NCBI GenBank assembly: GCA_028701115.1
Contig: JAQVRJ010000001.1
Span: 1-59,524, forward strand
Direction of reading: 5' to 3'
DNA length: 59,524 nt
Origin: Clostridia bacterium
Lineage (GTDB): Bacteria; Bacillota; Clostridia; TANB77; SIG350
The notes beneath the pieces were generated by a model. That model had not been told where the DNA came from. It was given only the letters and a program-made list of their open reading frames with translations, and did no database searches. Position numbers and translations under genes: made by a program. Of the stretch, positions 1 through 59,524 are shown piece after piece. How positions within the stretch are numbered: position 1 is the first letter of the stretch; the number at the start of each line of letters is the position of its first letter.

Positions 1-60
1 TTTCGTGTTGGTTTGACACTTACATTATACTGGATTGTCTATGTTTTTTATATAGTTTTT

Positions 61-110
61 TTAAAAAAAGATAAAAAACTAGTAGGTAAATCTTTTATGA
101 TTTGCCTACT
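61..110 (-). terminator. rho-independent terminator after the pilin-like ORF
   Basis: Hairpin agtaggtaaatc (81-92) / gatttgcctact (99-110) with one G-U pair. A T-rich run follows on the minus strand (61-80). Confidence 0.5.
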
Positions 111-116
111 AATATT

Positions 117-269
117 TTACACTAACGCTATATTGTTATAAAATACTGCTAATTGAGCTGTTTGGGGAGTATTAACGCTTGTTAATACAACTGCAGCAAC
201 AAGAATTATTAAAACGATTATTGTAACTATTAAAGCAATTAAGCTTATACCTTTATTACTATTTGACAT
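117..269 (-). CDS. 50-aa pilin-like (prepilin-type N-terminus) small protein, below the ORF-track size cutoff
   Basis: Hand translation gives MSNSNKGISLIALIVTIIVLIILVAAVVLTSVNTPQTAQLAVFYNNIALV. The SD AGGGGG lies 5 nt upstream of the ATG. K-G followed by a hydrophobic helix resembles a type IV prepilin leader, but Ala replaces Glu at +5. The ORF has its own terminator. Confidence 0.55.
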   Translation of the reverse strand: MSNSNKGISLIALIVTIIVLIILVAAVVLTSVNTPQTAQLAVFYNNIALV

Positions 270-334
270 ATGTGCCCCCTATAATTATTTATTATTTTTA
301 ATATATCATAAATATTTTAAAAATTCAATATATT

Positions 335-369
335 AGACATAAAAGAAGTATACCAGCGGTATACTTCTT
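335..369 (-). terminator. rho-independent terminator after the dnaI-like gene
   Basis: Perfect 12-bp stem aagaagtatacc (343-354) / ggtatacttctt (358-369) starts 4 nt after the stop codon, then TTTA on the minus strand. Confidence 0.6.
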
Positions 370-372
370 AAT

Positions 373-1347
373 TTATCTATTTTTAATTCGAATATCTTCA
401 CCAATAAATTTTAGTAATGAGTAATTAGCAATAATTCTTGAAACGATTCTATCATCATATTTGCTTTGTAATTCATCTAAGTTCAGATTGGTTGATATAA
501 TTGTTTTTTTAGAATTAATTAATCGTGTATTTATTATCGTAAATAGTTCTTCAAATCTCATACTGTTGGTAAATTCTACTCCTAAATCATCGATTATTAA
601 TAAATCAACTTTAAATACTTCATTATATAATTTATTATTCCCTTTATTGTTTATTTTATCGTCAATTAATGAGTTTATTAGTAGTGGTGCCGTTTGGTAT
701 AAAACAGTTTTTTGCATTTTTAATAATTCATTAGCAATACAACTAGATAAATATGTTTTGCCAAGACCTGTTGGGCCAAATAAAAATAAATTTTTTTGTT
801 TACTAGAATTAAAGTTTTTAATAAAGTTTTTAGCTTCTTTTTGAATATTTTTTATGTTATTTCTTGGAGATATACCATATTTTATATCTACCTCATCGCT
901 AAATATGTTTAAATTAAAATTATTGAAATTTTGTTCATTAAAATTTAATAAGTTTGAATCATTATATAAATCATTTATTAATTGTTGTATAAAACAATTA
1001 CATTTTTGGTTATTAACATATCCTGTATCATTGCATTTTAAACATTCGAATTTTGGTTCAAGATCGCTTAAAGAAATATTTGCTTGTTTTAACAATGATT
1101 CTTTTTCTTTAGTTAAAATATTTATATTATCTTCTAAACTTTGTACATAGCTATTTTTTTCATTGCTTTCTGCTAAAAGAATAGACTTTGCAGACTTGAT
1201 AGCACATGTTTTTATTTCATTTTCAATATCTCTTAATCTAGGTATTTGATTAAAAATTTTTTCTTTTTTTTGAGCTAAGTTATAAAAAGCATTATTCCTT
1301 TTTTGTTCATATGTAGCCATAATATTTTTAATAGTTGATGCAGACAT
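373..1347 (-). CDS. dnaI: DnaI/DnaC-type replicative helicase loader (AAA+ ATPase)
   Basis: Walker A is GPTGLGKT and Walker B is LLIIDDLG. An N-terminal Cys cluster (CLKCNDTGY..CNC) resembles the DnaI zinc domain. The start codon abuts the stop of the upstream DnaD-domain gene. Confidence 0.8.
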   Translation of the reverse strand: MSASTIKNIMATYEQKRNNAFYNLAQKKEKIFNQIPRLRDIENEIKTCAIKSAKSILLAESNEKNSYVQSLEDNINILTKEKESLLKQANISLSDLEPKFECLKCNDTGYVNNQKCNCFIQQLINDLYNDSNLLNFNEQNFNNFNLNIFSDEVDIKYGISPRNNIKNIQKEAKNFIKNFNSSKQKNLFLFGPTGLGKTYLSSCIANELLKMQKTVLYQTAPLLINSLIDDKINNKGNNKLYNEVFKVDLLIIDDLGVEFTNSMRFEELFTIINTRLINSKKTIISTNLNLDELQSKYDDRIVSRIIANYSLLKFIGEDIRIKNR

Positions 1348-2325
1348 TTATTCACCGCCTACTTTAATGTTATCGCAAAATTGATCAAGGTTATTTAATT
1401 GTCTTTTGGTATAACCATTCAATTTGTTTTCTTTTGTAAATTGTTTAATAAATTTATCTTTTTCATTAAAATCTTTACTAAAATTATTTATTTGTTCAAT
1501 TGTTTTTAAAGAGTGTTCATGCCAATCTGAAAGTATCTTATCTATATATGTAAAACTAGGATTCGTTTTTGATGTAGTCTTTTTTAATGCTAATTCTATT
1601 ATGTCTAAACTGTATTTGTAATCGTTTGACCATTTATCTACATATGCTTCTTCATATTCAGTAAGGTTTCTATTTAATCCTAATTTTTTAGCAATCTGTT
1701 TTTTAAGTTTTGTTTTAGTTTCATAATTCATAAAATATCTTTCTAGGTCATCAAATGATTTAATTCTATTTTGATTCCAAGTATTTGCAACAGCCATTGC
1801 ATATTTATGATTTAATGTTCCTTTACCATAACAATCATTTATTAAAGCAATAACAACTTCGTTTTCAAAGCCATATTTCTCAAACATCATGTCGATATCT
1901 GTAAACCATGATGGAGACATGGTGCCATGAAAATATGTGTTATTAATTGTAGTAATTGCTTTTAATCTATCTTTATTATTTTCTGCATTTTTAACAGCAT
2001 CTTCAAGAGATGATGTTAGTTTTGGAGAATAAAGATTGTTTAATTCTATTTCTCTAATATCTTTGATAATATAGCCATTTGGTTTCTTTAATACTAATTC
2101 AAGCTTATCCAATTTTTCAAAACTTGATTTAATAACTTCAACAGTTGAACCTAATCTTTTAGATAAATCAAGAATAGTAAAATCTATATTATTTTTTTGG
2201 GCAAACAAAAGGTATAGATAAACTTTTATGCTATCACTATCTAATAATTGCATATAATCTGATATAAATATTTCTGGTATGTCTATTGAAGAAAATAGAC
2301 GCATTTCGTGTTTTTCTAGTTCCAT
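1348..2325 (-). CDS. DnaD-domain replication initiation/primosome protein (DnaB/DnaD-like)
   Basis: 325 aa. It has a winged-helix-like N-terminus and a DnaD-type C-terminal repeat pattern (YFMNYE, WSNDY, ILSDWHEHSLKT). It is translationally coupled to the helicase loader. Confidence 0.7.
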   Translation of the reverse strand: MELEKHEMRLFSSIDIPEIFISDYMQLLDSDSIKVYLYLLFAQKNNIDFTILDLSKRLGSTVEVIKSSFEKLDKLELVLKKPNGYIIKDIREIELNNLYSPKLTSSLEDAVKNAENNKDRLKAITTINNTYFHGTMSPSWFTDIDMMFEKYGFENEVVIALINDCYGKGTLNHKYAMAVANTWNQNRIKSFDDLERYFMNYETKTKLKKQIAKKLGLNRNLTEYEEAYVDKWSNDYKYSLDIIELALKKTTSKTNPSFTYIDKILSDWHEHSLKTIEQINNFSKDFNEKDKFIKQFTKENKLNGYTKRQLNNLDQFCDNIKVGGE

Positions 2326-2348
2326 TTTATCGCCTCTCTTTTCTACAA

Positions 2349-2377
2349 ATTATATCATTATTTAATATGATATGCAA
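2349..2377 (-). promoter_or_regulatory. sigma-A type promoter for dnaD-dnaI
   Basis: The minus strand reads TTGCAT-N17-TATAAT (-35 at 2372-2377, -10 at 2349-2354). It starts immediately after the stop codon of the upstream 131-aa ORF. Confidence 0.6.
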
Positions 2378-2773
2378 TCAATATTTTGTAATTTCTCTTT
2401 TTTTAGAGTATACATAAGTATTAGAGGATAAATAATATTTTATTGCATAAAAAACATATAAATGTATGTTGTCTATACGTGCAAAGATTATATTAAAAAG
2501 CAAGATAGGGAATGTAGTAAAGAATATGCCATATATTTTTATTGTTATTGAAATGTTAAGCTTATAAATTATGTAAACTATAGGAATACATATGCCTAAA
2601 GAAATAAATATAGTTATATAATTAAAAATTCCTAAGAATTTAGGCTGGACATCATAATTTTGGTATACTATTTTAGTATTATCTTTTTGGGTTATTTTAA
2701 TTACCTCCTTTTCCAATAGATTTAAAAATAGATGAAGATATGTTAGAATTTTTAGAAAAGTTAAAACCACCAA
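2378..2773 (-). CDS. small two-TM membrane protein, PrgI/VirB3-like (start uncertain)
   Basis: There are two hydrophobic helices after a short polar N-terminus, and the gene sits right after the VirB6-like gene. The ATG at 2773 overlaps the upstream gene by 77 nt. A GGAGG lies at the upstream stop, but only ATT/ATA codons follow it in frame. Confidence 0.4.
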   Translation of the reverse strand: MVVLTFLKILTYLHLFLNLLEKEVIKITQKDNTKIVYQNYDVQPKFLGIFNYITIFISLGICIPIVYIIYKLNISITIKIYGIFFTTFPILLFNIIFARIDNIHLYVFYAIKYYLSSNTYVYSKKREITKY

Positions 2774-3608
2774 TTATTTCTTGAATATATGAATTGAGCT
2801 TAAATAATAATAAAATACTACCAATTATTAAAAGTTTTGAATATGTAGTGTTTTCAAGACTTAAGATATGTGGAATATATAATACTATAATAATAAAGTT
2901 TTGTGTAATTAGTAATACAAAAAAGTATTTTAACCAGCTAAAAAAGTATTGTTGTAAATTATCTTGTAATAAGCAAATTATAAAAAAGGGCGAACATAAT
3001 ATAAGAACTTTTATAAGAATAAAACGAATAATATAAGATATTAAAAGAGATATAGAGCCAAAAGTAATTATAGATTTTATTATTCCGTCAATAGAAAATA
3101 TATTTGTTGTGTTGCTATTAGATATGTATGTATTTATATTATTAGCGAAGTTTAAAAAAGAAATTTTACTATTAAATAAGTATTCCCCTAATTGTAAAAG
3201 AAATTCTGTAATGAGATAATTAAAATTGATTAAAGATTCACAAATAAATAAACATGAATTTGCACATATAATAATAAAAATTGCTTTAAGAATATACAAC
3301 AATATGAATTCTGTTTCTTGGCTAGTGTAATATGAGCTAATTATTTTAATAACTTTATATATAAATATAAAGCCAACTAAAATGTTAATTAGTATTAGTA
3401 AATTAAAATTATCAGAAAAAAATATTTGCCTTATATTTTCATCTATAATATTATTGCTTGTCAAAATGACAATGTTATCTAAAAGATTGTATATAGTATT
3501 ATCTATGGATGAAAATAAAGTATTAAATATGTTTTGAACTATATCAGTTATAACTGATAGTAGTTGTTCGGTAGAGATTGAGTTATCGGTAGTTTCAGTG
3601 TTTTCCAT
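2697..3608 (-). CDS. polytopic membrane protein, VirB6/TrbL-like
   Basis: 303 aa. A polar N-terminal segment is followed by five or more hydrophobic helices. The gene sits between the VirB2-like and PrgI-like genes. Confidence 0.5.
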   Translation of the reverse strand: MENTETTDNSISTEQLLSVITDIVQNIFNTLFSSIDNTIYNLLDNIVILTSNNIIDENIRQIFFSDNFNLLILINILVGFIFIYKVIKIISSYYTSQETEFILLYILKAIFIIICANSCLFICESLINFNYLITEFLLQLGEYLFNSKISFLNFANNINTYISNSNTTNIFSIDGIIKSIITFGSISLLISYIIRFILIKVLILCSPFFIICLLQDNLQQYFFSWLKYFFVLLITQNFIIIVLYIPHILSLENTTYSKLLIIGSILLLFKLNSYIQEIIGGFNFSKNSNISSSIFKSIGKGGN

Positions 3609-3611
3609 ATA

Positions 3612-3920
3612 TTAACCTATTAAAGATTGTATTGCTTTTAGTATTAGATCAACAGCAAGTATAAAACCATATGAAAATAATGTTGTTCGTATAAGTTTTT
3701 TACCTTTCATTATTCTATCTTCATCACCAAAGCTAAACTTTGTTATAAATATCCCAGTACCGATAGCAACAGCTGCTGCAGGAGTTGCTAATTTTATCAT
3801 CCATTCAGTTATTTTTTTTAATGCTGAATTAAGTTTATTAATAATAGTTGGATCACCACAATAGGCAATAGTTGCAAATGAGATAATGAATATTGTAACT
3901 AAAATAAGTAAGAAAAACAT
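3612..3920 (-). CDS. TrbC/VirB2-like (or Maff2-like) small membrane protein
   Basis: 102 aa. A signal-like N-terminus (FATIAYC) is followed by two hydrophobic helices separated by a charged loop (KFSFGDEDRIMKGKK), which is the architecture of T4SS pilin subunits. Confidence 0.5.
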   Translation of the reverse strand: MFFLLILVTIFIISFATIAYCGDPTIINKLNSALKKITEWMIKLATPAAAVAIGTGIFITKFSFGDEDRIMKGKKLIRTTLFSYGFILAVDLILKAIQSLIG

Positions 3921-3941
3921 TTTAGATTTTTTAATATAATA

Positions 3942-5576
3942 TCACTCCTTTTCAAAATATGGATGAAGATTTAGTTTCATTGGTAATAGCATATTATTTC
4001 CTGAAGATAAATAGCAAATTGCTTGAAAAGTTTTTAAGTTTAATGAAAAGTCTTTTATATCAAATACATAGTCTGTACAAGTATATGTAGAGCGAGATTG
4101 TGAAATATTAGACTTTTTTGAACGCATAATATTTAAAAGATAGTTATAATTAGTTTCTTGAGCATTTTCACTTACATTTTTACTTATTTTAATTTTTTCT
4201 TCTTTCCCAAATAGTTTTTGAGCTTGTTCGATAGTGTATATATCATCAGTTCTTAAAAATATTTTATTAATACAACTTTGGGTTATTATATTCAACTGCT
4301 GTTCATTTCCTAATGTATTTAAAAGTGAAGAATAGCTTTGAGTAGATATAATATTTATGCATTTAAATTCTCTACTTAAAGATAAAAAGTTAGCATCATT
4401 GCTAGTTATATATTCTTGGTATTCATCTGATAAAAATAAAGATGGTGATGTAATAGGTTGTTTTCTTTTTAATACTTCATATTGAAATTCAAGTTTTAAA
4501 TATGTAGCTATAATTTTAGTAAGGTTTTGGTATTCGCCAATTGGAATATTAAGAATTAGAAAAGTATTATCTGTGAAGATATCTTCAAAACTAAATGTAA
4601 AAGAGTTATCTTTAGATGGCGAGAATGTATTACAAATATCTTCATCATTTGTAATAGTAGAAGTTAATCTAGAAATTTCAGATAGAATTATAGATTGAAT
4701 TCTTGAATCAAGATTTTCATATTCGTTTTGAAAATATGAAAGTATAGAATTTAAATCATATTGCATACTATGTGTAAGTTTGTTACTAAGAAATAAGGTT
4801 TTAACATAATGCATTTTTTCAAGTATATATTGTTTTGATGATATAATTTTGTGCAATTCAGTAAAGTTAACATATCCATTATTATATAATCGTATAAGTT
4901 TTATTGATTCTGTAAGCATTTGTCCTGCTTTATCAAACCAATATGTATCAGTATTTTTTGTATTTGAAAAAAGTTTTAGAATTGTTATTAGTCTGTCAGA
5001 TAATATATATGGTTTTAGTAAAGGTCTATTTAATGGATTATATGTATATTTACCAGCAACTTCAATTACTATGATATGATGTTTGCAATTCATAGTATTA
5101 ATGGTATTAAACATATTACCTTTAACATCTAGTATTAAGCCAGACATATTATCTATTTTTAATAATTGATTTAGAAAAGGAAAAATAGTTGAAGATGTTT
5201 TTCCAGAACCAATAGAACCTGTTATAAGAATATTTTGGTATAAAGCTACTAATGGAAGATATATTTTATTATTTTCATTATTTGTACCAATAAATAAGCC
5301 ACTTGTGTTACCAGTATTTTTTTGGTTTAATGAAATATTTTTTAAATTTAGCGAGCGATATATAACAATGGATATTATTATATACATTACATTTGTTGTA
5401 AATGGGAAAATAGTTTTTATACATAATAAGATAAAATCATAATTCAGGGGTAATAAAGATAATTCGGAAAAATTAATATTTGCAGAATAGACAGATGAAA
5501 ACGCTTTCAAAAGAATATATGTATGCAATAAAGGATTAAAAACTATTATTAGTAAAAATATTAGTATTTTTTTCAT
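3942..5576 (-). CDS. VirD4/TraG/TraD-family type IV coupling protein (ATPase)
   Basis: Two N-terminal TM helices, Walker A GSIGSGKT and a Walker B-like LFLSDEYQEY. T4CP-like blocks are present (YWFDKAGQML, ISTQSYSSL). The SD is GAAGGTGA. Confidence 0.7.
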   Translation of the reverse strand: MKKILIFLLIIVFNPLLHTYILLKAFSSVYSANINFSELSLLPLNYDFILLCIKTIFPFTTNVMYIIISIVIYRSLNLKNISLNQKNTGNTSGLFIGTNNENNKIYLPLVALYQNILITGSIGSGKTSSTIFPFLNQLLKIDNMSGLILDVKGNMFNTINTMNCKHHIIVIEVAGKYTYNPLNRPLLKPYILSDRLITILKLFSNTKNTDTYWFDKAGQMLTESIKLIRLYNNGYVNFTELHKIISSKQYILEKMHYVKTLFLSNKLTHSMQYDLNSILSYFQNEYENLDSRIQSIILSEISRLTSTITNDEDICNTFSPSKDNSFTFSFEDIFTDNTFLILNIPIGEYQNLTKIIATYLKLEFQYEVLKRKQPITSPSLFLSDEYQEYITSNDANFLSLSREFKCINIISTQSYSSLLNTLGNEQQLNIITQSCINKIFLRTDDIYTIEQAQKLFGKEEKIKISKNVSENAQETNYNYLLNIMRSKKSNISQSRSTYTCTDYVFDIKDFSLNLKTFQAICYLSSGNNMLLPMKLNLHPYFEKE

Positions 5577-5827
5577 AAATCACCTTCTAGAATATTTTTT
5601 AGTTTTGAACCTTGTTTTTCAAGTAAAATATAAGTTGATAAAATATCATAGATAAAAATTAATGAGACAACTATACTAAGAACTGTAAAACAAAACATAA
5701 ATATAAACATACTTAATGAATCAAGAAAAAAGGGGATAATAAGAAATAACATTGAATGAAAAGTAAAGATAAAGATTTTAATAAATATGAGCTGCACCTC
5801 CTTCCATATTTTACCATAGTATATCAT
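5573..5827 (-). CDS. small hydrophobic membrane protein, first gene of the T4SS-like module
   Basis: 84 aa with 2-3 predicted helices. It has a 4-nt ATGA overlap with the VirD4-like gene. No clear SD. Confidence 0.4.
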   Translation of the reverse strand: MIYYGKIWKEVQLIFIKIFIFTFHSMLFLIIPFFLDSLSMFIFMFCFTVLSIVVSLIFIYDILSTYILLEKQGSKLKNILEGDL

Positions 5828-5942
5828 TTCAATAAGTTTTTGTCTATATATTTCATAATATTCTTGAAATATATAGTATATTGAATTTGTAAAATAAATT
5901 ATTAATTAATTATTTTAGCATAAATATGCTAAAGAGGTAAAA

Positions 5943-6122
5943 ATGATATCATCAGGATCAATGTTATTAGTAGTATTGATGTTAATATTGGTTGGCGCAA
6001 TTGTATATTTGTTGTATTACAAAATAGTATGCAAATTTGTAAAAAACAAAACGTTAAGGACAATTGCAATTGTAATTCTTTTTGCTATATTTGTGATAAT
6101 GTTATTTACAGCATTTTATTAA
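5943..6122 (+). CDS. 59-aa two-helix membrane peptide (not in the ORF track)
   Basis: Hand translation gives MISSGSMLLVVLMLILVGAIVYLLYYKIVCKFVKNKTLRTIAIVILFAIFVIMLFTAFY. The SD AAAGAGG lies 6-7 nt upstream, and a palindrome lies just before it. Confidence 0.35.
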   Translation: MISSGSMLLVVLMLILVGAIVYLLYYKIVCKFVKNKTLRTIAIVILFAIFVIMLFTAFY

Positions 6123-6328
6123 GCATTTTTGTCATTATTGATTGGTTCAATATGTATGTTCGTATTATATGCTATATATAATTAGATTGAAATAATACAA
6201 TAAGAGTGTTCTATATTAGAATACTCATTAAAATATATACACATTAAATAATTAAGGTATAATAATTTAGTAAAAGTGAATTTAAAAATATTGAAAGATA
6301 TTATTTTACAAGTATATTTTTTATTAAT

Positions 6329-6357
6329 TTGACAAATTGTAATGATTATAGTAATAT
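6329..6357 (+). promoter_or_regulatory. promoter with an overlapping PerR/Fur-type box upstream of the oxidative-stress genes
   Basis: TTGACA (6329-6334)-N17-TAATAT (6352-6357). The spacer contains TTGTAATGATTATAG (6337-6351), which matches the 7-1-7 consensus TTATAATNATTATAA at 13 of 15 positions. Confidence 0.45.
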
Positions 6358-6396
6358 GTACCTGTCGTTATAATTTTAAATTAGGAAGGTGAAAAA

Positions 6397-6597
6397 ATGA
6401 AAGAAATAACAAAAGACATGTTAATATCTGAAATATTAGATATTAATAAGGAGTTAGCAGAAGTGTTAATGCAAGCAGGAATGCATTGCGTAGGCTGCGC
6501 AGCAGCTAGTGGTGAATCATTACAAGAAGCTTGTGATGTTCATGGTATCGATGTAGATGATTTAGTAGAAAAATTAAACTACTATAATGCGGAATAA
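6397..6597 (+). CDS. DUF1858-type small redox/disulfide protein (hybrid-cluster-protein-associated domain)
   Basis: 66 aa with MHCVGCAAASGESLQEAC, the typical motif of this family. The SD is AGGAAGGTGA. Confidence 0.65.
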   Translation: MKEITKDMLISEILDINKELAEVLMQAGMHCVGCAAASGESLQEACDVHGIDVDDLVEKLNYYNAE

Positions 6598-6710
6598 TTG
6601 TAAATAAATAAAGAATCTAGAGATAGATTCTTTATTTATTGTATTGAAATTTTGAAATAGAAAATATATAATGTATTAAATAAAATATATCTGAAAGTGA
6701 GGTAATAATT

Positions 6711-7250
6711 ATGGAATTAAAAGGATCAAAAACTGAAGCCAATTTAATGGCTGCATTTGCTGGTGAATCACAAGCAAGAAATAAATATACATATTATTCA
6801 TCAAAAGCTAAAAAGGATGGATATGAACAAATAGCTGCTATATTTGAAGAAACTGCAGAAAATGAGAAAGAGCATGCAAAAATGTGGTTTAAGCTATTAC
6901 ATGATGGAGAAGTACCAGGAACGGTTGAAAATTTAAAAGATGCAGTTGCTGGAGAAAACTTTGAATGGACAGATATGTATGCTGGTTTTGCAAAAATAGC
7001 AAAAGATGAAGGCTTTGATAAAATTGCATATTTATTTGAAGAAGTTGGTAAAATAGAAAAAGAACATGAAGAAAGATATAAGCAATTATTAGAAAATGTA
7101 GAAGATGAAAAAGTATTTGCTAGGGGAAATATCAAAATATGGAAATGTAGGAATTGTGGGCACATTCATATTGCGGTTAATGCACCGGCTCTTTGTCCAG
7201 TATGCGATCATCCGCAAGCCTTTTTTGAAATTAAAGCAGAAAACTTTTAG
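6711..7250 (+). CDS. rbr: rubrerythrin
   Basis: An N-terminal ferritin-like diiron domain (ExxH motifs [16 protein letters not shown]) is followed by a C-terminal rubredoxin CRNCGH..CPVCDHP. Confidence 0.9.
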
Positions 7251-7262
7251 ATTGGAGAGAAT

Positions 7263-7604
7263 ATGGAACAAAATGTTAGATTTTATATCTGTCCAGTTTG
7301 TAAAAACCAAATTGGCATGATACATCATAGTGGCAAAAATGTTTGTTGTTGTAATCAAGAAATGCAACTTATGGAATCACAGGATGGTTCTAATGAATTA
7401 ACATATAAAATAGATAATAATAAAATTATTATTAGTACAAATAGTAATAAAATATTATGGATAGCATTAGTTGGTAACAATAAGACAATTAGAAAAACTT
7501 TAGAGTATTATGAAAATGATATAGCTTTTGAAAATATACCTGAATCAACTATATATGCATATAGTTCTGAAAAAGGGTTATTAAGACTTGAAGTAAAAAG
7601 TTAG
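7263..7604 (+). CDS. desulfoferrodoxin-like protein with an intact N-terminal desulforedoxin Cys4 site and a degenerate C-terminal domain
   Basis: FYICPVCKNQIGMIHHSGKNVCCCNQEMQLM aligns with the Dfx centre I motif. The remaining ~75 aa lack the His/Cys ligands of centre II. Confidence 0.6.
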   Translation: MEQNVRFYICPVCKNQIGMIHHSGKNVCCCNQEMQLMESQDGSNELTYKIDNNKIIISTNSNKILWIALVGNNKTIRKTLEYYENDIAFENIPESTIYAYSSEKGLLRLEVKS

Positions 7605-7650
7605 AGAAAACTCTAACTTTTTTTAAGCAAAAATACAAAGGAGAGACATA

Positions 7651-9849
7651 ATGGATATATTAGAAGGGTTAAATGATAGACAATATGAAGCTGTAACTAA
7701 TATAGAAGGACCAATGCTGGTATTAGCAGGAGCTGGAAGTGGTAAAACTAAAGTATTAACACATAGAATAGCATATATACTACAAGAAAAAGAAGTTAAG
7801 CCATGGAATATATTAGCTATAACATTTACTAATAAAGCAGCTAATGAAATGAAAGAAAGAGTTCTTAAGGTTGTTGGACCTGAAGCAAATGATATTTGGA
7901 TAGGGACTTTCCATTCTATTTGTGTAAGAATTTTGAGAAAGCATATAGATAAGATAGGATATACTTCGAATTTTAATATATATGATACAAATGATACTAA
8001 AGTATTGATAAAAGAATGTATTAAAGAATTAAATTTAGATATAAAAATGTATAGTGAAAAAAGTGTTCAATCAGTTATTTCAAAGGCAAAGAGTAATATG
8101 ATAGATTCTAGTAAATATTCAATAACTGCTAAAACTTTAAGAGAACAAAAGATAGCTGAAATTTATGAAATGTACCAAAAGAAACTAAAGCAAAATAATG
8201 GAGTTGATTTTGATGATATTATTCTTTGTACAATATATATATTACAAAATAATGCAGATGTATTAGAATATTATCAGGAGAAATTTAAATACATATTAGT
8301 TGATGAGTATCAAGATACTAACAAACCACAATTTATACTTATTAATTTATTATCTAAAAAATATAATAATATTTTTGTTGTTGGGGACAATGATCAATCG
8401 ATTTATGCTTTTAGGGGAGCAGATATATCTAATATATTAAATTTTGAAAAAGATTATCCAGGAGCAAAAACTGTTAAACTTGAACAAAATTATAGGTCAA
8501 CACAGCAGATTCTTGATGTAGCGAACTGTGTAATTAAAAATAATGAGACTAAAATTAGTAAAGTTTTATGGTGCGATAAAAAAGATGGTATTAAACCTGT
8601 GTATAACCCTGTGGAAAATCAGTTTAAAGAAGCACAATTTATTGCAGATACAATTAATGAATTAGTACGTGCTAGTGAAACATATAATGATAATGCAATA
8701 TTGTATAGAACGAATGCACAATCAAGAATTATAGAAGAAATATTTTTAAAAGAAAGAATACCATATAAAGTTATTGGTGGCATGAAGTTCTATGATAGAA
8801 AAGAAATAAAAGATATAATTGCATATTTACGAGTTATAGAGAATCCATCAGATTCAGTAAGTTTAAGAAGAATAATTAATGAGCCTAAAAGAGGAATTGG
8901 TGATACCACAATTGCTGGAATTTTAGAGGAAGCTAATAGAAATGGGTTAACTATGTTTGAAATTTTAGAAAATGCTGATAAATATGCCTTTAGATCATAT
9001 GAAGCATTAAAAGATTTTGCTAAAATGATAAAAGATTTTAGAGAAATAAAGGATACTATTACAATTGAAGATTTAATAAAAAGGGTGATAGATGTAACTG
9101 GATATAAACAGATACTTATAATAGAGGATACTGATGAATCAAGGAATAGAATAGAGAATATTGAAGAGTTAGTAACAACTGTACAAGAGTTTAGTGAAGA
9201 AAGTGCAGATAATACATTAGCTATGTTTTTAGAAAGTATATCTTTAATATCTGATTTAGATAATTTGGAGAATGAAAAAGATTATGTTGTTCTTATGACA
9301 ATACATAATGCTAAAGGTTTGGAGTTTAAAAATGTATTTATTGTTGGTGTTGAAGAAGGAATTTTTCCATCATATCAATCGTTAAATGAAGATGGTGGAA
9401 TAGAAGAAGAGCGAAGATTGTGTTATGTAGCTGTTACAAGAGCAAAAGAGAAGCTATATATTATATCAGCAAGAACTAGGACTATATACGGTAATACATC
9501 TTGTAATGAACCATCAAGGTTTATAAAAGAGATAAATTCAGAGTACATTGAAATAATGAAAAAAGAGCCAGTAAAAATAGTAAAAGAATATAATTTTAAT
9601 GACGTAGCTGTTCAAGGGTTCCGTAGCGCTGATGTTTTTTTAAACAGTTTAAAGAATATACCAACTGTTTCGGAAGTAGATATAAGTCAATTTAGAGTTG
9701 GTCAAAAAGTTAGTCATAGAAAGTTTGGAATTGGTACTATAAAATCAATACAGCCGGAGGATAATGATTATAAAATGGAAATAGATTTTGAAGTGTTTGG
9801 TTTAAAAAGACTTATGGCAAATTTTGCGAGACTTGAAATTATTGATTAA
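7651..9849 (+). CDS. pcrA: ATP-dependent DNA helicase PcrA (UvrD family)
   Basis: AGAGSGKT, DEYQDTN, the QNYRST motif and VTRAKEKLYI are present in a 732-aa protein. Confidence 0.9.
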   Translation: MDILEGLNDRQYEAVTNIEGPMLVLAGAGSGKTKVLTHRIAYILQEKEVKPWNILAITFTNKAANEMKERVLKVVGPEANDIWIGTFHSICVRILRKHIDKIGYTSNFNIYDTNDTKVLIKECIKELNLDIKMYSEKSVQSVISKAKSNMIDSSKYSITAKTLREQKIAEIYEMYQKKLKQNNGVDFDDIILCTIYILQNNADVLEYYQEKFKYILVDEYQDTNKPQFILINLLSKKYNNIFVVGDNDQSIYAFRGADISNILNFEKDYPGAKTVKLEQNYRSTQQILDVANCVIKNNETKISKVLWCDKKDGIKPVYNPVENQFKEAQFIADTINELVRASETYNDNAILYRTNAQSRIIEEIFLKERIPYKVIGGMKFYDRKEIKDIIAYLRVIENPSDSVSLRRIINEPKRGIGDTTIAGILEEANRNGLTMFEILENADKYAFRSYEALKDFAKMIKDFREIKDTITIEDLIKRVIDVTGYKQILIIEDTDESRNRIENIEELVTTVQEFSEESADNTLAMFLESISLISDLDNLENEKDYVVLMTIHNAKGLEFKNVFIVGVEEGIFPSYQSLNEDGGIEEERRLCYVAVTRAKEKLYIISARTRTIYGNTSCNEPSRFIKEINSEYIEIMKKEPVKIVKEYNFNDVAVQGFRSADVFLNSLKNIPTVSEVDISQFRVGQKVSHRKFGIGTIKSIQPEDNDYKMEIDFEVFGLKRLMANFARLEIID

Positions 9850-10023
9850 AAACAGAGTAAATAGAAGGAAAAGATAGAAATTGAGAGCTTTTAAAAGCAT
9901 TTGTACTATTCAAAACACCTTAAAAGTATATAAATGAGGATAATTTTTGAAAATTCTGCTTGAAGTGGTTTGTATTATTCGGTAAAACCATCTATAATTA
10001 TATATTGTGATACATAGGAGGCG

Positions 10024-11001
10024 ATGTATATTAATAGCAAAGGTAACCTGAGAATGATTGGTACTAAGCATAGAATAAGTTATAGTGTAATTGTAATGGT
10101 AGTTATGGTAATAGTGTTATTAACAGTTTTAGTAATGTTAAAACCAGTATATGATGTAACTATAAGTGGTTCCCATATTGGGTATATCAATCAAAAGAGT
10201 GAATTTGTAGAGTTAATTGATAATTTCTTAACACAAGAAAATGATGAAATAGCATATATAGATATGCAAGAACAACCAGAATATACTTTTACAGTAGTAT
10301 CTAGGGCTGAGCCAATAGATAATGAAAAGGTATATAATGATGTTATTGCAACAGCATATGTATATCAAAAGGTTTATTCAATATTTGCAGATAATCAAGA
10401 AGTGGCATTAGTTTCATATGAAAATGATGCAAATGAATTGTTATCTGAACTTAAAAAAATTAAAACTACAGCAGATTTTTCAATAGCTGAAGGAAATTTA
10501 ATTAATCCACAAGTTATTACAAAAGATGAATTGATTACTTTAATAAATACAGATTATAAAGTAAATACAAAGAATAGTGTATTATCAAGTGCTAAAAATG
10601 TAAGTAAGATTATAGATGTTGGATTTAGTTTTGAAACACCATTAAGAGGTGTCATAACTTCAAGATATGGATACAGATCAAGTGGAATGCATACGGGAAT
10701 AGATATAGCAAATAGATATGATACTCCCATATATGCAGCTGCTGATGGAACAGTAATATATTCAGGTATAAAAGGTACATATGGTAATACAGTTATTATA
10801 CAACATGATAATGATATAGTAACATATTATGCACATTGTAATAAATTACTTGTTGAAAAAGGAGATATTGTTGAGCAAGGTATGCAAATTGCAACAATAG
10901 GAATGACAGGTAATACTACAGGCCCACATTTACACTTTGAAGTAAGAGTTAATGGTCATGATGTTGATCCTTCAAAATATGTAGGTAATATAGGAAGATA
11001 A
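10024..11001 (+). CDS. membrane-anchored M23 family metallopeptidase (LytM-type)
   Basis: An N-terminal TM helix is followed by a C-terminal HTGIDIA ... GPHLHFEV motif set. Confidence 0.8.
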   Translation: MYINSKGNLRMIGTKHRISYSVIVMVVMVIVLLTVLVMLKPVYDVTISGSHIGYINQKSEFVELIDNFLTQENDEIAYIDMQEQPEYTFTVVSRAEPIDNEKVYNDVIATAYVYQKVYSIFADNQEVALVSYENDANELLSELKKIKTTADFSIAEGNLINPQVITKDELITLINTDYKVNTKNSVLSSAKNVSKIIDVGFSFETPLRGVITSRYGYRSSGMHTGIDIANRYDTPIYAAADGTVIYSGIKGTYGNTVIIQHDNDIVTYYAHCNKLLVEKGDIVEQGMQIATIGMTGNTTGPHLHFEVRVNGHDVDPSKYVGNIGR

Positions 11002-11054
11002 AAATAAAAAAGAATTGATAAATATTTATCAATTCTTTTATTTTAATTATTTTA

Positions 11055-11315
11055 TTAATTTAAATTTATTTTTTTACATATATCATTGTATTGAATATTT
11101 TTTGAGTATTGTGAAAATTCTGTTGATGAAAAATAGCGAGATAAATTAGTAGAGCTAACCCCCGTTGAATGTATTATATCTGAGAACAATAAAGATTTAT
11201 TTGTTTCACAGTAATCAATTAATTTTGCTTTATCATTTGCATCTATTGGTAAACAATTTGCACAAACATCATTATCTCCAATAAAGAAACAACCACAGCG
11301 ATTACATTTTTTCAT
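11055..11315 (-). CDS. small zinc-ribbon protein, function unknown
   Basis: CNRCG..CANC at the N-terminus of an 86-aa protein. Confidence 0.45.
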   Translation of the reverse strand: MKKCNRCGCFFIGDNDVCANCLPIDANDKAKLIDYCETNKSLLFSDIIHSTGVSSTNLSRYFSSTEFSQYSKNIQYNDICKKINLN

Positions 11316-11414
11316 AATATACCTCCCAAAAATTTTTGTTAAGCAAATTATATCACATTAGATATTAATTTGTAAATTAAAAATAAAAAAAACTAAAAAA
11401 TATATAAAATTTAT

Positions 11415-11861
11415 TCAATATTTTTTAGTTTTTGAATTAATTGATAATTGTTTTTGAAATATATACTCTAATTCTCTTAATGATATATTGCTATTGTTAA
11501 TAAAAATACTTACAGATAATAGATTTATTTTATTTGTACCTATTATTTCTGTACAATATAAAGTTTTAATAATTATACTTTTAATATTGCTTATATTAGT
11601 AGCGATATAGTCTGTTTGAGAAAAAATATAATTTGCAGAACTTTTATCAATATAGTCTTGTTCATAAACAAACGTTGCGAATTGTTCAATGTTATTTGAT
11701 ATGCAAATACTGTAATTGTATTTTTTATCAAATAAGGTATATGGATAATTCCTCATATGATTAATAATAATGTTTACTAAATCTTTATTTAGTTCTTTAA
11801 ATACATTTTCTATTAATCCTACTTCTGAAAAAATTTCATTGGCTATTACAAATTTGAACAT
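11415..11861 (-). CDS. hypothetical protein
   Basis: 148-aa ORF with no recognisable motif. Confidence 0.35.
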   Translation of the reverse strand: MFKFVIANEIFSEVGLIENVFKELNKDLVNIIINHMRNYPYTLFDKKYNYSICISNNIEQFATFVYEQDYIDKSSANYIFSQTDYIATNISNIKSIIIKTLYCTEIIGTNKINLLSVSIFINNSNISLRELEYIFQKQLSINSKTKKY

Positions 11862-11974
11862 AGTAATAGTATATCATATTACTTTAATTATGTAAAGTTG
11901 AGATATAATATATTTTAAAAATAATAGACAAATAAAAAAAAATAGTATAATATATATTAATAAGGAGTGAAAAT

Positions 11975-12478
11975 ATGTTTTATCCAAATAAAATTTTTAA
12001 CAAAATTGAAGATATAGATATTAAGTTTTTAAAAGATTTAGGTATTAAAGGTGTTATTTTAGATGTAGATAACACTTTAATAGATAACTCTAAAATTTTA
12101 TCTGAAGATAAATATAACTGGGTTATGAGCTTAAAAGAAAATGGAATTAATGCATGTATACTTTCAAATACAATAATAAAAGATAAAGTGGAAGAGGTAG
12201 CAAATAAATTAGATATAAAGTACTTTATGTTTGCTAAAAAGCCTTTAAGTGGTGGATTTAAAAGATGTAAAAAATATTTAAACTTAAATAGCTCAGAGAT
12301 TTGTGTAATTGGAGATCAAATATTTACAGATATTTTAGGTGGAAATATTACAAAAATGTATACAATATATGTTCATCCAATTAGTCCAAAAGATTGTAGT
12401 ATAACAACAACTATTAAAAGACCATTAGAAAAAATGGTAGTTAAATCATATTTAAAAAGGATGGAAGATAATAAATGA
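11975..12478 (+). CDS. YqeG-family HAD-IIIA phosphatase
   Basis: DVDNTL catalytic motif, GDQIFTDILGGN, and the 167-aa size typical of YqeG. Confidence 0.75.
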   Translation: MFYPNKIFNKIEDIDIKFLKDLGIKGVILDVDNTLIDNSKILSEDKYNWVMSLKENGINACILSNTIIKDKVEEVANKLDIKYFMFAKKPLSGGFKRCKKYLNLNSSEICVIGDQIFTDILGGNITKMYTIYVHPISPKDCSITTTIKRPLEKMVVKSYLKRMEDNK

Positions 12479-13203
12479 TAAATACATTTGGTTTAATATT
12501 AACAATAATAATATTAGGTATATTGGGAATTATTGGTTTTTTTGCTGGTCAAATCTCAAGAGTATGTTACGATGTATTGCCTTGTGATGAAGGAGTTCCA
12601 GAAGCACCAGTTTTTAGAAAAAAGAATTTTCAAAAAAGATTAAGTATATTGTTTGGTATACCAATGATGATATTATTACCAATATTATTTTGGTTTTTAG
12701 GACTTAGTATAGAATTCTTTATATTTGCATTATTATCTGTTGCATTATTGGCTATAATTGCTATAGACTATAAGCATTATATAATACCAGATAAATTAAA
12801 TTTATTTATAATATTTTTAGGTATAATATATATATCAATTTTCTTTCTATTATCTCAACAAGAATTAGCATTTAATCATATAATGGGAGGACTATTAGGA
12901 GGTTCAATATTTTTAGCATTAGCTTTAATATCATTACTTATATTAAGGAAAGAAGGTATGGGTTTTGGAGATATTAAATTAATGTTTGGTTTAGGATTAA
13001 TTTTTGGAGTAAAAGGAATTTTAGTATTAACATTAATTGCATTTACAATTGGTGCTATTGCTTGTATATTTTTTATAATAACACGAATTAAAAAGGTAAC
13101 AGACTATATTCCTTTTGGACCATATATTTGTCTTGCATCAGTAATATTAATGTTTATTCCAGCTGGATTTTTTGTAGATTGGTATTTGAAGTTATTATTA
13201 TAG
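12475..13203 (+). CDS. A24-family prepilin peptidase
   Basis: A polytopic membrane protein with the Asp motifs IDYKHYIIPD and GMGFGDIKL. It overlaps the yqeG-like gene by 4 nt. Confidence 0.75.
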   Translation: MINTFGLILTIIILGILGIIGFFAGQISRVCYDVLPCDEGVPEAPVFRKKNFQKRLSILFGIPMMILLPILFWFLGLSIEFFIFALLSVALLAIIAIDYKHYIIPDKLNLFIIFLGIIYISIFFLLSQQELAFNHIMGGLLGGSIFLALALISLLILRKEGMGFGDIKLMFGLGLIFGVKGILVLTLIAFTIGAIACIFFIITRIKKVTDYIPFGPYICLASVILMFIPAGFFVDWYLKLLL

Positions 13204-13211
13204 GAGGAAAA

Positions 13212-14027
13212 ATGAAAAAGAAAGTATTTATTATTACAACAATAGTTTTAATTATGATATTTATTATAGCTTTTGTTGTAATAGACAGAGAAGATATTAA
13301 AATAGATTTTAGAACTATTGATGCAAAGACTACTTTTAGTGGTATTTCCACTATTGAAGAATTAAAAAAATATGATGGAAAGCGAATAGAAATTTATGGT
13401 TTTATGTCTCCCTTGTCGCCATATGGTTATTCGTATGTGTATATAGCAAGTTCCCCATATGCAGTTGAATTATTTGATAATACAGATTTTAATTCTATAG
13501 CTGTGTTTACAGATAATGAGAAAAGTGTATATTATACAAATGCTATAGTTAAAGTTGTAGGTACTCTTGAATTTAAAAATTTTACGGATGATGCAGAATT
13601 AACGTATTCATATAGACTAATAAATGCAACCATAACCGAAGCAGATATATCTGAATTAGATTCGAAATTAATACCATATTATATTGTATCAAAAGAGTTG
13701 GTTTTAGATTTGTTGAATGGTATATTTTGTAGATTGGATCTAGCCGTAAACTATGAAGCTTATATAGCTGATGGAACTATGCAAGAATCCGATTTAAAAG
13801 TAATCGATGTTACCGATTGTGATTCAATACTATCTAAATTGAAATATCATAAAAACAATGCAGATTTTACAGTTTTAAATGAAGTTGTAACTAATTTAAA
13901 ATCAATAATAGAAAAAGTTAATGTGTTAATTGAGAATAAGGATTATACAAAATTAGCTGATTATATTTCAAATTTTGATACTGAGTATTATAAATTTGAG
14001 GAATGGATATTAAAATTTAGTATATAA
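13212..14027 (+). CDS. membrane-anchored hypothetical protein
   Basis: I prefer the ATG at 13212, preceded by TAGGAGG, over the track start at 13128. There is one N-terminal TM helix and no known motif. Confidence 0.5.
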   Translation: MKKKVFIITTIVLIMIFIIAFVVIDREDIKIDFRTIDAKTTFSGISTIEELKKYDGKRIEIYGFMSPLSPYGYSYVYIASSPYAVELFDNTDFNSIAVFTDNEKSVYYTNAIVKVVGTLEFKNFTDDAELTYSYRLINATITEADISELDSKLIPYYIVSKELVLDLLNGIFCRLDLAVNYEAYIADGTMQESDLKVIDVTDCDSILSKLKYHKNNADFTVLNEVVTNLKSIIEKVNVLIENKDYTKLADYISNFDTEYYKFEEWILKFSI

Positions 14028-14037
14028 GGGAGATTAT

Positions 14038-15102
14038 ATGATAAACTACAATGCAGTAGAAAAAGTTAGAGATTATATGAGAGAGTTTAAAATTGATGGG
14101 ATGTATTTTTCCAATTATAAGAATATATCATATATATTAAATATTAATGTACAAGAAGAACTATATATTACGTTTGAAGAGATTTTCCTATTATCTAATA
14201 GTTTATATATAACAGACAGAAAAGCACAATTACCTAATATTAAAATACTAAATTTATCTAAAAAAGAAGATTATATTTTCTTGCAAAACTTATTAAAAGA
14301 TAAAACTATTGGTATAGAATCAAGATATATGAATGTATATGAGTATAATATTTTTAAAGATATATATAAAAATATTAATATTGTACCAATTAGCGAGATG
14401 ATAGAGTTAATTAGAGTTATAAAAAGTGATGAAGAAATCAATAAAATAAAAAAAGCTTCTGAAATTACTTTACAAGCTTTTGAGCATATTGTACAATATA
14501 TAAAGCCTTATCAAACTGAGATAGATATTAAAAATGAATTAGAAACATATATGTTTAGATCAGGGGCAAATGGTTTAGCATTTGAAACGATAGTTACAAG
14601 TGGACCAAATACAAGTAAGCCACATGCCATACCATCTGAAAGAAAAATACAAGAAAATGATATTATACTTTTGGATTTTGGTGCAAGTTATGAAGGATAT
14701 TGTACAGATATGACAAGAACAATATTTATAGGAAATGTTTCAGAAGATATTAAAGAAAAGTATAATATTGTATTAGAAGCACAAAAAAAAGTATTGGATT
14801 GTATAAATCAGTATGTTAATATTCAAGATATAGACAGAATGGTAAGAACATATTTTTTGCAAAATAAATTAGAAGATAAATTTGTTCATTCATTAGGTCA
14901 TGGTGTTGGCATTGAAGCACATGAAGCACCAAGCATAACTGGTAGAGGTGAATATATTTTGAAAAAAAATATGGTTTTAGCGATTGAGCCAGGCATATAT
15001 TTTGAAAATGAATATGGAATTAGAATAGAAGATACTATAGTAGTTAAAGAAGATGGTATTGAAGTATTAACAAATTGTAATAAAGAAATAATTACTATAT
15101 AA
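14038..15102 (+). CDS. M24 family Xaa-Pro aminopeptidase/dipeptidase
   Basis: The pita-bread fold metal ligands are present: DFGASYEGYCTDMTRT, HSLGHGVGIEAHE, EPGIY, IEDT. Confidence 0.85.
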   Translation: MINYNAVEKVRDYMREFKIDGMYFSNYKNISYILNINVQEELYITFEEIFLLSNSLYITDRKAQLPNIKILNLSKKEDYIFLQNLLKDKTIGIESRYMNVYEYNIFKDIYKNINIVPISEMIELIRVIKSDEEINKIKKASEITLQAFEHIVQYIKPYQTEIDIKNELETYMFRSGANGLAFETIVTSGPNTSKPHAIPSERKIQENDIILLDFGASYEGYCTDMTRTIFIGNVSEDIKEKYNIVLEAQKKVLDCINQYVNIQDIDRMVRTYFLQNKLEDKFVHSLGHGVGIEAHEAPSITGRGEYILKKNMVLAIEPGIYFENEYGIRIEDTIVVKEDGIEVLTNCNKEIITI

Positions 15103-15113
15103 AGGAGTAAAAG

Positions 15114-17114
15114 ATGGCAGATTATTTATTGATAGTAGAATCACCAGCAAAATCAAATACTATTAAAAAGTTTTTAGGAAGTAAGTACAAAGTTGTTGCT
15201 TCAATGGGACACGTAAGGGATTTACCAAAAAGTCAATTTGGAATAGATGTTGAAAATGACTTTGAACCTAAATACATTAATATGAGAGATAAGAGCAAAG
15301 TTATAAAAGAGTTGAAAGCAGAAGCAAAAGGTATGAAAAAAATCATACTTGCAACCGACCCTGATCGTGAGGGGGAAGCTATTGCTTGGCATTTAGCCTT
15401 TATACTTGGCGTAGACATTGATTCAACTTGTAGAGTAACTTTTAATGAAATAACAAAAGAAGCTGTTACAAAAGCTATCAAGGAACCAAGAAAATTAAAT
15501 ATAAATTTAATTGATGCTCAACAAGCAAGAAGAGTATTAGATAGAATGGTTGGATATAAGATTAGTCCTTTATTATGGAAAAAAGTTCAAAAAGGGTTAA
15601 GTGCTGGTAGAGTGCAATCTGTTGCTTGCCGTTTAATAGTTGAGCGTGAAGAAGAAATAGATAAATTTAATCCAGAAGAATATTGGAGTTTAATTGCCAA
15701 TTTATATGATGAGAAAACTCAAAAAAGTGTAGATGCAAAATTAATTCATTATAAAAATGAGAAGATAGAAATTAAATCAAAAGAAGAAGTAGATAGAATA
15801 ATAAGTGCAGTTAAGAATGAAAAGTTTATTGTATCAGAAGTAAAGTTAGGAACAAGACAAAGGCATTCGGCAGCACCTTTTACAACATCAACATTACAAC
15901 AAGAAGCATCAAGAAAATTGGGATTTACTTTAAAGAAAACTATGATGGTTGCGCAGCAGTTATATGAAGGAATAAATATAGGTGGAAAAATTAGTGGTCT
16001 TATAACATATATGAGAACTGACTCTGTACGTTTATCTGAAGAAGCGCGTGCAATCGCAAAAGAAATAATATGTAAAAAATATGGTAATGAATATTATGAA
16101 GGCACATATTATAAATCGAAATCTAATATTCAAGATGGGCATGAAGCAATTAGACCTGCACATCCTGAGTTGGATCCAGATGATGTAAAAGAATATTTAT
16201 CTAAAGAACAATATAAATTATATAATTTAATTCATAATAGATTTATTGCAAGTCAAATGTCCAGCGCAATTTATGATACAATAGTAATAGATTTTGATGT
16301 GAAAAATTATTTATTTAGAGCAACTGGTTCTAATCTAAAATTCTTAGGATTTATGTCTGTATATATTGAAGACAAAGATGAAAAAGAAGACGAAGAAATG
16401 ATGTTACCAATTGTTGAGCAAAATCAAGAATTGCATTTGGAAAATTTACAACCAGAACAACATTTTACAGAACCACCTCCAAGATATACTGAAGCTAGTT
16501 TAGTAAAAACATTAGAAGAAAAAGGAATAGGTAGGCCAAGTACGTATGCGCCAACTATTAGCACAATAATAGATAGAGGATATGTTGAAAAAAATGAGAA
16601 AAAACTATTTGCTACTGAGTTAGGTAAAATAGTTACAAAATTATTAATAGATAATTTTGGAGATATAGTTAATGTTGAGTTTACTGCTGGTATGGAAAGT
16701 AAACTTGATGATGTTGAAGAAGGTAAAGTTCAATGGAAACAGGTTGTAAAAGAATTCTATAATCCATTTTCAGTAAAATTGGCAGAAGTTGAAAAAGAGT
16801 TGGAACATGTTGAGCTTGTTCATGAGGAATCAGATGTTAAATGTGAAAAATGCGGAAGAATTATGGTATATAAATATGGTAAGTTTGGAAAATTTCTTGC
16901 TTGTCCTGGATTCCCTGAATGTAGAAATGCAAAAGCAATTATAGAAAAGTTAGATATGAAATGCCCAATGTGTGGGGGAGATATATTAATTAAAAAGAGC
17001 AAGAAAAAGAAAAAGTATTATATTTGTGAAAATAATAATCCAGATAATGGTTGTGAGTACATAGTATTTCAAAAACCAAAAAAGCCAAAAGTAGAAAAGG
17101 AAAAAGATGAATAG
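15114..17114 (+). CDS. topA: DNA topoisomerase I
   Basis: A Toprim N-terminus (LIVESPAKSNTIKKFLG), an active-site Tyr context (ITYMRTDS), C-terminal Cys4 zinc ribbons and a Lys-rich tail. Confidence 0.95.
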   Translation: MADYLLIVESPAKSNTIKKFLGSKYKVVASMGHVRDLPKSQFGIDVENDFEPKYINMRDKSKVIKELKAEAKGMKKIILATDPDREGEAIAWHLAFILGVDIDSTCRVTFNEITKEAVTKAIKEPRKLNINLIDAQQARRVLDRMVGYKISPLLWKKVQKGLSAGRVQSVACRLIVEREEEIDKFNPEEYWSLIANLYDEKTQKSVDAKLIHYKNEKIEIKSKEEVDRIISAVKNEKFIVSEVKLGTRQRHSAAPFTTSTLQQEASRKLGFTLKKTMMVAQQLYEGINIGGKISGLITYMRTDSVRLSEEARAIAKEIICKKYGNEYYEGTYYKSKSNIQDGHEAIRPAHPELDPDDVKEYLSKEQYKLYNLIHNRFIASQMSSAIYDTIVIDFDVKNYLFRATGSNLKFLGFMSVYIEDKDEKEDEEMMLPIVEQNQELHLENLQPEQHFTEPPPRYTEASLVKTLEEKGIGRPSTYAPTISTIIDRGYVEKNEKKLFATELGKIVTKLLIDNFGDIVNVEFTAGMESKLDDVEEGKVQWKQVVKEFYNPFSVKLAEVEKELEHVELVHEESDVKCEKCGRIMVYKYGKFGKFLACPGFPECRNAKAIIEKLDMKCPMCGGDILIKKSKKKKKYYICENNNPDNGCEYIVFQKPKKPKVEKEKDE

Positions 17115-17661
17115 TATAAAAGATATAATGCCATTTAAATTGCCTAATTTAATAGCAGATAGATTAATACTAAGAGAATTTGAAGATAAAGACGCTCAAG
17201 ATTTGTATGAATATTGTTCAGATGAAGATGTTGTTGGTGAATTATCTTTTAAAACATATAAAAATATTAATGACGCATATGATAGAATAGACTTTTTAAA
17301 AGCTAAATATGCGCAACATGATTCTGCATGTTGGGCTATAGAATTAAAAGATGAAAATAAAGTTATTGGTTCAATAGAAATATTTTATATAAATAAAATT
17401 CTAAAAATTGGTTATTGTGAAAATAAAAAGTATTGGAGAAAAGGTTATCTAAATGAAGCACTTAAAAGTGTAATAGAATATATATTTAGCAATAATATAA
17501 ATGATTATATTATTGGTGAATGTATACATACTAATATAGCTTCACAAAGTTTAATGAAAACAAATGGATTTAAACATATTGAAACAGTTAAGAATGGTTT
17601 TAATATACATGGAATAAAATATGATAAATATATATTTAAAATAGAAAAAACAAAAAAGTAA
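17107..17661 (+). CDS. GNAT family N-acetyltransferase (RimJ/RimL-like)
   Basis: RLILREFEDKDAQDLYEY and YWRKGYLNEALKSVIEY are acetyl-CoA binding region motifs. It overlaps topA by 8 nt. Confidence 0.7.
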   Translation: MNSIKDIMPFKLPNLIADRLILREFEDKDAQDLYEYCSDEDVVGELSFKTYKNINDAYDRIDFLKAKYAQHDSACWAIELKDENKVIGSIEIFYINKILKIGYCENKKYWRKGYLNEALKSVIEYIFSNNINDYIIGECIHTNIASQSLMKTNGFKHIETVKNGFNIHGIKYDKYIFKIEKTKK

Positions 17662-17710
17662 TTTACTTTTTTGTTTTTTATTAAATGTAGAAAATTAGAT
17701 CAATGATGAT

Positions 17711-18148
17711 TTAAAATGCTACTAAAATTGAAATATATAAATTCCAAGGAAGAGAATAATCTGTTACGTTATTTTCTTCTGATGGTACAATCGCTAAAAA
17801 ATTGTATTCAATTTCTACAGTTCCGAAATTATCATTATACATTTTTTCTAATGCGAAGTAACAATCTTCAACTAAATAATTATTTTCTAGAGTTTCAATC
17901 CAATTATTAAAATCTTCTTTTCTAAAGAATAAATTAATTGATGCGTTGTAATTTTCATTAAGTTGTAAAGCTTCTGTTGCTAAATCGATATATTTTGACG
18001 TTCTTTCATATAAACGGTTATCCTCATCTTTTAAGTTAGATATAACCGAAATGGATGCTATTACAGCTTCAATAATATAATCAGAGAATTCATCGTAGTT
18101 TTTCAAATTATTGTAATTAAAACTAATTAAAGGCTTACTTGCAATCAT
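17711..18148 (-). CDS. hypothetical acidic protein downstream of serS
   Basis: 145-aa ORF, co-directional with serS and 40 nt after it. No motif recognised. Confidence 0.35.
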   Translation of the reverse strand: MIASKPLISFNYNNLKNYDEFSDYIIEAVIASISVISNLKDEDNRLYERTSKYIDLATEALQLNENYNASINLFFRKEDFNNWIETLENNYLVEDCYFALEKMYNDNFGTVEIEYNFLAIVPSEENNVTDYSLPWNLYISILVAF

Positions 18149-18187
18149 GCATGTATTATATATTATTTTTCAATATATTACAATATA

Positions 18188-19477
18188 TTATTTATTCTTT
18201 TTTTCTATTTTTTCTAGTCCACCCATATATGGTTGTAATACTTTTGGAATATTTACGCTACCATCCATATTATAATTATTTTCAAGTAAGGATATTAGCA
18301 TTCGTGGAGGAGCTGCAACAGTATTGTTTAGGGTATGAGCGTAATAATTTCCATCATCGGCTTTAACTCTAATTCCTAGTCTTCTACTTTGAGCATCTGT
18401 TAAGTTTGAGCAACTACCAACTTCAAAATATTTTTTTTGTCTTGGACTCCATGCTTCAACATCAACACTTTTAGATTTTAAATCAGCTAAATCACCTGAG
18501 CAACATTCTAATGTTCTAACAGGTATATCTAATGATCTGAAAAGTTCGACAGTGTAACTCCACATTTTATTATACCAATCATAACTATCTTTTGGTTCGC
18601 ATACAACAATCATTTCTTGTTTTTCAAATTGATGAATTCTATATACTCCTCTTTCTTCAATTCCATGTGCACCTTTTTCTTTTCTAAAACAAGGTGAAAA
18701 TGATGTCATATTATATGGTAATTTATCTTTTGCTAAAATTTGATCTTTAAATTTCCCAATCATTGAGTGTTCACTTGTACCAATTAAGTATAAATCTTCT
18801 CCTTCAATTTTATACATCATTGCATCCATTTCTTCAAAGCTCATTACTCCAGTTACGACATCACTTCTTATCATAAATGGTGGAATACAATATGTAAATC
18901 CTTTTCCAATCATAAAATCTCTAGCATAAGATAATACTGCAGATTCTAATCTAGCAATATCTCCCATTAAATAATAGAAACCATTACCTGCAACTCTTCT
19001 TGCAGAATCTAAATCAATACCATCAAAAGATTCCATTATTTCAGTATGATATGGAATATCGTATTCAGGAACTATTGGTTCACCAAATCTTTTTACTTCA
19101 ACATTTTCAGAATCATCTTTTCCTATTGGAACTGATTCATGAATTATATTTGGTATTTTCATCATTATTAGCTTAATTTCTTCAGCTAATTTTTTTTCAT
19201 TTTCCTCAGTTGCTATTAATTCATCATTAATAATATTTACTTGTGTTTTAATGTTTTCAGCTTCTTCTTTTTTACCTGATTGCATTAGTGTTCCAATTTG
19301 AGAACTTAATGCATTCCTTTGTTGACGAAGTTCATCACCTTTTTGTTTAGTTTCACGATTTTGTTTATCTAATTCGATAACTTTATCTACTAACTCTAGT
19401 TTGTGTTCCTGAAATTTCTTCTTTATATTATCTTTTACGATTTCAGGATTCTCTCTTACAAATTTAATATCTAACAT
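18188..19477 (-). CDS. serS: seryl-tRNA synthetase
   Basis: An N-terminal coiled-coil arm plus a class II core (FRKEKGAHG, TLNNTVAAPPR) in a 429-aa protein. Confidence 0.95.
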   Translation of the reverse strand: MLDIKFVRENPEIVKDNIKKKFQEHKLELVDKVIELDKQNRETKQKGDELRQQRNALSSQIGTLMQSGKKEEAENIKTQVNIINDELIATEENEKKLAEEIKLIMMKIPNIIHESVPIGKDDSENVEVKRFGEPIVPEYDIPYHTEIMESFDGIDLDSARRVAGNGFYYLMGDIARLESAVLSYARDFMIGKGFTYCIPPFMIRSDVVTGVMSFEEMDAMMYKIEGEDLYLIGTSEHSMIGKFKDQILAKDKLPYNMTSFSPCFRKEKGAHGIEERGVYRIHQFEKQEMIVVCEPKDSYDWYNKMWSYTVELFRSLDIPVRTLECCSGDLADLKSKSVDVEAWSPRQKKYFEVGSCSNLTDAQSRRLGIRVKADDGNYYAHTLNNTVAAPPRMLISLLENNYNMDGSVNIPKVLQPYMGGLEKIEKKNK

Positions 19478-19496
19478 TTTTTACCATTTCCTTTCA

Positions 19497-19727
19497 AAAA
19501 AAATAACCATATATCCTATGTATAGGACGATATAGTCGTGGTGCCACCTAAATTTGTAATATACATTTATATGTATATTACCTTATGCATTATAACCTAT
19601 GCTACAGGTTTAACTTGTTTCGTTAAAAGCTCATAAGTGGATTCATAGATAACATATATTGATTTTCACCAAACATCAACTCTCTGAAATAAATTAACTA
19701 TTACTATTCTTAATCTTTGCAATTATA
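19497..19727 (-). promoter_or_regulatory. T-box leader (tRNA-Ser responsive) of serS
   Basis: The minus strand shows stem I signatures (CAGAGAG...GGTGAAA) and the T-box sequence AGGTGGCACCACG (complement of 19537-19549). A terminator hairpin and T-run follow. The candidate specifier is TCC (Ser) in a GAATCCA context (complement of 19639-19641). The upstream promoter is TTGAAA-N17-TATAAT (19733-19761, minus strand). Confidence 0.8.
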
Positions 19728-19896
19728 TTAGTATTATATATCAAATATATTAATTTTTCAAGTAATTGTTGAAATTATGTTAAAAGATTATTTCATTTTT
19801 GATATTTTTTTCTGATTTATGAAAAAACATATCAGTTAACATAAACAAGAAAAATTAATAAAAATTAAAAAAATTTAATTTTTTTTCAAAAAACCC

Positions 19897-19925
19897 TTGC
19901 ATAATTGATTTATATATACTAAAAT
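19897..19925 (+). promoter_or_regulatory. dcw cluster promoter (P-mraZ)
   Basis: TTGCAT (19897-19902)-N17-TAAAAT (19920-19925). Confidence 0.6.
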
Positions 19926-19933
19926 ATGTGCAA

Positions 19934-19957
19934 GTGGTAGAAAGTGGAGTAAAGTGG
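19934..19957 (+). promoter_or_regulatory. putative MraZ operator: three GTGG direct repeats with 10-nt phasing
   Basis: GTGG occurs at 19934, 19944 and 19954, between the promoter and the mraZ start. Confidence 0.55.
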
Positions 19958-19968
19958 AGGTGAAAATA

Positions 19969-20400
19969 TTGTTCTACGGAGAATATGATCATACAATCGA
20001 CGAAAAAGGAAGACTTATCGTTCCATCGAAGTTTAGAGAAGAATTAGGCGTAAGCTTTATAGTAACTAAAGGATTAGATGGATGTTTGTTTGTGTATTCA
20101 AAAAACGAGTGGGCAATATTGGAAACTGAAATTAATTCACTACCATTGACAAAAGGCGATGCAAGAGCATTCAGTAGATTCTTGTTTGCAGGAGCAACAG
20201 AAGTTGAAATTGACAAACAAGGTAGAATATTAGTAGCACCAAATTTAAGAAGTGCTGCAAAGATTTCTAAAGATGTTATTGTTATTGGAGTAGGTACTCG
20301 TGTTGAAATATGGGATAAAGAAACATGGGAGAACTACTGTAATAATGGTGATGTAAGTCCTGAAGATATTGCAGAGAAATTGTCTGACCTAGGTATATAA
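19969..20400 (+). CDS. mraZ: transcriptional regulator MraZ
   Basis: Two SpoVT/AbrB-like halves carry DEKGR and DKQGR motifs. I favour a TTG start at 19969, 6 nt after GGAGGTG, which gives the typical N-terminus (M)FYGEY. The track start at GTG 19954 lies inside the SD. Confidence 0.85.
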
Positions 20401-20492
20401 TCTCAACCTCAGTTGAATTATATAAATTATACTAAAGAAAAAATAATTAATATACAAATGATAAGATTTTAAATTACGAAAGATAAAATTAC

Positions 20493-20523
20493 ATGACAGC
20501 TTTATTTTGTATAAAGCTGTCAT
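20493..20523 (+). other. perfect 12-bp hairpin between mraZ and rsmH
   Basis: atgacagcttta (20493-20504) and taaagctgtcat (20512-20523) flank a 7-nt loop. The downstream U-tract is weak. Confidence 0.5.
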
Positions 20524-20555
20524 AGTTAAATTTTAAAGAATTATGAGGTGCAAAA

Positions 20556-21479
20556 TTGGAGTTTAGACATTATTCTGTAATGCTAAATGAATGTATTGAA
20601 ATGCTGAAAATTAAACCTGATGGTATTTATGTTGATGGTACATTAGGTGGGGCAGGTCATTCATTTGAAATAGCAAAACGATTAAACGAAAATGGATTAC
20701 TTATTGGAATAGAACAGGATAATGAAGCAATTCAAGCAGCAACTCAAAAATTATATAATTTTAATAATGTAAAAATTATTAAAGACAACAGTAAAAATAT
20801 TTTACATATACTTGAAAATTTAAGTATTAAAGGTGTTGATGGTGTACTTTTAGATTTAGGAGTATCATCATATCAATTGGATAATCCAGAAAGAGGTTTT
20901 AGTTATAACTTAGATGCTCAATTGGATATGAGAATGGATAGAGATAATTTATTAACTGCTAAAAAAGTTGTAAATGAATATTCATATGAAGATTTAGTAA
21001 AAATTTTATTTGAATATGGTGAAGAGAATTATGCAAAGAGTATTGCAAAAAATATTTGTAAATACCGTGAAGAAAAAGAAATAAATACAACTTTTGAATT
21101 AGTAGATATAATAAAAAAATCTATTGGAAAGTATGATGATAAACATCCAGCTAAAAGAACTTTTCAAGCAATAAGAATAGAAGTAAATGGAGAATTAAAA
21201 ATTCTTGAAAATGAAATAACAGATATGATAGCATCTTTAAATAAAGGTGGAAGATTATGTGTAATAACATTTCATTCATTAGAAGATAGAATTGTGAAAA
21301 ATGTATTTAATGAACATTTAGGAAAATGTATATGTCCTAAAGATTTCCCAGTATGTACATGTGGTTGTAAACCAGTGATAGAAATAATTACTAAAAAAGT
21401 AATACTACCATCACAAGAAGAATTGGAGAATAATTCCAGATCAAAAAGTGCAAAATTAAGAGTAATTGAAAAAATATAA
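20556..21479 (+). CDS. rsmH: 16S rRNA (cytosine1402-N4)-methyltransferase RsmH
   Basis: [16 protein letters not shown] and [11 protein letters not shown] motifs are present. The start codon is TTG. Confidence 0.9.
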
Positions 21480-21509
21480 GTTTTATATCTTAGAAAGGTG
21501 GTGAATGTA

Positions 21510-21989
21510 ATGGTAACAAATAGAAGTTATGAATATGGCACTAGCCCGCGCAAAATAAAGCCTAGTATTAAAACTAATAATGCACATAAAAAGGCTAAAG
21601 CGAAAGCTCAAAAAGAAAAAAAACATAAAGCAGTATTTAAATTAATGCTTGTTTCTTTATCTGTGATTACTTTTGCAATATTATTAGGAATATGTTATCG
21701 TTATTCGCTAATCAATCAAGAATTTAAAGATATACAAGGTGTTAAAAAAGAATATTTAGCTTTACAAGCTGCAAACGATCAAATGGAAATTGGAATACAA
21801 AGCCAATATGATTTAACAGTTATCGAGAGATATGCAAAAGATAAATTGGGAATGCAAAAAGCTGATGCCAATCAAATTAAATATTTGGATATAGAAAAGA
21901 AAGATAAAGTTGAATTAAATCAAAATATATTAAATAATAATAATGTATTTCAAAATGTTTTAGATGAAATACTAAAAGTTTTAGACTAA
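21510..21989 (+). CDS. ftsL: FtsL-like cell division protein
   Basis: Its position after rsmH, a basic N-terminus, a single TM helix and a coiled-coil region support the call. The ATG at 21510 lies 6 nt after AAAGGTGGTG. Confidence 0.6.
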   Translation: MVTNRSYEYGTSPRKIKPSIKTNNAHKKAKAKAQKEKKHKAVFKLMLVSLSVITFAILLGICYRYSLINQEFKDIQGVKKEYLALQAANDQMEIGIQSQYDLTVIERYAKDKLGMQKADANQIKYLDIEKKDKVELNQNILNNNNVFQNVLDEILKVLD

Positions 21990-21991
21990 TT

Positions 21992-22040
21992 AGCTAGAAA
22001 TAAAAGATAATATCTTTTTTATATTTCTAGCTTTTATTAT
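21992..22040 (+). terminator. long hairpin/terminator between ftsL and the PBP gene
   Basis: agctagaaat (21992-22001) pairs with atttctagct (22023-22032). An inner gata/tatc stem is present, and TTTTATTAT follows. Confidence 0.5.
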
Positions 22041-22086
22041 AACTTAAGGGGGGGTTACTATTAGTATTACGAAATTATCATCAAGG

Positions 22087-24240
22087 ATGAAAATAATATT
22101 AGCATTATTTTTAATAATATTTATGGTTGTTATTATTAGATTAATTTTTGTTCAAGTTATAAATGGAGATTATTATAAACAAAAAGCTTATCAGCAGCAA
22201 ACAAATGATACATTAATTAGTGCTAATAGAGGTACTATATATGATATAAATAATCAAGAACTTGCAATAAGTGCATCTGTTGAAACAATAGTTGTTAATC
22301 CTCCTCAAATAAAAACTGATGAGGCTAGACAAAAAATAGCAAAATATTTTAGTGATAATTATTCTTTAGATTATGATACTTTGTTAGCTACTGTTAGTAA
22401 AAAAACACAATCTTCTTTAGTTATAATGAAAAAAGTAGGAAAAGAAGTAACTGATGAAGTAAGAAAATGGATATCTGAAGAAAAGATAAAAGGAATTTCT
22501 TTTATTGAAGATGTTAAAAGATATTATCCTTATGGGAGTTTAGCATCACATATATTGGGCTTTTGTGGAACGGATAATCAAGGACTTTATGGAATAGAAT
22601 TAAAATATGAAAATTATTTAAAAGGAGTTCCTGGAAGAGTTGTTACAACAAAAGATGCGAATAGTAATGATTTGCCTCTTGAAAGTGAAAGATATATAAA
22701 TTCTGAAGATGGAAACAATATCGTGCTTACTATAGATGCAACAATTCAGCATATTACAGAGAATTATTTAAGCCAAGCAATTGAAGAATATAATTGTTTA
22801 AGTGGGGGAACTGCAATAGTAATGAGACCAAGTACAGGTGAAATACTTGCAATGAGTTCTCAACCGGATTATAATTTAAATGATCCATTTACACCAACAG
22901 ATGAAGATGTGTTAAAGGTGTGGGATAATTTGTCTACAGAAGAGAGGGTAAAAATTAGAAATGAAATGTGGAGAAATACAGTAATTAGTTCTACATATGA
23001 ACCAGGTTCTACATTTAAATTATTAACAGCTGCAATGGCTGTTGAAGAAAAAGCTGTTGATACAGATAAAGTTATTTATACAGCAACTGGTGTAATAAGA
23101 GTTGGAGGATGGCCAATACATTGTTGGAGATCATACAATCCACATGGAGCTCAAACATTAGCACAGGGCTTACAAAATTCTTGTAATCCATTATTTGTAT
23201 ATGTTGGTTCGAAAATAGGAACCACTGATTTTTATAAATATCTTCGTTCTTTTGGATTAATGGAAAGAACAGGAATAGATTTGCCAAGTGAATCAACAAG
23301 TACATTTTGGGAAGAGAAATCTGTAGTGCCTGCTGATTTAGCAGTTATGTCATTTGGCCAAAGATTTGAAATAACTCCATTACAATTAATAACAGCTATT
23401 AGTGCACTTGCAAATGATGGTACATTAATGAAACCAATGATTGTAAAAAGGATAACCGATAGTAATGGTAATATTGTAACTGAATATGAGCCAACTGAAG
23501 TAAGACAAGCTGTATCAAAAGAAACAGCAGATAAATTATTAGAATATGCTGAATCAGTAGTTTCATTGGGAACTGGAAAAAGAGCACAAATTGTTGGATA
23601 TAAAATAGGTGGTAAGACAGGTACTGCTGAACAAGGTACAAATGATGATCATTATGTAGCATCTTTTGTAGGAATAGCTCCAGCTTATAATCCAGAGTTT
23701 ATTGTATTAGTAACATTAAAGGATCCGGGTGATAAAAATAATAGGCAAGGTGGAGTTTTAGGTGCTACTACAGCTAAAAAAATAATGAGTGATATATTAA
23801 GTTATTTGGAAATACCTATGGATTATGATATTGATGCACAAGAAACTAATGGAATAAAAGTTCCAGATGTAAGAACAAAAACAATTACAGAAGGAATGAA
23901 ATTATTAAAAACAGCAGGATTTAATGTTGAAATAGATTTTGATGGAGATAAGAATGCTACATCTATTTCTGATCAATTACCAGTACCGGGTACATTATTA
24001 AAGAAAGGTTCAATTATTAAATTATATGCAGCAGACAATGATGTTAGAGTTTCAGTAGAAGTTCCATCAGTAATAGGAAAAACTGCAGCAGAAGCAGAAG
24101 CCCTATTGAAAAAAGTTGGATTAAATATTAAAATAAGTGGTACAGGAAAAGTTGTTACACAAGATCCACCTTCTGGAACAAATATAGAAGAAGGAACAGT
24201 AATAAGAGTTGAGATGGATAATTTAACAGAGTTACATTAA
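22087..24240 (+). CDS. class B penicillin-binding protein (FtsI/PBP2B/SpoVD type) with two C-terminal PASTA domains
   Basis: STFK, SCN and KTGTA motifs plus two PASTA-like repeats at the C-terminus. The start is uncertain, because a strong AAGGGGGGG SD lies ~35 nt upstream of the ATG. Confidence 0.85.
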   Translation: MKIILALFLIIFMVVIIRLIFVQVINGDYYKQKAYQQQTNDTLISANRGTIYDINNQELAISASVETIVVNPPQIKTDEARQKIAKYFSDNYSLDYDTLLATVSKKTQSSLVIMKKVGKEVTDEVRKWISEEKIKGISFIEDVKRYYPYGSLASHILGFCGTDNQGLYGIELKYENYLKGVPGRVVTTKDANSNDLPLESERYINSEDGNNIVLTIDATIQHITENYLSQAIEEYNCLSGGTAIVMRPSTGEILAMSSQPDYNLNDPFTPTDEDVLKVWDNLSTEERVKIRNEMWRNTVISSTYEPGSTFKLLTAAMAVEEKAVDTDKVIYTATGVIRVGGWPIHCWRSYNPHGAQTLAQGLQNSCNPLFVYVGSKIGTTDFYKYLRSFGLMERTGIDLPSESTSTFWEEKSVVPADLAVMSFGQRFEITPLQLITAISALANDGTLMKPMIVKRITDSNGNIVTEYEPTEVRQAVSKETADKLLEYAESVVSLGTGKRAQIVGYKIGGKTGTAEQGTNDDHYVASFVGIAPAYNPEFIVLVTLKDPGDKNNRQGGVLGATTAKKIMSDILSYLEIPMDYDIDAQETNGIKVPDVRTKTITEGMKLLKTAGFNVEIDFDGDKNATSISDQLPVPGTLLKKGSIIKLYAADNDVRVSVEVPSVIGKTAAEAEALLKKVGLNIKISGTGKVVTQDPPSGTNIEEGTVIRVEMDNLTELH

Positions 24241-24252
24241 AGGAGGAATATT

Positions 24253-25725
24253 ATGAAGTTATGTGAATTATTAAAAGGTGTAGAGGTAGTTAGTATTATC
24301 AATGACAGAGATATTGAAATTGCTAATGTGGATGAAGATTCAAGAAGAGTAAAAGAAAATACATTATTTATATGTGTAAAAGGTGCTATAAATGATGGAC
24401 ATGATTTTATTCCAGATGTAATAGAAAAAGGTGCGACAGCAATACTTGTAAATGAGGATTATGATGAATCACAAATTAAAGATGATGTTGTTATAATCAA
24501 AGTAAAAGATACTGTAATAGCATTAGCGCAAATTTCATGTACATATTTTGATAATCCAACACATAAATTCAAACTTATAGGCGTAACTGGAACGAAAGGA
24601 AAAACAACAACAACATATATGATAAAATCAATCTTAGAAAAAGCTGGGAAAAAAGTTGGCTTGATTGGAACTATATGTAATATGATAGGAGATAAAAAAT
24701 ATGCTTCTATAAATACAACACCAACAGCATTTCAATTACAAGCATTATTTTATAAAATGGCACAAGAAAAAGTTGATGTAGTTGTTATGGAAGTTTCATC
24801 ACATGCTCTTGCAATGAATAGAGTAATTGGTTGTGATTTTGATATAGGTATATTTACAAATTTATCTCAAGATCATATGGATTTTCATAAAACTTTTGAA
24901 AATTATATTGAAGCAAAAAGTATTTTATTTAAAATGTGTAAATATGGTTTTGTAAATTGTGATGATATGTATTCATTAACAATTGAAAAAAATGCAACTT
25001 GTCCAATTTCAACTTTCGGTATAGATAATGGACCAAAGATAGCCGCAAAGGATATAATAATTACAAATTCTTATGCTGAATTTAAACTTATGGTTAATAA
25101 TAGACCACAAAAAATAAAAGTTGGAATACTTGGAAGATTTACTGTATATAATGCTTTAGCAGCAATTAGTGCAGTATCATTATTAAATATAGATTTTCTA
25201 TATATAAAAGAAGGATTAGAAAATGTTACAGTACCAGGTAGAGCAGAATTAGTTCCTAATATGCATGGATTAAATATTATGATAGATTATGCTCATTCAC
25301 CTGCAAGCTTAGAAAGTATATTAAAAGCAGTTAAACCATATACAAAAGGAGAAGTTATTTGTGTATTTGGTTGTGGTGGGGATAGAGATAAAACTAAGAG
25401 ACCTATTATGGGAAAAATAGCGGGAGAAAATGCTAATTTTACAGTTATAACTTCAGATAATCCAAGAACGGAAAATGCAAAAGACATTGTAGATCAAATA
25501 GAAGAAGGAATTAAAGAAACAAAAGGAAAATATAAAGTAATTGTTAATAGAATAAATGCAATTGAATTTGCAATAAAAAGAGCAAAGAAAAATGATTTAA
25601 TAATTCTTGCTGGCAAAGGACATGAAACTTACCAAATTGTTGGAACAGAGAAAAAACATTTTGATGAGAGAGAAATCGTTGCAAATATTTTGAAAAAGCT
25701 TCCATTATCAGATGATATATTTTAA
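24253..25725 (+). CDS. murE: UDP-N-acetylmuramoyl-L-alanyl-D-glutamate--2,6-diaminopimelate ligase
   Basis: GVTGTKGKTTT P-loop and a DNPR motif (SDNPRTE) typical of DAP-adding MurE. Confidence 0.9.
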   Translation: MKLCELLKGVEVVSIINDRDIEIANVDEDSRRVKENTLFICVKGAINDGHDFIPDVIEKGATAILVNEDYDESQIKDDVVIIKVKDTVIALAQISCTYFDNPTHKFKLIGVTGTKGKTTTTYMIKSILEKAGKKVGLIGTICNMIGDKKYASINTTPTAFQLQALFYKMAQEKVDVVVMEVSSHALAMNRVIGCDFDIGIFTNLSQDHMDFHKTFENYIEAKSILFKMCKYGFVNCDDMYSLTIEKNATCPISTFGIDNGPKIAAKDIIITNSYAEFKLMVNNRPQKIKVGILGRFTVYNALAAISAVSLLNIDFLYIKEGLENVTVPGRAELVPNMHGLNIMIDYAHSPASLESILKAVKPYTKGEVICVFGCGGDRDKTKRPIMGKIAGENANFTVITSDNPRTENAKDIVDQIEEGIKETKGKYKVIVNRINAIEFAIKRAKKNDLIILAGKGHETYQIVGTEKKHFDEREIVANILKKLPLSDDIF

Positions 25726-25742
25726 AGAAAGATGGTGAAGTA

Positions 25743-26696
25743 ATGAATATACAAATGTTCTATTTGTTAATATCATTTTTAGTAACAGTAGTATTGGGGT
25801 TTATAACATTACCTATATTAAAAAAAGCAAAAGCCAATCAAATAATTAGAGATGATGGACCAAAAACACATTTAACAAAAGCAGGAACACCAACTATGGG
25901 TGGAATAATAATTCTTGTAACAATATTAGTATTATCTATAGTTTTGTGTTTTCAATTTCCGCATATATTACCATTTGCATTATTTGTTTTTGCTTTTGGT
26001 ATAATTGGTTTTATTGATGATTTTAGAAAGTTAATATTAAAAAATCCAGAAGGTTTATTACCTAAATATAAAATGTTGGGATTAACAATAGTTGCAGTTG
26101 CATTTGTTGTATATTTACAATTTGGTTTGAATTTAGGAACAGAAATATTTATTCCATTTCTTAATATATTTTTTGAATTACCAATGTGGTTGTATATATT
26201 ATTTAGTATATTTGTTATTTTGTCATGTACCAATAGTTTGAATTTAACAGATGGGCTAGATGGATTAGCCACAGGAATTATGGTTATTATTATGACATTC
26301 TTTACAGTAGTAAGTGTAATGTATAATTGTTTGGAAATGTCATTGTTTAGTAGTATTGTATTAGGAAGCTGTATAGGATTTTTATTATTTAATTTGAAAC
26401 CAGCAAAAATGTTTATGGGAGATACAGGCTCACTTGCATTAGGCGGAGTATTTTGTGCAGTAGCATTATATTTAAAATTACCATTAGTATTAATTATTGT
26501 TGCAGGTATATGTGTAGTTGAAGCTATATCTGTAATTATACAAATAGTGTATTATAAAAAAACAAAAAAGAGATTCTTTAAGATGGCACCATTGCATCAT
26601 CATTTTGAATTATCTGGAATGACAGAATGGCAAGTTGTATGGATGTTTTGGATTATTACAATTGGATTATGTGTTATAGGATATTTTATAGTTTAA
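25743..26696 (+). CDS. mraY: phospho-N-acetylmuramoyl-pentapeptide transferase
   Basis: GTPTMGG, NLTDGLDGLA and APLHHHFE motifs. Confidence 0.95.
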   Translation: MNIQMFYLLISFLVTVVLGFITLPILKKAKANQIIRDDGPKTHLTKAGTPTMGGIIILVTILVLSIVLCFQFPHILPFALFVFAFGIIGFIDDFRKLILKNPEGLLPKYKMLGLTIVAVAFVVYLQFGLNLGTEIFIPFLNIFFELPMWLYILFSIFVILSCTNSLNLTDGLDGLATGIMVIIMTFFTVVSVMYNCLEMSLFSSIVLGSCIGFLLFNLKPAKMFMGDTGSLALGGVFCAVALYLKLPLVLIIVAGICVVEAISVIIQIVYYKKTKKRFFKMAPLHHHFELSGMTEWQVVWMFWIITIGLCVIGYFIV

Positions 26697-26708
26697 TAGG
26701 AGGAATAA

Positions 26709-27827
26709 ATGAAGTCTAAATCTTCGCGTAAACCTATGGATTTACCTTTATTAATAATTACATTAGTATTAGTTGCATTAGGACTTATAGCAGTATTAAG
26801 TGCGAGTGCTCCTTTTGCTTTAACTATGTATGATGATAGTTATTACTTTTTTAATAGGCAATTTTTATTTGCAATTGCTGGTGTAGTAATAATGTTTGTA
26901 ATATCATTAATAGATTATAAAAAATATAAAAAAATAGCAACTCTTGGTTTAATCGTTGGTATTCTTTTAATATTAGCAGTTTTTATTCCTGGGTTAGGTG
27001 TAACAAGGAATGATGCAACAAGATGGTTAGATATAGGAATAATAAAACAATTTCAACCTTCAGAATTGACTAAAATAGCATTAATAGTGTTTTTAGCAGG
27101 AATATTATCTCAACCTAAATATGGTGAATTAATTAAAAATAGATTTTGGTTTTTTTTAGCATTGTTAGGTATTGTTGCTGTTATAGGAGGAATACTTTTA
27201 CTTCAACCTCATATGAGTGCTGCAATTATAATAGCCATAATTGCATTAGCTATTATGTTTGCTGCTGGATTAAAAGTAAGATATATTTTAGCGTTAGTAC
27301 CTGTTGCAGTTGCAGGAATTGGTGCTCTGATTATTAGTGCTCCATATAGATTAGATAGATTAAAATATTGGTTAGATCCATGGTTAGATTTACAAGGCGA
27401 TGGTTGGCAGTTGGCACAATCTTTAATGGCAGTTGGTTCAGGTGGAATATTTGGATCTGGTATAGGGCAAAGTATACAAAAATATATGTACTTACCAGAA
27501 CAATATAATGATTTTATATTTGCTGTTTGGTGTGAAGAATGTGGATTAATAGGAGCTATATTGTTGATAGTGTTGTTTATAATTTTTATATATCGTGGTA
27601 TAGTAATAGCTTCAACATGTAAGGATAAATTTGGTTCATATATAGCAATCGGTATTACAACTATGATTGGAATACAAGCATTATTTAATATTGCGGTTGT
27701 AACTGGTACAATTCCAGTTACAGGAATGTCATTACCATTCTTTAGTTATGGTGGTTCATCTTTATTAGTATTACTCGCTTCGACAGGAATACTATTAAAT
27801 ATATCACGTAACTGCGAGAGGAGTTAG
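26709..27827 (+). CDS. ftsW: FtsW/SpoVE (SEDS family) peptidoglycan polymerase
   Basis: A 10-TM SEDS pattern with PSELTK and LPFFSYGGSS motifs. Confidence 0.9.
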   Translation: MKSKSSRKPMDLPLLIITLVLVALGLIAVLSASAPFALTMYDDSYYFFNRQFLFAIAGVVIMFVISLIDYKKYKKIATLGLIVGILLILAVFIPGLGVTRNDATRWLDIGIIKQFQPSELTKIALIVFLAGILSQPKYGELIKNRFWFFLALLGIVAVIGGILLLQPHMSAAIIIAIIALAIMFAAGLKVRYILALVPVAVAGIGALIISAPYRLDRLKYWLDPWLDLQGDGWQLAQSLMAVGSGGIFGSGIGQSIQKYMYLPEQYNDFIFAVWCEECGLIGAILLIVLFIIFIYRGIVIASTCKDKFGSYIAIGITTMIGIQALFNIAVVTGTIPVTGMSLPFFSYGGSSLLVLLASTGILLNISRNCERS

Positions 27828-27830
27828 AAG

Positions 27831-28919
27831 ATGAAAGCTATAATTGTTGCAGCAGGAACTGGTGGTCATATAACACCTGGAATAAGTATTGCTAACAAAA
27901 TAATGAGAGAAGAACCAGATAGTAAAATAATATTTATTGGAACTAAAAATGGTATGGAGAATGATATTGTTTTAAAAGAAGGTTATGAAATAAGACATAT
28001 TAGAGCAGAAGGTTTAAAGCCAGGTTTGGATTTAGATAATATTAGAATTCTTTTTAATATTTTATTTGGTATTGGTGATGCAAAAAAAATTATAAAAGAA
28101 TTTAAACCAGATGTTGTAATAGGAACAGGTGGATATGTATCATTCCCTATATTTAAAGTAGCAACAAAAATGAAAATACCAACTATGTTGCATGAAAGTA
28201 ATTCTATACCTGGTAAAGTCGTGAAGATTATGGCACATAAAGTTAATACTATAATGGTAGGCTTTAAAAAAACAAAAGAAAATATGAAAGATGCAGATAA
28301 TGTTGTATATACAGGAACACCAACAAAAATGTTAACATATGTTTCACCAATTAATTTAAAAGAAAAATTAGTATTAAAAATTGATTTACCAATATTGTTA
28401 ATAACAGGTGGTAGTCAGGGCGCAAAAAAATTAAATGAGAATGTTATTCAAGTATTAAATAAGACTAAAGATAGAAAATACCAAGTTATATTTGTAACAG
28501 GAAAAAATAATTATGATTATGCAGTGCAAAATATACAGAACAAAGAAAATGTACAGATTATTTCATATGCATATAACATGGAAGAATATATGTCTATTGC
28601 AGATGTTATTATTTCAAGAGCAGGTGCATTGAGTTTAACAGAAATATGTATAATGGGTATACCTTCAATAATAATACCTTTCCCATATTCTGCAGAGAAT
28701 CATCAAATATATAACGCACAAGTATTAAAAGATGCTGGAGCAGGAGAAGTAATAATAGAAGAGGATCTAACAATAGAGTTATTAAAAGATACTTTAGAAA
28801 GAATAATATATAATAAGGAATTGTTACAAGATATGCGAAACAAGGCTAAGGGATTAGCTGTAATGAATGCAGAAGATGTAATATATAAAGAAATAAAGAA
28901 AGCTATAGGTAATTGCTAA
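27831..28919 (+). CDS. murG: undecaprenyldiphospho-muramoylpentapeptide beta-N-acetylglucosaminyltransferase
   Basis: AAGTGGH, GGSQGA and ENHQIYNA motifs. Confidence 0.95.
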   Translation: MKAIIVAAGTGGHITPGISIANKIMREEPDSKIIFIGTKNGMENDIVLKEGYEIRHIRAEGLKPGLDLDNIRILFNILFGIGDAKKIIKEFKPDVVIGTGGYVSFPIFKVATKMKIPTMLHESNSIPGKVVKIMAHKVNTIMVGFKKTKENMKDADNVVYTGTPTKMLTYVSPINLKEKLVLKIDLPILLITGGSQGAKKLNENVIQVLNKTKDRKYQVIFVTGKNNYDYAVQNIQNKENVQIISYAYNMEEYMSIADVIISRAGALSLTEICIMGIPSIIIPFPYSAENHQIYNAQVLKDAGAGEVIIEEDLTIELLKDTLERIIYNKELLQDMRNKAKGLAVMNAEDVIYKEIKKAIGNC

Positions 28920-28948
28920 ATATTAATATATATGTTATAATATTTAAC

Positions 28949-29332
28949 ATGAAAGAAGTAAATTATGTTAGCCGAGAGAATGAGTATTTACGGCAAGGGG
29001 AAACAATTTTTAAAGGTATCCTTTATGGCACTTACAATTTAGGCAATAACAGTAAGTTGCATGTGGGACCGATTGTTGAAGAAAAACCAGATTGCAAAAT
29101 GCGATTACGGTGTGTAATCTTAGAACATGTAATTGATGGAAAAAGCATTTACCAGAACATTCAATTATACTGTAATGAGATTGAAGCATTAATTGAAAGT
29201 TCAAAAGAAGATTTTGCAATTAATGCTCCTGCTGAGAAGGATCAGGATGTTGAATCCAAAGAATTTGGCATAACTGGAGAAATTGAATGCATGTATAATG
29301 TATTCGAAAAAGAAGAAACTGAAGATGACTAG
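28949..29332 (+). CDS. hypothetical protein with an acidic C-terminus
   Basis: The ORF follows murG. The start is either 28949 or 28913. No motif recognised. Confidence 0.35.
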   Translation: MKEVNYVSRENEYLRQGETIFKGILYGTYNLGNNSKLHVGPIVEEKPDCKMRLRCVILEHVIDGKSIYQNIQLYCNEIEALIESSKEDFAINAPAEKDQDVESKEFGITGEIECMYNVFEKEETEDD

Positions 29333-29418
29333 CATCAGTTTCTTTTTTGTTGAAATATTCTTAATAATATATAGTAAATTTGAAGATTTTATGATACAAT
29401 ACAAAAAGAGGTGATAAT

Positions 29419-30495
29419 ATGGATAGAAAAATTAAGGTTATTCAATACGGATGTGGTAAAATGTCTGTATATACTATGAGATATGTATTTGAAAAAGGTG
29501 CTGAAATAGTTGGGGCTTTTGATGTTAATGAAGCAATAATTGGTAAAGATATAGGCGAAATAATAGGTGAAGAAAATAAAGGAGTAGTAGTTTCTAATTG
29601 TGAAGATTTAGAAAATAAAATGAAAGCATTAAATGCAGATATTTGTATAATTACTACTATGAGTTTAATGACAGATGTTAAAGATATATTTATGCTATGT
29701 GCTAAATTAGGCATTAATGCAATATCTACTTGTGAAGAAGCTATATATCCTTGGAATTCAAGATTCCATATTACAAGTGAAATAGATAAATTAGCAAAAC
29801 AAAATAATTGCACAATTTGTGGTAGTGGTTACCAAGATATTTTTTGGGGTAATTTAATAATGACATTAAGTGGTGCTACACATAAAATAATAAGGATACA
29901 AGGTAAATCAAGTTATAATGTTGAAGATTATGGTATAGCTTTAGCAAAAGTACATGGAGCTGGTTTATCTTTAGATGAATTTGAAAAACAAATAGCATCA
30001 TCAGATAATATTTCAGATAAAGAAAGAAAAGCATTAATTGAAAAAGAAGAATTTTTACCATCATATATGTGGAATGTAAATGGTTGGTTATGTTCAAAGT
30101 TAGGATTACATATTATTAATCAAGTACAAAAATGTATACCACATACTTATGATAAAGATTTGAAATCAACAACATTAGGCATGACAATAAAAGCTGGAGA
30201 TGCAACAGGTATGTCAGCTGTTGTTACAACAACAACGCAAGAAGGTATTACAATTGAAACAGAATGTATTGGTAAAGTATATGCACCAGAAGAATGTGAT
30301 AAAAATGATTGGACAATATATGGAGAACCAAATACGCAAGTTGTAATTACAAGACCTTCAACTGTTGAATTAACATGTGCAACTATTGTAAATAGAATAC
30401 CAGATGTATTAAATGCAGAAGCTGGATTTGTAACAACAGAAAAAATGCCAATTATGGAGTATAGAATAAAACCATTAAATGAATATGTAAAGTAA
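29419..30495 (+). CDS. NAD(P)-dependent amine dehydrogenase / dihydrodipicolinate-reductase-like oxidoreductase (2,4-diaminopentanoate dehydrogenase-like)
   Basis: An N-terminal Rossmann motif (VIQYGCGKMS..EIVGAFD), a ~358-aa size and the overall pattern fit this family. Confidence 0.5.
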   Translation: MDRKIKVIQYGCGKMSVYTMRYVFEKGAEIVGAFDVNEAIIGKDIGEIIGEENKGVVVSNCEDLENKMKALNADICIITTMSLMTDVKDIFMLCAKLGINAISTCEEAIYPWNSRFHITSEIDKLAKQNNCTICGSGYQDIFWGNLIMTLSGATHKIIRIQGKSSYNVEDYGIALAKVHGAGLSLDEFEKQIASSDNISDKERKALIEKEEFLPSYMWNVNGWLCSKLGLHIINQVQKCIPHTYDKDLKSTTLGMTIKAGDATGMSAVVTTTTQEGITIETECIGKVYAPEECDKNDWTIYGEPNTQVVITRPSTVELTCATIVNRIPDVLNAEAGFVTTEKMPIMEYRIKPLNEYVK

Positions 30496-30508
30496 GGAGT
30501 GATATATT

Positions 30509-30598
30509 ATGATGGGTGATTATAAAATAGGATTGTATATTATTGCTGTTGCATTTATTATGAATGTAATATTAAATACATTTATTTTAGTATTTTAA
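30509..30598 (+). CDS. 29-aa hydrophobic micro-ORF
   Basis: MMGDYKIGLYIIAVAFIMNVILNTFILVF. The SD AAGGAG lies 9 nt upstream and a terminator hairpin follows directly. Confidence 0.3.
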   Translation: MMGDYKIGLYIIAVAFIMNVILNTFILVF

Positions 30599-30708
30599 TT
30601 AGATTACTACCTTGTATAACATAAAATGTGTACAAGGTAGTATTTTTATTTTTGAGAATTTGCAGTAATATATATAGTATTTAAAATATATATAATAAAA
30701 TATTTTGT

Positions 30709-30737
30709 TTGACAAATATTATTATTCAAACTATAAT
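30709..30737 (+). promoter_or_regulatory. proS promoter
   Basis: TTGACA (30709-30714)-N17-TATAAT (30732-30737). The TTG start proposed by the ORF track is the -35 hexamer. Confidence 0.6.
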
Positions 30738-30762
30738 ATATACTGCGAAGGAGGAGGTAATT

Positions 30763-32043
30763 ATGAAATTATCAGAAGCTGGATTAGAAATAACTAGATT
30801 ACAAAATGTAGATACAGTATTTCCAGCACAAGATATATTAGTACAGTCAGGTCAATTAGTACAATATGGAGCTGGAATATATGGGTATAACAGCATCCCG
30901 TTAAAACTAAGAGCTAATATAGAAAAAATAATAAAAGAAGAACTTGAAAAAATTGGATGTGTAGAAGTACAGTTACCACTTCTTCAACCAAGAAGTATAT
31001 GGGATGAATCAGGTAGATGGAATGGATATGTAGAAGAAGGGACTTTATTAACAGTAAAAACTGAAAAGTCTGAATTTTGTTTAGCTCCTACTGCTGAAGA
31101 AGCAATTGTAGAATTTTCAAAAAGAAAGTTAAAATCTCATAAAAATTTACCAACAGTATATTACCAAATAGGAGAAAAATTTAGAAATGAAATACGTTCA
31201 AGAGGTTTCTTGTTAAGAGGTAAAAGCTTTTTAATGATGGATGCATATAGTTTTAATAAAGATGAAAAAGATTTAGTAAAAAGTTATGAATTATTAAAAA
31301 TAGCATATAAGAATATATTTGAAAGATTAGGATTAAATGTTTTCCCAGTTGCTGCTGATAACGGAGCAATAGGTGGTAAGAAATCTGAAGAATATATGAT
31401 GATATCTCAAATTGGTGAAGATACAGTATTATATGATTCAAAAACAGGTCAAGGTTTTAACATAGAAATTAAAGAAAAAGATAATTTTATAGATTATTTA
31501 AAAGATTATGGTATAGAAGATATTTCTTCTTTGAAGGAAGAAAAAACTGTAGAATTAGGACATATATTCCAATTAGGAACAAAGTATTCTGAAACAATGA
31601 ATGCAACATATGTTGATTCAAATGGTGAAGAAAAAGTATTCTATATGGGATGTTATGGTATTGGAGTAAGTAGAACTTTAGCAACTGTATATGAAAATAA
31701 TGTTGTTAAAGATAAAAATAATAATCCATGTGGTTTTGTATTACCATATAGTTTAGCACCATATAAAGTACAAATAATATATAAAAAAGAAAAAGAAAAT
31801 AAAGCTTTAGAAATATATGAATTGTTAAATAGTAATGGTGTAGCTTGTATATTAGATGATAGAGAAGATACAACAATTGGATCAAGTATTAAGGATGTTA
31901 AGATCCTTGGAACACCATATATGATTGTTTTAGGAGATAAAACAAATGATGGTGAATTAGAAATTGAAAATGTAAAAACTGAGAATAAAGAAATAATAAA
32001 AGAAAATATAATACTAGAATATTTTAAAAATTTAAGTAAATAG
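30763..32043 (+). CDS. proS: prolyl-tRNA synthetase, bacterial-type core without the INS editing domain
   Basis: The ATG at 30763 follows AAGGAGGAGG. The motif 1-3 pattern resembles bacterial ProRS (QPRSIWDESGRW, FRNEIRSRGFLLRGKSFLMMDAYSF, GCYGIGVSR). The protein is only 426 aa. Confidence 0.8.
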   Translation: MKLSEAGLEITRLQNVDTVFPAQDILVQSGQLVQYGAGIYGYNSIPLKLRANIEKIIKEELEKIGCVEVQLPLLQPRSIWDESGRWNGYVEEGTLLTVKTEKSEFCLAPTAEEAIVEFSKRKLKSHKNLPTVYYQIGEKFRNEIRSRGFLLRGKSFLMMDAYSFNKDEKDLVKSYELLKIAYKNIFERLGLNVFPVAADNGAIGGKKSEEYMMISQIGEDTVLYDSKTGQGFNIEIKEKDNFIDYLKDYGIEDISSLKEEKTVELGHIFQLGTKYSETMNATYVDSNGEEKVFYMGCYGIGVSRTLATVYENNVVKDKNNNPCGFVLPYSLAPYKVQIIYKKEKENKALEIYELLNSNGVACILDDREDTTIGSSIKDVKILGTPYMIVLGDKTNDGELEIENVKTENKEIIKENIILEYFKNLSK

Positions 32044-32251
32044 ATTTAAAAGAGTATGTTCATTAAAGGATTATAGCAAAAACTATAATCCTTTATTTTT
32101 AATGAATCCTACTTTTTCCACTTTCATTGACGGCTTGCTTTTAGTATGGTAGTATTAAAACTAATAATGCATTGTATATAGGTTTATAGAAGATTTTAAT
32201 TTTATAAATTTTAACCATTAGTGTAATAATGTATATTGAAAGGATAGAAAA

Positions 32252-32866
32252 ATGAGTATAAAGAAAAAAATTGTATTATCAATTAGTACTTGTTTACTTA
32301 TTGCATTAATTGTAGTTGGAGTGTATGTATATAGTCTTTTTAATACACCTTTAATTATAATGGATGAAATCATGCCAGTAGCATCAATGAATTTACAAAT
32401 ATATTTATCTGATACAATAGTTTTAGCAAAAGTTGTTAGTGATAATAATAGTAAAATGATTACATGTAAAGAACAAATACAAAATGGAGAAAAAACATAC
32501 AACAAATTAATAACTGATACGCAATTAGAAATTAAAGAAGTATAAAAAGGAGATATTACTGAAGATTTTAAAATAACATATAGAGGGAACTATGGGAAAA
32601 TTGAAAATTTAGAAATTAGTGATGCATCTAAAAATCCTAATTTTAACATTGGAGAAGAATTTATTATATTCTTACAAAAAGATAATGAAAGTAATACATA
32701 TAATTGGAGTTTAGGACCACAATCAAAATTCATATATGATGAAGCTAATAAGAAATATATTGGGAAATATTTAACTTTTGAAAACATAAATACAGAAATA
32801 GAAAGATATAATAATACACCAGAAAAAGAAAGAGATTTACCGCAAGGTTCAAATAATAGTATATAG
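32252..32866 (+). pseudogene. membrane-anchored hypothetical protein interrupted by one in-frame TAA (32543-32545)
   Basis: The 97-codon ORF continues in the same frame for 106 more sense codons, without any Met, up to a TAG at 32864-32866. A hairpin follows that stop. Confidence 0.55.
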
Positions 32867-32934
32867 CAAAGCAAAAAAATAAAAAAATCAGTTTTAATTT
32901 AACAGATTTTTTTTATTTAGTTTTAATTATTATT

Positions 32935-33408
32935 TTATTTTAAATCTAATTTAATTGTATATTTAATTGCATTGTCATTATCTTCAATTGTAATCTTTAT
33001 TAATCTTTCTGCTGAACCAGTAATTATTGTTTGAATAGTATCAGGTTCTCCAGCAGTCATACTTGATGGATATGCATTCTTAAAGTAATCAAATATTTCT
33101 TGAGATGTTTTATTTGAAACAACATCAATAGTAATAGATTGATTATTATTTTTTGTATTGTATATTATATTTGTTTTTGTAATTTTATCATTTGGAATAA
33201 TAGATATATCATTATCTTTTAATATAGGATTTAATTTTAAATTTTTTCCTGTAGTAGTTGTTGTTATAATATTATCATTTACCAATTTTTCTACAGATAT
33301 TCCATTTATTAAATAATTAATATTAAAAATATTAAAAAAATACATTATTACAAATATAATTATTAAAAGAGTTAATATAGATATTATTTTTCTATGTGTT
33401 TTTTTCAT
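32935..33408 (-). CDS. membrane-anchored hypothetical protein
   Basis: 157 aa with an N-terminal TM helix. No motif recognised. Confidence 0.45.
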   Translation of the reverse strand: MKKTHRKIISILTLLIIIFVIMYFFNIFNINYLINGISVEKLVNDNIITTTTTGKNLKLNPILKDNDISIIPNDKITKTNIIYNTKNNNQSITIDVVSNKTSQEIFDYFKNAYPSSMTAGEPDTIQTIITGSAERLIKITIEDNDNAIKYTIKLDLK

Positions 33409-33488
33409 TATTCTATCTCCTTGCTAATATAAAAATAACACAAAATCATTAATAAATCAATGATTTTGCATATAAAAAAAGAATTAAG

Positions 33489-34067
33489 TTAGCCATAGCT
33501 AGTATCATAGGAATCTGTTTTGTTGAGTTCTATTTTGGTACTTACTTCTTTTGTGTAGCCAATAATGAATGCAAATAACTTATTTCCAAGCGTAGCAACA
33601 TAAATGTTATCTGCTAAGTGTGTTACGTTTGATACTTCTTCGGGTGAATGAATTATTCCGGAAATACTTGCGTTATTTGTTTTCTCATCAAGGAATAGCA
33701 GATTAAAGTCAAAAAAATGACCATTTCCTGGAATGCATTTTGTACAGGCAATAAATGCTTCTCCTTTTTTTATTTGAGTATCTCTTGCAGCTACATATAA
33801 ACTACTTTCTGTTTCTATAAGTAAAAAGCTATCATTTAGTTTGTGTGTATTTACAATATGATTTTCTCTGTAATCTACAACTAGTAAATCATTTTTACTA
33901 TCGATGCTGAATTCTTTGATGTAGTCATCTGAGATATAGCATGCCAAGTAAGTTTGTTTTTCTTTTTTAGGTAATTTTTCAATAACTGTTGAAAAATTAT
34001 TAATAATAGAGTTCTTTTTAGCGGTACTTTCAATAAAATCATTTTTTTGGCTCATAATATTCACCAT
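33489..34067 (-). CDS. hypothetical protein
   Basis: 192-aa ORF with no motif recognised. Confidence 0.4.
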   Translation of the reverse strand: MVNIMSQKNDFIESTAKKNSIINNFSTVIEKLPKKEKQTYLACYISDDYIKEFSIDSKNDLLVVDYRENHIVNTHKLNDSFLLIETESSLYVAARDTQIKKGEAFIACTKCIPGNGHFFDFNLLFLDEKTNNASISGIIHSPEEVSNVTHLADNIYVATLGNKLFAFIIGYTKEVSTKIELNKTDSYDTSYG

Positions 34068-34172
34068 AAATACAATTAATTTTTACTTATTTAGTATAAC
34101 ATATTTTTTTAGTTTTTTCAATTATTGTTGAAAATACATGCTTTTTAAAGTATAATAGCAATAGGTGATAAC

Positions 34173-34775
34173 ATGAAAATGGAAGAATTAGAATATACAA
34201 AAGATATATTAAAAGAATTAAAATTAAAGAATAAATATGCTGTAGATGATATAAATAATGTCTATGATATTATTACTGTAGGTAATGATATACTTAGATC
34301 TAAAAATGATGATGTTGATATATCTCAAAAAGAGGTACAAAAGCTTATAATTAATATGGTTAATTCATTATATTATTGGAATGGTTGTGGTATTGCAGCT
34401 CCACAAGTAGGTAAAAATCTAAATATATTTATTGTAAAAATAGTAATGACTGATGAAAATGAGAAAGAAGATGTTGTTTTGCCTTTAACTGTTTTTGTTA
34501 ATCCTAAAATATTGGAATATAGTAAAGATACGAACATTGAATATGAAGGATGTTTAAGCATAAGTAATTATAGTGCGAAAGTTGAAAGAAGCAATAGTAT
34601 TAAAATTGAGTATCAAGATATTCATGGCAAAAAACATGTGGATATTTTTGAAGGTTTTGCAGCAAGAGCGGTTCAACATGAATATGATCATTTGCAAGGA
34701 ATTGTTTATACAGACATTGCGGATATGAAGACTTTTACATTAAATGATAATTTAGATTTAGAATGTAAAGAGTAA
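34173..34775 (+). CDS. def: peptide deformylase
   Basis: GIAAPQVG, EGCLS and HEYDHL motifs. Confidence 0.9.
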   Translation: MKMEELEYTKDILKELKLKNKYAVDDINNVYDIITVGNDILRSKNDDVDISQKEVQKLIINMVNSLYYWNGCGIAAPQVGKNLNIFIVKIVMTDENEKEDVVLPLTVFVNPKILEYSKDTNIEYEGCLSISNYSAKVERSNSIKIEYQDIHGKKHVDIFEGFAARAVQHEYDHLQGIVYTDIADMKTFTLNDNLDLECKE

Positions 34776-34831
34776 CATTTGACATGTAGAGTTTTTTGTA
34801 TATAATATATTTATATATATAGGAGGAATAA

Positions 34832-36421
34832 ATGAAAAAAGATATGAAAGAAAAAACTATTATTGGTGATGATGGAGAAATTATAACAGTAAGAGAAACT
34901 GTAAAAGAGAAAAAGTATACACAAGCACAATATAATAAATTACATGCTCCAAAAGATTCAAATGGTTTAAATGTAAAATTAATTGTAATATTGGTATTAG
35001 TTTTACTAGTTGCAATTATAGGGGTATTATCTTTACAAACATTTATGAAAGACGATTTTAATCAAAAAACAAGAGCTACTGTTCAAAAAGGAACAGTATA
35101 TGGAACAATTGATGGAAGCTCTGTTATTGTATCTTCTTTATCTGAAGCAATAACATCAAAAGTATCCTCAACTGTAACAAAAGTATATTATAAACAAAAC
35201 CAAACAGTAAGAAGTGGAGCTTTATTATTGGAATTAGATAATACTTTTGCTAAAGATGAAATAGCAAGATATAATACATCATTAAATAGTATGCAAAACA
35301 TGTTAAAATTATATGATGAAAAAGTTGAAGAATTAACAGTCAAAGCACCAACAGATGGTTTTATTGTTAATGTTAAAGTTAAAAAGGGTGATAGTGTTAA
35401 AGAAGGCGACTTATTAGCATCATATATTCCTACAACATGTTTTTCATCAATATATTCTTTTGTATATGATGAAAATAGAAAAATTGAACAATGGCAAAAA
35501 GTTATAGTATCATATGAAGGTGGAACAGTAAATGGAATAGTATATAATATTACAGGAGATTCTTCTCAAGGTAAAACTATTCAAGTTGAAGTATATATAA
35601 CTAATTCGCAAGTTAATTTATCTGGATTAGTAACAACTGCTGAAGTTGAAACATTAAATGGAAAGGTAAAGAGTACAGTTTCTTCAAATATTCGTATAGT
35701 TCCAACAATTCCATTATATGCAACACAGACTGGAAAAGTTGAAACTATAAATATAAATAATTCAAAGGCTGTGAATGCTGGAACTGTATTAGTGTCATTG
35801 AGTAATGCAGATATACAAGCTTTAAAAATAAAATTTACTAATGATGTTGCAACATTACAAAATACTGTAAATTACAAAAACAATTATGATTTAAATAATT
35901 ATTTAATATATGCTCAAATTGGAGGAGTAGTTCAAACTCCTGAACTTAATGTTGGAGATCAAGTCGTTGCTAATAAAGAAATTATATTGATACAAACAGA
36001 ACAAGATATAAAGACAACTATATATGTTGGTTCAGCATATATAGATAATATTGCATTAGGACAAAGTGCAAAACTATATGTAGATATAGATGGGAATATA
36101 ATTACTTTAAATGGAACTGTTACAAATAAAGAATCAAGATTATTATTACAAGATGGTGTAGATTATTCTGTAGAAATTACAGTAAAATCATCAGAAGCAA
36201 GACCAGAATATATTGGTAGAACAGTAAATGTAGGAATTGTAACTCAAGAGAAAAAGGATTCATTGTTTGTTCCAACAAGTTTAGTATATGGAAATACAGT
36301 TTATGTTCCAATTAATGGAGAAGCTGTTCCAAAGACTGTAACTATTGGAATTAAAAATTTGCAATATACCGAAATATTAGAAGGATTAGCTGAAGGCGAT
36401 GTTATTATGGAGCAAAATTAA
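34832..36421 (+). CDS. HlyD-family membrane fusion (periplasmic adaptor-like) protein
   Basis: An N-terminal TM helix, a lipoyl-like hairpin (VRSGALLLELD ... VKKGDSVKEGDLLA) and coiled-coil segments. No transporter gene is adjacent. Confidence 0.6.
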   Translation: MKKDMKEKTIIGDDGEIITVRETVKEKKYTQAQYNKLHAPKDSNGLNVKLIVILVLVLLVAIIGVLSLQTFMKDDFNQKTRATVQKGTVYGTIDGSSVIVSSLSEAITSKVSSTVTKVYYKQNQTVRSGALLLELDNTFAKDEIARYNTSLNSMQNMLKLYDEKVEELTVKAPTDGFIVNVKVKKGDSVKEGDLLASYIPTTCFSSIYSFVYDENRKIEQWQKVIVSYEGGTVNGIVYNITGDSSQGKTIQVEVYITNSQVNLSGLVTTAEVETLNGKVKSTVSSNIRIVPTIPLYATQTGKVETININNSKAVNAGTVLVSLSNADIQALKIKFTNDVATLQNTVNYKNNYDLNNYLIYAQIGGVVQTPELNVGDQVVANKEIILIQTEQDIKTTIYVGSAYIDNIALGQSAKLYVDIDGNIITLNGTVTNKESRLLLQDGVDYSVEITVKSSEARPEYIGRTVNVGIVTQEKKDSLFVPTSLVYGNTVYVPINGEAVPKTVTIGIKNLQYTEILEGLAEGDVIMEQN

Positions 36422-36548
36422 TAAATATTATATGGGAAATAATAGAATTTATTTCCTATTTTTTTATGCTTATTGAATAGTATTTAATTGACAATTATTT
36501 TATAAAAATATATACTAGATATTGTAATAAAAAATTTGGTGGTAATCT

Positions 36549-37667
36549 ATGAAAGATTTACGAGTAGAAAAATTAGCAAAAATGCTATTAATACATTCTG
36601 TTGAACTCAAAGAAAACGAAAGTATATTAATTGAGCTCATGTCCTATGAGAGTATAGAATTAGGAAAAGAATTATTAAAACAGGCATATGCATTAAAAGC
36701 TAAACCATATTTAAAAATATGGGATTGTCAAGCACAAAGAATAACTTTAGAAAATGCAACTCAGGAGAATATGAAAGAATTATTAGATATAGATTTATAT
36801 ATGATGAAAAAAATGGATGCATATATAAAAATATATTCTGAAAATAATTCTTTTGAATTTGCTCATATTTCATCAGATAATATGGATTTATATAAGAGTT
36901 GTTATGTGAAGCCATTGCATTATGATTATAGAGTAAATAATACTAAGTGGTGTTTGTTAATGTACCCAAATCATTCAATAGCACAACTTGCTAAAATGTG
37001 TTTAGAAGATTATGAAGAATTCTTCTTTAATTCATGCATAGTGGATTATGCAAAAATGGGTAAATCAATGGATATATTAATGGATTTATTGAGAAGAACA
37101 GATAAAGTTCGTGTTACTGCTAAGGATACAGATATAACATTTTCTATTAAGGGTATAGGTTGTAAAAAGTGTTATGGTAAACGTAATATTCCAGATGGAG
37201 AAGTATATTCAGCTCCAGTAAAAGATTCAATAAATGGTGTTATAACATATAATACACCAACAATATATAATGGAGTTGCTTTTGAGAATATTAAATTTGT
37301 ATTTAAAGATGGTAAAATTATTGACGCGACATGTAATAATACAAAGAAATTAAATGAAATTCTAGATGTTGATGAAGGTGCAAGGTATATTGGAGAATTT
37401 GCTTTAGCTGTAAATCCATATATAACAAGACCTATGCTTAATAGTTTATTCGATGAAAAAATTGCAGGTAGCATTCATTTAACACCTGGGGCCTCCTATA
37501 AAGAAGTACCTAATGGGAATGATTCATCAATTCATTGGGATCTTGTATTAATACAAACCCCAGAATATGGTGGTGGCGAAATATGGTTTGATGATAAACT
37601 TATTCGTCTTGATGGTAGATTTATTTTACAAGAACTTGAATGTTTAAATCCAGAAAATTTAAAATAA
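36549..37667 (+). CDS. M29 family aminopeptidase (AmpS/PepS-like)
   Basis: The size and pattern (PDGEVYSAP, EFALAVNP, GSIHLTPG, IHWDLV) fit thermophilic-metalloprotease-type aminopeptidases. Confidence 0.65.
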   Translation: MKDLRVEKLAKMLLIHSVELKENESILIELMSYESIELGKELLKQAYALKAKPYLKIWDCQAQRITLENATQENMKELLDIDLYMMKKMDAYIKIYSENNSFEFAHISSDNMDLYKSCYVKPLHYDYRVNNTKWCLLMYPNHSIAQLAKMCLEDYEEFFFNSCIVDYAKMGKSMDILMDLLRRTDKVRVTAKDTDITFSIKGIGCKKCYGKRNIPDGEVYSAPVKDSINGVITYNTPTIYNGVAFENIKFVFKDGKIIDATCNNTKKLNEILDVDEGARYIGEFALAVNPYITRPMLNSLFDEKIAGSIHLTPGASYKEVPNGNDSSIHWDLVLIQTPEYGGGEIWFDDKLIRLDGRFILQELECLNPENLK

Positions 37668-37708
37668 TTTTTAAATTTTCTATTTTTTTATAACTTTTTT
37701 ATTATCTA

Positions 37709-37737
37709 TTGACAATGATAATTAAGTAGTATATAAT
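37709..37737 (+). promoter_or_regulatory. groESL promoter
   Basis: TTGACA (37709-37714)-N17-TATAAT (37732-37737). Confidence 0.75.
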
Positions 37738-37740
37738 AAT

Positions 37741-37767
37741 TTAGCACTCGGAGATAAAGAGTGCTAA
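37741..37767. promoter_or_regulatory. CIRCE operator (HrcA binding site)
   Basis: An exact match to the consensus, TTAGCACTC-N9-GAGTGCTAA. Confidence 0.95.
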
Positions 37768-37789
37768 ATACGGAGGGAGGTGTGGTATT

Positions 37790-38047
37790 ATGTTAAAACC
37801 ATTAGGTGAAAATATAGTATTAAAAATGATTGAAGCAGAAGAAACAACTAAAAGTGGAATATTGTTAGCAACTAACAATAAAGAAAAATCACAAATAGGT
37901 GAAGTTGTAGCTATTGGCGATAAAGAAGAAAAAATAAAAGTTAAAGATAAAGTAGTTGTTAATAAATATGCAGGTACTTCAATAGAATATTTAGATGTTG
38001 AATATTATATATTTAATAGTAAAGATATTTTAGCTATAGTTGAATAG
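37790..38047 (+). CDS. groES: co-chaperonin GroES
   Basis: 85 aa with LKPLGENIVLK..ETTKSGILLA. Confidence 0.9.
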   Translation: MLKPLGENIVLKMIEAEETTKSGILLATNNKEKSQIGEVVAIGDKEEKIKVKDKVVVNKYAGTSIEYLDVEYYIFNSKDILAIVE

Positions 38048-38054
38048 GAGGTAA

Positions 38055-39686
<1,632 letters not shown>

Positions 39687-39703
39687 AAATATTAAAGTAT
39701 AAG

Positions 39704-39740
39704 AAGCAAAACATTATAATATTAATGTTTTGCTTTTTAT
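39704..39740 (+). terminator. groESL terminator
   Basis: agcaaaacatt (39704-39714) pairs with aatgttttgct (39724-39734), then a T-run. Confidence 0.7.
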
Positions 39741-39777
39741 CTATTTATATTATATAATATATTCTGAGGTAAAAACT

Positions 39778-40671
39778 ATGAGAAAAATTGATTTGCATAA
39801 TCATACTAAATGTTCAGATGGCAAAAAGACACCAATTGATGTTTTAAAAGAAGCATATGAATTAGATCCAAACATGATTATATCCATTACAGATCATAAT
39901 AGGGTTGATGCTTATTATGAATTAAAAAGGGATATATCTTCAAACAAATATATTTTTGAAAATTTAAAAATTATATTTGGAACAGAACTTTCTGCAAATT
40001 ATGCTAATATTACAATAGATATATTAGGATATAACTACGATTTAGATTTAATGAAAAAAGAAACAGATAAATTAGCAAAAAAATATAAAAGACCTAAAAA
40101 TTTTTTAATTAATAATTGCTTAAGAATTGCAGAAGAAAATAATTTGGTTTTGAATGATAAAGTTTTTGAAAATTGCAAATTGTATATTTCTACTTTTCAT
40201 AAAGAATTATTGGAACATGAGGAAAACCATAAATTAGTTAATCCTGAAATCTCATTTAAGCAATTCTTTATAAATGAGATTAATAATCCACAATCTATAT
40301 TCTATATAAATTATGGTATGTTCAGGCCAAAAGTACAAGAAGTAATTGATGCAATTCATAATGCAAATGGAATAGCTTTTTTAGCACATCCAATACGTTA
40401 TAATTTTAGTTTAACAGATAATATAGAATTTTTTGTTAATGCAGGTATAGATGGATTAGAAGTTTGGTATCCAATGCATGATACAGAATATATTAATTAT
40501 TTATTAGCTTTAACTAAAAAATATAATTTGAAAGTATCTGGTGGTTCAGACAATCATAATTATCCGGATGATACTTTAGGATGTGTTAATCTTAGAGATA
40601 TTTCGCAAACCAATTGGATCAATGAAACTATTGAGGAAAATAAAGATTTTTATTCAATTATTTCCAAATAA
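39778..40671 (+). CDS. PHP-domain metal-dependent phosphoesterase
   Basis: IDLHNHTKCSDG, TDHN, AHP and GGSDNH motifs. I prefer the ATG at 39778 over the track start, which lies inside the terminator. Confidence 0.7.
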   Translation: MRKIDLHNHTKCSDGKKTPIDVLKEAYELDPNMIISITDHNRVDAYYELKRDISSNKYIFENLKIIFGTELSANYANITIDILGYNYDLDLMKKETDKLAKKYKRPKNFLINNCLRIAEENNLVLNDKVFENCKLYISTFHKELLEHEENHKLVNPEISFKQFFINEINNPQSIFYINYGMFRPKVQEVIDAIHNANGIAFLAHPIRYNFSLTDNIEFFVNAGIDGLEVWYPMHDTEYINYLLALTKKYNLKVSGGSDNHNYPDDTLGCVNLRDISQTNWINETIEENKDFYSIISK

Positions 40672-40778
40672 GCAATAAAGTATCTATATATTATATATAT
40701 AGATACTTTATTTATATCTATTTAATTGACTTAATTACCGATTTAATATAAAATATATACAATGAAAGAGGTGACAAA

Positions 40779-42101
40779 ATGTCAAAAGGAATGGTAGCAA
40801 TTATAGGTAGACCTAATGTTGGTAAATCTACATTCTTTAATTATTTAGCTGGTAAAAAAATATCCATAGTTGAAGATATACCAGGAGTTACTCGTGATAG
40901 AATTTTAACTGATTGCGAATGGAGGGGCAGAACATTTACAATTATAGATACTGGTGGTATTGAAATGAAAAGTAATGAACCACTTCATGAACATATGAAA
41001 AAACAAGCACAAATGGCAATGGATATGGCTGATGTTATAGTTTTTTTAACAGATATAAAACAAGGCGTTACGGCAGATGATACAGATATAGCTAATATGC
41101 TTAGAAAAATTAAAAAACCGATAGTATTAGTTGTTAATAAGGCAGATAAAACAGGAAAAACTTCAGATGATATTTATGAATTCTATAATTTAGGATTAGG
41201 CGAACCAAAACCTATATCTTGTATAAATGGTTTAGGAATTGGTGATGCACTAGATGAAATTTATAATAATTTACCTGAACAAGATGAACATGAAATTGAT
41301 GATGGAGTTATTAAAGTTGCAATTATTGGAAAGCCTAATGTAGGTAAATCGTCATTAGTAAATAAAATACTTGGAGAAGAAAGAGTAATTGTAAGTGATA
41401 TAGCAGGAACGACTCGTGATGCTGTAGATTCATATTTTGAAAATGATTTTGGAAAATATATTTTTATAGATACAGCAGGAATTAGGAAAAAGAGCAAAGT
41501 TGATGAAAAAATTGAATATTATAGTGTTATAAGAAGTAAAACTGCAATTGAAAGAGCCGATGTATGCTTGATATTGATAGATGCAGAAGAGGGTGTTACT
41601 GATCAAGATACAAAGATTGCAGGAGAAGCACATGAAGCTGGAAAAGGTATTATAATTGTTATAAATAAATGGGATAAAATTGAAAAAGATACAGGTACAT
41701 TAGAAAAATATAAAAAAGATGTTTATGGGAAATTAGCATATTTAACATATGCACCAGTAATGTTTATATCAGCTCAAACTGGACAAAGAATAAAAGATTT
41801 ATTTCAGAAAATCAATTATGTTGAAGGCCAAAACTCATTAAGAGTTTCTACATCAGCATTAAATAATGTTTTGAATGAAGCAATAGCTATGGTACAACCA
41901 CCAAGTGATAAAGGTAAACGTTTGAAAGTATTTTATATAACTCAAGCAGATATAAAACCTCCAACATTTGTGTTATTCGTAAATAATAAAGATTTAATGC
42001 ATTTTTCATATCAAAGATATATTGAAAATCAAATACGAAAAACTTTTGGAATGGATGGTACACCAATCAGATTTATAATTAAAGAGAGGAGTGAAGAGTA
42101 A
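40779..42101 (+). CDS. der: ribosome biogenesis GTPase Der (EngA)
   Basis: Two GTPase domains (GRPNVGKST, GKPNVGKSS; NKAD, NKWD) and a KH-like C-terminus. Confidence 0.95.
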   Translation: MSKGMVAIIGRPNVGKSTFFNYLAGKKISIVEDIPGVTRDRILTDCEWRGRTFTIIDTGGIEMKSNEPLHEHMKKQAQMAMDMADVIVFLTDIKQGVTADDTDIANMLRKIKKPIVLVVNKADKTGKTSDDIYEFYNLGLGEPKPISCINGLGIGDALDEIYNNLPEQDEHEIDDGVIKVAIIGKPNVGKSSLVNKILGEERVIVSDIAGTTRDAVDSYFENDFGKYIFIDTAGIRKKSKVDEKIEYYSVIRSKTAIERADVCLILIDAEEGVTDQDTKIAGEAHEAGKGIIIVINKWDKIEKDTGTLEKYKKDVYGKLAYLTYAPVMFISAQTGQRIKDLFQKINYVEGQNSLRVSTSALNNVLNEAIAMVQPPSDKGKRLKVFYITQADIKPPTFVLFVNNKDLMHFSYQRYIENQIRKTFGMDGTPIRFIIKERSEE

Positions 42102-42712
42102 TGTCTATATGGTATATTTTAATAGTAGTAGTTGGATATTTAATAGGTAGCATTAATTTGTCAATAGTATTAACAAAAAAAGTAAAGGGTATTGATATAC
42201 GAAAAGAAGGTAGTGGTAATGCTGGTACAACAAATACATTAAGAGTATTAGGCAAAAAGTATGCAGCAATAGTATTGTTATTTGATATATTAAAAGGTGT
42301 AATTGTAATTTTAATTGCAATGCTAATTTCACCATTAGTTGCAGATGCTAATTTATTGATAAGTTTAGGTGGATTAGCAGTAATATTAGGGCACAACTTC
42401 CCATTATATTATAACTTTAAAGGTGGTAAAGGTGTAGCAACTACATTAGGAATAATATTAATAGTAACACCAAGCCTTGGTTGTATTTGTTTAATATTTG
42501 GTCTTATAATTATAGCATTAACAAAAATGGTCTCAGTAGGATCAATTTTAGCAGCAATATTATATCCAATATTAGTATTGTTCTTAGCAAAAGAATATTT
42601 TATATTTGCATTATTTGTATCATTATTATTAATATTTAGGCATAGAAAGAATATTAAAAAAATACTTGAAGGTAACGAAAGTAAAATATCATTATTTAAG
42701 AAAAAGGAGTAA
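42101..42712 (+). CDS. plsY: glycerol-3-phosphate acyltransferase PlsY
   Basis: GSGNAGTTN and FKGGKGVAT motifs. The der-plsY-gpsA order is conserved synteny. Confidence 0.9.
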   Translation: MSIWYILIVVVGYLIGSINLSIVLTKKVKGIDIRKEGSGNAGTTNTLRVLGKKYAAIVLLFDILKGVIVILIAMLISPLVADANLLISLGGLAVILGHNFPLYYNFKGGKGVATTLGIILIVTPSLGCICLIFGLIIIALTKMVSVGSILAAILYPILVLFLAKEYFIFALFVSLLLIFRHRKNIKKILEGNESKISLFKKKE

Positions 42713-42717
42713 TAGGC

Positions 42718-43707
42718 ATGAATAAGAAAATTGCTATTTTAGGAAGTGGAAGTTGGGGTATAGGTTTATCAATATTATTAAATAAAAATGGATATGATCC
42801 ATATGTTTGGTCTTTTGCACAAGAAGAAGCGGATTTAATAAATAAAGAACATAAATGTATGTTTTTACCAGAAGTAAAATTAGATGAACATATTAAATGT
42901 TCAACAAACTTTGAAGAAGTAATAACTGGAGCAAAATTCATTATTCTTGTTACGCCTTCGCATGCAATAAGAACAACAATTAAAAATTGCAAACAATATA
43001 TAAATAAAGATCAAAGTATAATAATATGTTCAAAAGGATTAGAAGAAGCAACATTAAAAACTTTATCTGAAGTCGTTGAAGAAGAATTACCTGAAAATAA
43101 AGTTGGAGTATTATCTGGACCAAGTCATGCTGAAGAAGTTGCAAAGGGTATACCAACAACAATAGTTTTATGTTCAAAACATGATGATGTATTACAAGAA
43201 TTACAGGATATATTTATGTCAGATATATTTAGAGTATATACATCAAATGATGTTATAGCTGTAGAAACTGGTGGAGCATTTAAGAATATTATTGCTTTAG
43301 CAGCTGGAATGGCAGCAGGATTAGGCTATGGAGATAATACTTTTGCTGCATTAATAACAAGAGGATTAGCAGAATTATCTAGATTAGGTGTGAAAATGGG
43401 TGGAGAAGAAAAAACATTTTATGGATTGTCTGGATTAGGAGATATTATTGTTACTTGTTTAAGTGAACACAGTAGAAATAGAAAATGCGGATTCTTAATA
43501 GGCCAAGGGGTACCTGTTGAAGAAGCAATAAAACAAGTTGGTATGGTTGTTGAAGGTATTATTGCAACAAAAGTTGCAAAAAAGGTAGTTGAAAAATATG
43601 ATGTTGAAACACCAATTATAAATGCAACATATAGTGTGTTGTTTGAAGGACAAGATCCAAAAGAGATGGTTACAAAACTTATGACAAGAGCTAAAAAAAG
43701 TGAATAA
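42718..43707 (+). CDS. gpsA: NAD(P)H-dependent glycerol-3-phosphate dehydrogenase
   Basis: GSGSWG, GPSHAEEV and GAFKNIIALAAG motifs. Confidence 0.95.
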   Translation: MNKKIAILGSGSWGIGLSILLNKNGYDPYVWSFAQEEADLINKEHKCMFLPEVKLDEHIKCSTNFEEVITGAKFIILVTPSHAIRTTIKNCKQYINKDQSIIICSKGLEEATLKTLSEVVEEELPENKVGVLSGPSHAEEVAKGIPTTIVLCSKHDDVLQELQDIFMSDIFRVYTSNDVIAVETGGAFKNIIALAAGMAAGLGYGDNTFAALITRGLAELSRLGVKMGGEEKTFYGLSGLGDIIVTCLSEHSRNRKCGFLIGQGVPVEEAIKQVGMVVEGIIATKVAKKVVEKYDVETPIINATYSVLFEGQDPKEMVTKLMTRAKKSE

Positions 43708-43721
43708 AGGGGGAATGTGGA

Positions 43722-44252
43722 ATGGGTATATTAGATGATTTCGGTAAAGTTGTTTCAGATACATATAAATCTGCAACAAAAACATCTGGAAAGATTATTG
43801 AAGAAGGAAAATTGAAATTATTAATAATGGATAATGAATCTGCTATGAAAGAAATATATCAATCAATAGGTAAAGAATATTGTGAAACATATTTCAAAGG
43901 TGAATTATTAAATAATGATAAATTTCAAAATGAATTTGATGAATTAAAAAGAATGCAATTAGAAAATAGTCAAGCACAAGAAAGAATACTTGAATTAAAG
44001 AGTGTAAGAAAATGTACAAATTGCGATAAAGAAATAGATTTGAATAGTACATTTTGTCATTATTGTGGAACTAAACAACCTGATTATGTTCCTACTAAAC
44101 AAGATAATGAAGAAGAAAATATTGCAGATGTAAAGATTGAAGCTGAATCAGTTGAAGAGGTAATCGTTTCGGAAATACAATGCAAAAATTGTAACGCAAA
44201 TATTAAATCTAGTGATGATTTCTGTCCAAATTGTGGAGCTAAAATAGAATAA
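43722..44252 (+). CDS. double zinc-ribbon protein
   Basis: CTNC..CHYCG and CKNC..CPNCG follow a coiled-coil N-terminal half. Confidence 0.55.
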   Translation: MGILDDFGKVVSDTYKSATKTSGKIIEEGKLKLLIMDNESAMKEIYQSIGKEYCETYFKGELLNNDKFQNEFDELKRMQLENSQAQERILELKSVRKCTNCDKEIDLNSTFCHYCGTKQPDYVPTKQDNEEENIADVKIEAESVEEVIVSEIQCKNCNANIKSSDDFCPNCGAKIE

Positions 44253-44354
44253 TATAGTTATAATGTCAATAATATATATGGGGTGCCATATGTATTATTT
44301 TTTATCTTTGTGGCTGGAATATAGCCATTAATTAATGCTATTTCAGTAGTTAGG

Positions 44355-44383
44355 TTGCTAAAAATTTAATTTTATTGTATAAT
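44355..44383 (+). promoter_or_regulatory. promoter of array gene 1
   Basis: TTGCTA-N17-TATAAT. Confidence 0.55.
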
Positions 44384-44405
44384 AATAAAGTAATAGGAAT
44401 TTATT

Positions 44406-44879
44406 ATGAAAGAATTTGATCCTTCAAATTTAGCTCAGAGACATGTCTTATGTAAAGATAATACTAAGATTCAAAATGTTCCTGATGATTGCGGAGAAAA
44501 CTGTTTGTCTACTGGTATGATTTATCATATGGAAGATTTAATAGTTAATAATGACCTTACATTAGTTCAATTAAAAGAATTGCCTAAATTATGGTTTTAT
44601 TCAACGCGTTTTGCCGAAGTTGAGTATTATGAAAATTCTAGTGATTTTGATATTCGTGATACTAGAATGCGACATGTTGTTTGTGTTAATAATCAAGACA
44701 TAAATTGGTCTTTAAATGGTAATGCATCACAGCATTTGAAAGTAGGAGAAATCTATCATGCTTTGGGGATTGAAGTTCACGGATTCCATACAAGAGTTAG
44801 TTTACTTGAATTTCCTAAGTTGCAGTTCAATTCAATTAATTTTTCAGAAATTAGCATTTCTGAAGATGAAGAGTTCTAA
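44406..44879 (+). CDS. array paralog 1: uncharacterised two-module protein (internal duplication)
   Basis: 157 aa. Both halves carry RH..C, G.IYH and F.S..F.E motifs. It is paralogous to the next three genes. Confidence 0.8.
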   Translation: MKEFDPSNLAQRHVLCKDNTKIQNVPDDCGENCLSTGMIYHMEDLIVNNDLTLVQLKELPKLWFYSTRFAEVEYYENSSDFDIRDTRMRHVVCVNNQDINWSLNGNASQHLKVGEIYHALGIEVHGFHTRVSLLEFPKLQFNSINFSEISISEDEEF

Positions 44880-44915
44880 AAAAACATATCTTTTTTGATA
44901 TGTAATTTTTTTTTG
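44878..44915 (+). terminator. terminator of array gene 1
   Basis: acatatc-tttttt-gatatgt hairpin, then a T-run. Confidence 0.75.
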
Positions 44916-44994
44916 AAAAATTAAAATATATAGTACTATATAATCTGGATAAATAGTGAATTAATATAGAAATTAGATTATATATTTGCTAATT
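44916..44994 (+). repeat. internally deleted rnpB relic (spacer 1)
   Basis: attaaaatatatag matches the rnpB -10/+1 region. 44928-44994 aligns without gaps to the rnpB 3' end (47117-47183) with 50 of 67 identities by hand count. Confidence 0.7.
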
Positions 44995-45022
44995 TGCATA
45001 AAATCTATATTTGTTGTATAAT
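44994..45022 (+). promoter_or_regulatory. promoter of array gene 2
   Basis: TTGCAT-N17-TATAAT. Confidence 0.6.
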
Positions 45023-45045
45023 TATTATGTAAGTGAAATTATATT

Positions 45046-45519
45046 ATGAAGGATTTAGATTATTTAAATTCTAAATTAAGACATTTACTTTGCGTAGATG
45101 ATTCTAACGCTAAAGTTGGTGTTGATGATAAAGGAGAAATTAATTTAATGGCTGGTATGGTTTATCATTTGCAAGCTCTAAAAGTTTATGATAACTATAC
45201 ATTAGTTCAATTAAATGAATTTCCTGAATTGTGGTTTAATTCAATGCGCTTTACAGAAGTAGAATATTCGAAAGATTTTAGTGATTTCCATATTTTTGAT
45301 TCTAGAATGCGACACGTTGTTTGTATTAATAATGAAGATATTTATTGGTCTTTCAACGATAATGCATCAAAGTATTTGAAAGTAGGATGGATCTATCATG
45401 TATCGGAAGTCGAAGTTCATGATTGGCATACGAGAATTCGTTTGCTTGAATTCTCTGGTTTGCAGTTTCAATCAACACATTTTTCAGAAATTATTTTTCG
45501 TAGGGAAGCTATATGCTAA
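45046..45519 (+). CDS. array paralog 2: uncharacterised two-module protein
   Basis: 157 aa with the same motif pattern in both halves. Confidence 0.8.
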   Translation: MKDLDYLNSKLRHLLCVDDSNAKVGVDDKGEINLMAGMVYHLQALKVYDNYTLVQLNEFPELWFNSMRFTEVEYSKDFSDFHIFDSRMRHVVCINNEDIYWSFNDNASKYLKVGWIYHVSEVEVHDWHTRIRLLEFSGLQFQSTHFSEIIFRREAIC

Positions 45520-45554
45520 CACAACATATCTTTTTGATATGTTGTGTTTTTTTG
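45519..45554 (+). terminator. terminator of array gene 2
   Basis: acaacatatc-ttttt-gatatgttgt hairpin, then a T-run. Confidence 0.75.
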
Positions 45555-45638
45555 AAATAAATTCAAAATGCATAGTAATATATAATTTAAATAAATAATA
45601 AACTAATAGTTAATCTGTCTTATTGATTATTTGCTAAT
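45551..45638 (+). repeat. internally deleted rnpB relic (spacer 2)
   Basis: aattcaaaatgcat matches the rnpB promoter spacer. 45574-45638 aligns to the rnpB 3' end at about three quarters identity with one small indel. Confidence 0.65.
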
Positions 45639-45667
45639 TTGCATAAAATATAATTTTATAGTATAAT
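45639..45667 (+). promoter_or_regulatory. promoter of array gene 3
   Basis: TTGCAT-N17-TATAAT. Confidence 0.6.
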
Positions 45668-45690
45668 TATAATATTAGTAGGAAATTATT

Positions 45691-46176
45691 ATGAAAAAAG
45701 TGAATTTATTATTTAATTCTGAACCAAGACTTGTGTTTTGCGTTGACACTACTGAGGCATTAGATGGTCTTAATGATACTGGACATATCAATTTAATTCC
45801 TGGCATATTTTATCATTTGGATGCTGTAAAAAAAGTTGTAGAAAATGACAAGATTTATTTAGAAGTTGCATTGAAAGAACTCGAAGACGCTTTTTTTAAT
45901 GTAAATCGTTTCGTCGAAGTTGAATATGAAAAAAGGTTTGGTGATTTTGATATTCGTAATCCTAGAATGAGGCATATTGCTTGTGTTAATAATGATGACT
46001 TCATATTTGGTTGCAAAGATAATGCATCAAAGTATTTGAAAAGAGGGAAAATTTATCATGTGTTAGAAGTCCATATTGATATACAAGGCATATATGTTCT
46101 ATTGCATGAATTCCCTAATTTGGAGTTTAATGCAGGACATTTTTCTGAGATTGTTCCCGTTGTTAATGAATGCTAA
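45691..46176 (+). CDS. array paralog 3: uncharacterised two-module protein (most divergent)
   Basis: 161 aa. The first module has RL instead of RH. The other motifs are kept. Confidence 0.8.
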   Translation: MKKVNLLFNSEPRLVFCVDTTEALDGLNDTGHINLIPGIFYHLDAVKKVVENDKIYLEVALKELEDAFFNVNRFVEVEYEKRFGDFDIRNPRMRHIACVNNDDFIFGCKDNASKYLKRGKIYHVLEVHIDIQGIYVLLHEFPNLEFNAGHFSEIVPVVNEC

Positions 46177-46208
46177 AAAACATATCTTTTTTGATATGTA
46201 TTTTTTAT
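46176..46208 (+). terminator. terminator of array gene 3
   Basis: acatatc-tttttt-gatatgt hairpin, then a T-run. Confidence 0.75.
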
Positions 46209-46260
46209 TGACAACAATTCCAAAATGTATAGTAATAGAAATTAGCTTATGGATTTGCTA
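46208..46260 (+). repeat. internally deleted rnpB relic (spacer 3, largest deletion)
   Basis: ttgacaacaattccaaaatgtat matches the rnpB promoter ttgacaataattctaaaatgcat. gaaattagcttatggatttgcta matches the rnpB end gaacccggcttatagatttgcta. Confidence 0.6.
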
Positions 46261-46261
46261 T

Positions 46262-46290
46262 TTGCATAAAATCTAAATTTACTGTATAAT
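46262..46290 (+). promoter_or_regulatory. promoter of array gene 4
   Basis: TTGCAT-N17-TATAAT. Confidence 0.6.
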
Positions 46291-46312
46291 TACTAATCAG
46301 TAGGAATTTATT

Positions 46313-46783
46313 ATGAAGGAAATGGATTTATTTAATTCTAAACCAAGACATGTATTCTGTGTTGACGATACTGAGGCAGAAGATAGTCTTAATGATTATG
46401 GAGAACACAAATTAATTGCTGGTAAGATTTATCATTTGAAAGCTTTAAAAATGGATAATGGTAATCCAGTAGTTAAATTGAATGAATTTTCTGACATGTT
46501 GTTTAATTCAACGCGTTTTGCAGAAATTCAATATTCTGAAGGTTCTAGTGATTTTCATATTATGGATCCTAGCATAAGGCATGTTGCCTGTATTAACAAC
46601 CACGACATGAGTTGGCTTTTCAAAGATAATGCATCAAAGCATTTAAGAATAGGAAAAATTTATCATATGTCTGAGGTTGAAATTTGTGATCGGTATGCAT
46701 TAGTCCGGTTATTCGACATACCTAAATTACAGTTTAATTCAATGCATTTTTCAGAACTTAGAATTTTTAAAAATTATGCATAA
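46313..46783 (+). CDS. array paralog 4: uncharacterised two-module protein
   Basis: 156 aa with the same motif pattern in both halves. Confidence 0.8.
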   Translation: MKEMDLFNSKPRHVFCVDDTEAEDSLNDYGEHKLIAGKIYHLKALKMDNGNPVVKLNEFSDMLFNSTRFAEIQYSEGSSDFHIMDPSIRHVACINNHDMSWLFKDNASKHLRIGKIYHMSEVEICDRYALVRLFDIPKLQFNSMHFSELRIFKNYA

Positions 46784-46785
46784 TA

Positions 46786-46816
46786 AAAACATATCTTTTT
46801 TGATATGTGTTTTTTA
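46786..46816 (+). terminator. terminator of array gene 4
   Basis: acatatc-tttttt-gatatgt hairpin, then a T-run. Confidence 0.75.
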
Positions 46817-46845
46817 TTGACAATAATTCTAAAATGCATTAAAAT
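46817..46845 (+). promoter_or_regulatory. rnpB promoter
   Basis: TTGACA (46817-46822)-N17-TAAAAT (46840-46845), about 10 nt before the predicted P1 5' strand. Confidence 0.65.
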
Positions 46846-46854
46846 ATATATATA

Positions 46855-47180
46855 GTAAATCAGATGATCGTATGCGAAAGCATGAGGAAAGTCCGGGCAC
46901 CATAGGGCGGGGATGCTGGATAACGTCCAGTAAAGGTGACTTTAAGGAAAGTGCAACAGAAAATTACCGCATTACTTTGTAATGTAAGGGTGAAAAAGTG
47001 AGGTAAGAGCTTACTAGTAATATGGTGACATATTATTTTGTGTAAACCCCATTCGGTGCAACACCAAAAATAAATATATATAACGGCCCGTTATGTTTAG
47101 GTAGGTGGCTTGAATTATATAGCAATATATAATCTAGATAAATGATCGTCTAATACAGAACCCGGCTTATAGATTTGCTA
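46855..47180 (+). ncRNA. rnpB: RNase P RNA, bacterial type A
   Basis: GAGGAAAGTCCGGGC (P4 5') and ACAGAACCCGGCTTA (P4 3') are present. So are AAGGGTGAAA..GGTAAGAGC and GTAAACCCC..GGTGCAA blocks. P1 pairs gtaaatc with gatttgc, and P2 pairs agatgatcgt with atgatcgtct. Confidence 0.92.
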
Positions 47181-47186
47181 AATATG

Positions 47187-47226
47187 AAAGACAATAGGAT
47201 AAACCTATTGTCTTTCTTTTGTTTTT
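47187..47226. terminator. bidirectional terminator between rnpB and the convergent genes
   Basis: aaagacaatagg (47187-47198) pairs with cctattgtcttt (47204-47215), then cttttgttttt. Confidence 0.75.
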
Positions 47227-47250
47227 AATATTGAAATATTTTTTATTTTA

Positions 47251-47490
47251 TTATATGTTTTTTAAAACATTTTTAATTAAGTTTTCATCTTCAATAATTT
47301 CAAATTTTGCTCCAAACATATTATTATATTTTTTATCTTTTAAAAGAATCATTTTAGGATCATTTGGAATGGTATCAATTATATATTCTGATGCAAGAAT
47401 ATAATTATTTGATTTATATGGGATGATGGATAATATGCAAAAATCTATATTATCTATATTTAATATTTTTCCAACATTATAATTTTCCAT
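47251..47490 (-). CDS. small hypothetical protein
   Basis: 79-aa ORF, 9 nt after the upstream ORF. It resembles DUF1292-type small acidic proteins only weakly. Confidence 0.35.
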   Translation of the reverse strand: MENYNVGKILNIDNIDFCILSIIPYKSNNYILASEYIIDTIPNDPKMILLKDKKYNNMFGAKFEIIEDENLIKNVLKNI

Positions 47491-47499
47491 TATGTCTCC

Positions 47500-47868
47500 T
47501 TATTTTAAAAATTCTTTAAAATTATTTTGTATATATGAATAATCTATTTTTAAATCTTTAGTATTGCCAATTTCTTTTGCAATACTGTTGAATTTAAACA
47601 TATAATCGGTACCCGGCACACCAGTAATATTTTCAAGTAGATGTGAAATGCTACTGTTGTTTTGCATATTACAAAAAGGGAATGTTTTAGAAATATTATT
47701 TATTGAGCAACATGCTGAAGATATAACAGCTGAATTATTAAATTCTTTTTTTGATATATTTGCAAAAAATGGCACAAAAAAGAATGATGAATTAGAATTT
47801 TGTTTTATTTCTGCGCCAGATCTTGCTATATAATTAGATAATAATTCTATATCATTACTTACTTTCAT
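47500..47868 (-). CDS. hypothetical protein
   Basis: 122-aa ORF preceded by an AGGGGGAATAT SD. No motif recognised. Confidence 0.4.
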   Translation of the reverse strand: MKVSNDIELLSNYIARSGAEIKQNSNSSFFFVPFFANISKKEFNNSAVISSACCSINNISKTFPFCNMQNNSSISHLLENITGVPGTDYMFKFNSIAKEIGNTKDLKIDYSYIQNNFKEFLK

Positions 47869-47930
47869 ATATTCCCCCTATTTTATATTTTGATTATATC
47901 ACAAAAAAACAAATATACAAGTATATAATA

Positions 47931-48812
47931 TTATTTTAATAAACTTTTCATATCTTCTGGAATATTACAAATAATTGTGATTTCTTTTTTTATTATTGGA
48001 TGAATAAAACTAATTTTACTGCAATGTAAAGCTTGTCTTTTTAATAGATTAGATTTATCTCCATAAATATCATCACCTATTAATGGATGATGTAGGTATG
48101 AGAAATGTACTCGTATTTGATGAGTTCTTCCTGTTTCAAGGATAACATTTACTAATGAATACTTTTTAAATTCTTGTAATACTGTATAATGAGTAATTGC
48201 TTTTTGACCATTTTCATTAACACATCTTTCAATAATACTATTATTTTTTCTTGCAATTGGTAAATCTATCGTTCCATTTTTCCCTTTTAATATTCCATTT
48301 ATAATGCAAATATATTCTTTTTTAAAAGTATGATTTTTCATTTGTTTTATTAAAGCTTCTTGTATAAATGAGTTTTTAGCAAATAGAATAATTCCACTTG
48401 TATCTTTATCTAATCTGTTAATTGGCCTAATAGGTATAAAAATATTTTTACTATTAAAATAGTATTTTAAATAATTGGATATTGTATCTGAATAATGTAA
48501 AATTGATGGGTGAGTGGGAGTGTTAGCCGGTTTATTTAATATAATTAAAGATTCATCTTCATAAAGTATTGAAATATCTTTTTTTATTGGAATAATATTA
48601 TCATTTTCTTCTTCAGAAAAGTTTATTTCAATAGATACTATATCATCTGTTTTAACCATATGATTCACATAGCAAGGAATATTGTTACAAAATATTTGAT
48701 TATATTTTTTTAATTTAATAATTAGTCTATTAGAAATATTAAAATTAGTTTTTAATATTTCTTTTACAGTTTTACCATTATTTAATTCTGTTATTTTTTC
48801 TTTAAGTTTCAT
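47931..48812 (-). CDS. RluA-family pseudouridine synthase (RluD-like)
   Basis: An S4-like N-terminus plus NRLDKDTSG and TGRTHQIRVH motifs. Confidence 0.85.
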   Translation of the reverse strand: MKLKEKITELNNGKTVKEILKTNFNISNRLIIKLKKYNQIFCNNIPCYVNHMVKTDDIVSIEINFSEEENDNIIPIKKDISILYEDESLIILNKPANTPTHPSILHYSDTISNYLKYYFNSKNIFIPIRPINRLDKDTSGIILFAKNSFIQEALIKQMKNHTFKKEYICIINGILKGKNGTIDLPIARKNNSIIERCVNENGQKAITHYTVLQEFKKYSLVNVILETGRTHQIRVHFSYLHHPLIGDDIYGDKSNLLKRQALHCSKISFIHPIIKKEITIICNIPEDMKSLLK

Positions 48813-48991
48813 TATGATTTACCTCATTTTAGATTATATGAATAATAAGTATTTTTGTCAATAAAAGCAAAGCTATTTATGTAAAGCAATAAAAGTATAT
48901 ATATTATTTATATACTTTTAATAGTACTTTTCTTATTGTATTTAAAAAGATTATGTGATAAAATATATGCTAAATTAAGGATGGTAGAAAG

Positions 48992-50797
48992 ATGACAGAT
49001 AAAAGTAAAATAAGAAATTTTTGTATAATTGCACATATAGATCATGGTAAATCTACTCTTGCAGATAGATTAATTGAAATGACAGGAGTATTAACGAAAA
49101 GAGAAATGGAAGCTCAAGTTCTAGATAATATGGATATAGAACGTGAAAGAGGCATTACAATTAAAGCACAAGCAGTTAGAATGATATATAAAGCAAAAGA
49201 TAAAAATGAATATATATTGAATTTAATTGACACCCCAGGACATGTAGATTTTACTTATGAAGTATCTAGAAGCCTTGCTGCATGTGAAGGAGCAATACTA
49301 GTAGTTGATGCATCACAAGGTGTAGAAGCTCAGACTTTAGCAAATGTATATTTAGCATTAGAAAATAATCTTGAAATATTTCCAGTTATAAATAAAATAG
49401 ATTTACCTAATGCTCGAGTTGAAGAGGTAAAAAAAGGAATAGAAGATATTATTGGAATAGATGCAAGTGATGCTCCATGTATTTCTGCAAAAACAGGACT
49501 AAATGTTGAACAGGTATTAGAAAAAATAGTATCAATAATACCTTCGCCAAATGGTGAAGAAAAGCAACCATTAAGAGCTTTAATATTTGATTCATACTAT
49601 GATAATTATAAAGGTGCTTTAGCTCATGTTAGAATAGTAGATGGTAGTGTTAAAGTTGGTGATGAAATAAAATTTATGGGAGCTAATCAAGATTATGTAG
49701 TAACTGAAATAGGATATTTTAAACCAGGTGGTTATTTACCAGTTAAAGAATTAGTTGCGGGAGAAGTAGGATATATTGCTGCAAGTGTAAAGACTATATC
49801 AGATATTAGTGTTGGTGATACAATTACTACTACTTTAAAGCCAGCTAAAACAATGTTAAAAGGATATAAGAAAGTTAAGCCTATGGTATACTCTGGTATA
49901 TTTCCAGCAGATGGTAAAGATTACGAATTATTAAAAATATCATTAGAAAAATTGAAATTAAATGATGCATCATTAGTATATGAACCAGAATCATCTCAAG
50001 CTTTAGGCTTTGGATTCCGTTGTGGCTTTTTAGGATTATTGCATATGGAAATAATTCAAGAAAGATTAGAGAGAGAATATGATTTAAATCTCGTTACAAC
50101 AGCTCCTAGTGTAATATATAAATTGCATAAAACTACAGGAGAGGATATATTACTTTATTCACCTGTGGATATGCCACCAATTACTGAAATAGAATATATG
50201 GAAGAACCAATTGTTGAAGCACAAATATTATTACCAAAAGAATTTGTTGGAAATGTAATGGAAATATGTCAGCAAAGAAGAGGTATATATATAGATATGA
50301 AATATTTAGATGACAATAGAGTTACTTTAATTTATCATTTACCATTAAATGAAATAATATATGATTTTTTTGATGCGTTAAAATCTAGATCAAGAGGATA
50401 TGCATCTTTTGATTATGAAATAATTGGATATGAAAAATCTGAATTAGTAAAATTAGATATAATGCTAAATAGTGATATAGTTGATGCATTATCTTTTATA
50501 GTACATAAAGAAAAAGCATATGATCGTGGTAGGAGAATGGCTGAAAAATTGAAAGATGTAATTCCAAGACAACAATTTGAGATACCAATACAAGCTTGTA
50601 TTGGTGGAAAAATAATTGCAAGAGAAACAATATCTGCTGTAAGAAAAGATGTATTAGCAAAATGTTATGGTGGAGATATAACGAGAAAGAAAAAATTATT
50701 AGAGAAGCAAAAAGAAGGAAAGAAAAAAATGAGACAGATTGGTAGTGTTCAATTACCACAAGATGCATTTATGAGTGTATTAAAGCTTGATGAATAG
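48992..50797 (+). CDS. lepA: translation elongation factor 4 (LepA)
   Basis: [24 protein letters not shown] and the LepA C-terminal domain in a 601-aa protein. Confidence 0.97.
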
Positions 50798-50807
50798 GAG
50801 ATATTTC

Positions 50808-51557
50808 ATGGAGAATGATTATATTGTTGAAGGTAGAAATGCTGTGATGGAAGTTTTAAAATCTGGTAGAGAAGTTAACAAACTTGTTATACAAAAAGGT
50901 GAAAGAACAGGTTCTATTATACAAATTATACAAATTGCAAAAGATAAAAAAATAGTAATTACTGAAGCTGAAAAATGTAAATTAGATAAAATATCCATTA
51001 CTGGACATCATCAAGGTGTAATTATATATACTAGTCCAAAGGAATATTGTGAAATAGAAGATATAATACAAATTGCAAAAGAAAAAAAAGAAGAACCATT
51101 TATTGTTATACTTGATGAAATAGAGGATCCCTATAATTTAGGTTCTATTATTAGAACATGTGAAGTTGCAGGAGCACATGGATTAATTATTCCCAAAAGA
51201 AGGTCTGCTTTAATATCTGAAACAGTAGAAAAAGTATCTGTTGGTGCGACAAATTATTTGCCAATTGCACGTGTCAATAATTTAGCACAAACAATTGATG
51301 CCTTAAAAAAAATGAATATATGGGTTGTTGGAACAGATATTGCTGCTCCTAAAATACATTCAGATACAGATTTATCTGGACCAATAGCTTTAATAATAGG
51401 TAATGAAGGAAAAGGTATGGGAAGATTGGTAAAAGAAAAATGTGATTTTCTTATAAAAATACCAATGAAAGGAAAAGTTTCATCGCTAAATGCAGGTGTG
51501 TCTGCAGGAATTTGTATATATGAAATAGTTAGACAAAGAGGTAATATTAAAATTTAA
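50808..51557 (+). CDS. rlmB: 23S rRNA (guanosine-2'-O)-methyltransferase RlmB (SpoU/TrmH family)
   Basis: The ATG at 50808 follows TAGGAG. DPYNLGSIIRT, GNEGKGM and SLNAGVSAGI motifs are present. Confidence 0.85.
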   Translation: MENDYIVEGRNAVMEVLKSGREVNKLVIQKGERTGSIIQIIQIAKDKKIVITEAEKCKLDKISITGHHQGVIIYTSPKEYCEIEDIIQIAKEKKEEPFIVILDEIEDPYNLGSIIRTCEVAGAHGLIIPKRRSALISETVEKVSVGATNYLPIARVNNLAQTIDALKKMNIWVVGTDIAAPKIHSDTDLSGPIALIIGNEGKGMGRLVKEKCDFLIKIPMKGKVSSLNAGVSAGICIYEIVRQRGNIKI

Positions 51558-51573
51558 TATATCGGAGGTTTTC

Positions 51574-52815
51574 ATGGACGAAAAGTATAGTTTAGCTAAA
51601 AGAATATTAGAAAAATATAATCAATTACATGTATTAAAAGGATATAATTTGTTATCTGAAAAAAGTAAAGAAAAATTACTTGATCAAATATTGAAATTAG
51701 ATTTTGAAACTGTAAAAAGTATTTATGATAACAAAGATAGTATTGGTGTAATAGATAGAAACATTATACAACCTATTGATGTTATAGATAAAGAAGAAAT
51801 AGATGAAGAAATAAAGAATGAATGTATAAAAATTGGTGAGAATATTATATATAATAATCAATATGCTGTAGTAATTATGGCAGGAGGACAGGGGACACGT
51901 TTAGGTCATAATGGACCGAAAGGTACATATATGTTGGATATAACACCAGCTAAAAGTATATTTGAAATATTGATAGATAGATTTAAAGAAGCAAAAGAAA
52001 AATATGGAGTTGTTATTCCATGTTATATAATGACAAGTCGAGATAATTATGATGCGACATTAGAATTTTTTGAACAACATGAATATTTTGATTATCCAAG
52101 TAATGCGATTAAATTTTTTAACCAAGAAGAATTACCAATGTTAGATAGTGATGGGAAAATAATTTTAGAAGAATTAGATTTAATTAAAGAGGGCGCTAAT
52201 GGCAATGGTGGTGTATTTGGTTCGTTATATAGAAACGGTATACTTGATGAAATGAATAATGCCGGAATAAGCTGGATATTTATTTCTGGCGTAGATAATA
52301 TACTAGCCAATATTATTGATCCTTTATTTTTAGGATTAACAATAAATGCTAATTGCCCAATAGCATCAAAGTCTATAAAGAAAAGAGCACCTGAGGAAAA
52401 AGCTGGTGTGTTTTGTATAAAAAATGGGAAAAAAGTTATAGTAAATTACAATGAAATATCTGATGAAATGTCAAGAAAAAAAGATGAAAAAGGTAATTTA
52501 TTATATGGAGATATAAATATAGTAAGTCATTTATTTAGTATAGATAGTTTGTATCAAATAATTAATGAGAAACTACCTTATCATGCAGATTATAAGAAAT
52601 GTAATTACATAAATTCTTTAGGTACTAAAGTAATTGCTACAGAACCGAATGCATTTAAATTTGAAACATATATTTTCGATAGTTTTGAATTTTTTGAAGA
52701 TATGTTAATATACAGAGTTAAAAGAGAAGATGAGTTTGCTCCAATAAAGAATGCTCAAGGAGAAGATAGCCCTCATACTGCTAAAGAATTATATTTAAAA
52801 AGGAGATGTTTTTAG
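51574..52815 (+). CDS. eukaryotic-type UDP-sugar / UDP-N-acetylhexosamine pyrophosphorylase (UDPGP family), copy 1
   Basis: MAGGQGTRLGHNGPKGTY, GNGGVF, VDNILANIIDP and NAFKFETYIFD resemble UAP1-type enzymes. Confidence 0.75.
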   Translation: MDEKYSLAKRILEKYNQLHVLKGYNLLSEKSKEKLLDQILKLDFETVKSIYDNKDSIGVIDRNIIQPIDVIDKEEIDEEIKNECIKIGENIIYNNQYAVVIMAGGQGTRLGHNGPKGTYMLDITPAKSIFEILIDRFKEAKEKYGVVIPCYIMTSRDNYDATLEFFEQHEYFDYPSNAIKFFNQEELPMLDSDGKIILEELDLIKEGANGNGGVFGSLYRNGILDEMNNAGISWIFISGVDNILANIIDPLFLGLTINANCPIASKSIKKRAPEEKAGVFCIKNGKKVIVNYNEISDEMSRKKDEKGNLLYGDINIVSHLFSIDSLYQIINEKLPYHADYKKCNYINSLGTKVIATEPNAFKFETYIFDSFEFFEDMLIYRVKREDEFAPIKNAQGEDSPHTAKELYLKRRCF

Positions 52816-54240
52816 ATGAGTAATTTAGAAGATGTAAAAGGTGTGTTAAATGAATATGGACAGGAACATTTATTAAGTTTTTATAATAACTTAAATATGA
52901 ATGAACAAAATTTATTATTTGATCAAGTTTCAAAAATAGATTTCCCTTTAGTGGATAAATTATATAATATATCTCAAGAAGAAAAACAAAAGCAACCAAT
53001 ATTCCAATTTGAAAATGCATCAAGATTTAATCAAGAAGATATTTTGCAAGCCAATCAATTAGATAATCCAGATTATGGTGGATTAACCGATGTTGAACAA
53101 ATAAAACAAATAAATAAAAAAGAGATATCTATAAATTCTAAGTTAATGGAGAGAATTTATGCATCTACGATAGAAAAGAAAATAGATTGTATAGAACCTA
53201 TAGAACATTTAGATAAAAGTAAAATATCTGAAGAAGATAAAAAGAAATATGAAGAAATAGGTCTTGAAGCAGTAAAAAAAGGACAATATGCAGTAGTAAC
53301 AATGGCTGGGGGACAAGGTACAAGATTAGGCTTTAATGGGCCTAAAGGTGCATATATACTTGATTTAGATACTGAGAAGAAATCATTATTTGAGATATTA
53401 TGTAGTAGATTAAAAGAAATAAAGAATCAATATGGTGTTGTTATACCTTGGTATATAATGACGAGTAGCGAAAATAATAATGATACTATAAAGTTTTTTG
53501 AAATAAATAAATATTTTGGATATCCTAAAGAATCAATTAAGTTTTTTGTTCAAGGTGAATTACCAATGATATTAAAAAATGGTAATATAGTTTTAGAAGA
53601 AAAGTGGAAAGTAAAAGAAGGTGCAGATGGACATGGAGGAATATTTACTGCATTAAAGAAAAATCATATAACAGATGAAATGAGAGAAAATGGTGTTAAG
53701 TGGTTTTTTGTATGTGGTATAGATAATATATTAGCTAAACTTGTAGATTTAGAATTTTTAGGTTTAGTTATTGACCAAAAAGTTTTAGTTGCATCAAAGT
53801 CTGTTCTAAAAGCAAACCCAACAGAAAAAGTAGGAGTATTTTGTTTAAGAAATGGTAGACCAAGTGTAGTTGAATATACAGAAATATCTGATGAAATGAG
53901 TAAACAAACACTTGCTGATGGAGAATTAAAATTTAGTGAAGCTAATATTTTAGCACATATTTTCAGTATTGATTTAGTTGATTTAATTGAAGGAGGGGAA
54001 TTACCATATCATGTTGCTTTAAAGAAAACTGATTATATTGATGAAAACGGTAAAAAGGTTATTCCAACAGAAGAAAATGCATATAAATTTGAATGTTTTA
54101 TATTTGATGCATTTTATAAAGCCGACAAAATGCTAGTTTTAAGAGTAAAAAGAGAACACGAATTTGCGCCAATTAAGAATGCTGACGGTGTTGATAGTCC
54201 ACAGACAGCAAGAGAATTATATATAAAATATATAAAATAA
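52816..54240 (+). CDS. eukaryotic-type UDP-sugar / UDP-N-acetylhexosamine pyrophosphorylase (UDPGP family), copy 2 with a longer N-terminal region
   Basis: MAGGQGTRLGFNGPKGAY, GHGGIF, IDNILAKLVD and NAYKFECFIFD. The ATG directly abuts the TAG of copy 1. Confidence 0.75.
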   Translation: MSNLEDVKGVLNEYGQEHLLSFYNNLNMNEQNLLFDQVSKIDFPLVDKLYNISQEEKQKQPIFQFENASRFNQEDILQANQLDNPDYGGLTDVEQIKQINKKEISINSKLMERIYASTIEKKIDCIEPIEHLDKSKISEEDKKKYEEIGLEAVKKGQYAVVTMAGGQGTRLGFNGPKGAYILDLDTEKKSLFEILCSRLKEIKNQYGVVIPWYIMTSSENNNDTIKFFEINKYFGYPKESIKFFVQGELPMILKNGNIVLEEKWKVKEGADGHGGIFTALKKNHITDEMRENGVKWFFVCGIDNILAKLVDLEFLGLVIDQKVLVASKSVLKANPTEKVGVFCLRNGRPSVVEYTEISDEMSKQTLADGELKFSEANILAHIFSIDLVDLIEGGELPYHVALKKTDYIDENGKKVIPTEENAYKFECFIFDAFYKADKMLVLRVKREHEFAPIKNADGVDSPQTARELYIKYIK

Positions 54241-54351
54241 CTATAAAAAGACTTGAAATATGAATATTTTTATGTTAATATTATAAGGCGTAATTATAAA
54301 AAGTTAAAACTTTAATATAAATAATACGAAATTTGAAGGTAGGTGAAAGTA

Positions 54352-54561
54352 ATGAAAGAAGGAATACATCCTAAATATGAAGAAGCAGAAGTAATTTGTT
54401 CATGTGGTAATAAATTTAAAACACGTTCTACAAAGGCTGAATTAAAAGTTGAATCTTGTTCAAAATGTCATCCATTTTATAATGGTAAACAAGATATGAC
54501 CGGAGCTAAAGGTAGTAGAGCAGAAGCTTTTATGAAAAAATATGGTATTAATAAAAAATAG
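54352..54561 (+). CDS. rpmE: 50S ribosomal protein L31 (Cys-containing form)
   Basis: [22 protein letters not shown] prefer the ATG at 54352 over the GTG at 54343. Confidence 0.92.
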
Positions 54562-54633
54562 GATAATACGATTATAAAATGATATGAAAGGGAAATCCTT
54601 TTATATCATTTTTAATAATAAGGAGGATATAAC

Positions 54634-55536
54634 ATGTTCTTTGATAAATTAAAAGAGAAACTTTTTAAAACTAAAGAAGTTTTTGAAGATAAAGTTAATG
54701 ATATAATTAAGAATTTTCGTAAGGTTGATGAACAATTATTAGCTGAGTTAGAAGAAATTTTAATAATGTCAGATTTTGGTGCTAATACAAGTGTAAAGAT
54801 TATAAATAAATTAAGAGATAGAATTAAAACTGAAAATATTCAAGATGCAGATATTGTAAAAGATGTATTGAAGGAAGAAATAGAAAAATTATTTAATGGA
54901 CAAGATACACAATTAAAGTTAGATAATAAATTATCAGTAATACTTGTTATTGGAGTAAATGGTGCTGGTAAAACAACTTCGATTGGTAAAATATCTAATA
55001 ATTTGAGAAAGCAAGGTAAAAAGGTTTTAGTTGCAGCAGCAGATACTTTTAGAGCAGCAGCTGTTGAACAATTAGAAGTTTGGACTCAAAGAGCAGGTGC
55101 AGATATAATAAAGAAACCTGAAGGAACAGATCCTGCATCAGTTGTATTTGATGCAATAGTAAAAGCAAAACAAGAAAACTATGATGTTTTAATTGTAGAC
55201 ACAGCAGGTAGATTGCATAATAAAAAAGATTTGATGGAAGAATTAGCAAAGATGAATAAGATTATAGATAGAGAATTAACAGATGCTAGTAAAGAAACAT
55301 TATTAGTCTTGGATGGTACAACAGGTCAAAATGCTATTAATCAAGCAAAATTATTTACTGAAACTGCAAAAGTTACAGGTATTGTTTTAACAAAGATGGA
55401 TGGAACATCAAAAGGTGGCTTTGTTGTTGGTATAGTATCAGAATTAAATATACCAGTTAAATATATAGGAATTGGTGAACAAATTGAAGATATGCAACCT
55501 TTTGTGGCAAAGGAATTTGTGGATTCAATTATGTAG
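54634..55536 (+). CDS. ftsY: signal recognition particle receptor FtsY
   Basis: GVNGAGKTT, DTAGR and TKMDG motifs in a short 300-aa NG-domain form. Confidence 0.95.
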   Translation: MFFDKLKEKLFKTKEVFEDKVNDIIKNFRKVDEQLLAELEEILIMSDFGANTSVKIINKLRDRIKTENIQDADIVKDVLKEEIEKLFNGQDTQLKLDNKLSVILVIGVNGAGKTTSIGKISNNLRKQGKKVLVAAADTFRAAAVEQLEVWTQRAGADIIKKPEGTDPASVVFDAIVKAKQENYDVLIVDTAGRLHNKKDLMEELAKMNKIIDRELTDASKETLLVLDGTTGQNAINQAKLFTETAKVTGIVLTKMDGTSKGGFVVGIVSELNIPVKYIGIGEQIEDMQPFVAKEFVDSIM

Positions 55537-55554
55537 TGTAAGGGGGGAATAATT

Positions 55555-58305
55555 ATGGAAGTCGTATTGTTTAAAAAGAGGATGAAAATTAGGACAATTG
55601 TACTTTTAGCATTTATTGCATTTATGGTAATATATGCAATAGTTGGAGCTGTAGCATTAAATATTGAATACATGGAGTATCAGGAAATTGGAGAAAACTT
55701 TACTGATGTGTTTTGGACGAATTTATCTACAAAAGCTTTGTTAATGTTAATATCATTTGTTGTAGTTTTTGTTGTATTTTTTGTTACTAATATTTTTGTA
55801 AATAAAGGATTAAAACAGATGTGTGCTAATGAGCATATAATGTTTAGTAAAATGCCCAATAAAACATTATCTTTTATAGCAGCTGTTATATTAAGTTTTG
55901 CATTTGCTAGTACAATGAGTGAAGAAGTATTATTATTTTTGAATTCAGTATTATTTAATTTAACAGATCCAATATTTATGAAAGATATATCATATTTTGT
56001 ATTCCAAAGACCATTAGTAATTGAATTACTTGGTTCGTTAAGTGCTTTAATGGTAATACTAATTGCATATACAATTTGTTATTATCTATATGGAATGAGT
56101 AAATTAGCATTAAAAGGTATTACAAAAAATACATTTACAAATAAAATATTTGTAATGCATAATTTTGTAAATATAGGAATTTTTTTATTGATTTGTGCAT
56201 TTACTTTTGCTATAAGTGTTGAAGGATTAGTATTTTCAAATTTTTTAGATAAAAGTATAAATGGAACATTAACTTCATTGGTTGGAGCAGGATTTATAGA
56301 TGTTAATATTTCAAGATATGTTTATTTAGCATTACCAGTTATAACCGTAATATGCATTATAATTGCAGCTTTATTTATAAGGAAAGGTAATATTAAAAAA
56401 ACTGTAATTGCATTAGCTGTATTGCCAGCAGTTTTAATATTGCATGGTTTAGTTGTAGGTGTTGTAGATACATTTTTTGTTTCACCAAATGAATTAGATA
56501 TGGAAAGAGAATATATTAGTTATAATATGAAATATACAAAAGAAGGATATAATCTTGATGTGGATGAAAAATATTATGATGTAACAACAAATATTTCATT
56601 AAATGAAATTAATGATAATATGGAATTAATAGATAATGCTCGTATATTAGATTATAGAGCAACACTAAAAGTGTTAAATCAATATCAAACAATTAGAGGA
56701 TATTATACATTTAACGATGTAGATATTGCTGTATATGATATAGATGGAGAAAAGAAAGCTGTATTTATTGCAGCAAGAGAATTAAATGAAGATCAATTAA
56801 AAGATAAAAGTTATGTATTAAAAAGATTTCAATATACGCATGGTTATGGTATAACAGCTTCATCAGTTAATAGTATTGATGAAAATGGATATCCTAATTA
56901 TATACTTAAAGATATTATAGCGGATTATTCACAAGAAGATTTAATAATAACACAACCAAGAATATATTATGGTGAATTATTAAATGAGCACGTAGTAGTT
57001 AATGCAAATAATATTAAAGAATTTGATTATCCAACTGGAGAATCTGGAGAACAAGAATATATTTATGAAGGCGATTCAGGAATAGATTTGACATTAGGAA
57101 ACAGAATTCTAATGGCATTAAAATATAGTGATCCTAAATTGATTTATTCACAATATATAGCTAATGATAGTAGTTTATTAATAAATAGAAATATTATCGA
57201 AAGAGCAAATAAAGTTGCTCCATTCTTTGAATATGACTCAGATCCATATTTAGTAATAACAGCAGAAGGAAAGTTAATGTGGGTATTAGATGCATATACA
57301 ACTACAACAAATTATCCATATTCACAAATGACATATGCTAATATTAAATATGCAAATGGTTCAATGTATTCAACAGCATATAATTATATTAGAAATTCAG
57401 TTAAGGTAATAATAGATGCATATGATGGAACAACAAAATTTTATATTATAGATCAAACAGATCCAATAGCAATGGCGTATTATAATATGTATCCATCATT
57501 GTTCGAAAATATTGACACAGGATTATCTGATGAAATATGGTCACATGTAAGATTTCCAGAGTACTTATACAAAGTACAAGTAAATCAATTACTTGCATAC
57601 CATGTAGATAATGTAGAAATGTTTTATAGAAATGAAGATGTATGGCAAATATCTACACATAATAATGGAGCAAAAGAAGAAGTTATGGATCCATATTATG
57701 GTTTAACGGTTTTAGATGAGAAATTAGAATTTGCTTTAATGCAACAGTTTACACCAAATAATAGGAGTAATTTAATAGCATGGTCAGCTGCCAAGTCAAA
57801 TAAAGATGAATATGGTAAAATGCAATTGTATAAGTTTAATACTGAAAGAAATATTTTAGGAACAATTCAGTTTGATAATCAAATAAATCAAAATGCAGAT
57901 ATTTCTAAAGATTTAAACTTATGGAGTACAGGTGGTTCGAGCATAATTAGAAGTATGACAATAGTTCCAGTGGGAGATTCATTGTTATATATAGAACCAA
58001 TATATTTAGCAGCATCAAATTCATCACAGATACCAGCTATAAAGAAAATAATTGTATCTGATGGAAATAATTTAGCTATGGCGGATACATTTGAACTAGC
58101 ATTAGAAAAATTATTAAATGAAAGAATAGTTACACCAGGTGAAGGTGAAGTTACTACAGAACAAGACATTATAAAGACAATTATTGAGACAAATAATAAA
58201 TTAAAGAATGCAATGCAAAATTCAAATTGGGAAGATTATGGAAGATATATGCAAGATTTAAATGATTTAATTGAACAATTAGAAATAGAAGACGCTAAAA
58301 AATAA
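55555..58305 (+). CDS. UPF0182-family large membrane protein
   Basis: 916 aa. Roughly 300 aa of polytopic N-terminus precede a large soluble region with blocks I recall from UPF0182/COG1615 (RFQYTHGYG, YPYSQ, LYIEPIYL). Confidence 0.65.
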   Translation: MEVVLFKKRMKIRTIVLLAFIAFMVIYAIVGAVALNIEYMEYQEIGENFTDVFWTNLSTKALLMLISFVVVFVVFFVTNIFVNKGLKQMCANEHIMFSKMPNKTLSFIAAVILSFAFASTMSEEVLLFLNSVLFNLTDPIFMKDISYFVFQRPLVIELLGSLSALMVILIAYTICYYLYGMSKLALKGITKNTFTNKIFVMHNFVNIGIFLLICAFTFAISVEGLVFSNFLDKSINGTLTSLVGAGFIDVNISRYVYLALPVITVICIIIAALFIRKGNIKKTVIALAVLPAVLILHGLVVGVVDTFFVSPNELDMEREYISYNMKYTKEGYNLDVDEKYYDVTTNISLNEINDNMELIDNARILDYRATLKVLNQYQTIRGYYTFNDVDIAVYDIDGEKKAVFIAARELNEDQLKDKSYVLKRFQYTHGYGITASSVNSIDENGYPNYILKDIIADYSQEDLIITQPRIYYGELLNEHVVVNANNIKEFDYPTGESGEQEYIYEGDSGIDLTLGNRILMALKYSDPKLIYSQYIANDSSLLINRNIIERANKVAPFFEYDSDPYLVITAEGKLMWVLDAYTTTTNYPYSQMTYANIKYANGSMYSTAYNYIRNSVKVIIDAYDGTTKFYIIDQTDPIAMAYYNMYPSLFENIDTGLSDEIWSHVRFPEYLYKVQVNQLLAYHVDNVEMFYRNEDVWQISTHNNGAKEEVMDPYYGLTVLDEKLEFALMQQFTPNNRSNLIAWSAAKSNKDEYGKMQLYKFNTERNILGTIQFDNQINQNADISKDLNLWSTGGSSIIRSMTIVPVGDSLLYIEPIYLAASNSSQIPAIKKIIVSDGNNLAMADTFELALEKLLNERIVTPGEGEVTTEQDIIKTIIETNNKLKNAMQNSNWEDYGRYMQDLNDLIEQLEIEDAKK

Positions 58306-58421
58306 AATAAGATAGTTAATTTAAAAAGAGCTTTCAAAATGAAAGCTCTTTTGTTATATATAATTGTACTTTAATCTAATATATAGTATAATAATATATA
58401 TTAAAGAAAAGGAAGATAAAC

Positions 58422-59524
58422 ATGGAAATATTAAAGAATAACGAATATATTGTAGATATAAGAGATATGGGAATAAATGCAGAAGGTGTTGCTAAAATTG
58501 AAGGATTTCCTATTTTTATAAAAGACGGAATAATTGATGAAAAGGTTAAGATTAAAATAATAAAAGTAAGCAAAGATTATGCTATTGGTAAAATAATCGA
58601 AATTATTGAAAAAAGCAAATATAGGGAAGAACCTTTTTGTAGCCAATATGTGAGATGTGGTGGATGCAATATGCAACATATTGAATATAAAAAACAATTA
58701 GATATAAAAATGAATCAAGTTAAAAATAGTTTTAAAAAATTTGGTTTAGATGAAAATAAAATTATAGATATAATAGGAATGGATAATCCTTATGAGTATA
58801 GAAACAAAGTACAATATCCAGTTGGCTTAGATAATAATGGTGAGCCTGTAATTGGATTCTATGCACCACGTTCACATGATATAGTTTCTAACGATATATG
58901 CAAAATTGAATATGCAGAAAGTGCAAAAATAATAAGATATATTAAGCAATATATAAAGGATAATAACATATCTATATATGATGAAATCGCTGGTAAAGGT
59001 TATTTAAAACATATAGTAATTAAAATTGGATTTAATACAAAACAAATAATGGTAATATTTGTTACTAATAATTTTAGTAATGGTTTAAAAGATTTAGAAA
59101 AAGAATTAGTTAAAAATTTCGAGCAAGTAAAAACTGTTGTACAAAATATAAACATGAGAAATAGTAATGTTATTATGGGTGACGAAAACAAAGTATTGTA
59201 TGGTAATGGATATATACAAGATAAGCTAGGTGAGTATGTATTTAATATATCTCCTAATTCATTTTATCAGGTAAACCCAGTTCAAGCAAAAGTTTTATAT
59301 GATATTGCTAAACAATATGTTGAAAGCGCTAATATATTATTTGATTTGTATTGTGGTATAGGTACAATAGGAATATATTGTAGTGATATTTCAAAAGAAG
59401 TATATGCAATTGAAATAGTTGAACAAGCAATTGAAGATGCGGAAGTAAATGCTAAAAATAATAATATAAATAATATAGAATTTTTAGTTGGTGCTGTTGA
59501 AGATAAGATAAATGATTTATATAG
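58422..59524 (+). CDS. rlmD: 23S rRNA (uracil-C5)-methyltransferase RlmD/RumA type, 3'-truncated by the window edge
   Basis: This is my own translation, since the ORF is absent from the track for lack of a stop. It shows a TRAM-like N-terminus, a Cys cluster (CSQYVRCGGCNMQH), the NSFYQVN motif and the SAM motif FDLYCGIGTIG. Confidence 0.8.
   Translation, partial: MEILKNNEYIVDIRDMGINAEGVAKIEGFPIFIKDGIIDEKVKIKIIKVSKDYAIGKIIEIIEKSKYREEPFCSQYVRCGGCNMQHIEYKKQLDIKMNQVKNSFKKFGLDENKIIDIIGMDNPYEYRNKVQYPVGLDNNGEPVIGFYAPRSHDIVSNDICKIEYAESAKIIRYIKQYIKDNNISIYDEIAGKGYLKHIVIKIGFNTKQIMVIFVTNNFSNGLKDLEKELVKNFEQVKTVVQNINMRNSNVIMGDENKVLYGNGYIQDKLGEYVFNISPNSFYQVNPVQAKVLYDIAKQYVESANILFDLYCGIGTIGIYCSDISKEVYAIEIVEQAIEDAEVNAKNNNINNIEFLVGAVEDKINDLY

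Follow-up and report, generated by a model that had tools for sequence, protein, structure and literature searches.

A tandem array of four genes encoding doubled PF27001-family modules next to rnpB in an uncultured clostridial genome

Results

Organization of the locus

The window is the whole stretch of 59,524 nt that was analysed (contig JAQVRJ010000001.1, assembly GCA_028701115.1) and derives from an uncultured low-GC anaerobic bacterium. It carries four genes on the forward strand, encoding w1 to w4. ORF calling placed them exactly at the coordinates of the original prediction, which had given a period of ~620–645 bp; the start-to-start distances between successive copies are 640, 645 and 622 bp. 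Pairwise amino acid identity among w1–w4 is 42–54%. By tblastn, no further array copy was found elsewhere in the window. The features of the array are as follows.

44355–44383, + strand: promoter-like element of cassette 1, TTGCTA-17-TATAAT (consensus scan; conservation in seven cassettes)
44406–44879, + strand: copy 1 (w1), 157 aa, modules at about aa 1–78 and 79–157, PF27001/Trna.2-like
44884–44914, + strand: terminator-like hairpin ACATATC-T6-GATATGT with T-run, after copy 1 (folding; conservation)
44921–44992, + strand: decayed rnpB 3' end in spacer 1, 75% identical over 72 nt, ungapped, to 47110–47181
44993–45022, + strand: promoter-like element of cassette 2, TTTGCA-18-TATAAT, with TTGCAT-17-TATAAT an equally good reading (scan; conservation)
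45046–45519, + strand: copy 2 (w2), 157 aa, two modules, no counterpart in the three-copy lineage
45518–45555, + strand: terminator after copy 2 (13-bp stem, -17 kcal/mol, z -5.6)
45572–45628, + strand: decayed rnpB 3' end in spacer 2, 75% identical over 57 nt to 47119–47175
45638–45667, + strand: promoter-like element of cassette 3 (scan; conservation)
45691–46176, + strand: copy 3 (w3), 161 aa, two modules, ortholog 86% identical (aa)
46180–46206, + strand: terminator-like hairpin after copy 3 (folding; conservation)
46245–46260, + strand: 16-nt vestige of the rnpB 3' end in spacer 3, 15/16 matches to 47165–47180
46261–46290, + strand: promoter-like element of cassette 4 (scan; conservation)
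46313–46783, + strand: copy 4 (w4), 156 aa, two modules, rnpB-proximal, ortholog 97% identical (aa)
46789–46815, + strand: terminator-like hairpin after copy 4 (folding; conservation)
46817–46845, + strand: promoter-like site TTGACA-17-TAAAAT directly 5' of rnpB (scan; spacer comparison)
46852–47185, + strand: rnpB, bacterial class A RNase P RNA (281.9 bits), outside the protein family

The NCBI gene call for w1 is a truncated product of 124 aa.

The array had been placed between gpsA and rnpB in a core neighbourhood. The neighbourhood and the position of rnpB were borne out; on the gpsA side, a gene for a double zinc-ribbon protein of 176 aa (43722–44252) intervenes. Genes up to 10 kb on either side encode housekeeping-type Pfam domains or had no match. 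The original statement that no toxin, nuclease or secretion gene is adjacent held: none was found within ±10 kb of the array, nor was a defence gene or an integrase. PADLOC returned no match for w1–w4, the zinc-ribbon neighbour or two small downstream ORFs, and no window protein matched an Imm or antitoxin family in Pfam or NCBIfam. The predicted lack of transmembrane segments and signal peptides in w1–w4 was likewise confirmed (maximum Kyte-Doolittle 19-residue mean below 1.0). The proteins are acidic (pI 4.85–6.1), and a cytoplasmic location is supported.

Module homology

Each of w1–w4 consists of a ~75-aa module duplicated within the protein, as had been proposed. N- and C-terminal halves are 28–36% identical (blastp E 1e-9 to 1e-17, small test set), and a phage profile matched the halves separately. 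This single-module HMM, built from 20 phage proteins of which many are labelled PF27001, matched w1–w4 with E-values of 4e-31, 2e-36, 8e-17 and 5e-31, scaled to Z = 1.8e9 (a space of 1.8 billion proteins). When modules were searched individually, E-values were 5e-9 to 5e-19 for the C-modules and 1e-10 to 8e-6 for the N-modules, except for the N-half of w3, which gave no significant match. Comparison by hhalign yielded 99.7% probability (E 5e-26).

An exhaustive profile search produced 163 matches, among which two-module close relatives formed three clusters only; the remainder were mostly single-module proteins of 65–100 aa. Matches bear the precomputed Pfam label PF27001 (Phage_T4_Y07B). For the array proteins themselves, the precomputed entry was present on w2 only, flagged as faint, and on none of w1, w3 and w4. 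PHROG phrog_8472 also matches the module (E 3e-4). With a subgroup profile searched over the T4 ORFs, trna.2 was the sole significant match (E 7e-6); from this match and the map-based naming scheme of UniProt, we take Y07B to be Trna.2 (UniProt P13324). By sequence comparison, membership of the module in the phage small-protein family PF27001, traced to T4 Trna.2, is well supported. The proteins had been called unassignable; with HMM E-values of 1e-17 to 1e-36 (by order of magnitude) and the hhalign result they fall into a family already held in Pfam, so novelty of the family is refuted. The family itself is not new, and it is the doubled, amplified chromosomal form that departs from the typical member.

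The family motif reads L-x2-G-x2-Y ... (V-H-S-W-H-T) ... L-x-E-F-P-x3-F-N-S-x-F-x-E, with core residues L33, G36, Y39, L55, E57, F63, N64, S65 and F68 in module numbering. The core motif is kept in all eight window modules and all six modules of a sister lineage, with conservative exceptions only. Hairpin positions 47–51 vary among array modules, and the HSWHT hairpin is replaced in six of the eight window modules. In other proteins, the module is fused to FHA or to Spo0A_C (E 6e-32).

Predicted structure

The AlphaFold (AF2) model (pLDDT 87.8, pTM 0.77) contains two 5–6-stranded β-barrels. The top Foldseek matches in the PDB were all SH3, SH3b, tandem-Tudor or KOW domains; the best E-value was 0.047 and none was ≤ 1e-3, so that no close solved structural homologue was found in the PDB. 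Matches in BFVD were uncharacterised phage proteins. Structure prediction with Foldseek, the check suggested originally, thus returned a confident double barrel with SH3-like matches, none of them significant. Two tandem SH3-like β-barrels per protein are predicted, an assignment at the level of fold class, with no specific homologue. That the array proteins show no sign of enzymatic function is well supported.

Promoter-like and terminator-like elements

Every copy is preceded by a promoter-like TTGCAT/TTTGCA-17/18-TATAAT element and an AGGA Shine-Dalgarno sequence, which in cassette 1 lies ~8 nt before the ATG. In AT-rich DNA such as this, the consensus scan alone did no better than chance, with 34 sites found and 29.3 ± 5.5 in shuffled sequence. 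The promoter-like reading is instead supported by conservation across cassettes: when seven cassettes from two lineages are compared, the 83 upstream nt have a mean column identity of 81%, and the -35, -10 and Shine-Dalgarno columns are invariant or almost so. A hairpin, ACATATC-T6-GATATGT, with a T-run behind it lies 3' of every gene and is almost invariant in 7/7 cassettes. The strict terminator scan was passed by the copy-2 hairpin only; the other stems have 7 bp with two G-C pairs and folding z-scores of -1.9 to -2.8. Between the two lineages, promoters, Shine-Dalgarno sequences and terminators are more conserved than the coding sequence.

Spacers and tandem duplication

We take the site at 46817–46845 to be the rnpB promoter, the sequence that was copied into the spacers. 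A terminator, a duplicate of the rnpB promoter region and the decayed 3' end of rnpB (last ~60–70 nt), joined to the cassette promoter, make up each spacer. In spacer 1, the terminator and rnpB-promoter copy (44880–44942) precedes the rnpB remnant, which was detected by blastn with E 3e-12 when the array was searched and 1e-11 when the whole window was. For the spacer 2 remnant, E was 7e-9, and 2e-8 over the whole window. In spacer 3, the rnpB promoter copy follows the copy-3 hairpin up to 46242 and is 87% identical; the 16-nt vestige is not significant alone (E about 0.1–0.3) and occupies the same position as the remnants in the other spacers. Spacers of the sister lineage contain rnpB remnants too.

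Because the spacers are rnpB copies with internal deletions, each with a copy of the rnpB promoter region, the array grew by in-situ tandem duplication, which is visible directly in the spacer sequences. This pattern suggests that the difference between three and four copies stems from recurrent unequal crossing-over at repeats derived from rnpB. The description of the genes as self-contained cassettes accordingly stands for their own conserved promoter-like and terminator-like elements and fails for mobility. Insertion of mobile cassettes, either integron-like or site-specific at the RNA gene, was considered and rejected, given that no integrase lies within ±10 kb and that the internally deleted rnpB copies, each with an rnpB-promoter copy, lie upstream of intact rnpB.

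Copy number and selection

Copy number differs between two co-occurring lineages: one population has four copies and its sister three, and the samples that contain one variant also contain the other. All seven ORFs of the two lineages are intact. For w4, w3 and w1, dN/dS between the lineages is 0.05, 0.63 and 0.66, and dN is 0.011, 0.070 and 0.225; these values come from two sequences per ortholog and cannot separate relaxed constraint from diversifying selection. Judged from these comparisons, w4 is under strong purifying selection and constrained like gpsA. The distal copies w1 and w3 evolve fast, with dN/dS below 1 fitting relaxed constraint as well as diversifying selection; w1, which shares 61% amino acid identity with its counterpart in the three-copy lineage, evolves fastest.

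Distribution

The stand-alone module turns up frequently in the accessory regions of phages and seldom in cellular genomes: of 113 pattern matches in IMG/VR, 100 were confirmed, against five loci in 185,579 species genomes. Among isolate phages, it is carried by T4-like cyanomyoviruses and by large phages of Bacillus, Pseudomonas and Acinetobacter, where the gene is annotated as 'hypothetical' throughout. One gene copy is present at 83 of 85 phage/genome loci. In phages, the gene sits in series of short ORFs that share one strand, in the company of YopX, PDDEXK, RtcB, Tad8 and DNA-replication genes. The two-module form and the array were found in two closely related populations only, in a search of ~15 billion proteins. 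GC3 of the array genes is 0.20–0.23, compared with 0.06–0.16 for nearly all other genes, including groES/EL. This roughly twofold excess over the neighbours suggests a foreign origin, and distribution and GC3, rather than a phylogeny, indicate transfer from phage to host.

Discussion

The array is best explained as a set of domesticated, phage-derived, non-enzymatic binding proteins, possibly engaged in phage–host conflict. We assign this reading, whose functional part is drawn from context, a probability of about 0.6. A phage gene would have been captured by the host, its module doubled within the gene and the gene amplified in place, the last step being seen directly in the spacers.

How the proteins work can be proposed only tentatively. 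The module may be a protein-binding adaptor. Its place among early or accessory phage genes would resemble that of host-takeover and anti-defence factors, and FHA and Spo0A_C would act as output domains in the fused proteins. The two-module host versions, presumably strongly expressed, could be bivalent binders of the same type of partner. The rnpB-proximal w4 may hold the core function, and the fast-evolving distal copies, which differ most at the β-hairpin (HSWHT in phages), may sample new specificities. Decoys, competitors or sensors in phage–host conflict would be expected to show this combination of a conserved w4 and fast distal copies. A narrower version, in which a T4 Trna.2/PF27001 host-takeover domain was domesticated, doubled and amplified into a new type of anti-phage decoy or sensor, acting on the phage versions or on their target through binding or competition, is considered unlikely. 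If true, the array would be a route into the function of a domain that T4-like, Bacillus and cyanobacterial phages widely carry.

Several features of the locus could also be read as those of a housekeeping adaptor, i.e. cellular regulators (binders of RNA polymerase, ribosome or kinase substrates) with an ancient SH3-like domain whose paralogs expanded independently of phage conflict. The gpsA-like constraint on w4, the wholly core neighbourhood, the predicted promoters, which look strong and constitutive, and the FHA and Spo0A_C fusions, which point to signalling and transcription, would all suit such a role. It is nevertheless rather unlikely, given a two-module family confined to two closely related populations, a module that is overwhelmingly phage-borne, GC3 values atypical for the genome and rapid change in copy number and sequence. 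A functionless relic, neutral remains of a decayed phage insertion left open by chance, would account for the foreign GC3, the narrow distribution and the high dN/dS counted for three of the four copies. Seven of seven intact ORFs, core-motif residues kept in 14/14 modules, the low dN/dS of w4 and the conservation of control elements beyond that of the coding sequence make this highly improbable.

A connection with tRNA or RNase P is a further possibility; the module would then bind nucleic acid or a factor of tRNA processing or repair, and the adjacency to rnpB would be meaningful. T4 trna.2 directly adjoins the T4 tRNA cluster, the array abuts rnpB, and the module gene of two large phage contigs has an RtcB RNA ligase gene 0.65–1.65 kb upstream. 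In a pull-down, active DRT1 enriched two T4 proteins, one of them Trna.2, which co-purified only when DRT1 makes its DNA adduct (PMC13275509). Against this, a tRNA gene occurs within the fetched flanks at 4 of 88 phage loci only, and no RtcB, Rnl or PseT homologue was found in the ORFs of 80 IMG/VR loci, five genome loci and one further locus. The two RtcB contigs come from related phages (RtcB ~59% identical) and count as one observation. The array proteins are acidic, and their adjacency to rnpB is accounted for by the duplication history. We therefore regard this connection as quite doubtful. The original prediction had also offered an analogy with immunity-protein or anti-defence arrays on the one hand and decoy or binding-protein families on the other. 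The latter, looser idea agrees with a non-enzymatic, SH3-like module of phage origin and with paralogs that diversify and change in copy number. For the former, in which each copy would neutralise its own toxin or defence effector, encoded at another site, tandem, divergent, small, cytoplasmic genes with predicted individual expression and varying copy number could be cited. The surroundings without toxin, nuclease, secretion or defence gene within ±10 kb, the lack of Imm or antitoxin family matches and the rnpB-derived spacers, unlike those of polymorphic-toxin loci, leave it with very little probability.

For the domesticated binding proteins favoured here, wider interest comes from the phages. 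PF27001/Trna.2-like proteins are widespread in large lytic phages (T4-like cyanophages; Bacillus, Pseudomonas and Acinetobacter phages), and a duplicated, diversifying version kept by a host under purifying selection implies that the domain is useful enough for a cell to retain. The array provides naturally occurring specificity variants that can be used to look for the partner; a practical limit is that the organism is uncultured. The locus is, in addition, a clean example of the construction of a tandem array from a neighbouring RNA gene.

Comparison with known systems

Known PF27001/Trna.2 members share with the array a homologous ~70-aa module, a common motif and acidic character. They are single-module, single-copy phage proteins, typically stand-alone and of 65–100 aa, whereas in the array the module is doubled in each protein, three to four gene copies lie between bacterial core genes and, in the window, each copy has a promoter-like and a terminator-like element. 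Polymorphic-toxin immunity arrays also consist of tandem, small, cytoplasmic, divergent paralogs with varying copy number; here, however, toxin, Imm match and secretion system are absent, and the array was built by duplication of an rnpB-containing unit. Tandem SH3, Tudor and KOW proteins (the tandem Tudor domains of 53BP1 and UHRF1, autolysin SH3b repeats, Spt5 KOW6-7) resemble the predicted architecture of two consecutive, 5–6-stranded small barrels and belong to families of non-enzymatic ligand or protein binders. The resemblance of the array proteins to them is one of fold class alone, with a best E-value of 0.047 and single-domain TM-scores of 0.5–0.68 relative to the target.

Array genes and encoded proteins

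The array and its immediate neighbours comprised the following features:

43722-44252, double zinc-ribbon gene (176 aa), between gpsA and the array
44406-44879, + strand, copy 1 (w1), ORF of 157 aa
45046-45519, + strand, copy 2 (w2), ORF of 157 aa
45691-46176, + strand, copy 3 (w3), ORF of 161 aa
46313-46783, + strand, copy 4 (w4), ORF of 156 aa
46852-47185, + strand, rnpB (class A RNase P RNA gene, 281.9 bits)

The four same-strand genes were confirmed at these positions, and start-to-start distances of 640, 645 and 622 bp agreed with the period of about 620-645 bp in the original prediction. No fifth copy was found in the rest of the 59,524-bp window (26.4% GC). The proposed location between the gpsA block and rnpB held downstream, where rnpB follows directly; upstream, the zinc-ribbon gene separates gpsA from the array.

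The proteins are acidic (pI 4.85-6.1) and 42-54% identical in pairwise comparison. The proposed internal duplication was verified: N- and C-terminal halves of w1-w4 were 28-36% identical over ~70 residues (blastp E 1e-9 to 1e-17, test set), and 14 modules from the window and the sister 3-copy lineage could be aligned cleanly. No hydrophobic segment was detected in w1-w4 (maximum Kyte-Doolittle 19-residue mean below 1.0), which bore out the predicted lack of a transmembrane helix. The NCBI-sourced product of cassette 1 (P0003) has 124 aa and is an N-terminally truncated gene call, since it matched only profile positions 35-155. The 157-aa ORF could be aligned with its paralogs over the full length and is preceded by a conserved promoter and Shine-Dalgarno sequence.

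Homology to a phage protein family

Searches of w1-w4 against local Pfam-A (a copy older than the PF27001 model), NCBIfam and PADLOC gave no significant match. At 18 bits, a weak match to DHCW_cupin (E 0.002) fell short of the cut-off of 70 and was discarded. The best library match was weak (PHROGs phrog_8472, function unknown, E 3e-4); the same entry matched single-module relatives at E 1e-5 to 1e-6. A four-protein profile was run with HMMER over 1.84 billion cluster representatives and yielded 163 matches at E <= 1e-3. Only 3 clusters, all from one clade, were two-module close relatives. The remaining matches were mostly stand-alone proteins of 65-100 aa covering one module, with the motif L-x-V-G-x2-Y-T-V ... 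V-H-S-W-H-T-x-V-x-L-x-E-F-P-x3-F-N-S-V-x-F. For the reverse test, an HMM of 20 phage-type proteins (window sequences excluded) was used with the search-space size set at 1.8e9. Both modules were detected, with full-sequence E-values for w1-w4 of 8e-17 to 2e-36, and hhalign aligned the window family to the phage-type family with 99.7% probability (E 5e-26). The original view that these proteins match no family was thereby refuted.

Many relatives carried the precomputed label PF27001.1 in the protein database. PF27001 appears as 'Phage_T4_Y07B' in gene tables, where it is listed for window copy 2 as a faint match. Of all six-frame ORFs of phage T4, trna.2 was the only one to match the general module HMM, and marginally (E 0.03); a profile of the 'NGY...A-x-KYL' subgroup found trna.2 as the sole significant ORF (E 7e-6). 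The gene lies at map position 72.6 kb (72628-72915 of the record; 22628-22915 in the fetched T4 locus L098), which would fit the map-based UniProt naming 'Y07'. The general module HMM did not match T4 31.1, for which the T4 record gives 'SH3 beta-barrel fold-containing protein'. Profile comparison thus showed w1-w4 to be homologous to the phage PF27001/Trna.2 family.

In a word-index homologue search with w4, the sole match was a 97% ortholog. The family alignment brought up no new members when scanned against species genomes and IMG/VR; in JGI metagenomes it found one locus, identical to a sister-lineage contig (L001).

Predicted fold

A first AlphaFold2 run with 4 sequences (pLDDT 62) was superseded by a run with 99 aligned sequences (pLDDT 87.8, pTM 0.77), in which two barrels of 5-6 strands each follow one another. 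Foldseek, a check proposed along with the original prediction, returned SH3-like PDB matches of which none was significant (best E 0.047); SH3, bacterial SH3b repeats, tandem Tudor (53BP1, UHRF1) and KOW domains made up this non-significant top list. The module profile matched no PDB sequence. Single-module matches in BFVD were uncharacterised phage proteins, e.g. from Synechococcus phages S-SKS1 and S-CAM7 and Erwinia phage Cronus. The predicted fold is read as an SH3-like small-barrel class without a characterised close homologue.

Distribution and genomic contexts of the module

In IMG/VR, a query alignment of 12 sequences from the VHSWHTK subgroup gave 113 pattern matches, of which 100 were confirmed as relatives, some on contigs of 190-220 kb. 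The same query found only 5 loci in 185,579 species represented by one genome each. With tblastn against isolate phages, relatives were found in T4-like cyanomyoviruses and in large Bacillus, Pseudomonas and Acinetobacter phages, annotated 'hypothetical protein' every time. The gene was single-copy in 83 of the 85 HMM-positive fetched loci (IMG/VR and the 5 genome loci). The module is overwhelmingly phage-borne.

The nearest relatives were located in runs of small same-strand ORFs typical of phage early or accessory regions, together with genes for YopX, PDDEXK_1, DNA polymerase III subunits, methyltransferases, RtcB, Tad8 and NrdD. On two phage contigs of 96-99 kb (L110, 5162-7207; L112, 4146-7210), the PF27001 gene is found 0.65-1.65 kb downstream of the gene for an RtcB RNA ligase; on L112, a gene of the Tad8 anti-defence family and two YopX genes are also nearby. 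In four proteins the module is fused to FHA domains, and a further fusion joins it to the DNA-binding domain Spo0A_C (E 6e-32), which argues for a portable interaction domain rather than an enzyme.

Origin of the array

Each spacer contains, in order, the terminator, a duplicate of the rnpB promoter region (77-87% identity with 46785-46851) and, in decayed form, the final ~60-70 nt of rnpB. The rnpB remnant measures 72 nt in the 1-2 spacer (75% identity to 47110-47181; E 1e-11, whole window), 57 nt in the 2-3 spacer (75%; E 2e-8) and 68 nt in the sister lineage (82%); a 16-nt vestige is left in the 3-4 spacer. Because the remnant closes with ATTTGCTAA and runs straight into the -35 box of the cassette, the spacers are internally deleted rnpB copies. 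These copies lie upstream of the intact rnpB and carry promoter copies, which argues for unequal crossing-over of a unit of gene plus rnpB. The spacer sequences thus show in-situ tandem duplication via rnpB-derived repeats. Site-specific insertion at an RNA gene was rejected, as it would leave 3' fragments downstream and the remnants here are upstream; an integron-like origin does not fit the spacer footprint. No integrase was found near the array.

Upstream of cassette 1, stretches of 44253-44350 resemble parts of rnpB in gapped alignments that fall short of significance (e.g. GTGGCTGGAATATAGCCAT vs 47105-47126; BLAST E >= 0.03). A more decayed rnpB pseudo-copy at this site is only suggestive; if real, it would imply an ancestral rnpB-gene-rnpB arrangement.

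The array is the sole contiguous block in the window whose GC3 reaches 0.20-0.23; the values of nearly all other genes range from 0.06 to 0.16. Codon choice differed too (array vs rest: ATA 24% vs 61% of Ile, GAC 20% vs 2% of Asp). Codon bias from high expression was ruled out as the cause, because GC3 of groES/groEL is only 0.07/0.10. The raised GC3 is a compositional signal of foreign origin and, with the distribution of the module, suggests phage-to-host transfer. Taken together, we assign this account of identity and origin a probability of about 0.9.

Copy-number variation and evolutionary rates

The survey of the gpsA-rnpB junction suggested earlier did reveal copy-number variation. The exact 4-copy arrangement was present in several samples, on 8 or more contigs (including L101-L106). 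A sister population carries 3 copies (L1-L3) at this site, likewise on 8 or more contigs (including L001, L003, L004 and L109). Flanking DNA of the two populations is ~93% identical. Both variants co-occurred in JGI 3300014203 and ENA ERZ27250894.

Divergence between counterparts in the 4-copy (w) and 3-copy (L) lineages (pair; amino acid identity; dN; dN/dS)
w4/L3; 97%; 0.011; 0.05
w3/L2; 86%; 0.070; 0.63
w1/L1; 61%; 0.225; 0.66
gpsA (control); 97%; 0.012; 0.05

Copy number has thus changed, and the copies have evolved at unequal rates. For w2, no counterpart was found in the 3-copy lineage. L1 was ruled out as a recent w1/w2 recombinant, since it is uniformly closer to w1 along the gene (~80% nt identity vs 72% to w2). 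A family core (R11, C15, L33, G36, Y39, L55, E57, F63-N-S, F68 and E70) was kept in all 14 modules. The beta-hairpin HSWHT of the phage proteins (T 91%, W 66%) was retained only in the C-terminal modules of w1, w2 and L1 and differed in all others. The rnpB-proximal copy thus looks like a constrained founder and the distal copies like fast-evolving derivatives.

Downstream of rnpB, two ORFs of 79 and 122 aa (47251-47490 and 47500-47868, - strand) precede an RluD-like pseudouridine synthase gene. Neither had a Pfam or PADLOC match, and the 3-copy lineage has ORFs of equal size in this position.

Expression signals

Every array gene is preceded by ATTTGCTAATTTGCATAAAAT-N-TTGTATAAT and an AGGA Shine-Dalgarno sequence ~8 nt before the ATG, and followed by the element A-run/ACATATC-T6-GATATGT/T-run, near-invariant in 7 of 7 cassettes from the two lineages. 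The 83 nt upstream of these cassettes had a mean identity of 81%, were more conserved than the coding regions, and were invariant or nearly so at the -35, -10 and Shine-Dalgarno columns. The claim that each gene has its own promoter and terminator is therefore supported by conservation. By scanning it stood less well: the promoter consensus occurred at 34 sites in this AT-rich DNA vs 29.3 +/- 5.5 by chance, i.e. not above chance, and the strict terminator scan was passed by copy 2 alone (extended 13-bp stem, -17 kcal/mol, z -5.6), the hairpins of copies 1, 3 and 4 being weak 7-bp stems (z -1.9 to -2.8). Since promoter-like and terminator-like elements are conserved at each gene, four separate transcription units are plausible, and the conserved signals would be consistent with independent, strong expression of the copies.

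A direct repeat, ATTTGC-TA-ATTTGC-AT, overlaps the -35 region of cassettes 2-4 (44978-45000, 45625-45645 and 46249-46268) and is one base shorter before cassette 4. Its first ATTTGCTAA is the end of the rnpB remnant. At cassette 1, one degenerate copy stands alone (GGTTGCTAA, 44351-44365). The repeat is a possible operator.

Other window features

A TraG/TrwB-like type IV coupling protein (TrwB_AAD_bind E 2e-8, TraG-D_C E 6e-6) is encoded at 3945-5576, within a - strand region (2697-5827) that may be the remnant of a conjugative element. Its neighbours were unannotatable, and it adjoins dnaD/dnaB-type and dnaI-like genes (376-2325). DnaB_2/DnaD-type and DnaI-like genes and a rubrerythrin gene point to an uncultured anaerobe, probably of the Bacillota.

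Possible function

Fold class and fusions suggest a non-enzymatic binding role for the array proteins, as does the lack of conserved polar residues beyond E57 and N64/S65. The phage accessory-region habitat, the turnover pattern and one published lead would place the array in phage-host conflict: T4 Trna.2 (P13324) was one of two T4 proteins enriched in pull-downs with wild-type vs reverse-transcriptase-dead DRT1, without follow-up by the authors (PMC13275509). A conflict or decoy mechanism is accordingly proposed only tentatively. That the proteins serve as a housekeeping adaptor we consider unlikely.

A role of the module linked to RNA or tRNA is more doubtful still. T4 trna.2 adjoins the T4 tRNA cluster, and RtcB is encoded near the PF27001 gene on L110 and L112; however, only a single phage group shows the gene near RtcB, a tRNA gene was nearby in only 4 of 88 phage loci, and no homologue of RtcB, Rnl or PseT was found in an ORF set drawn from 80 IMG/VR loci, 5 genome loci and L007. 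A link to tRNA or RNA-repair genes as a general feature of the phage loci was rejected on these counts. Because the array here abuts rnpB, the recurrence of tRNA-related neighbours could be either chance or a clue. That the genes form an immunity or antitoxin array is very improbable, and we give equally little credence to a functionless relic. The locus is a tidy example of array evolution and may offer a way into an uncharacterised domain that is widespread in phages.

Comparison with known systems

Trna.2 was judged to be conserved only in the closest relatives of T4, within a collection of 23 phages (PMC13275509); the profiles used here place it in a much larger family, with members in phages of cyanobacteria, Bacillus, Pseudomonas and Clostridia. 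The family is thus already known and the fold class common; what is new is the doubled, amplified and lineage-restricted form. Module, motif and acidity are common to the array proteins and PF27001/T4 Trna.2. Unlike these, the array proteins carry a doubled module with a diversified hairpin, and their gene has been amplified in the chromosome between core genes, with a promoter and terminator of its own for each copy.

Follow-up and report, generated by a model that had tools for sequence, protein, structure and literature searches.

The window, a stretch of 59,524 nucleotides from a Clostridia bacterium, contains four paralogous genes, g1–g4 (44406–46783), followed by a single intact class A rnpB (46852–47185). 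The paralogs, rnpB and the signals around them all lie on the plus strand. Taken from the open reading frame list, and examined further by alignment (g1 and g3) or database searches (g4), the paralogs encode proteins of 157 (g1, 44406..44879), 157 (g2, 45046..45519), 161 (g3, 45691..46176) and 156 residues (g4, 46313..46783). The neighbours of the array (der, plsY, gpsA, a zinc-ribbon gene, an rluD-like gene and lepA) are all housekeeping genes. The zinc-ribbon gene (43722..44252; Pfam Zn_Ribbon_1 and DZR) adjoins the array on the left and is conserved in the outgroup L021. Between it and g1 lies spacer 0 (44253..44405), with the terminator of the zinc-ribbon gene and the promoter of g1.

The promoter scan predicted TTGCTA-17-TATAAT for g1 (44355-44383), TTTGCA-18-TATAAT or equivalently TTGCAT-17-TATAAT for g2 (44993..45022), and further promoters for g3 (45638..45667) and g4 (46261..46290). 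Each paralog is followed by a copy of the cassette terminator (AACATATCTTTTTTGATATGT). After g1 it forms a hairpin followed by a T run (44884..44914; fold -7.4 kcal/mol, z = -4.05), and an exact 21-mer of this terminator is found again at 46179 and 46788, identifying the copies after g3 (46179..46207) and g4 (46788..46816); the copy after g2 (45518..45551) was located by terminator scan. The RNase P RNA gene (46852..47185) matches RF00010 over its full length, at model positions 1-367, with 281.9 bits (E = 4.6e-91) against a gathering threshold of 100. Its promoter, TTGACA-17-TAAAAT (46817..46845), agrees with the consensus at 11/12 positions, is the top promoter match of the region and is conserved in L021. 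The rnpB terminator (47186..47226) has a 13-bp stem and folds at -18.3 kcal/mol (z = -7.3).

The paralogs themselves matched no Pfam or NCBIfam family. Their domain is distantly related to a phage family of unknown function, phrog_8472 (E = 2e-05 to 6e-03). An AlphaFold model of a paralog was of low confidence (pLDDT 61.8), and Foldseek searches with it returned only SH3, Tudor and KOW-like beta-barrel matches, none of them significant. A word-indexed protein search with g4 returned its own 97% cluster alone, and a profile search of metagenome contigs with a 7-paralog alignment returned no new contig. The sole genome-contig match to g4, a PurR-like gene, was discarded as a false positive that shares the peptide KLNEFSDML.

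Spacers 1–3, which separate the paralogs, are arranged in the order of the intact gene: terminator, rnpB promoter, ATAGTA(A/C), rnpB 3' end and paralog promoter. In rnpB orientation and order, each carries the promoter of that gene, its first few nucleotides and its final ~57 nt. All three retain the cassette terminator together with an rnpB promoter copy, as the earlier note had proposed, and every promoter copy is disabled. In spacer 1, alignment to a synthetic 'gutted' rnpB places the promoter and first nucleotides, TTGAAA..TAAAAT..TATATAGTA, at 44913..44935; the spacing between -35 and -10 has collapsed and the element is not called as a promoter. The last ~57 nt of rnpB follow at 44936..44992 (repeat D6), covering the 3' strands of P18 (3' half), P2, P4 and P1 with TTGCTAA at the end, and the g2 promoter begins immediately 3' of them. 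In spacer 2 the aligned promoter and first nucleotides, TTGAAATAAATTCAAAATGCATAGTAA (45552..45578), have lost the -10 box, and the 3' end (45579..45637; repeat D6) contains a 3-nt insertion. The promoter relic of spacer 3 (46208..46235) keeps an intact TTGACA -35 and spacer, its -10 is deleted and ATAGTAA comes next; it shares 20/23 identities with 46817-46839. Its 3' relic (46236..46260) has an extra 30-nt deletion between TAATA repeats, with 34/39 identities to the spacer 1 relic and 30/39 to rnpB. No relic includes the rnpB terminator, so the unit that was duplicated extended no further than the 3' end of mature rnpB.

The significance of these matches was assessed by local alignment against mature rnpB (46852-47190), with 1,000 dinucleotide shuffles and 2,804 real 166-nt segments of the window as null sets. 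Spacers 1 and 2 scored 54 and 47, and neither score was reached by any shuffle (0/1,000) or any segment (0/2,804), among which the top score was 35. Spacer 3 scored 27, a value equalled or exceeded by 19/1,000 shuffles and 76/2,804 segments; weak alone, it is linked to spacer 1 through its 34/39 identities and repeat D14. Spacer 0, at 20, stayed at chance level (738/1,000 shuffles, 1,290/2,804 segments). An independent repeat search of the window recovered both parts of the pattern, one family at 44921-44992, 45563-45634 and 47110-47181, and a terminator-plus-promoter family at 44880, 45519, 46176 and 46785. Accordance with the earlier note extends to its ungapped alignment of 44928-44994 to 47117-47183, reproduced at 50/67 identities, and to the positions it gave for TTGACA (46208 and 46817).

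Such similarity could arise by chance between AT-rich, low-complexity spacers and the AT-rich part of rnpB. The spacers contain 14-21% G+C, spacer 0 and spacer 3 taken alone are not significant, and an nhmmer search with the rnpB gene loses most of its score to composition-bias correction, leaving E = 1.6 for spacer 1 and 0.0035 for the relic of the sister lineage L005. Significance here therefore rests on the dinucleotide shuffles and the whole-window empirical null. However, 501 of the 2,804 real segments have <22% G+C and still none matches the scores of spacers 1 and 2; the L005 relic reaches a score of 79 (z = 20.4, 0/1,000 shuffles); and the pieces keep one order and one orientation, colinear with rnpB, in all the spacers. 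Chance is thus refuted for spacers 1 and 2 and carries a negligible probability overall. The nhmmer search also matched 46177-46238 to the terminator-plus-promoter part of the query (E = 3.8e-05). The window spacers are identical in four independent assemblies and the sister haplotype is identical in six or more, so the relics are not an assembly artefact. The observation is thus confirmed, and the reading of these spacers as copies of the adjacent rnpB with an internal deletion is supported.

Two expectations of the earlier note fared less well. A resemblance to rnpB upstream of g1 was at chance level in the unanchored tests of spacer 0, and post hoc tests anchored at the promoter were only borderline (P about 0.01-0.09 for the right-anchored test). 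The covariance-model search yielded the anticipated single full match at 281.9 bits, but not the partial 3' matches: cmscan over 44200-46850 at E <= 10 found no RNase P match in the spacers, full or truncated, although this search has little sensitivity for an AT-rich fragment of 57 nt that has decayed.

A direct repeat, TATATAG(T/C)AA, at 46849-46858 and 47116-47125 flanks 267 nt of the ribozyme core, and these 267 nt (the catalytic core, P1-P15 5' half) are absent from the relics. The junction had previously been assigned to a TATATAG repeat with a deletion of ~265 nt; the TATATAG positions (46849-46855 and 47116-47122, with the spacer 1 copy at 44927-44933) are correct, and the repeat is longer than was claimed. 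In L005 it is a perfect 10-mer, TATATAGTAA, and at the single position where the window copies differ, the outgroup shows T to be the ancestral base. The junction ATAGTA(A/C)TAT is present in window spacers 1-3 and in L005 spacer 2, always inside the rnpB repeat; L005 spacer 1 has lost the 5' side of the junction through a nested deletion. Spacers 2 and 3 share the homology described for spacer 1, as the earlier note held, but the deletions of different size that it ascribed to them resolve into one shared core junction plus small secondary deletions.

A shared junction is no demonstration of a single origin, since a 10-bp repeat could yield the identical junction repeatedly. Twelve shared columns were considered as a sign that one gutted copy gave rise to the others, and were rejected because they are not significant once decay is modelled on G/C sites: with that bias included, shared derived bases are not above expectation between spacers 1 and 2 (P = 0.54) and only mildly enriched between spacers 1 and 3 (P = 0.02). 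The data fit both a core deleted once and then amplified and a separate gutting of each copy. Spacers 2 and 3 have the -10 deletion in common whereas spacers 1 and 3 have substitutions in common, and this conflicting pattern suggests exchange between spacers.

Outgroup loci were fetched via relatives of the zinc-ribbon protein; the nearest outgroup found is only about 56% identical in that protein. In the outgroup contig L021, rnpB occupies the corresponding site and shares its promoter, terminator and downstream genes with the window, but the paralog array is absent. Its order is zinc-ribbon gene, an unrelated 303-aa gene, rnpB promoter, rnpB and terminator, followed by the same three minus-strand genes as in the window. 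The intact right-hand rnpB is therefore the ancestral copy. The sister lineage L005, with flanks about 94.5% identical, has three paralogs versus 4 in the window and lacks a counterpart of g2. The 30-nt deletion of spacer 3 is also found in L005 spacer 2, and thus predates the split of the window and sister lineages.

The most probable history, to which we assign a probability of roughly 80%, is that the three spacers are dead rnpB fragments left by tandem duplication, repeat-mediated deletion of the core, growth of the array and AT-biased decay. The ancestor would have had one cassette (promoter, gene and terminator) immediately 5' of the rnpB promoter. A tandem duplication running from the cassette promoter through the last base of mature rnpB, without the rnpB terminator, would have produced the arrangement gene-rnpB-gene-rnpB-terminator. 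The redundant upstream rnpB may then have lost 267 nt of catalytic core between two copies of the 10-bp repeat TATATAGTAA, one at the transcription start and the other in the P18 loop. Unequal exchange between units would have made the array grow and shrink, giving 4 units in the window and 3 in the sister lineage, while the relics presumably decayed under AT-biased mutation and small secondary deletions disabled each leftover rnpB promoter. The homology and its colinearity, the position of the junction within the repeat, the ancestral place of the intact rnpB and the G/C-biased decay are shown by the data, whereas we infer the order of these events, the number of independent core deletions and the past existence of a second intact rnpB. 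The earlier note had the whole rnpB duplicated, every extra copy gutted and only the last left intact; separate gutting is indistinguishable from amplification of one gutted copy.

That a second intact rnpB once existed is disputed by a one-step rearrangement, in which the polymerase switches template twice during replication: at the TATATAGTAA repeat it skips from the start of rnpB into the P18 loop, and on reaching the 3' end of the gene it jumps back to the cassette promoter. Duplication and gutted junction would then be made together, and a second intact copy would never have existed. The internal junction does lie inside the 10-bp repeat, and in the sister lineage a 9-mer of the rnpB 3' end, TTATAGATT, also occurs just 5' of the first cassette promoter, where it could guide the second switch. 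The earlier note had suggested looking for two intact rnpB copies, and neither that state nor any other intermediate appears in the two haplotypes present in the public data reached, a very thin sample in which each has one intact rnpB; this counts for the one-step route and against the sequential one. The present data do not separate this route from duplication followed by deletion, but it requires two switches at once, while duplications and deletions that happen one after the other are both common. Moreover, the junction retains both TTGCTAA and the adjacent TTTGCA and so is not a clean microhomology join, which argues against the one-step route. It is regarded as unlikely.

A further possibility, likewise unlikely, gives rnpB a constructive part: a phage-derived cassette would have been flanked by two rnpB copies, unequal exchange between these copies would have amplified the cassette, the faint rnpB-like sequence of spacer 0, at the left edge of the array (anchored test P about 0.001-0.05), would be the remnant of the left copy, and the part of the relic beside the -35, ATTTGCTAA, might since have been taken over by the paralog promoters. 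An example of a route to such a flanked state is single-crossover integration of a circular element with rnpB homology.

Genomic islands typically leave partial 3' ends of structural RNA genes, such as tRNA or tmRNA, as scars at their borders, and the distant relation of the paralog domain to phrog_8472 (E-values as above) would suit an origin of the relics as att duplications from site-specific integration of mobile cassettes into rnpB. However, no integrase or recombinase was found near the array, whose neighbours are of the housekeeping kind throughout. The relics lie upstream rather than downstream of the intact rnpB, they include the rnpB promoter and first nucleotides, which is unexpected for an att duplication, and the units are diverged paralogs of one gene rather than different cargo. 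Such an origin is very improbable.

The substitutions in the relics bear the pattern of unconstrained DNA. Per relic, 7-11/17 G/C sites have changed (41-65%) versus 2-4/40 A/T sites (5-10%), such that about 93% of A/T sites survive but only about half of the G/C sites do. All five relics of the two lineages carry a mutated version, for example AACTAG or AATTAG, of the CCCGG that is universally conserved in P4, and the conserved P4 3' strand and J-region sequence ACAGAACCCGGCUUA is not retained. Folding of the relics is no better than that of shuffles (z = -1.4 to +1.2). Only the promoters of the intact rnpB and of the four paralogs score 10-11/12, and the relic promoters do not. Identity is 74-83% between relics and rnpB, where one lineage evolves, and 60-70% at paralog third positions, where two do; given these values, the amount of decay appears to fit neutrality. 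Decay almost only at G/C sites, together with the lack of fold and of any Rfam match, leads the relics to be read as dead DNA.

The relics might instead be retained for a function, as a small RNA or, for the paralogs, as a regulator site or an upstream element of the promoter. In favour of this, none of the five relics shows a change in ATTTGCTA, which sits immediately beside the -35, and conservation is higher in the terminator and paralog promoter segments of the spacers than in coding sequence. TTGCTAA adjoins the predicted -35 of each paralog promoter; the earlier note had placed it next to or within that element, of which the former holds and the latter does not. Against a function, the survival rates lead one to expect some two G/C sites unchanged in every relic by chance, and two are observed, and selective retention of ATTTGCTAA was rejected on this count. 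Identity between orthologous spacer relics (33/37) equals the third-position identity of the flanking genes (0.90-0.92), spacer 3 does without 30 nt of relic, the predicted g1 promoter lies in a spacer without a significant relic, and the fold is neither stable nor conserved. The relic is located 5' of the paralog promoter and 3' of the terminator and is thus probably not transcribed, which also speaks against a function. A retained role is accordingly held to be improbable.

In bacteria, a tandem duplication and a subsequent loss of sequence between short direct repeats, through RecA-independent deletion or replication slippage, are known to leave pseudogene relics. The present relics resemble these in being redundant same-orientation copies beside the parent, with end-points in the parent's 10-bp direct repeat and decay by mutational bias. 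They display the marks of pseudogenes: colinear, same-orientation similarity to both ends of rnpB, a junction at the parent's repeat and unconstrained substitutions. Unlike other repeat-deletion pseudogenes, the parent here is the essential, normally single-copy RNase P ribozyme gene, and the relic went along as spacer while a protein-gene array expanded. Incomplete copies of tRNA and tmRNA genes in prokaryotic genomes (PMC9897764 treats tRNA gene fragments, for example) are likewise short, non-functional 3' fragments near an intact copy that can confuse annotation. They arise mostly from site-specific integration and lie at mobile-element borders; the relics differ from such fragments in having no integrase nearby, in having a promoter and 5' end and in lying upstream of the intact gene. 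RNase P RNA pseudogenes of animals, also extra non-functional copies besides one functional gene and likewise recognised by loss of promoter elements (Bcheck survey, PMC2996960), are dispersed and largely full length, whereas the bacterial copies here lie in tandem, and internal deletion has left about 20% of the gene in them.

The relics are a real but ordinary genomic fossil and reveal no new mechanism or system. Their value lies in a clean, datable record of an essential, normally single-copy ribozyme gene that was probably duplicated and its surplus removed by deletion between 10-bp repeats; this also accounts for how a fast-evolving, lineage-specific gene array and its spacers came about, and gives a direct readout of mutational bias in an uncultivated, AT-rich Clostridia-like lineage. 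For annotation, such fragments should not be called RNase P genes or novel small RNAs. They are not members of RF00010, being without the catalytic core and the CCCGG and scoring below any threshold, and what they keep of that family is recognisable sequence of P18 (3' half), P2, P4 and the P1 3' strand.

Housekeeping genes surround the array locus; the host is an uncultivated, Clostridia-like bacterium with an AT-rich genome. The gene order is der, plsY, gpsA, a zinc-ribbon gene and the array, followed on the minus strand by a DUF1292-like ORF, a 122-aa ORF and a rluD-like gene, and then by lepA. Four tandem paralogs, g1 (44406–44879), g2 (45046–45519), g3 (45691–46176) and g4 (46313–46783), encode proteins of 156–161 aa between the zinc-ribbon gene and rnpB, which encodes RNase P RNA; pairwise identity among them is 42–54% in protein and 63–72% in DNA. 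Every paralog has its own predicted sigma-70-type promoter and a near-identical hairpin terminator at its end. Directly 3' of the g4 terminator is the rnpB promoter (TTGACA-17-TAAAAT, 46817–46845), the top promoter match of the region, followed by rnpB itself, class A and full length (46852–47185, 281.9 bits) and a strong terminator (47186–47216).

An earlier note had proposed that the spacers between paralogs are relics of rnpB, copies emptied by internal deletion. The coordinates it quoted were all correct, and 44928–44994 does align with 47117–47183 at 50 of 67 identities. Local alignments to mature rnpB were scored against 1,000 dinucleotide shuffles and 2,804 real 166-nt segments of the window (both strands, 501 with <22% G+C, maximum score 35). 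Spacer 1 (g1/g2) and spacer 2 (g2/g3) scored 54 and 47, values reached by none of the shuffles (mean 22 and maximum 35 for spacer 1) and none of the real segments; the claimed similarity holds against shuffled controls for both. Spacer 3 (g3/g4) scored 27, as did or exceeded 19 shuffles and 76 segments, and spacer 0, upstream of g1, scored 20, which is chance level (738/1,000 and 1,290/2,804). Spacer 3, weak alone, shares 34 of 39 positions with the spacer 1 relic and equals the spacer 1 element minus 30 nt deleted between TAATA repeats. An unguided repeat search recovered the same family at 44921–44992, 45563–45634 and 47110–47181. The partial 3' covariance-model matches that had been predicted did not appear: one full RNase P match was returned and no partial match at E ≤ 10, and composition-corrected nhmmer gave only E = 1.6 for spacer 1 against rnpB. 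Both methods are insensitive here; significance is better judged against shuffles and the genome-wide null. A T-box leader elsewhere in the window (RF00230, 114.6 bits, 19520–19726, minus strand) has no relation to the relics.

Relatives gathered by exact-protein look-ups comprised ten contigs from at least six samples and only two haplotypes. Haplotype W, that of the window, has identical spacers across four assemblies. Between W and the sister haplotype V (contig L005 and others), identity is ~94.5% in flanking genes and 99.4% for rnpB. V carries three paralogs: gB and gC are the counterparts of g3 and g4, gA resembles g1 at a DNA identity of only 79%, and g2 has no counterpart. The gA/gB spacer (V spacer 1) is the best relic of all (score 79, z = 20.4, 55/66 identities to rnpB). 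Window spacer 3 and the gB/gC spacer (V spacer 2) have the 30-nt deletion in common, which is therefore older than the W/V split. Four-copy and three-copy haplotypes occur in the same metagenome samples (L002/L007, ENA ERZ27250894; L003/L009, JGI 3300014206).

Aligned against a synthetic 'gutted' rnpB, the inter-paralog spacers read as cassette terminator, damaged rnpB promoter, ATAGTA(A/C), rnpB 3' end and the -35 of the next paralog. ATAGTA(A/C) represents the first nucleotides of RNase P RNA, and the ~57-nt 3' part (TATATAAT...TTGCTAA) the P18 3' half and the 3' strands of P2, P4 and P1. The next -35 (TTTGCA/TTGCAT) begins immediately past this part, so that TTGCTAA, placed next to or within the -35 by the earlier note, adjoins it and does not lie inside it. 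This -35 also aligns with the g1 promoter in spacer 0. The crossover falls within a direct repeat carried by intact rnpB, TATATAG(T/C)AA (46849–46858 and 47116–47125), which is perfect in V (TATATAGTAA) and whose variable position was ancestrally T, from the outgroup. The deletion spans 267 nt and takes in the whole catalytic core. No relic contains the rnpB terminator, so the duplicated unit stopped at the final base of mature rnpB. The leftover promoters have been disabled in different ways: in spacer 1 the -35 to -10 spacing has collapsed, V spacer 1 has lost the promoter almost wholly, and a common ~13-nt deletion took out the -10 box in spacers 2 and 3 as well as in V spacer 2. The P18 tetraloop reads GCAA in the window (47123) and GTAA in V (L005 6811) and outgroup contig L021 (about 3817), all GNRA; this single change breaks an otherwise perfect 10-bp direct repeat flanking the ribozyme core.

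A further resemblance to rnpB noted in spacer 0 (gtggctggaatatagcc) is not kept in V and is at chance level. In a post hoc test anchored at the promoter boundary, the last 30–40 nt of V spacer 0 resembled the relic end with P of about 0.001–0.007; the window spacer was weaker (about 0.01–0.09). Within L005 4690–4725, V spacer 0 contains TTATAGATT, nine bases identical to the rnpB 3' end, just 5' of the gA promoter. The likeness in V could be chance, the trace of a heavily decayed left-hand relic, or a microhomology on which the first duplication drew.

In L021, whose zinc-ribbon protein is 56% identical to that of the window, the order is zinc-ribbon gene, an unrelated 303-aa gene, the same rnpB promoter, rnpB (284 bits), terminator and the same three minus-strand genes, and the paralog array is absent from this rnpB locus. 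The right-hand, intact rnpB therefore occupies the ancestral position, upstream of which the array was inserted and expanded. The gene holding the array's place in L021 (2587–3498) also follows the zinc-ribbon gene in L011 (3563–4501) and L017 (3174–4091) and is absent from the window lineage; its 303–312-aa product belongs to no Pfam family and has a hydrophobic N-terminal segment followed by Cys (lipoprotein-like). Near the same locus, outgroups also have a fragment of a group II intron (RF00029, 44.2 bits) and an IstB gene of IS21-like type (L012 45–113, L017 4165–5934).

The sequences demonstrate the homology, the deletion junction and the ancestral position of rnpB. The spacers most likely originated by duplication, core deletion, unequal exchange and decay, in an order that we infer. 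A segment from cassette promoter to rnpB 3' end would have been copied in tandem, and surplus rnpB would have lost its core by deletion between the 10-bp repeats. Unequal exchange between units would then have changed copy number (four versus three units at ~5% sequence divergence), with small deletions and AT-biased substitutions last. That a one-step double template switch made the rearrangement seems improbable. Shared derived bases at first seemed to favour amplification of a single gutted copy, but under a null respecting G/C-site decay they were not significant for spacer 1 versus 2 (P = 0.54) and only mildly so for spacer 1 versus 3 (P = 0.02). The common junction cannot separate one gutting from several, since the 10-bp repeat would yield the same junction each time.

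Per relic, 7–11 of 17 G/C sites and 2–4 of 40 A/T sites have changed, the pattern that DNA under no constraint leaves in a genome rich in A+T. None of the five relics retains the universally conserved CCCGG, and none folds better than shuffled sequence. Orthologous W and V relics are identical at 33 of 37 positions, equal to the third-codon-position identity of flanking orthologues (0.90–0.92). The invariance of ATTTGCTA is unsurprising: survival rates predict ~2 G/C sites retained in all relics, and 2 were observed. Taken together, these data provide no evidence of relic co-option. Relics are 74–83% identical to rnpB and paralog third positions 60–70% to each other; the former would fit the relic alone drifting for as long as the paralogs.

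The relics are real and neatly explained, and represent no new kind of system: they belong with duplication-derived pseudogene relics and partial copies of structural-RNA genes. They differ from island-border tRNA/tmRNA fragments in having no integrase, lying upstream of the intact gene and including the promoter, and from animal RNase P RNA pseudogenes, which are dispersed (PMC2996960). Literature searches returned no report of bacterial rnpB relics, which is weak evidence of absence. On a small scale, the relics illustrate well how arrays evolve and how mutational bias acts.

In an exhaustive profile search, the two-domain form of the paralogs occurred in only three clusters, and ~160 small proteins, mostly one-domain, matched a single ~70-aa domain; the family is almost confined to the window lineage. 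Each paralog (window 44406–46783; L005 4773–6471) is an internal tandem repeat of this all-beta domain, with the motif RHV.C..N...G.IYH....V...L.EFP...FNS..F.E present twice. The paralogs match no Pfam or NCBIfam family, their sole family match being phrog_8472, of unknown function; the structure predicted by AlphaFold is weak (pLDDT 61.8), and SH3, Tudor and KOW-like matches were non-significant. Among the paralogs, proteins are less alike than the DNA, and third positions show no excess divergence over the other positions. Compared with its surroundings, the left end of the array (window 44406–45519 versus L005 4773–5237) evolves much faster: g1 and gA share 79% identity in DNA and 62% in protein, against 93–96% in the flanks. 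Together these points suggest that selection is relaxed or diversifying, or that older paralogs were differentially lost.
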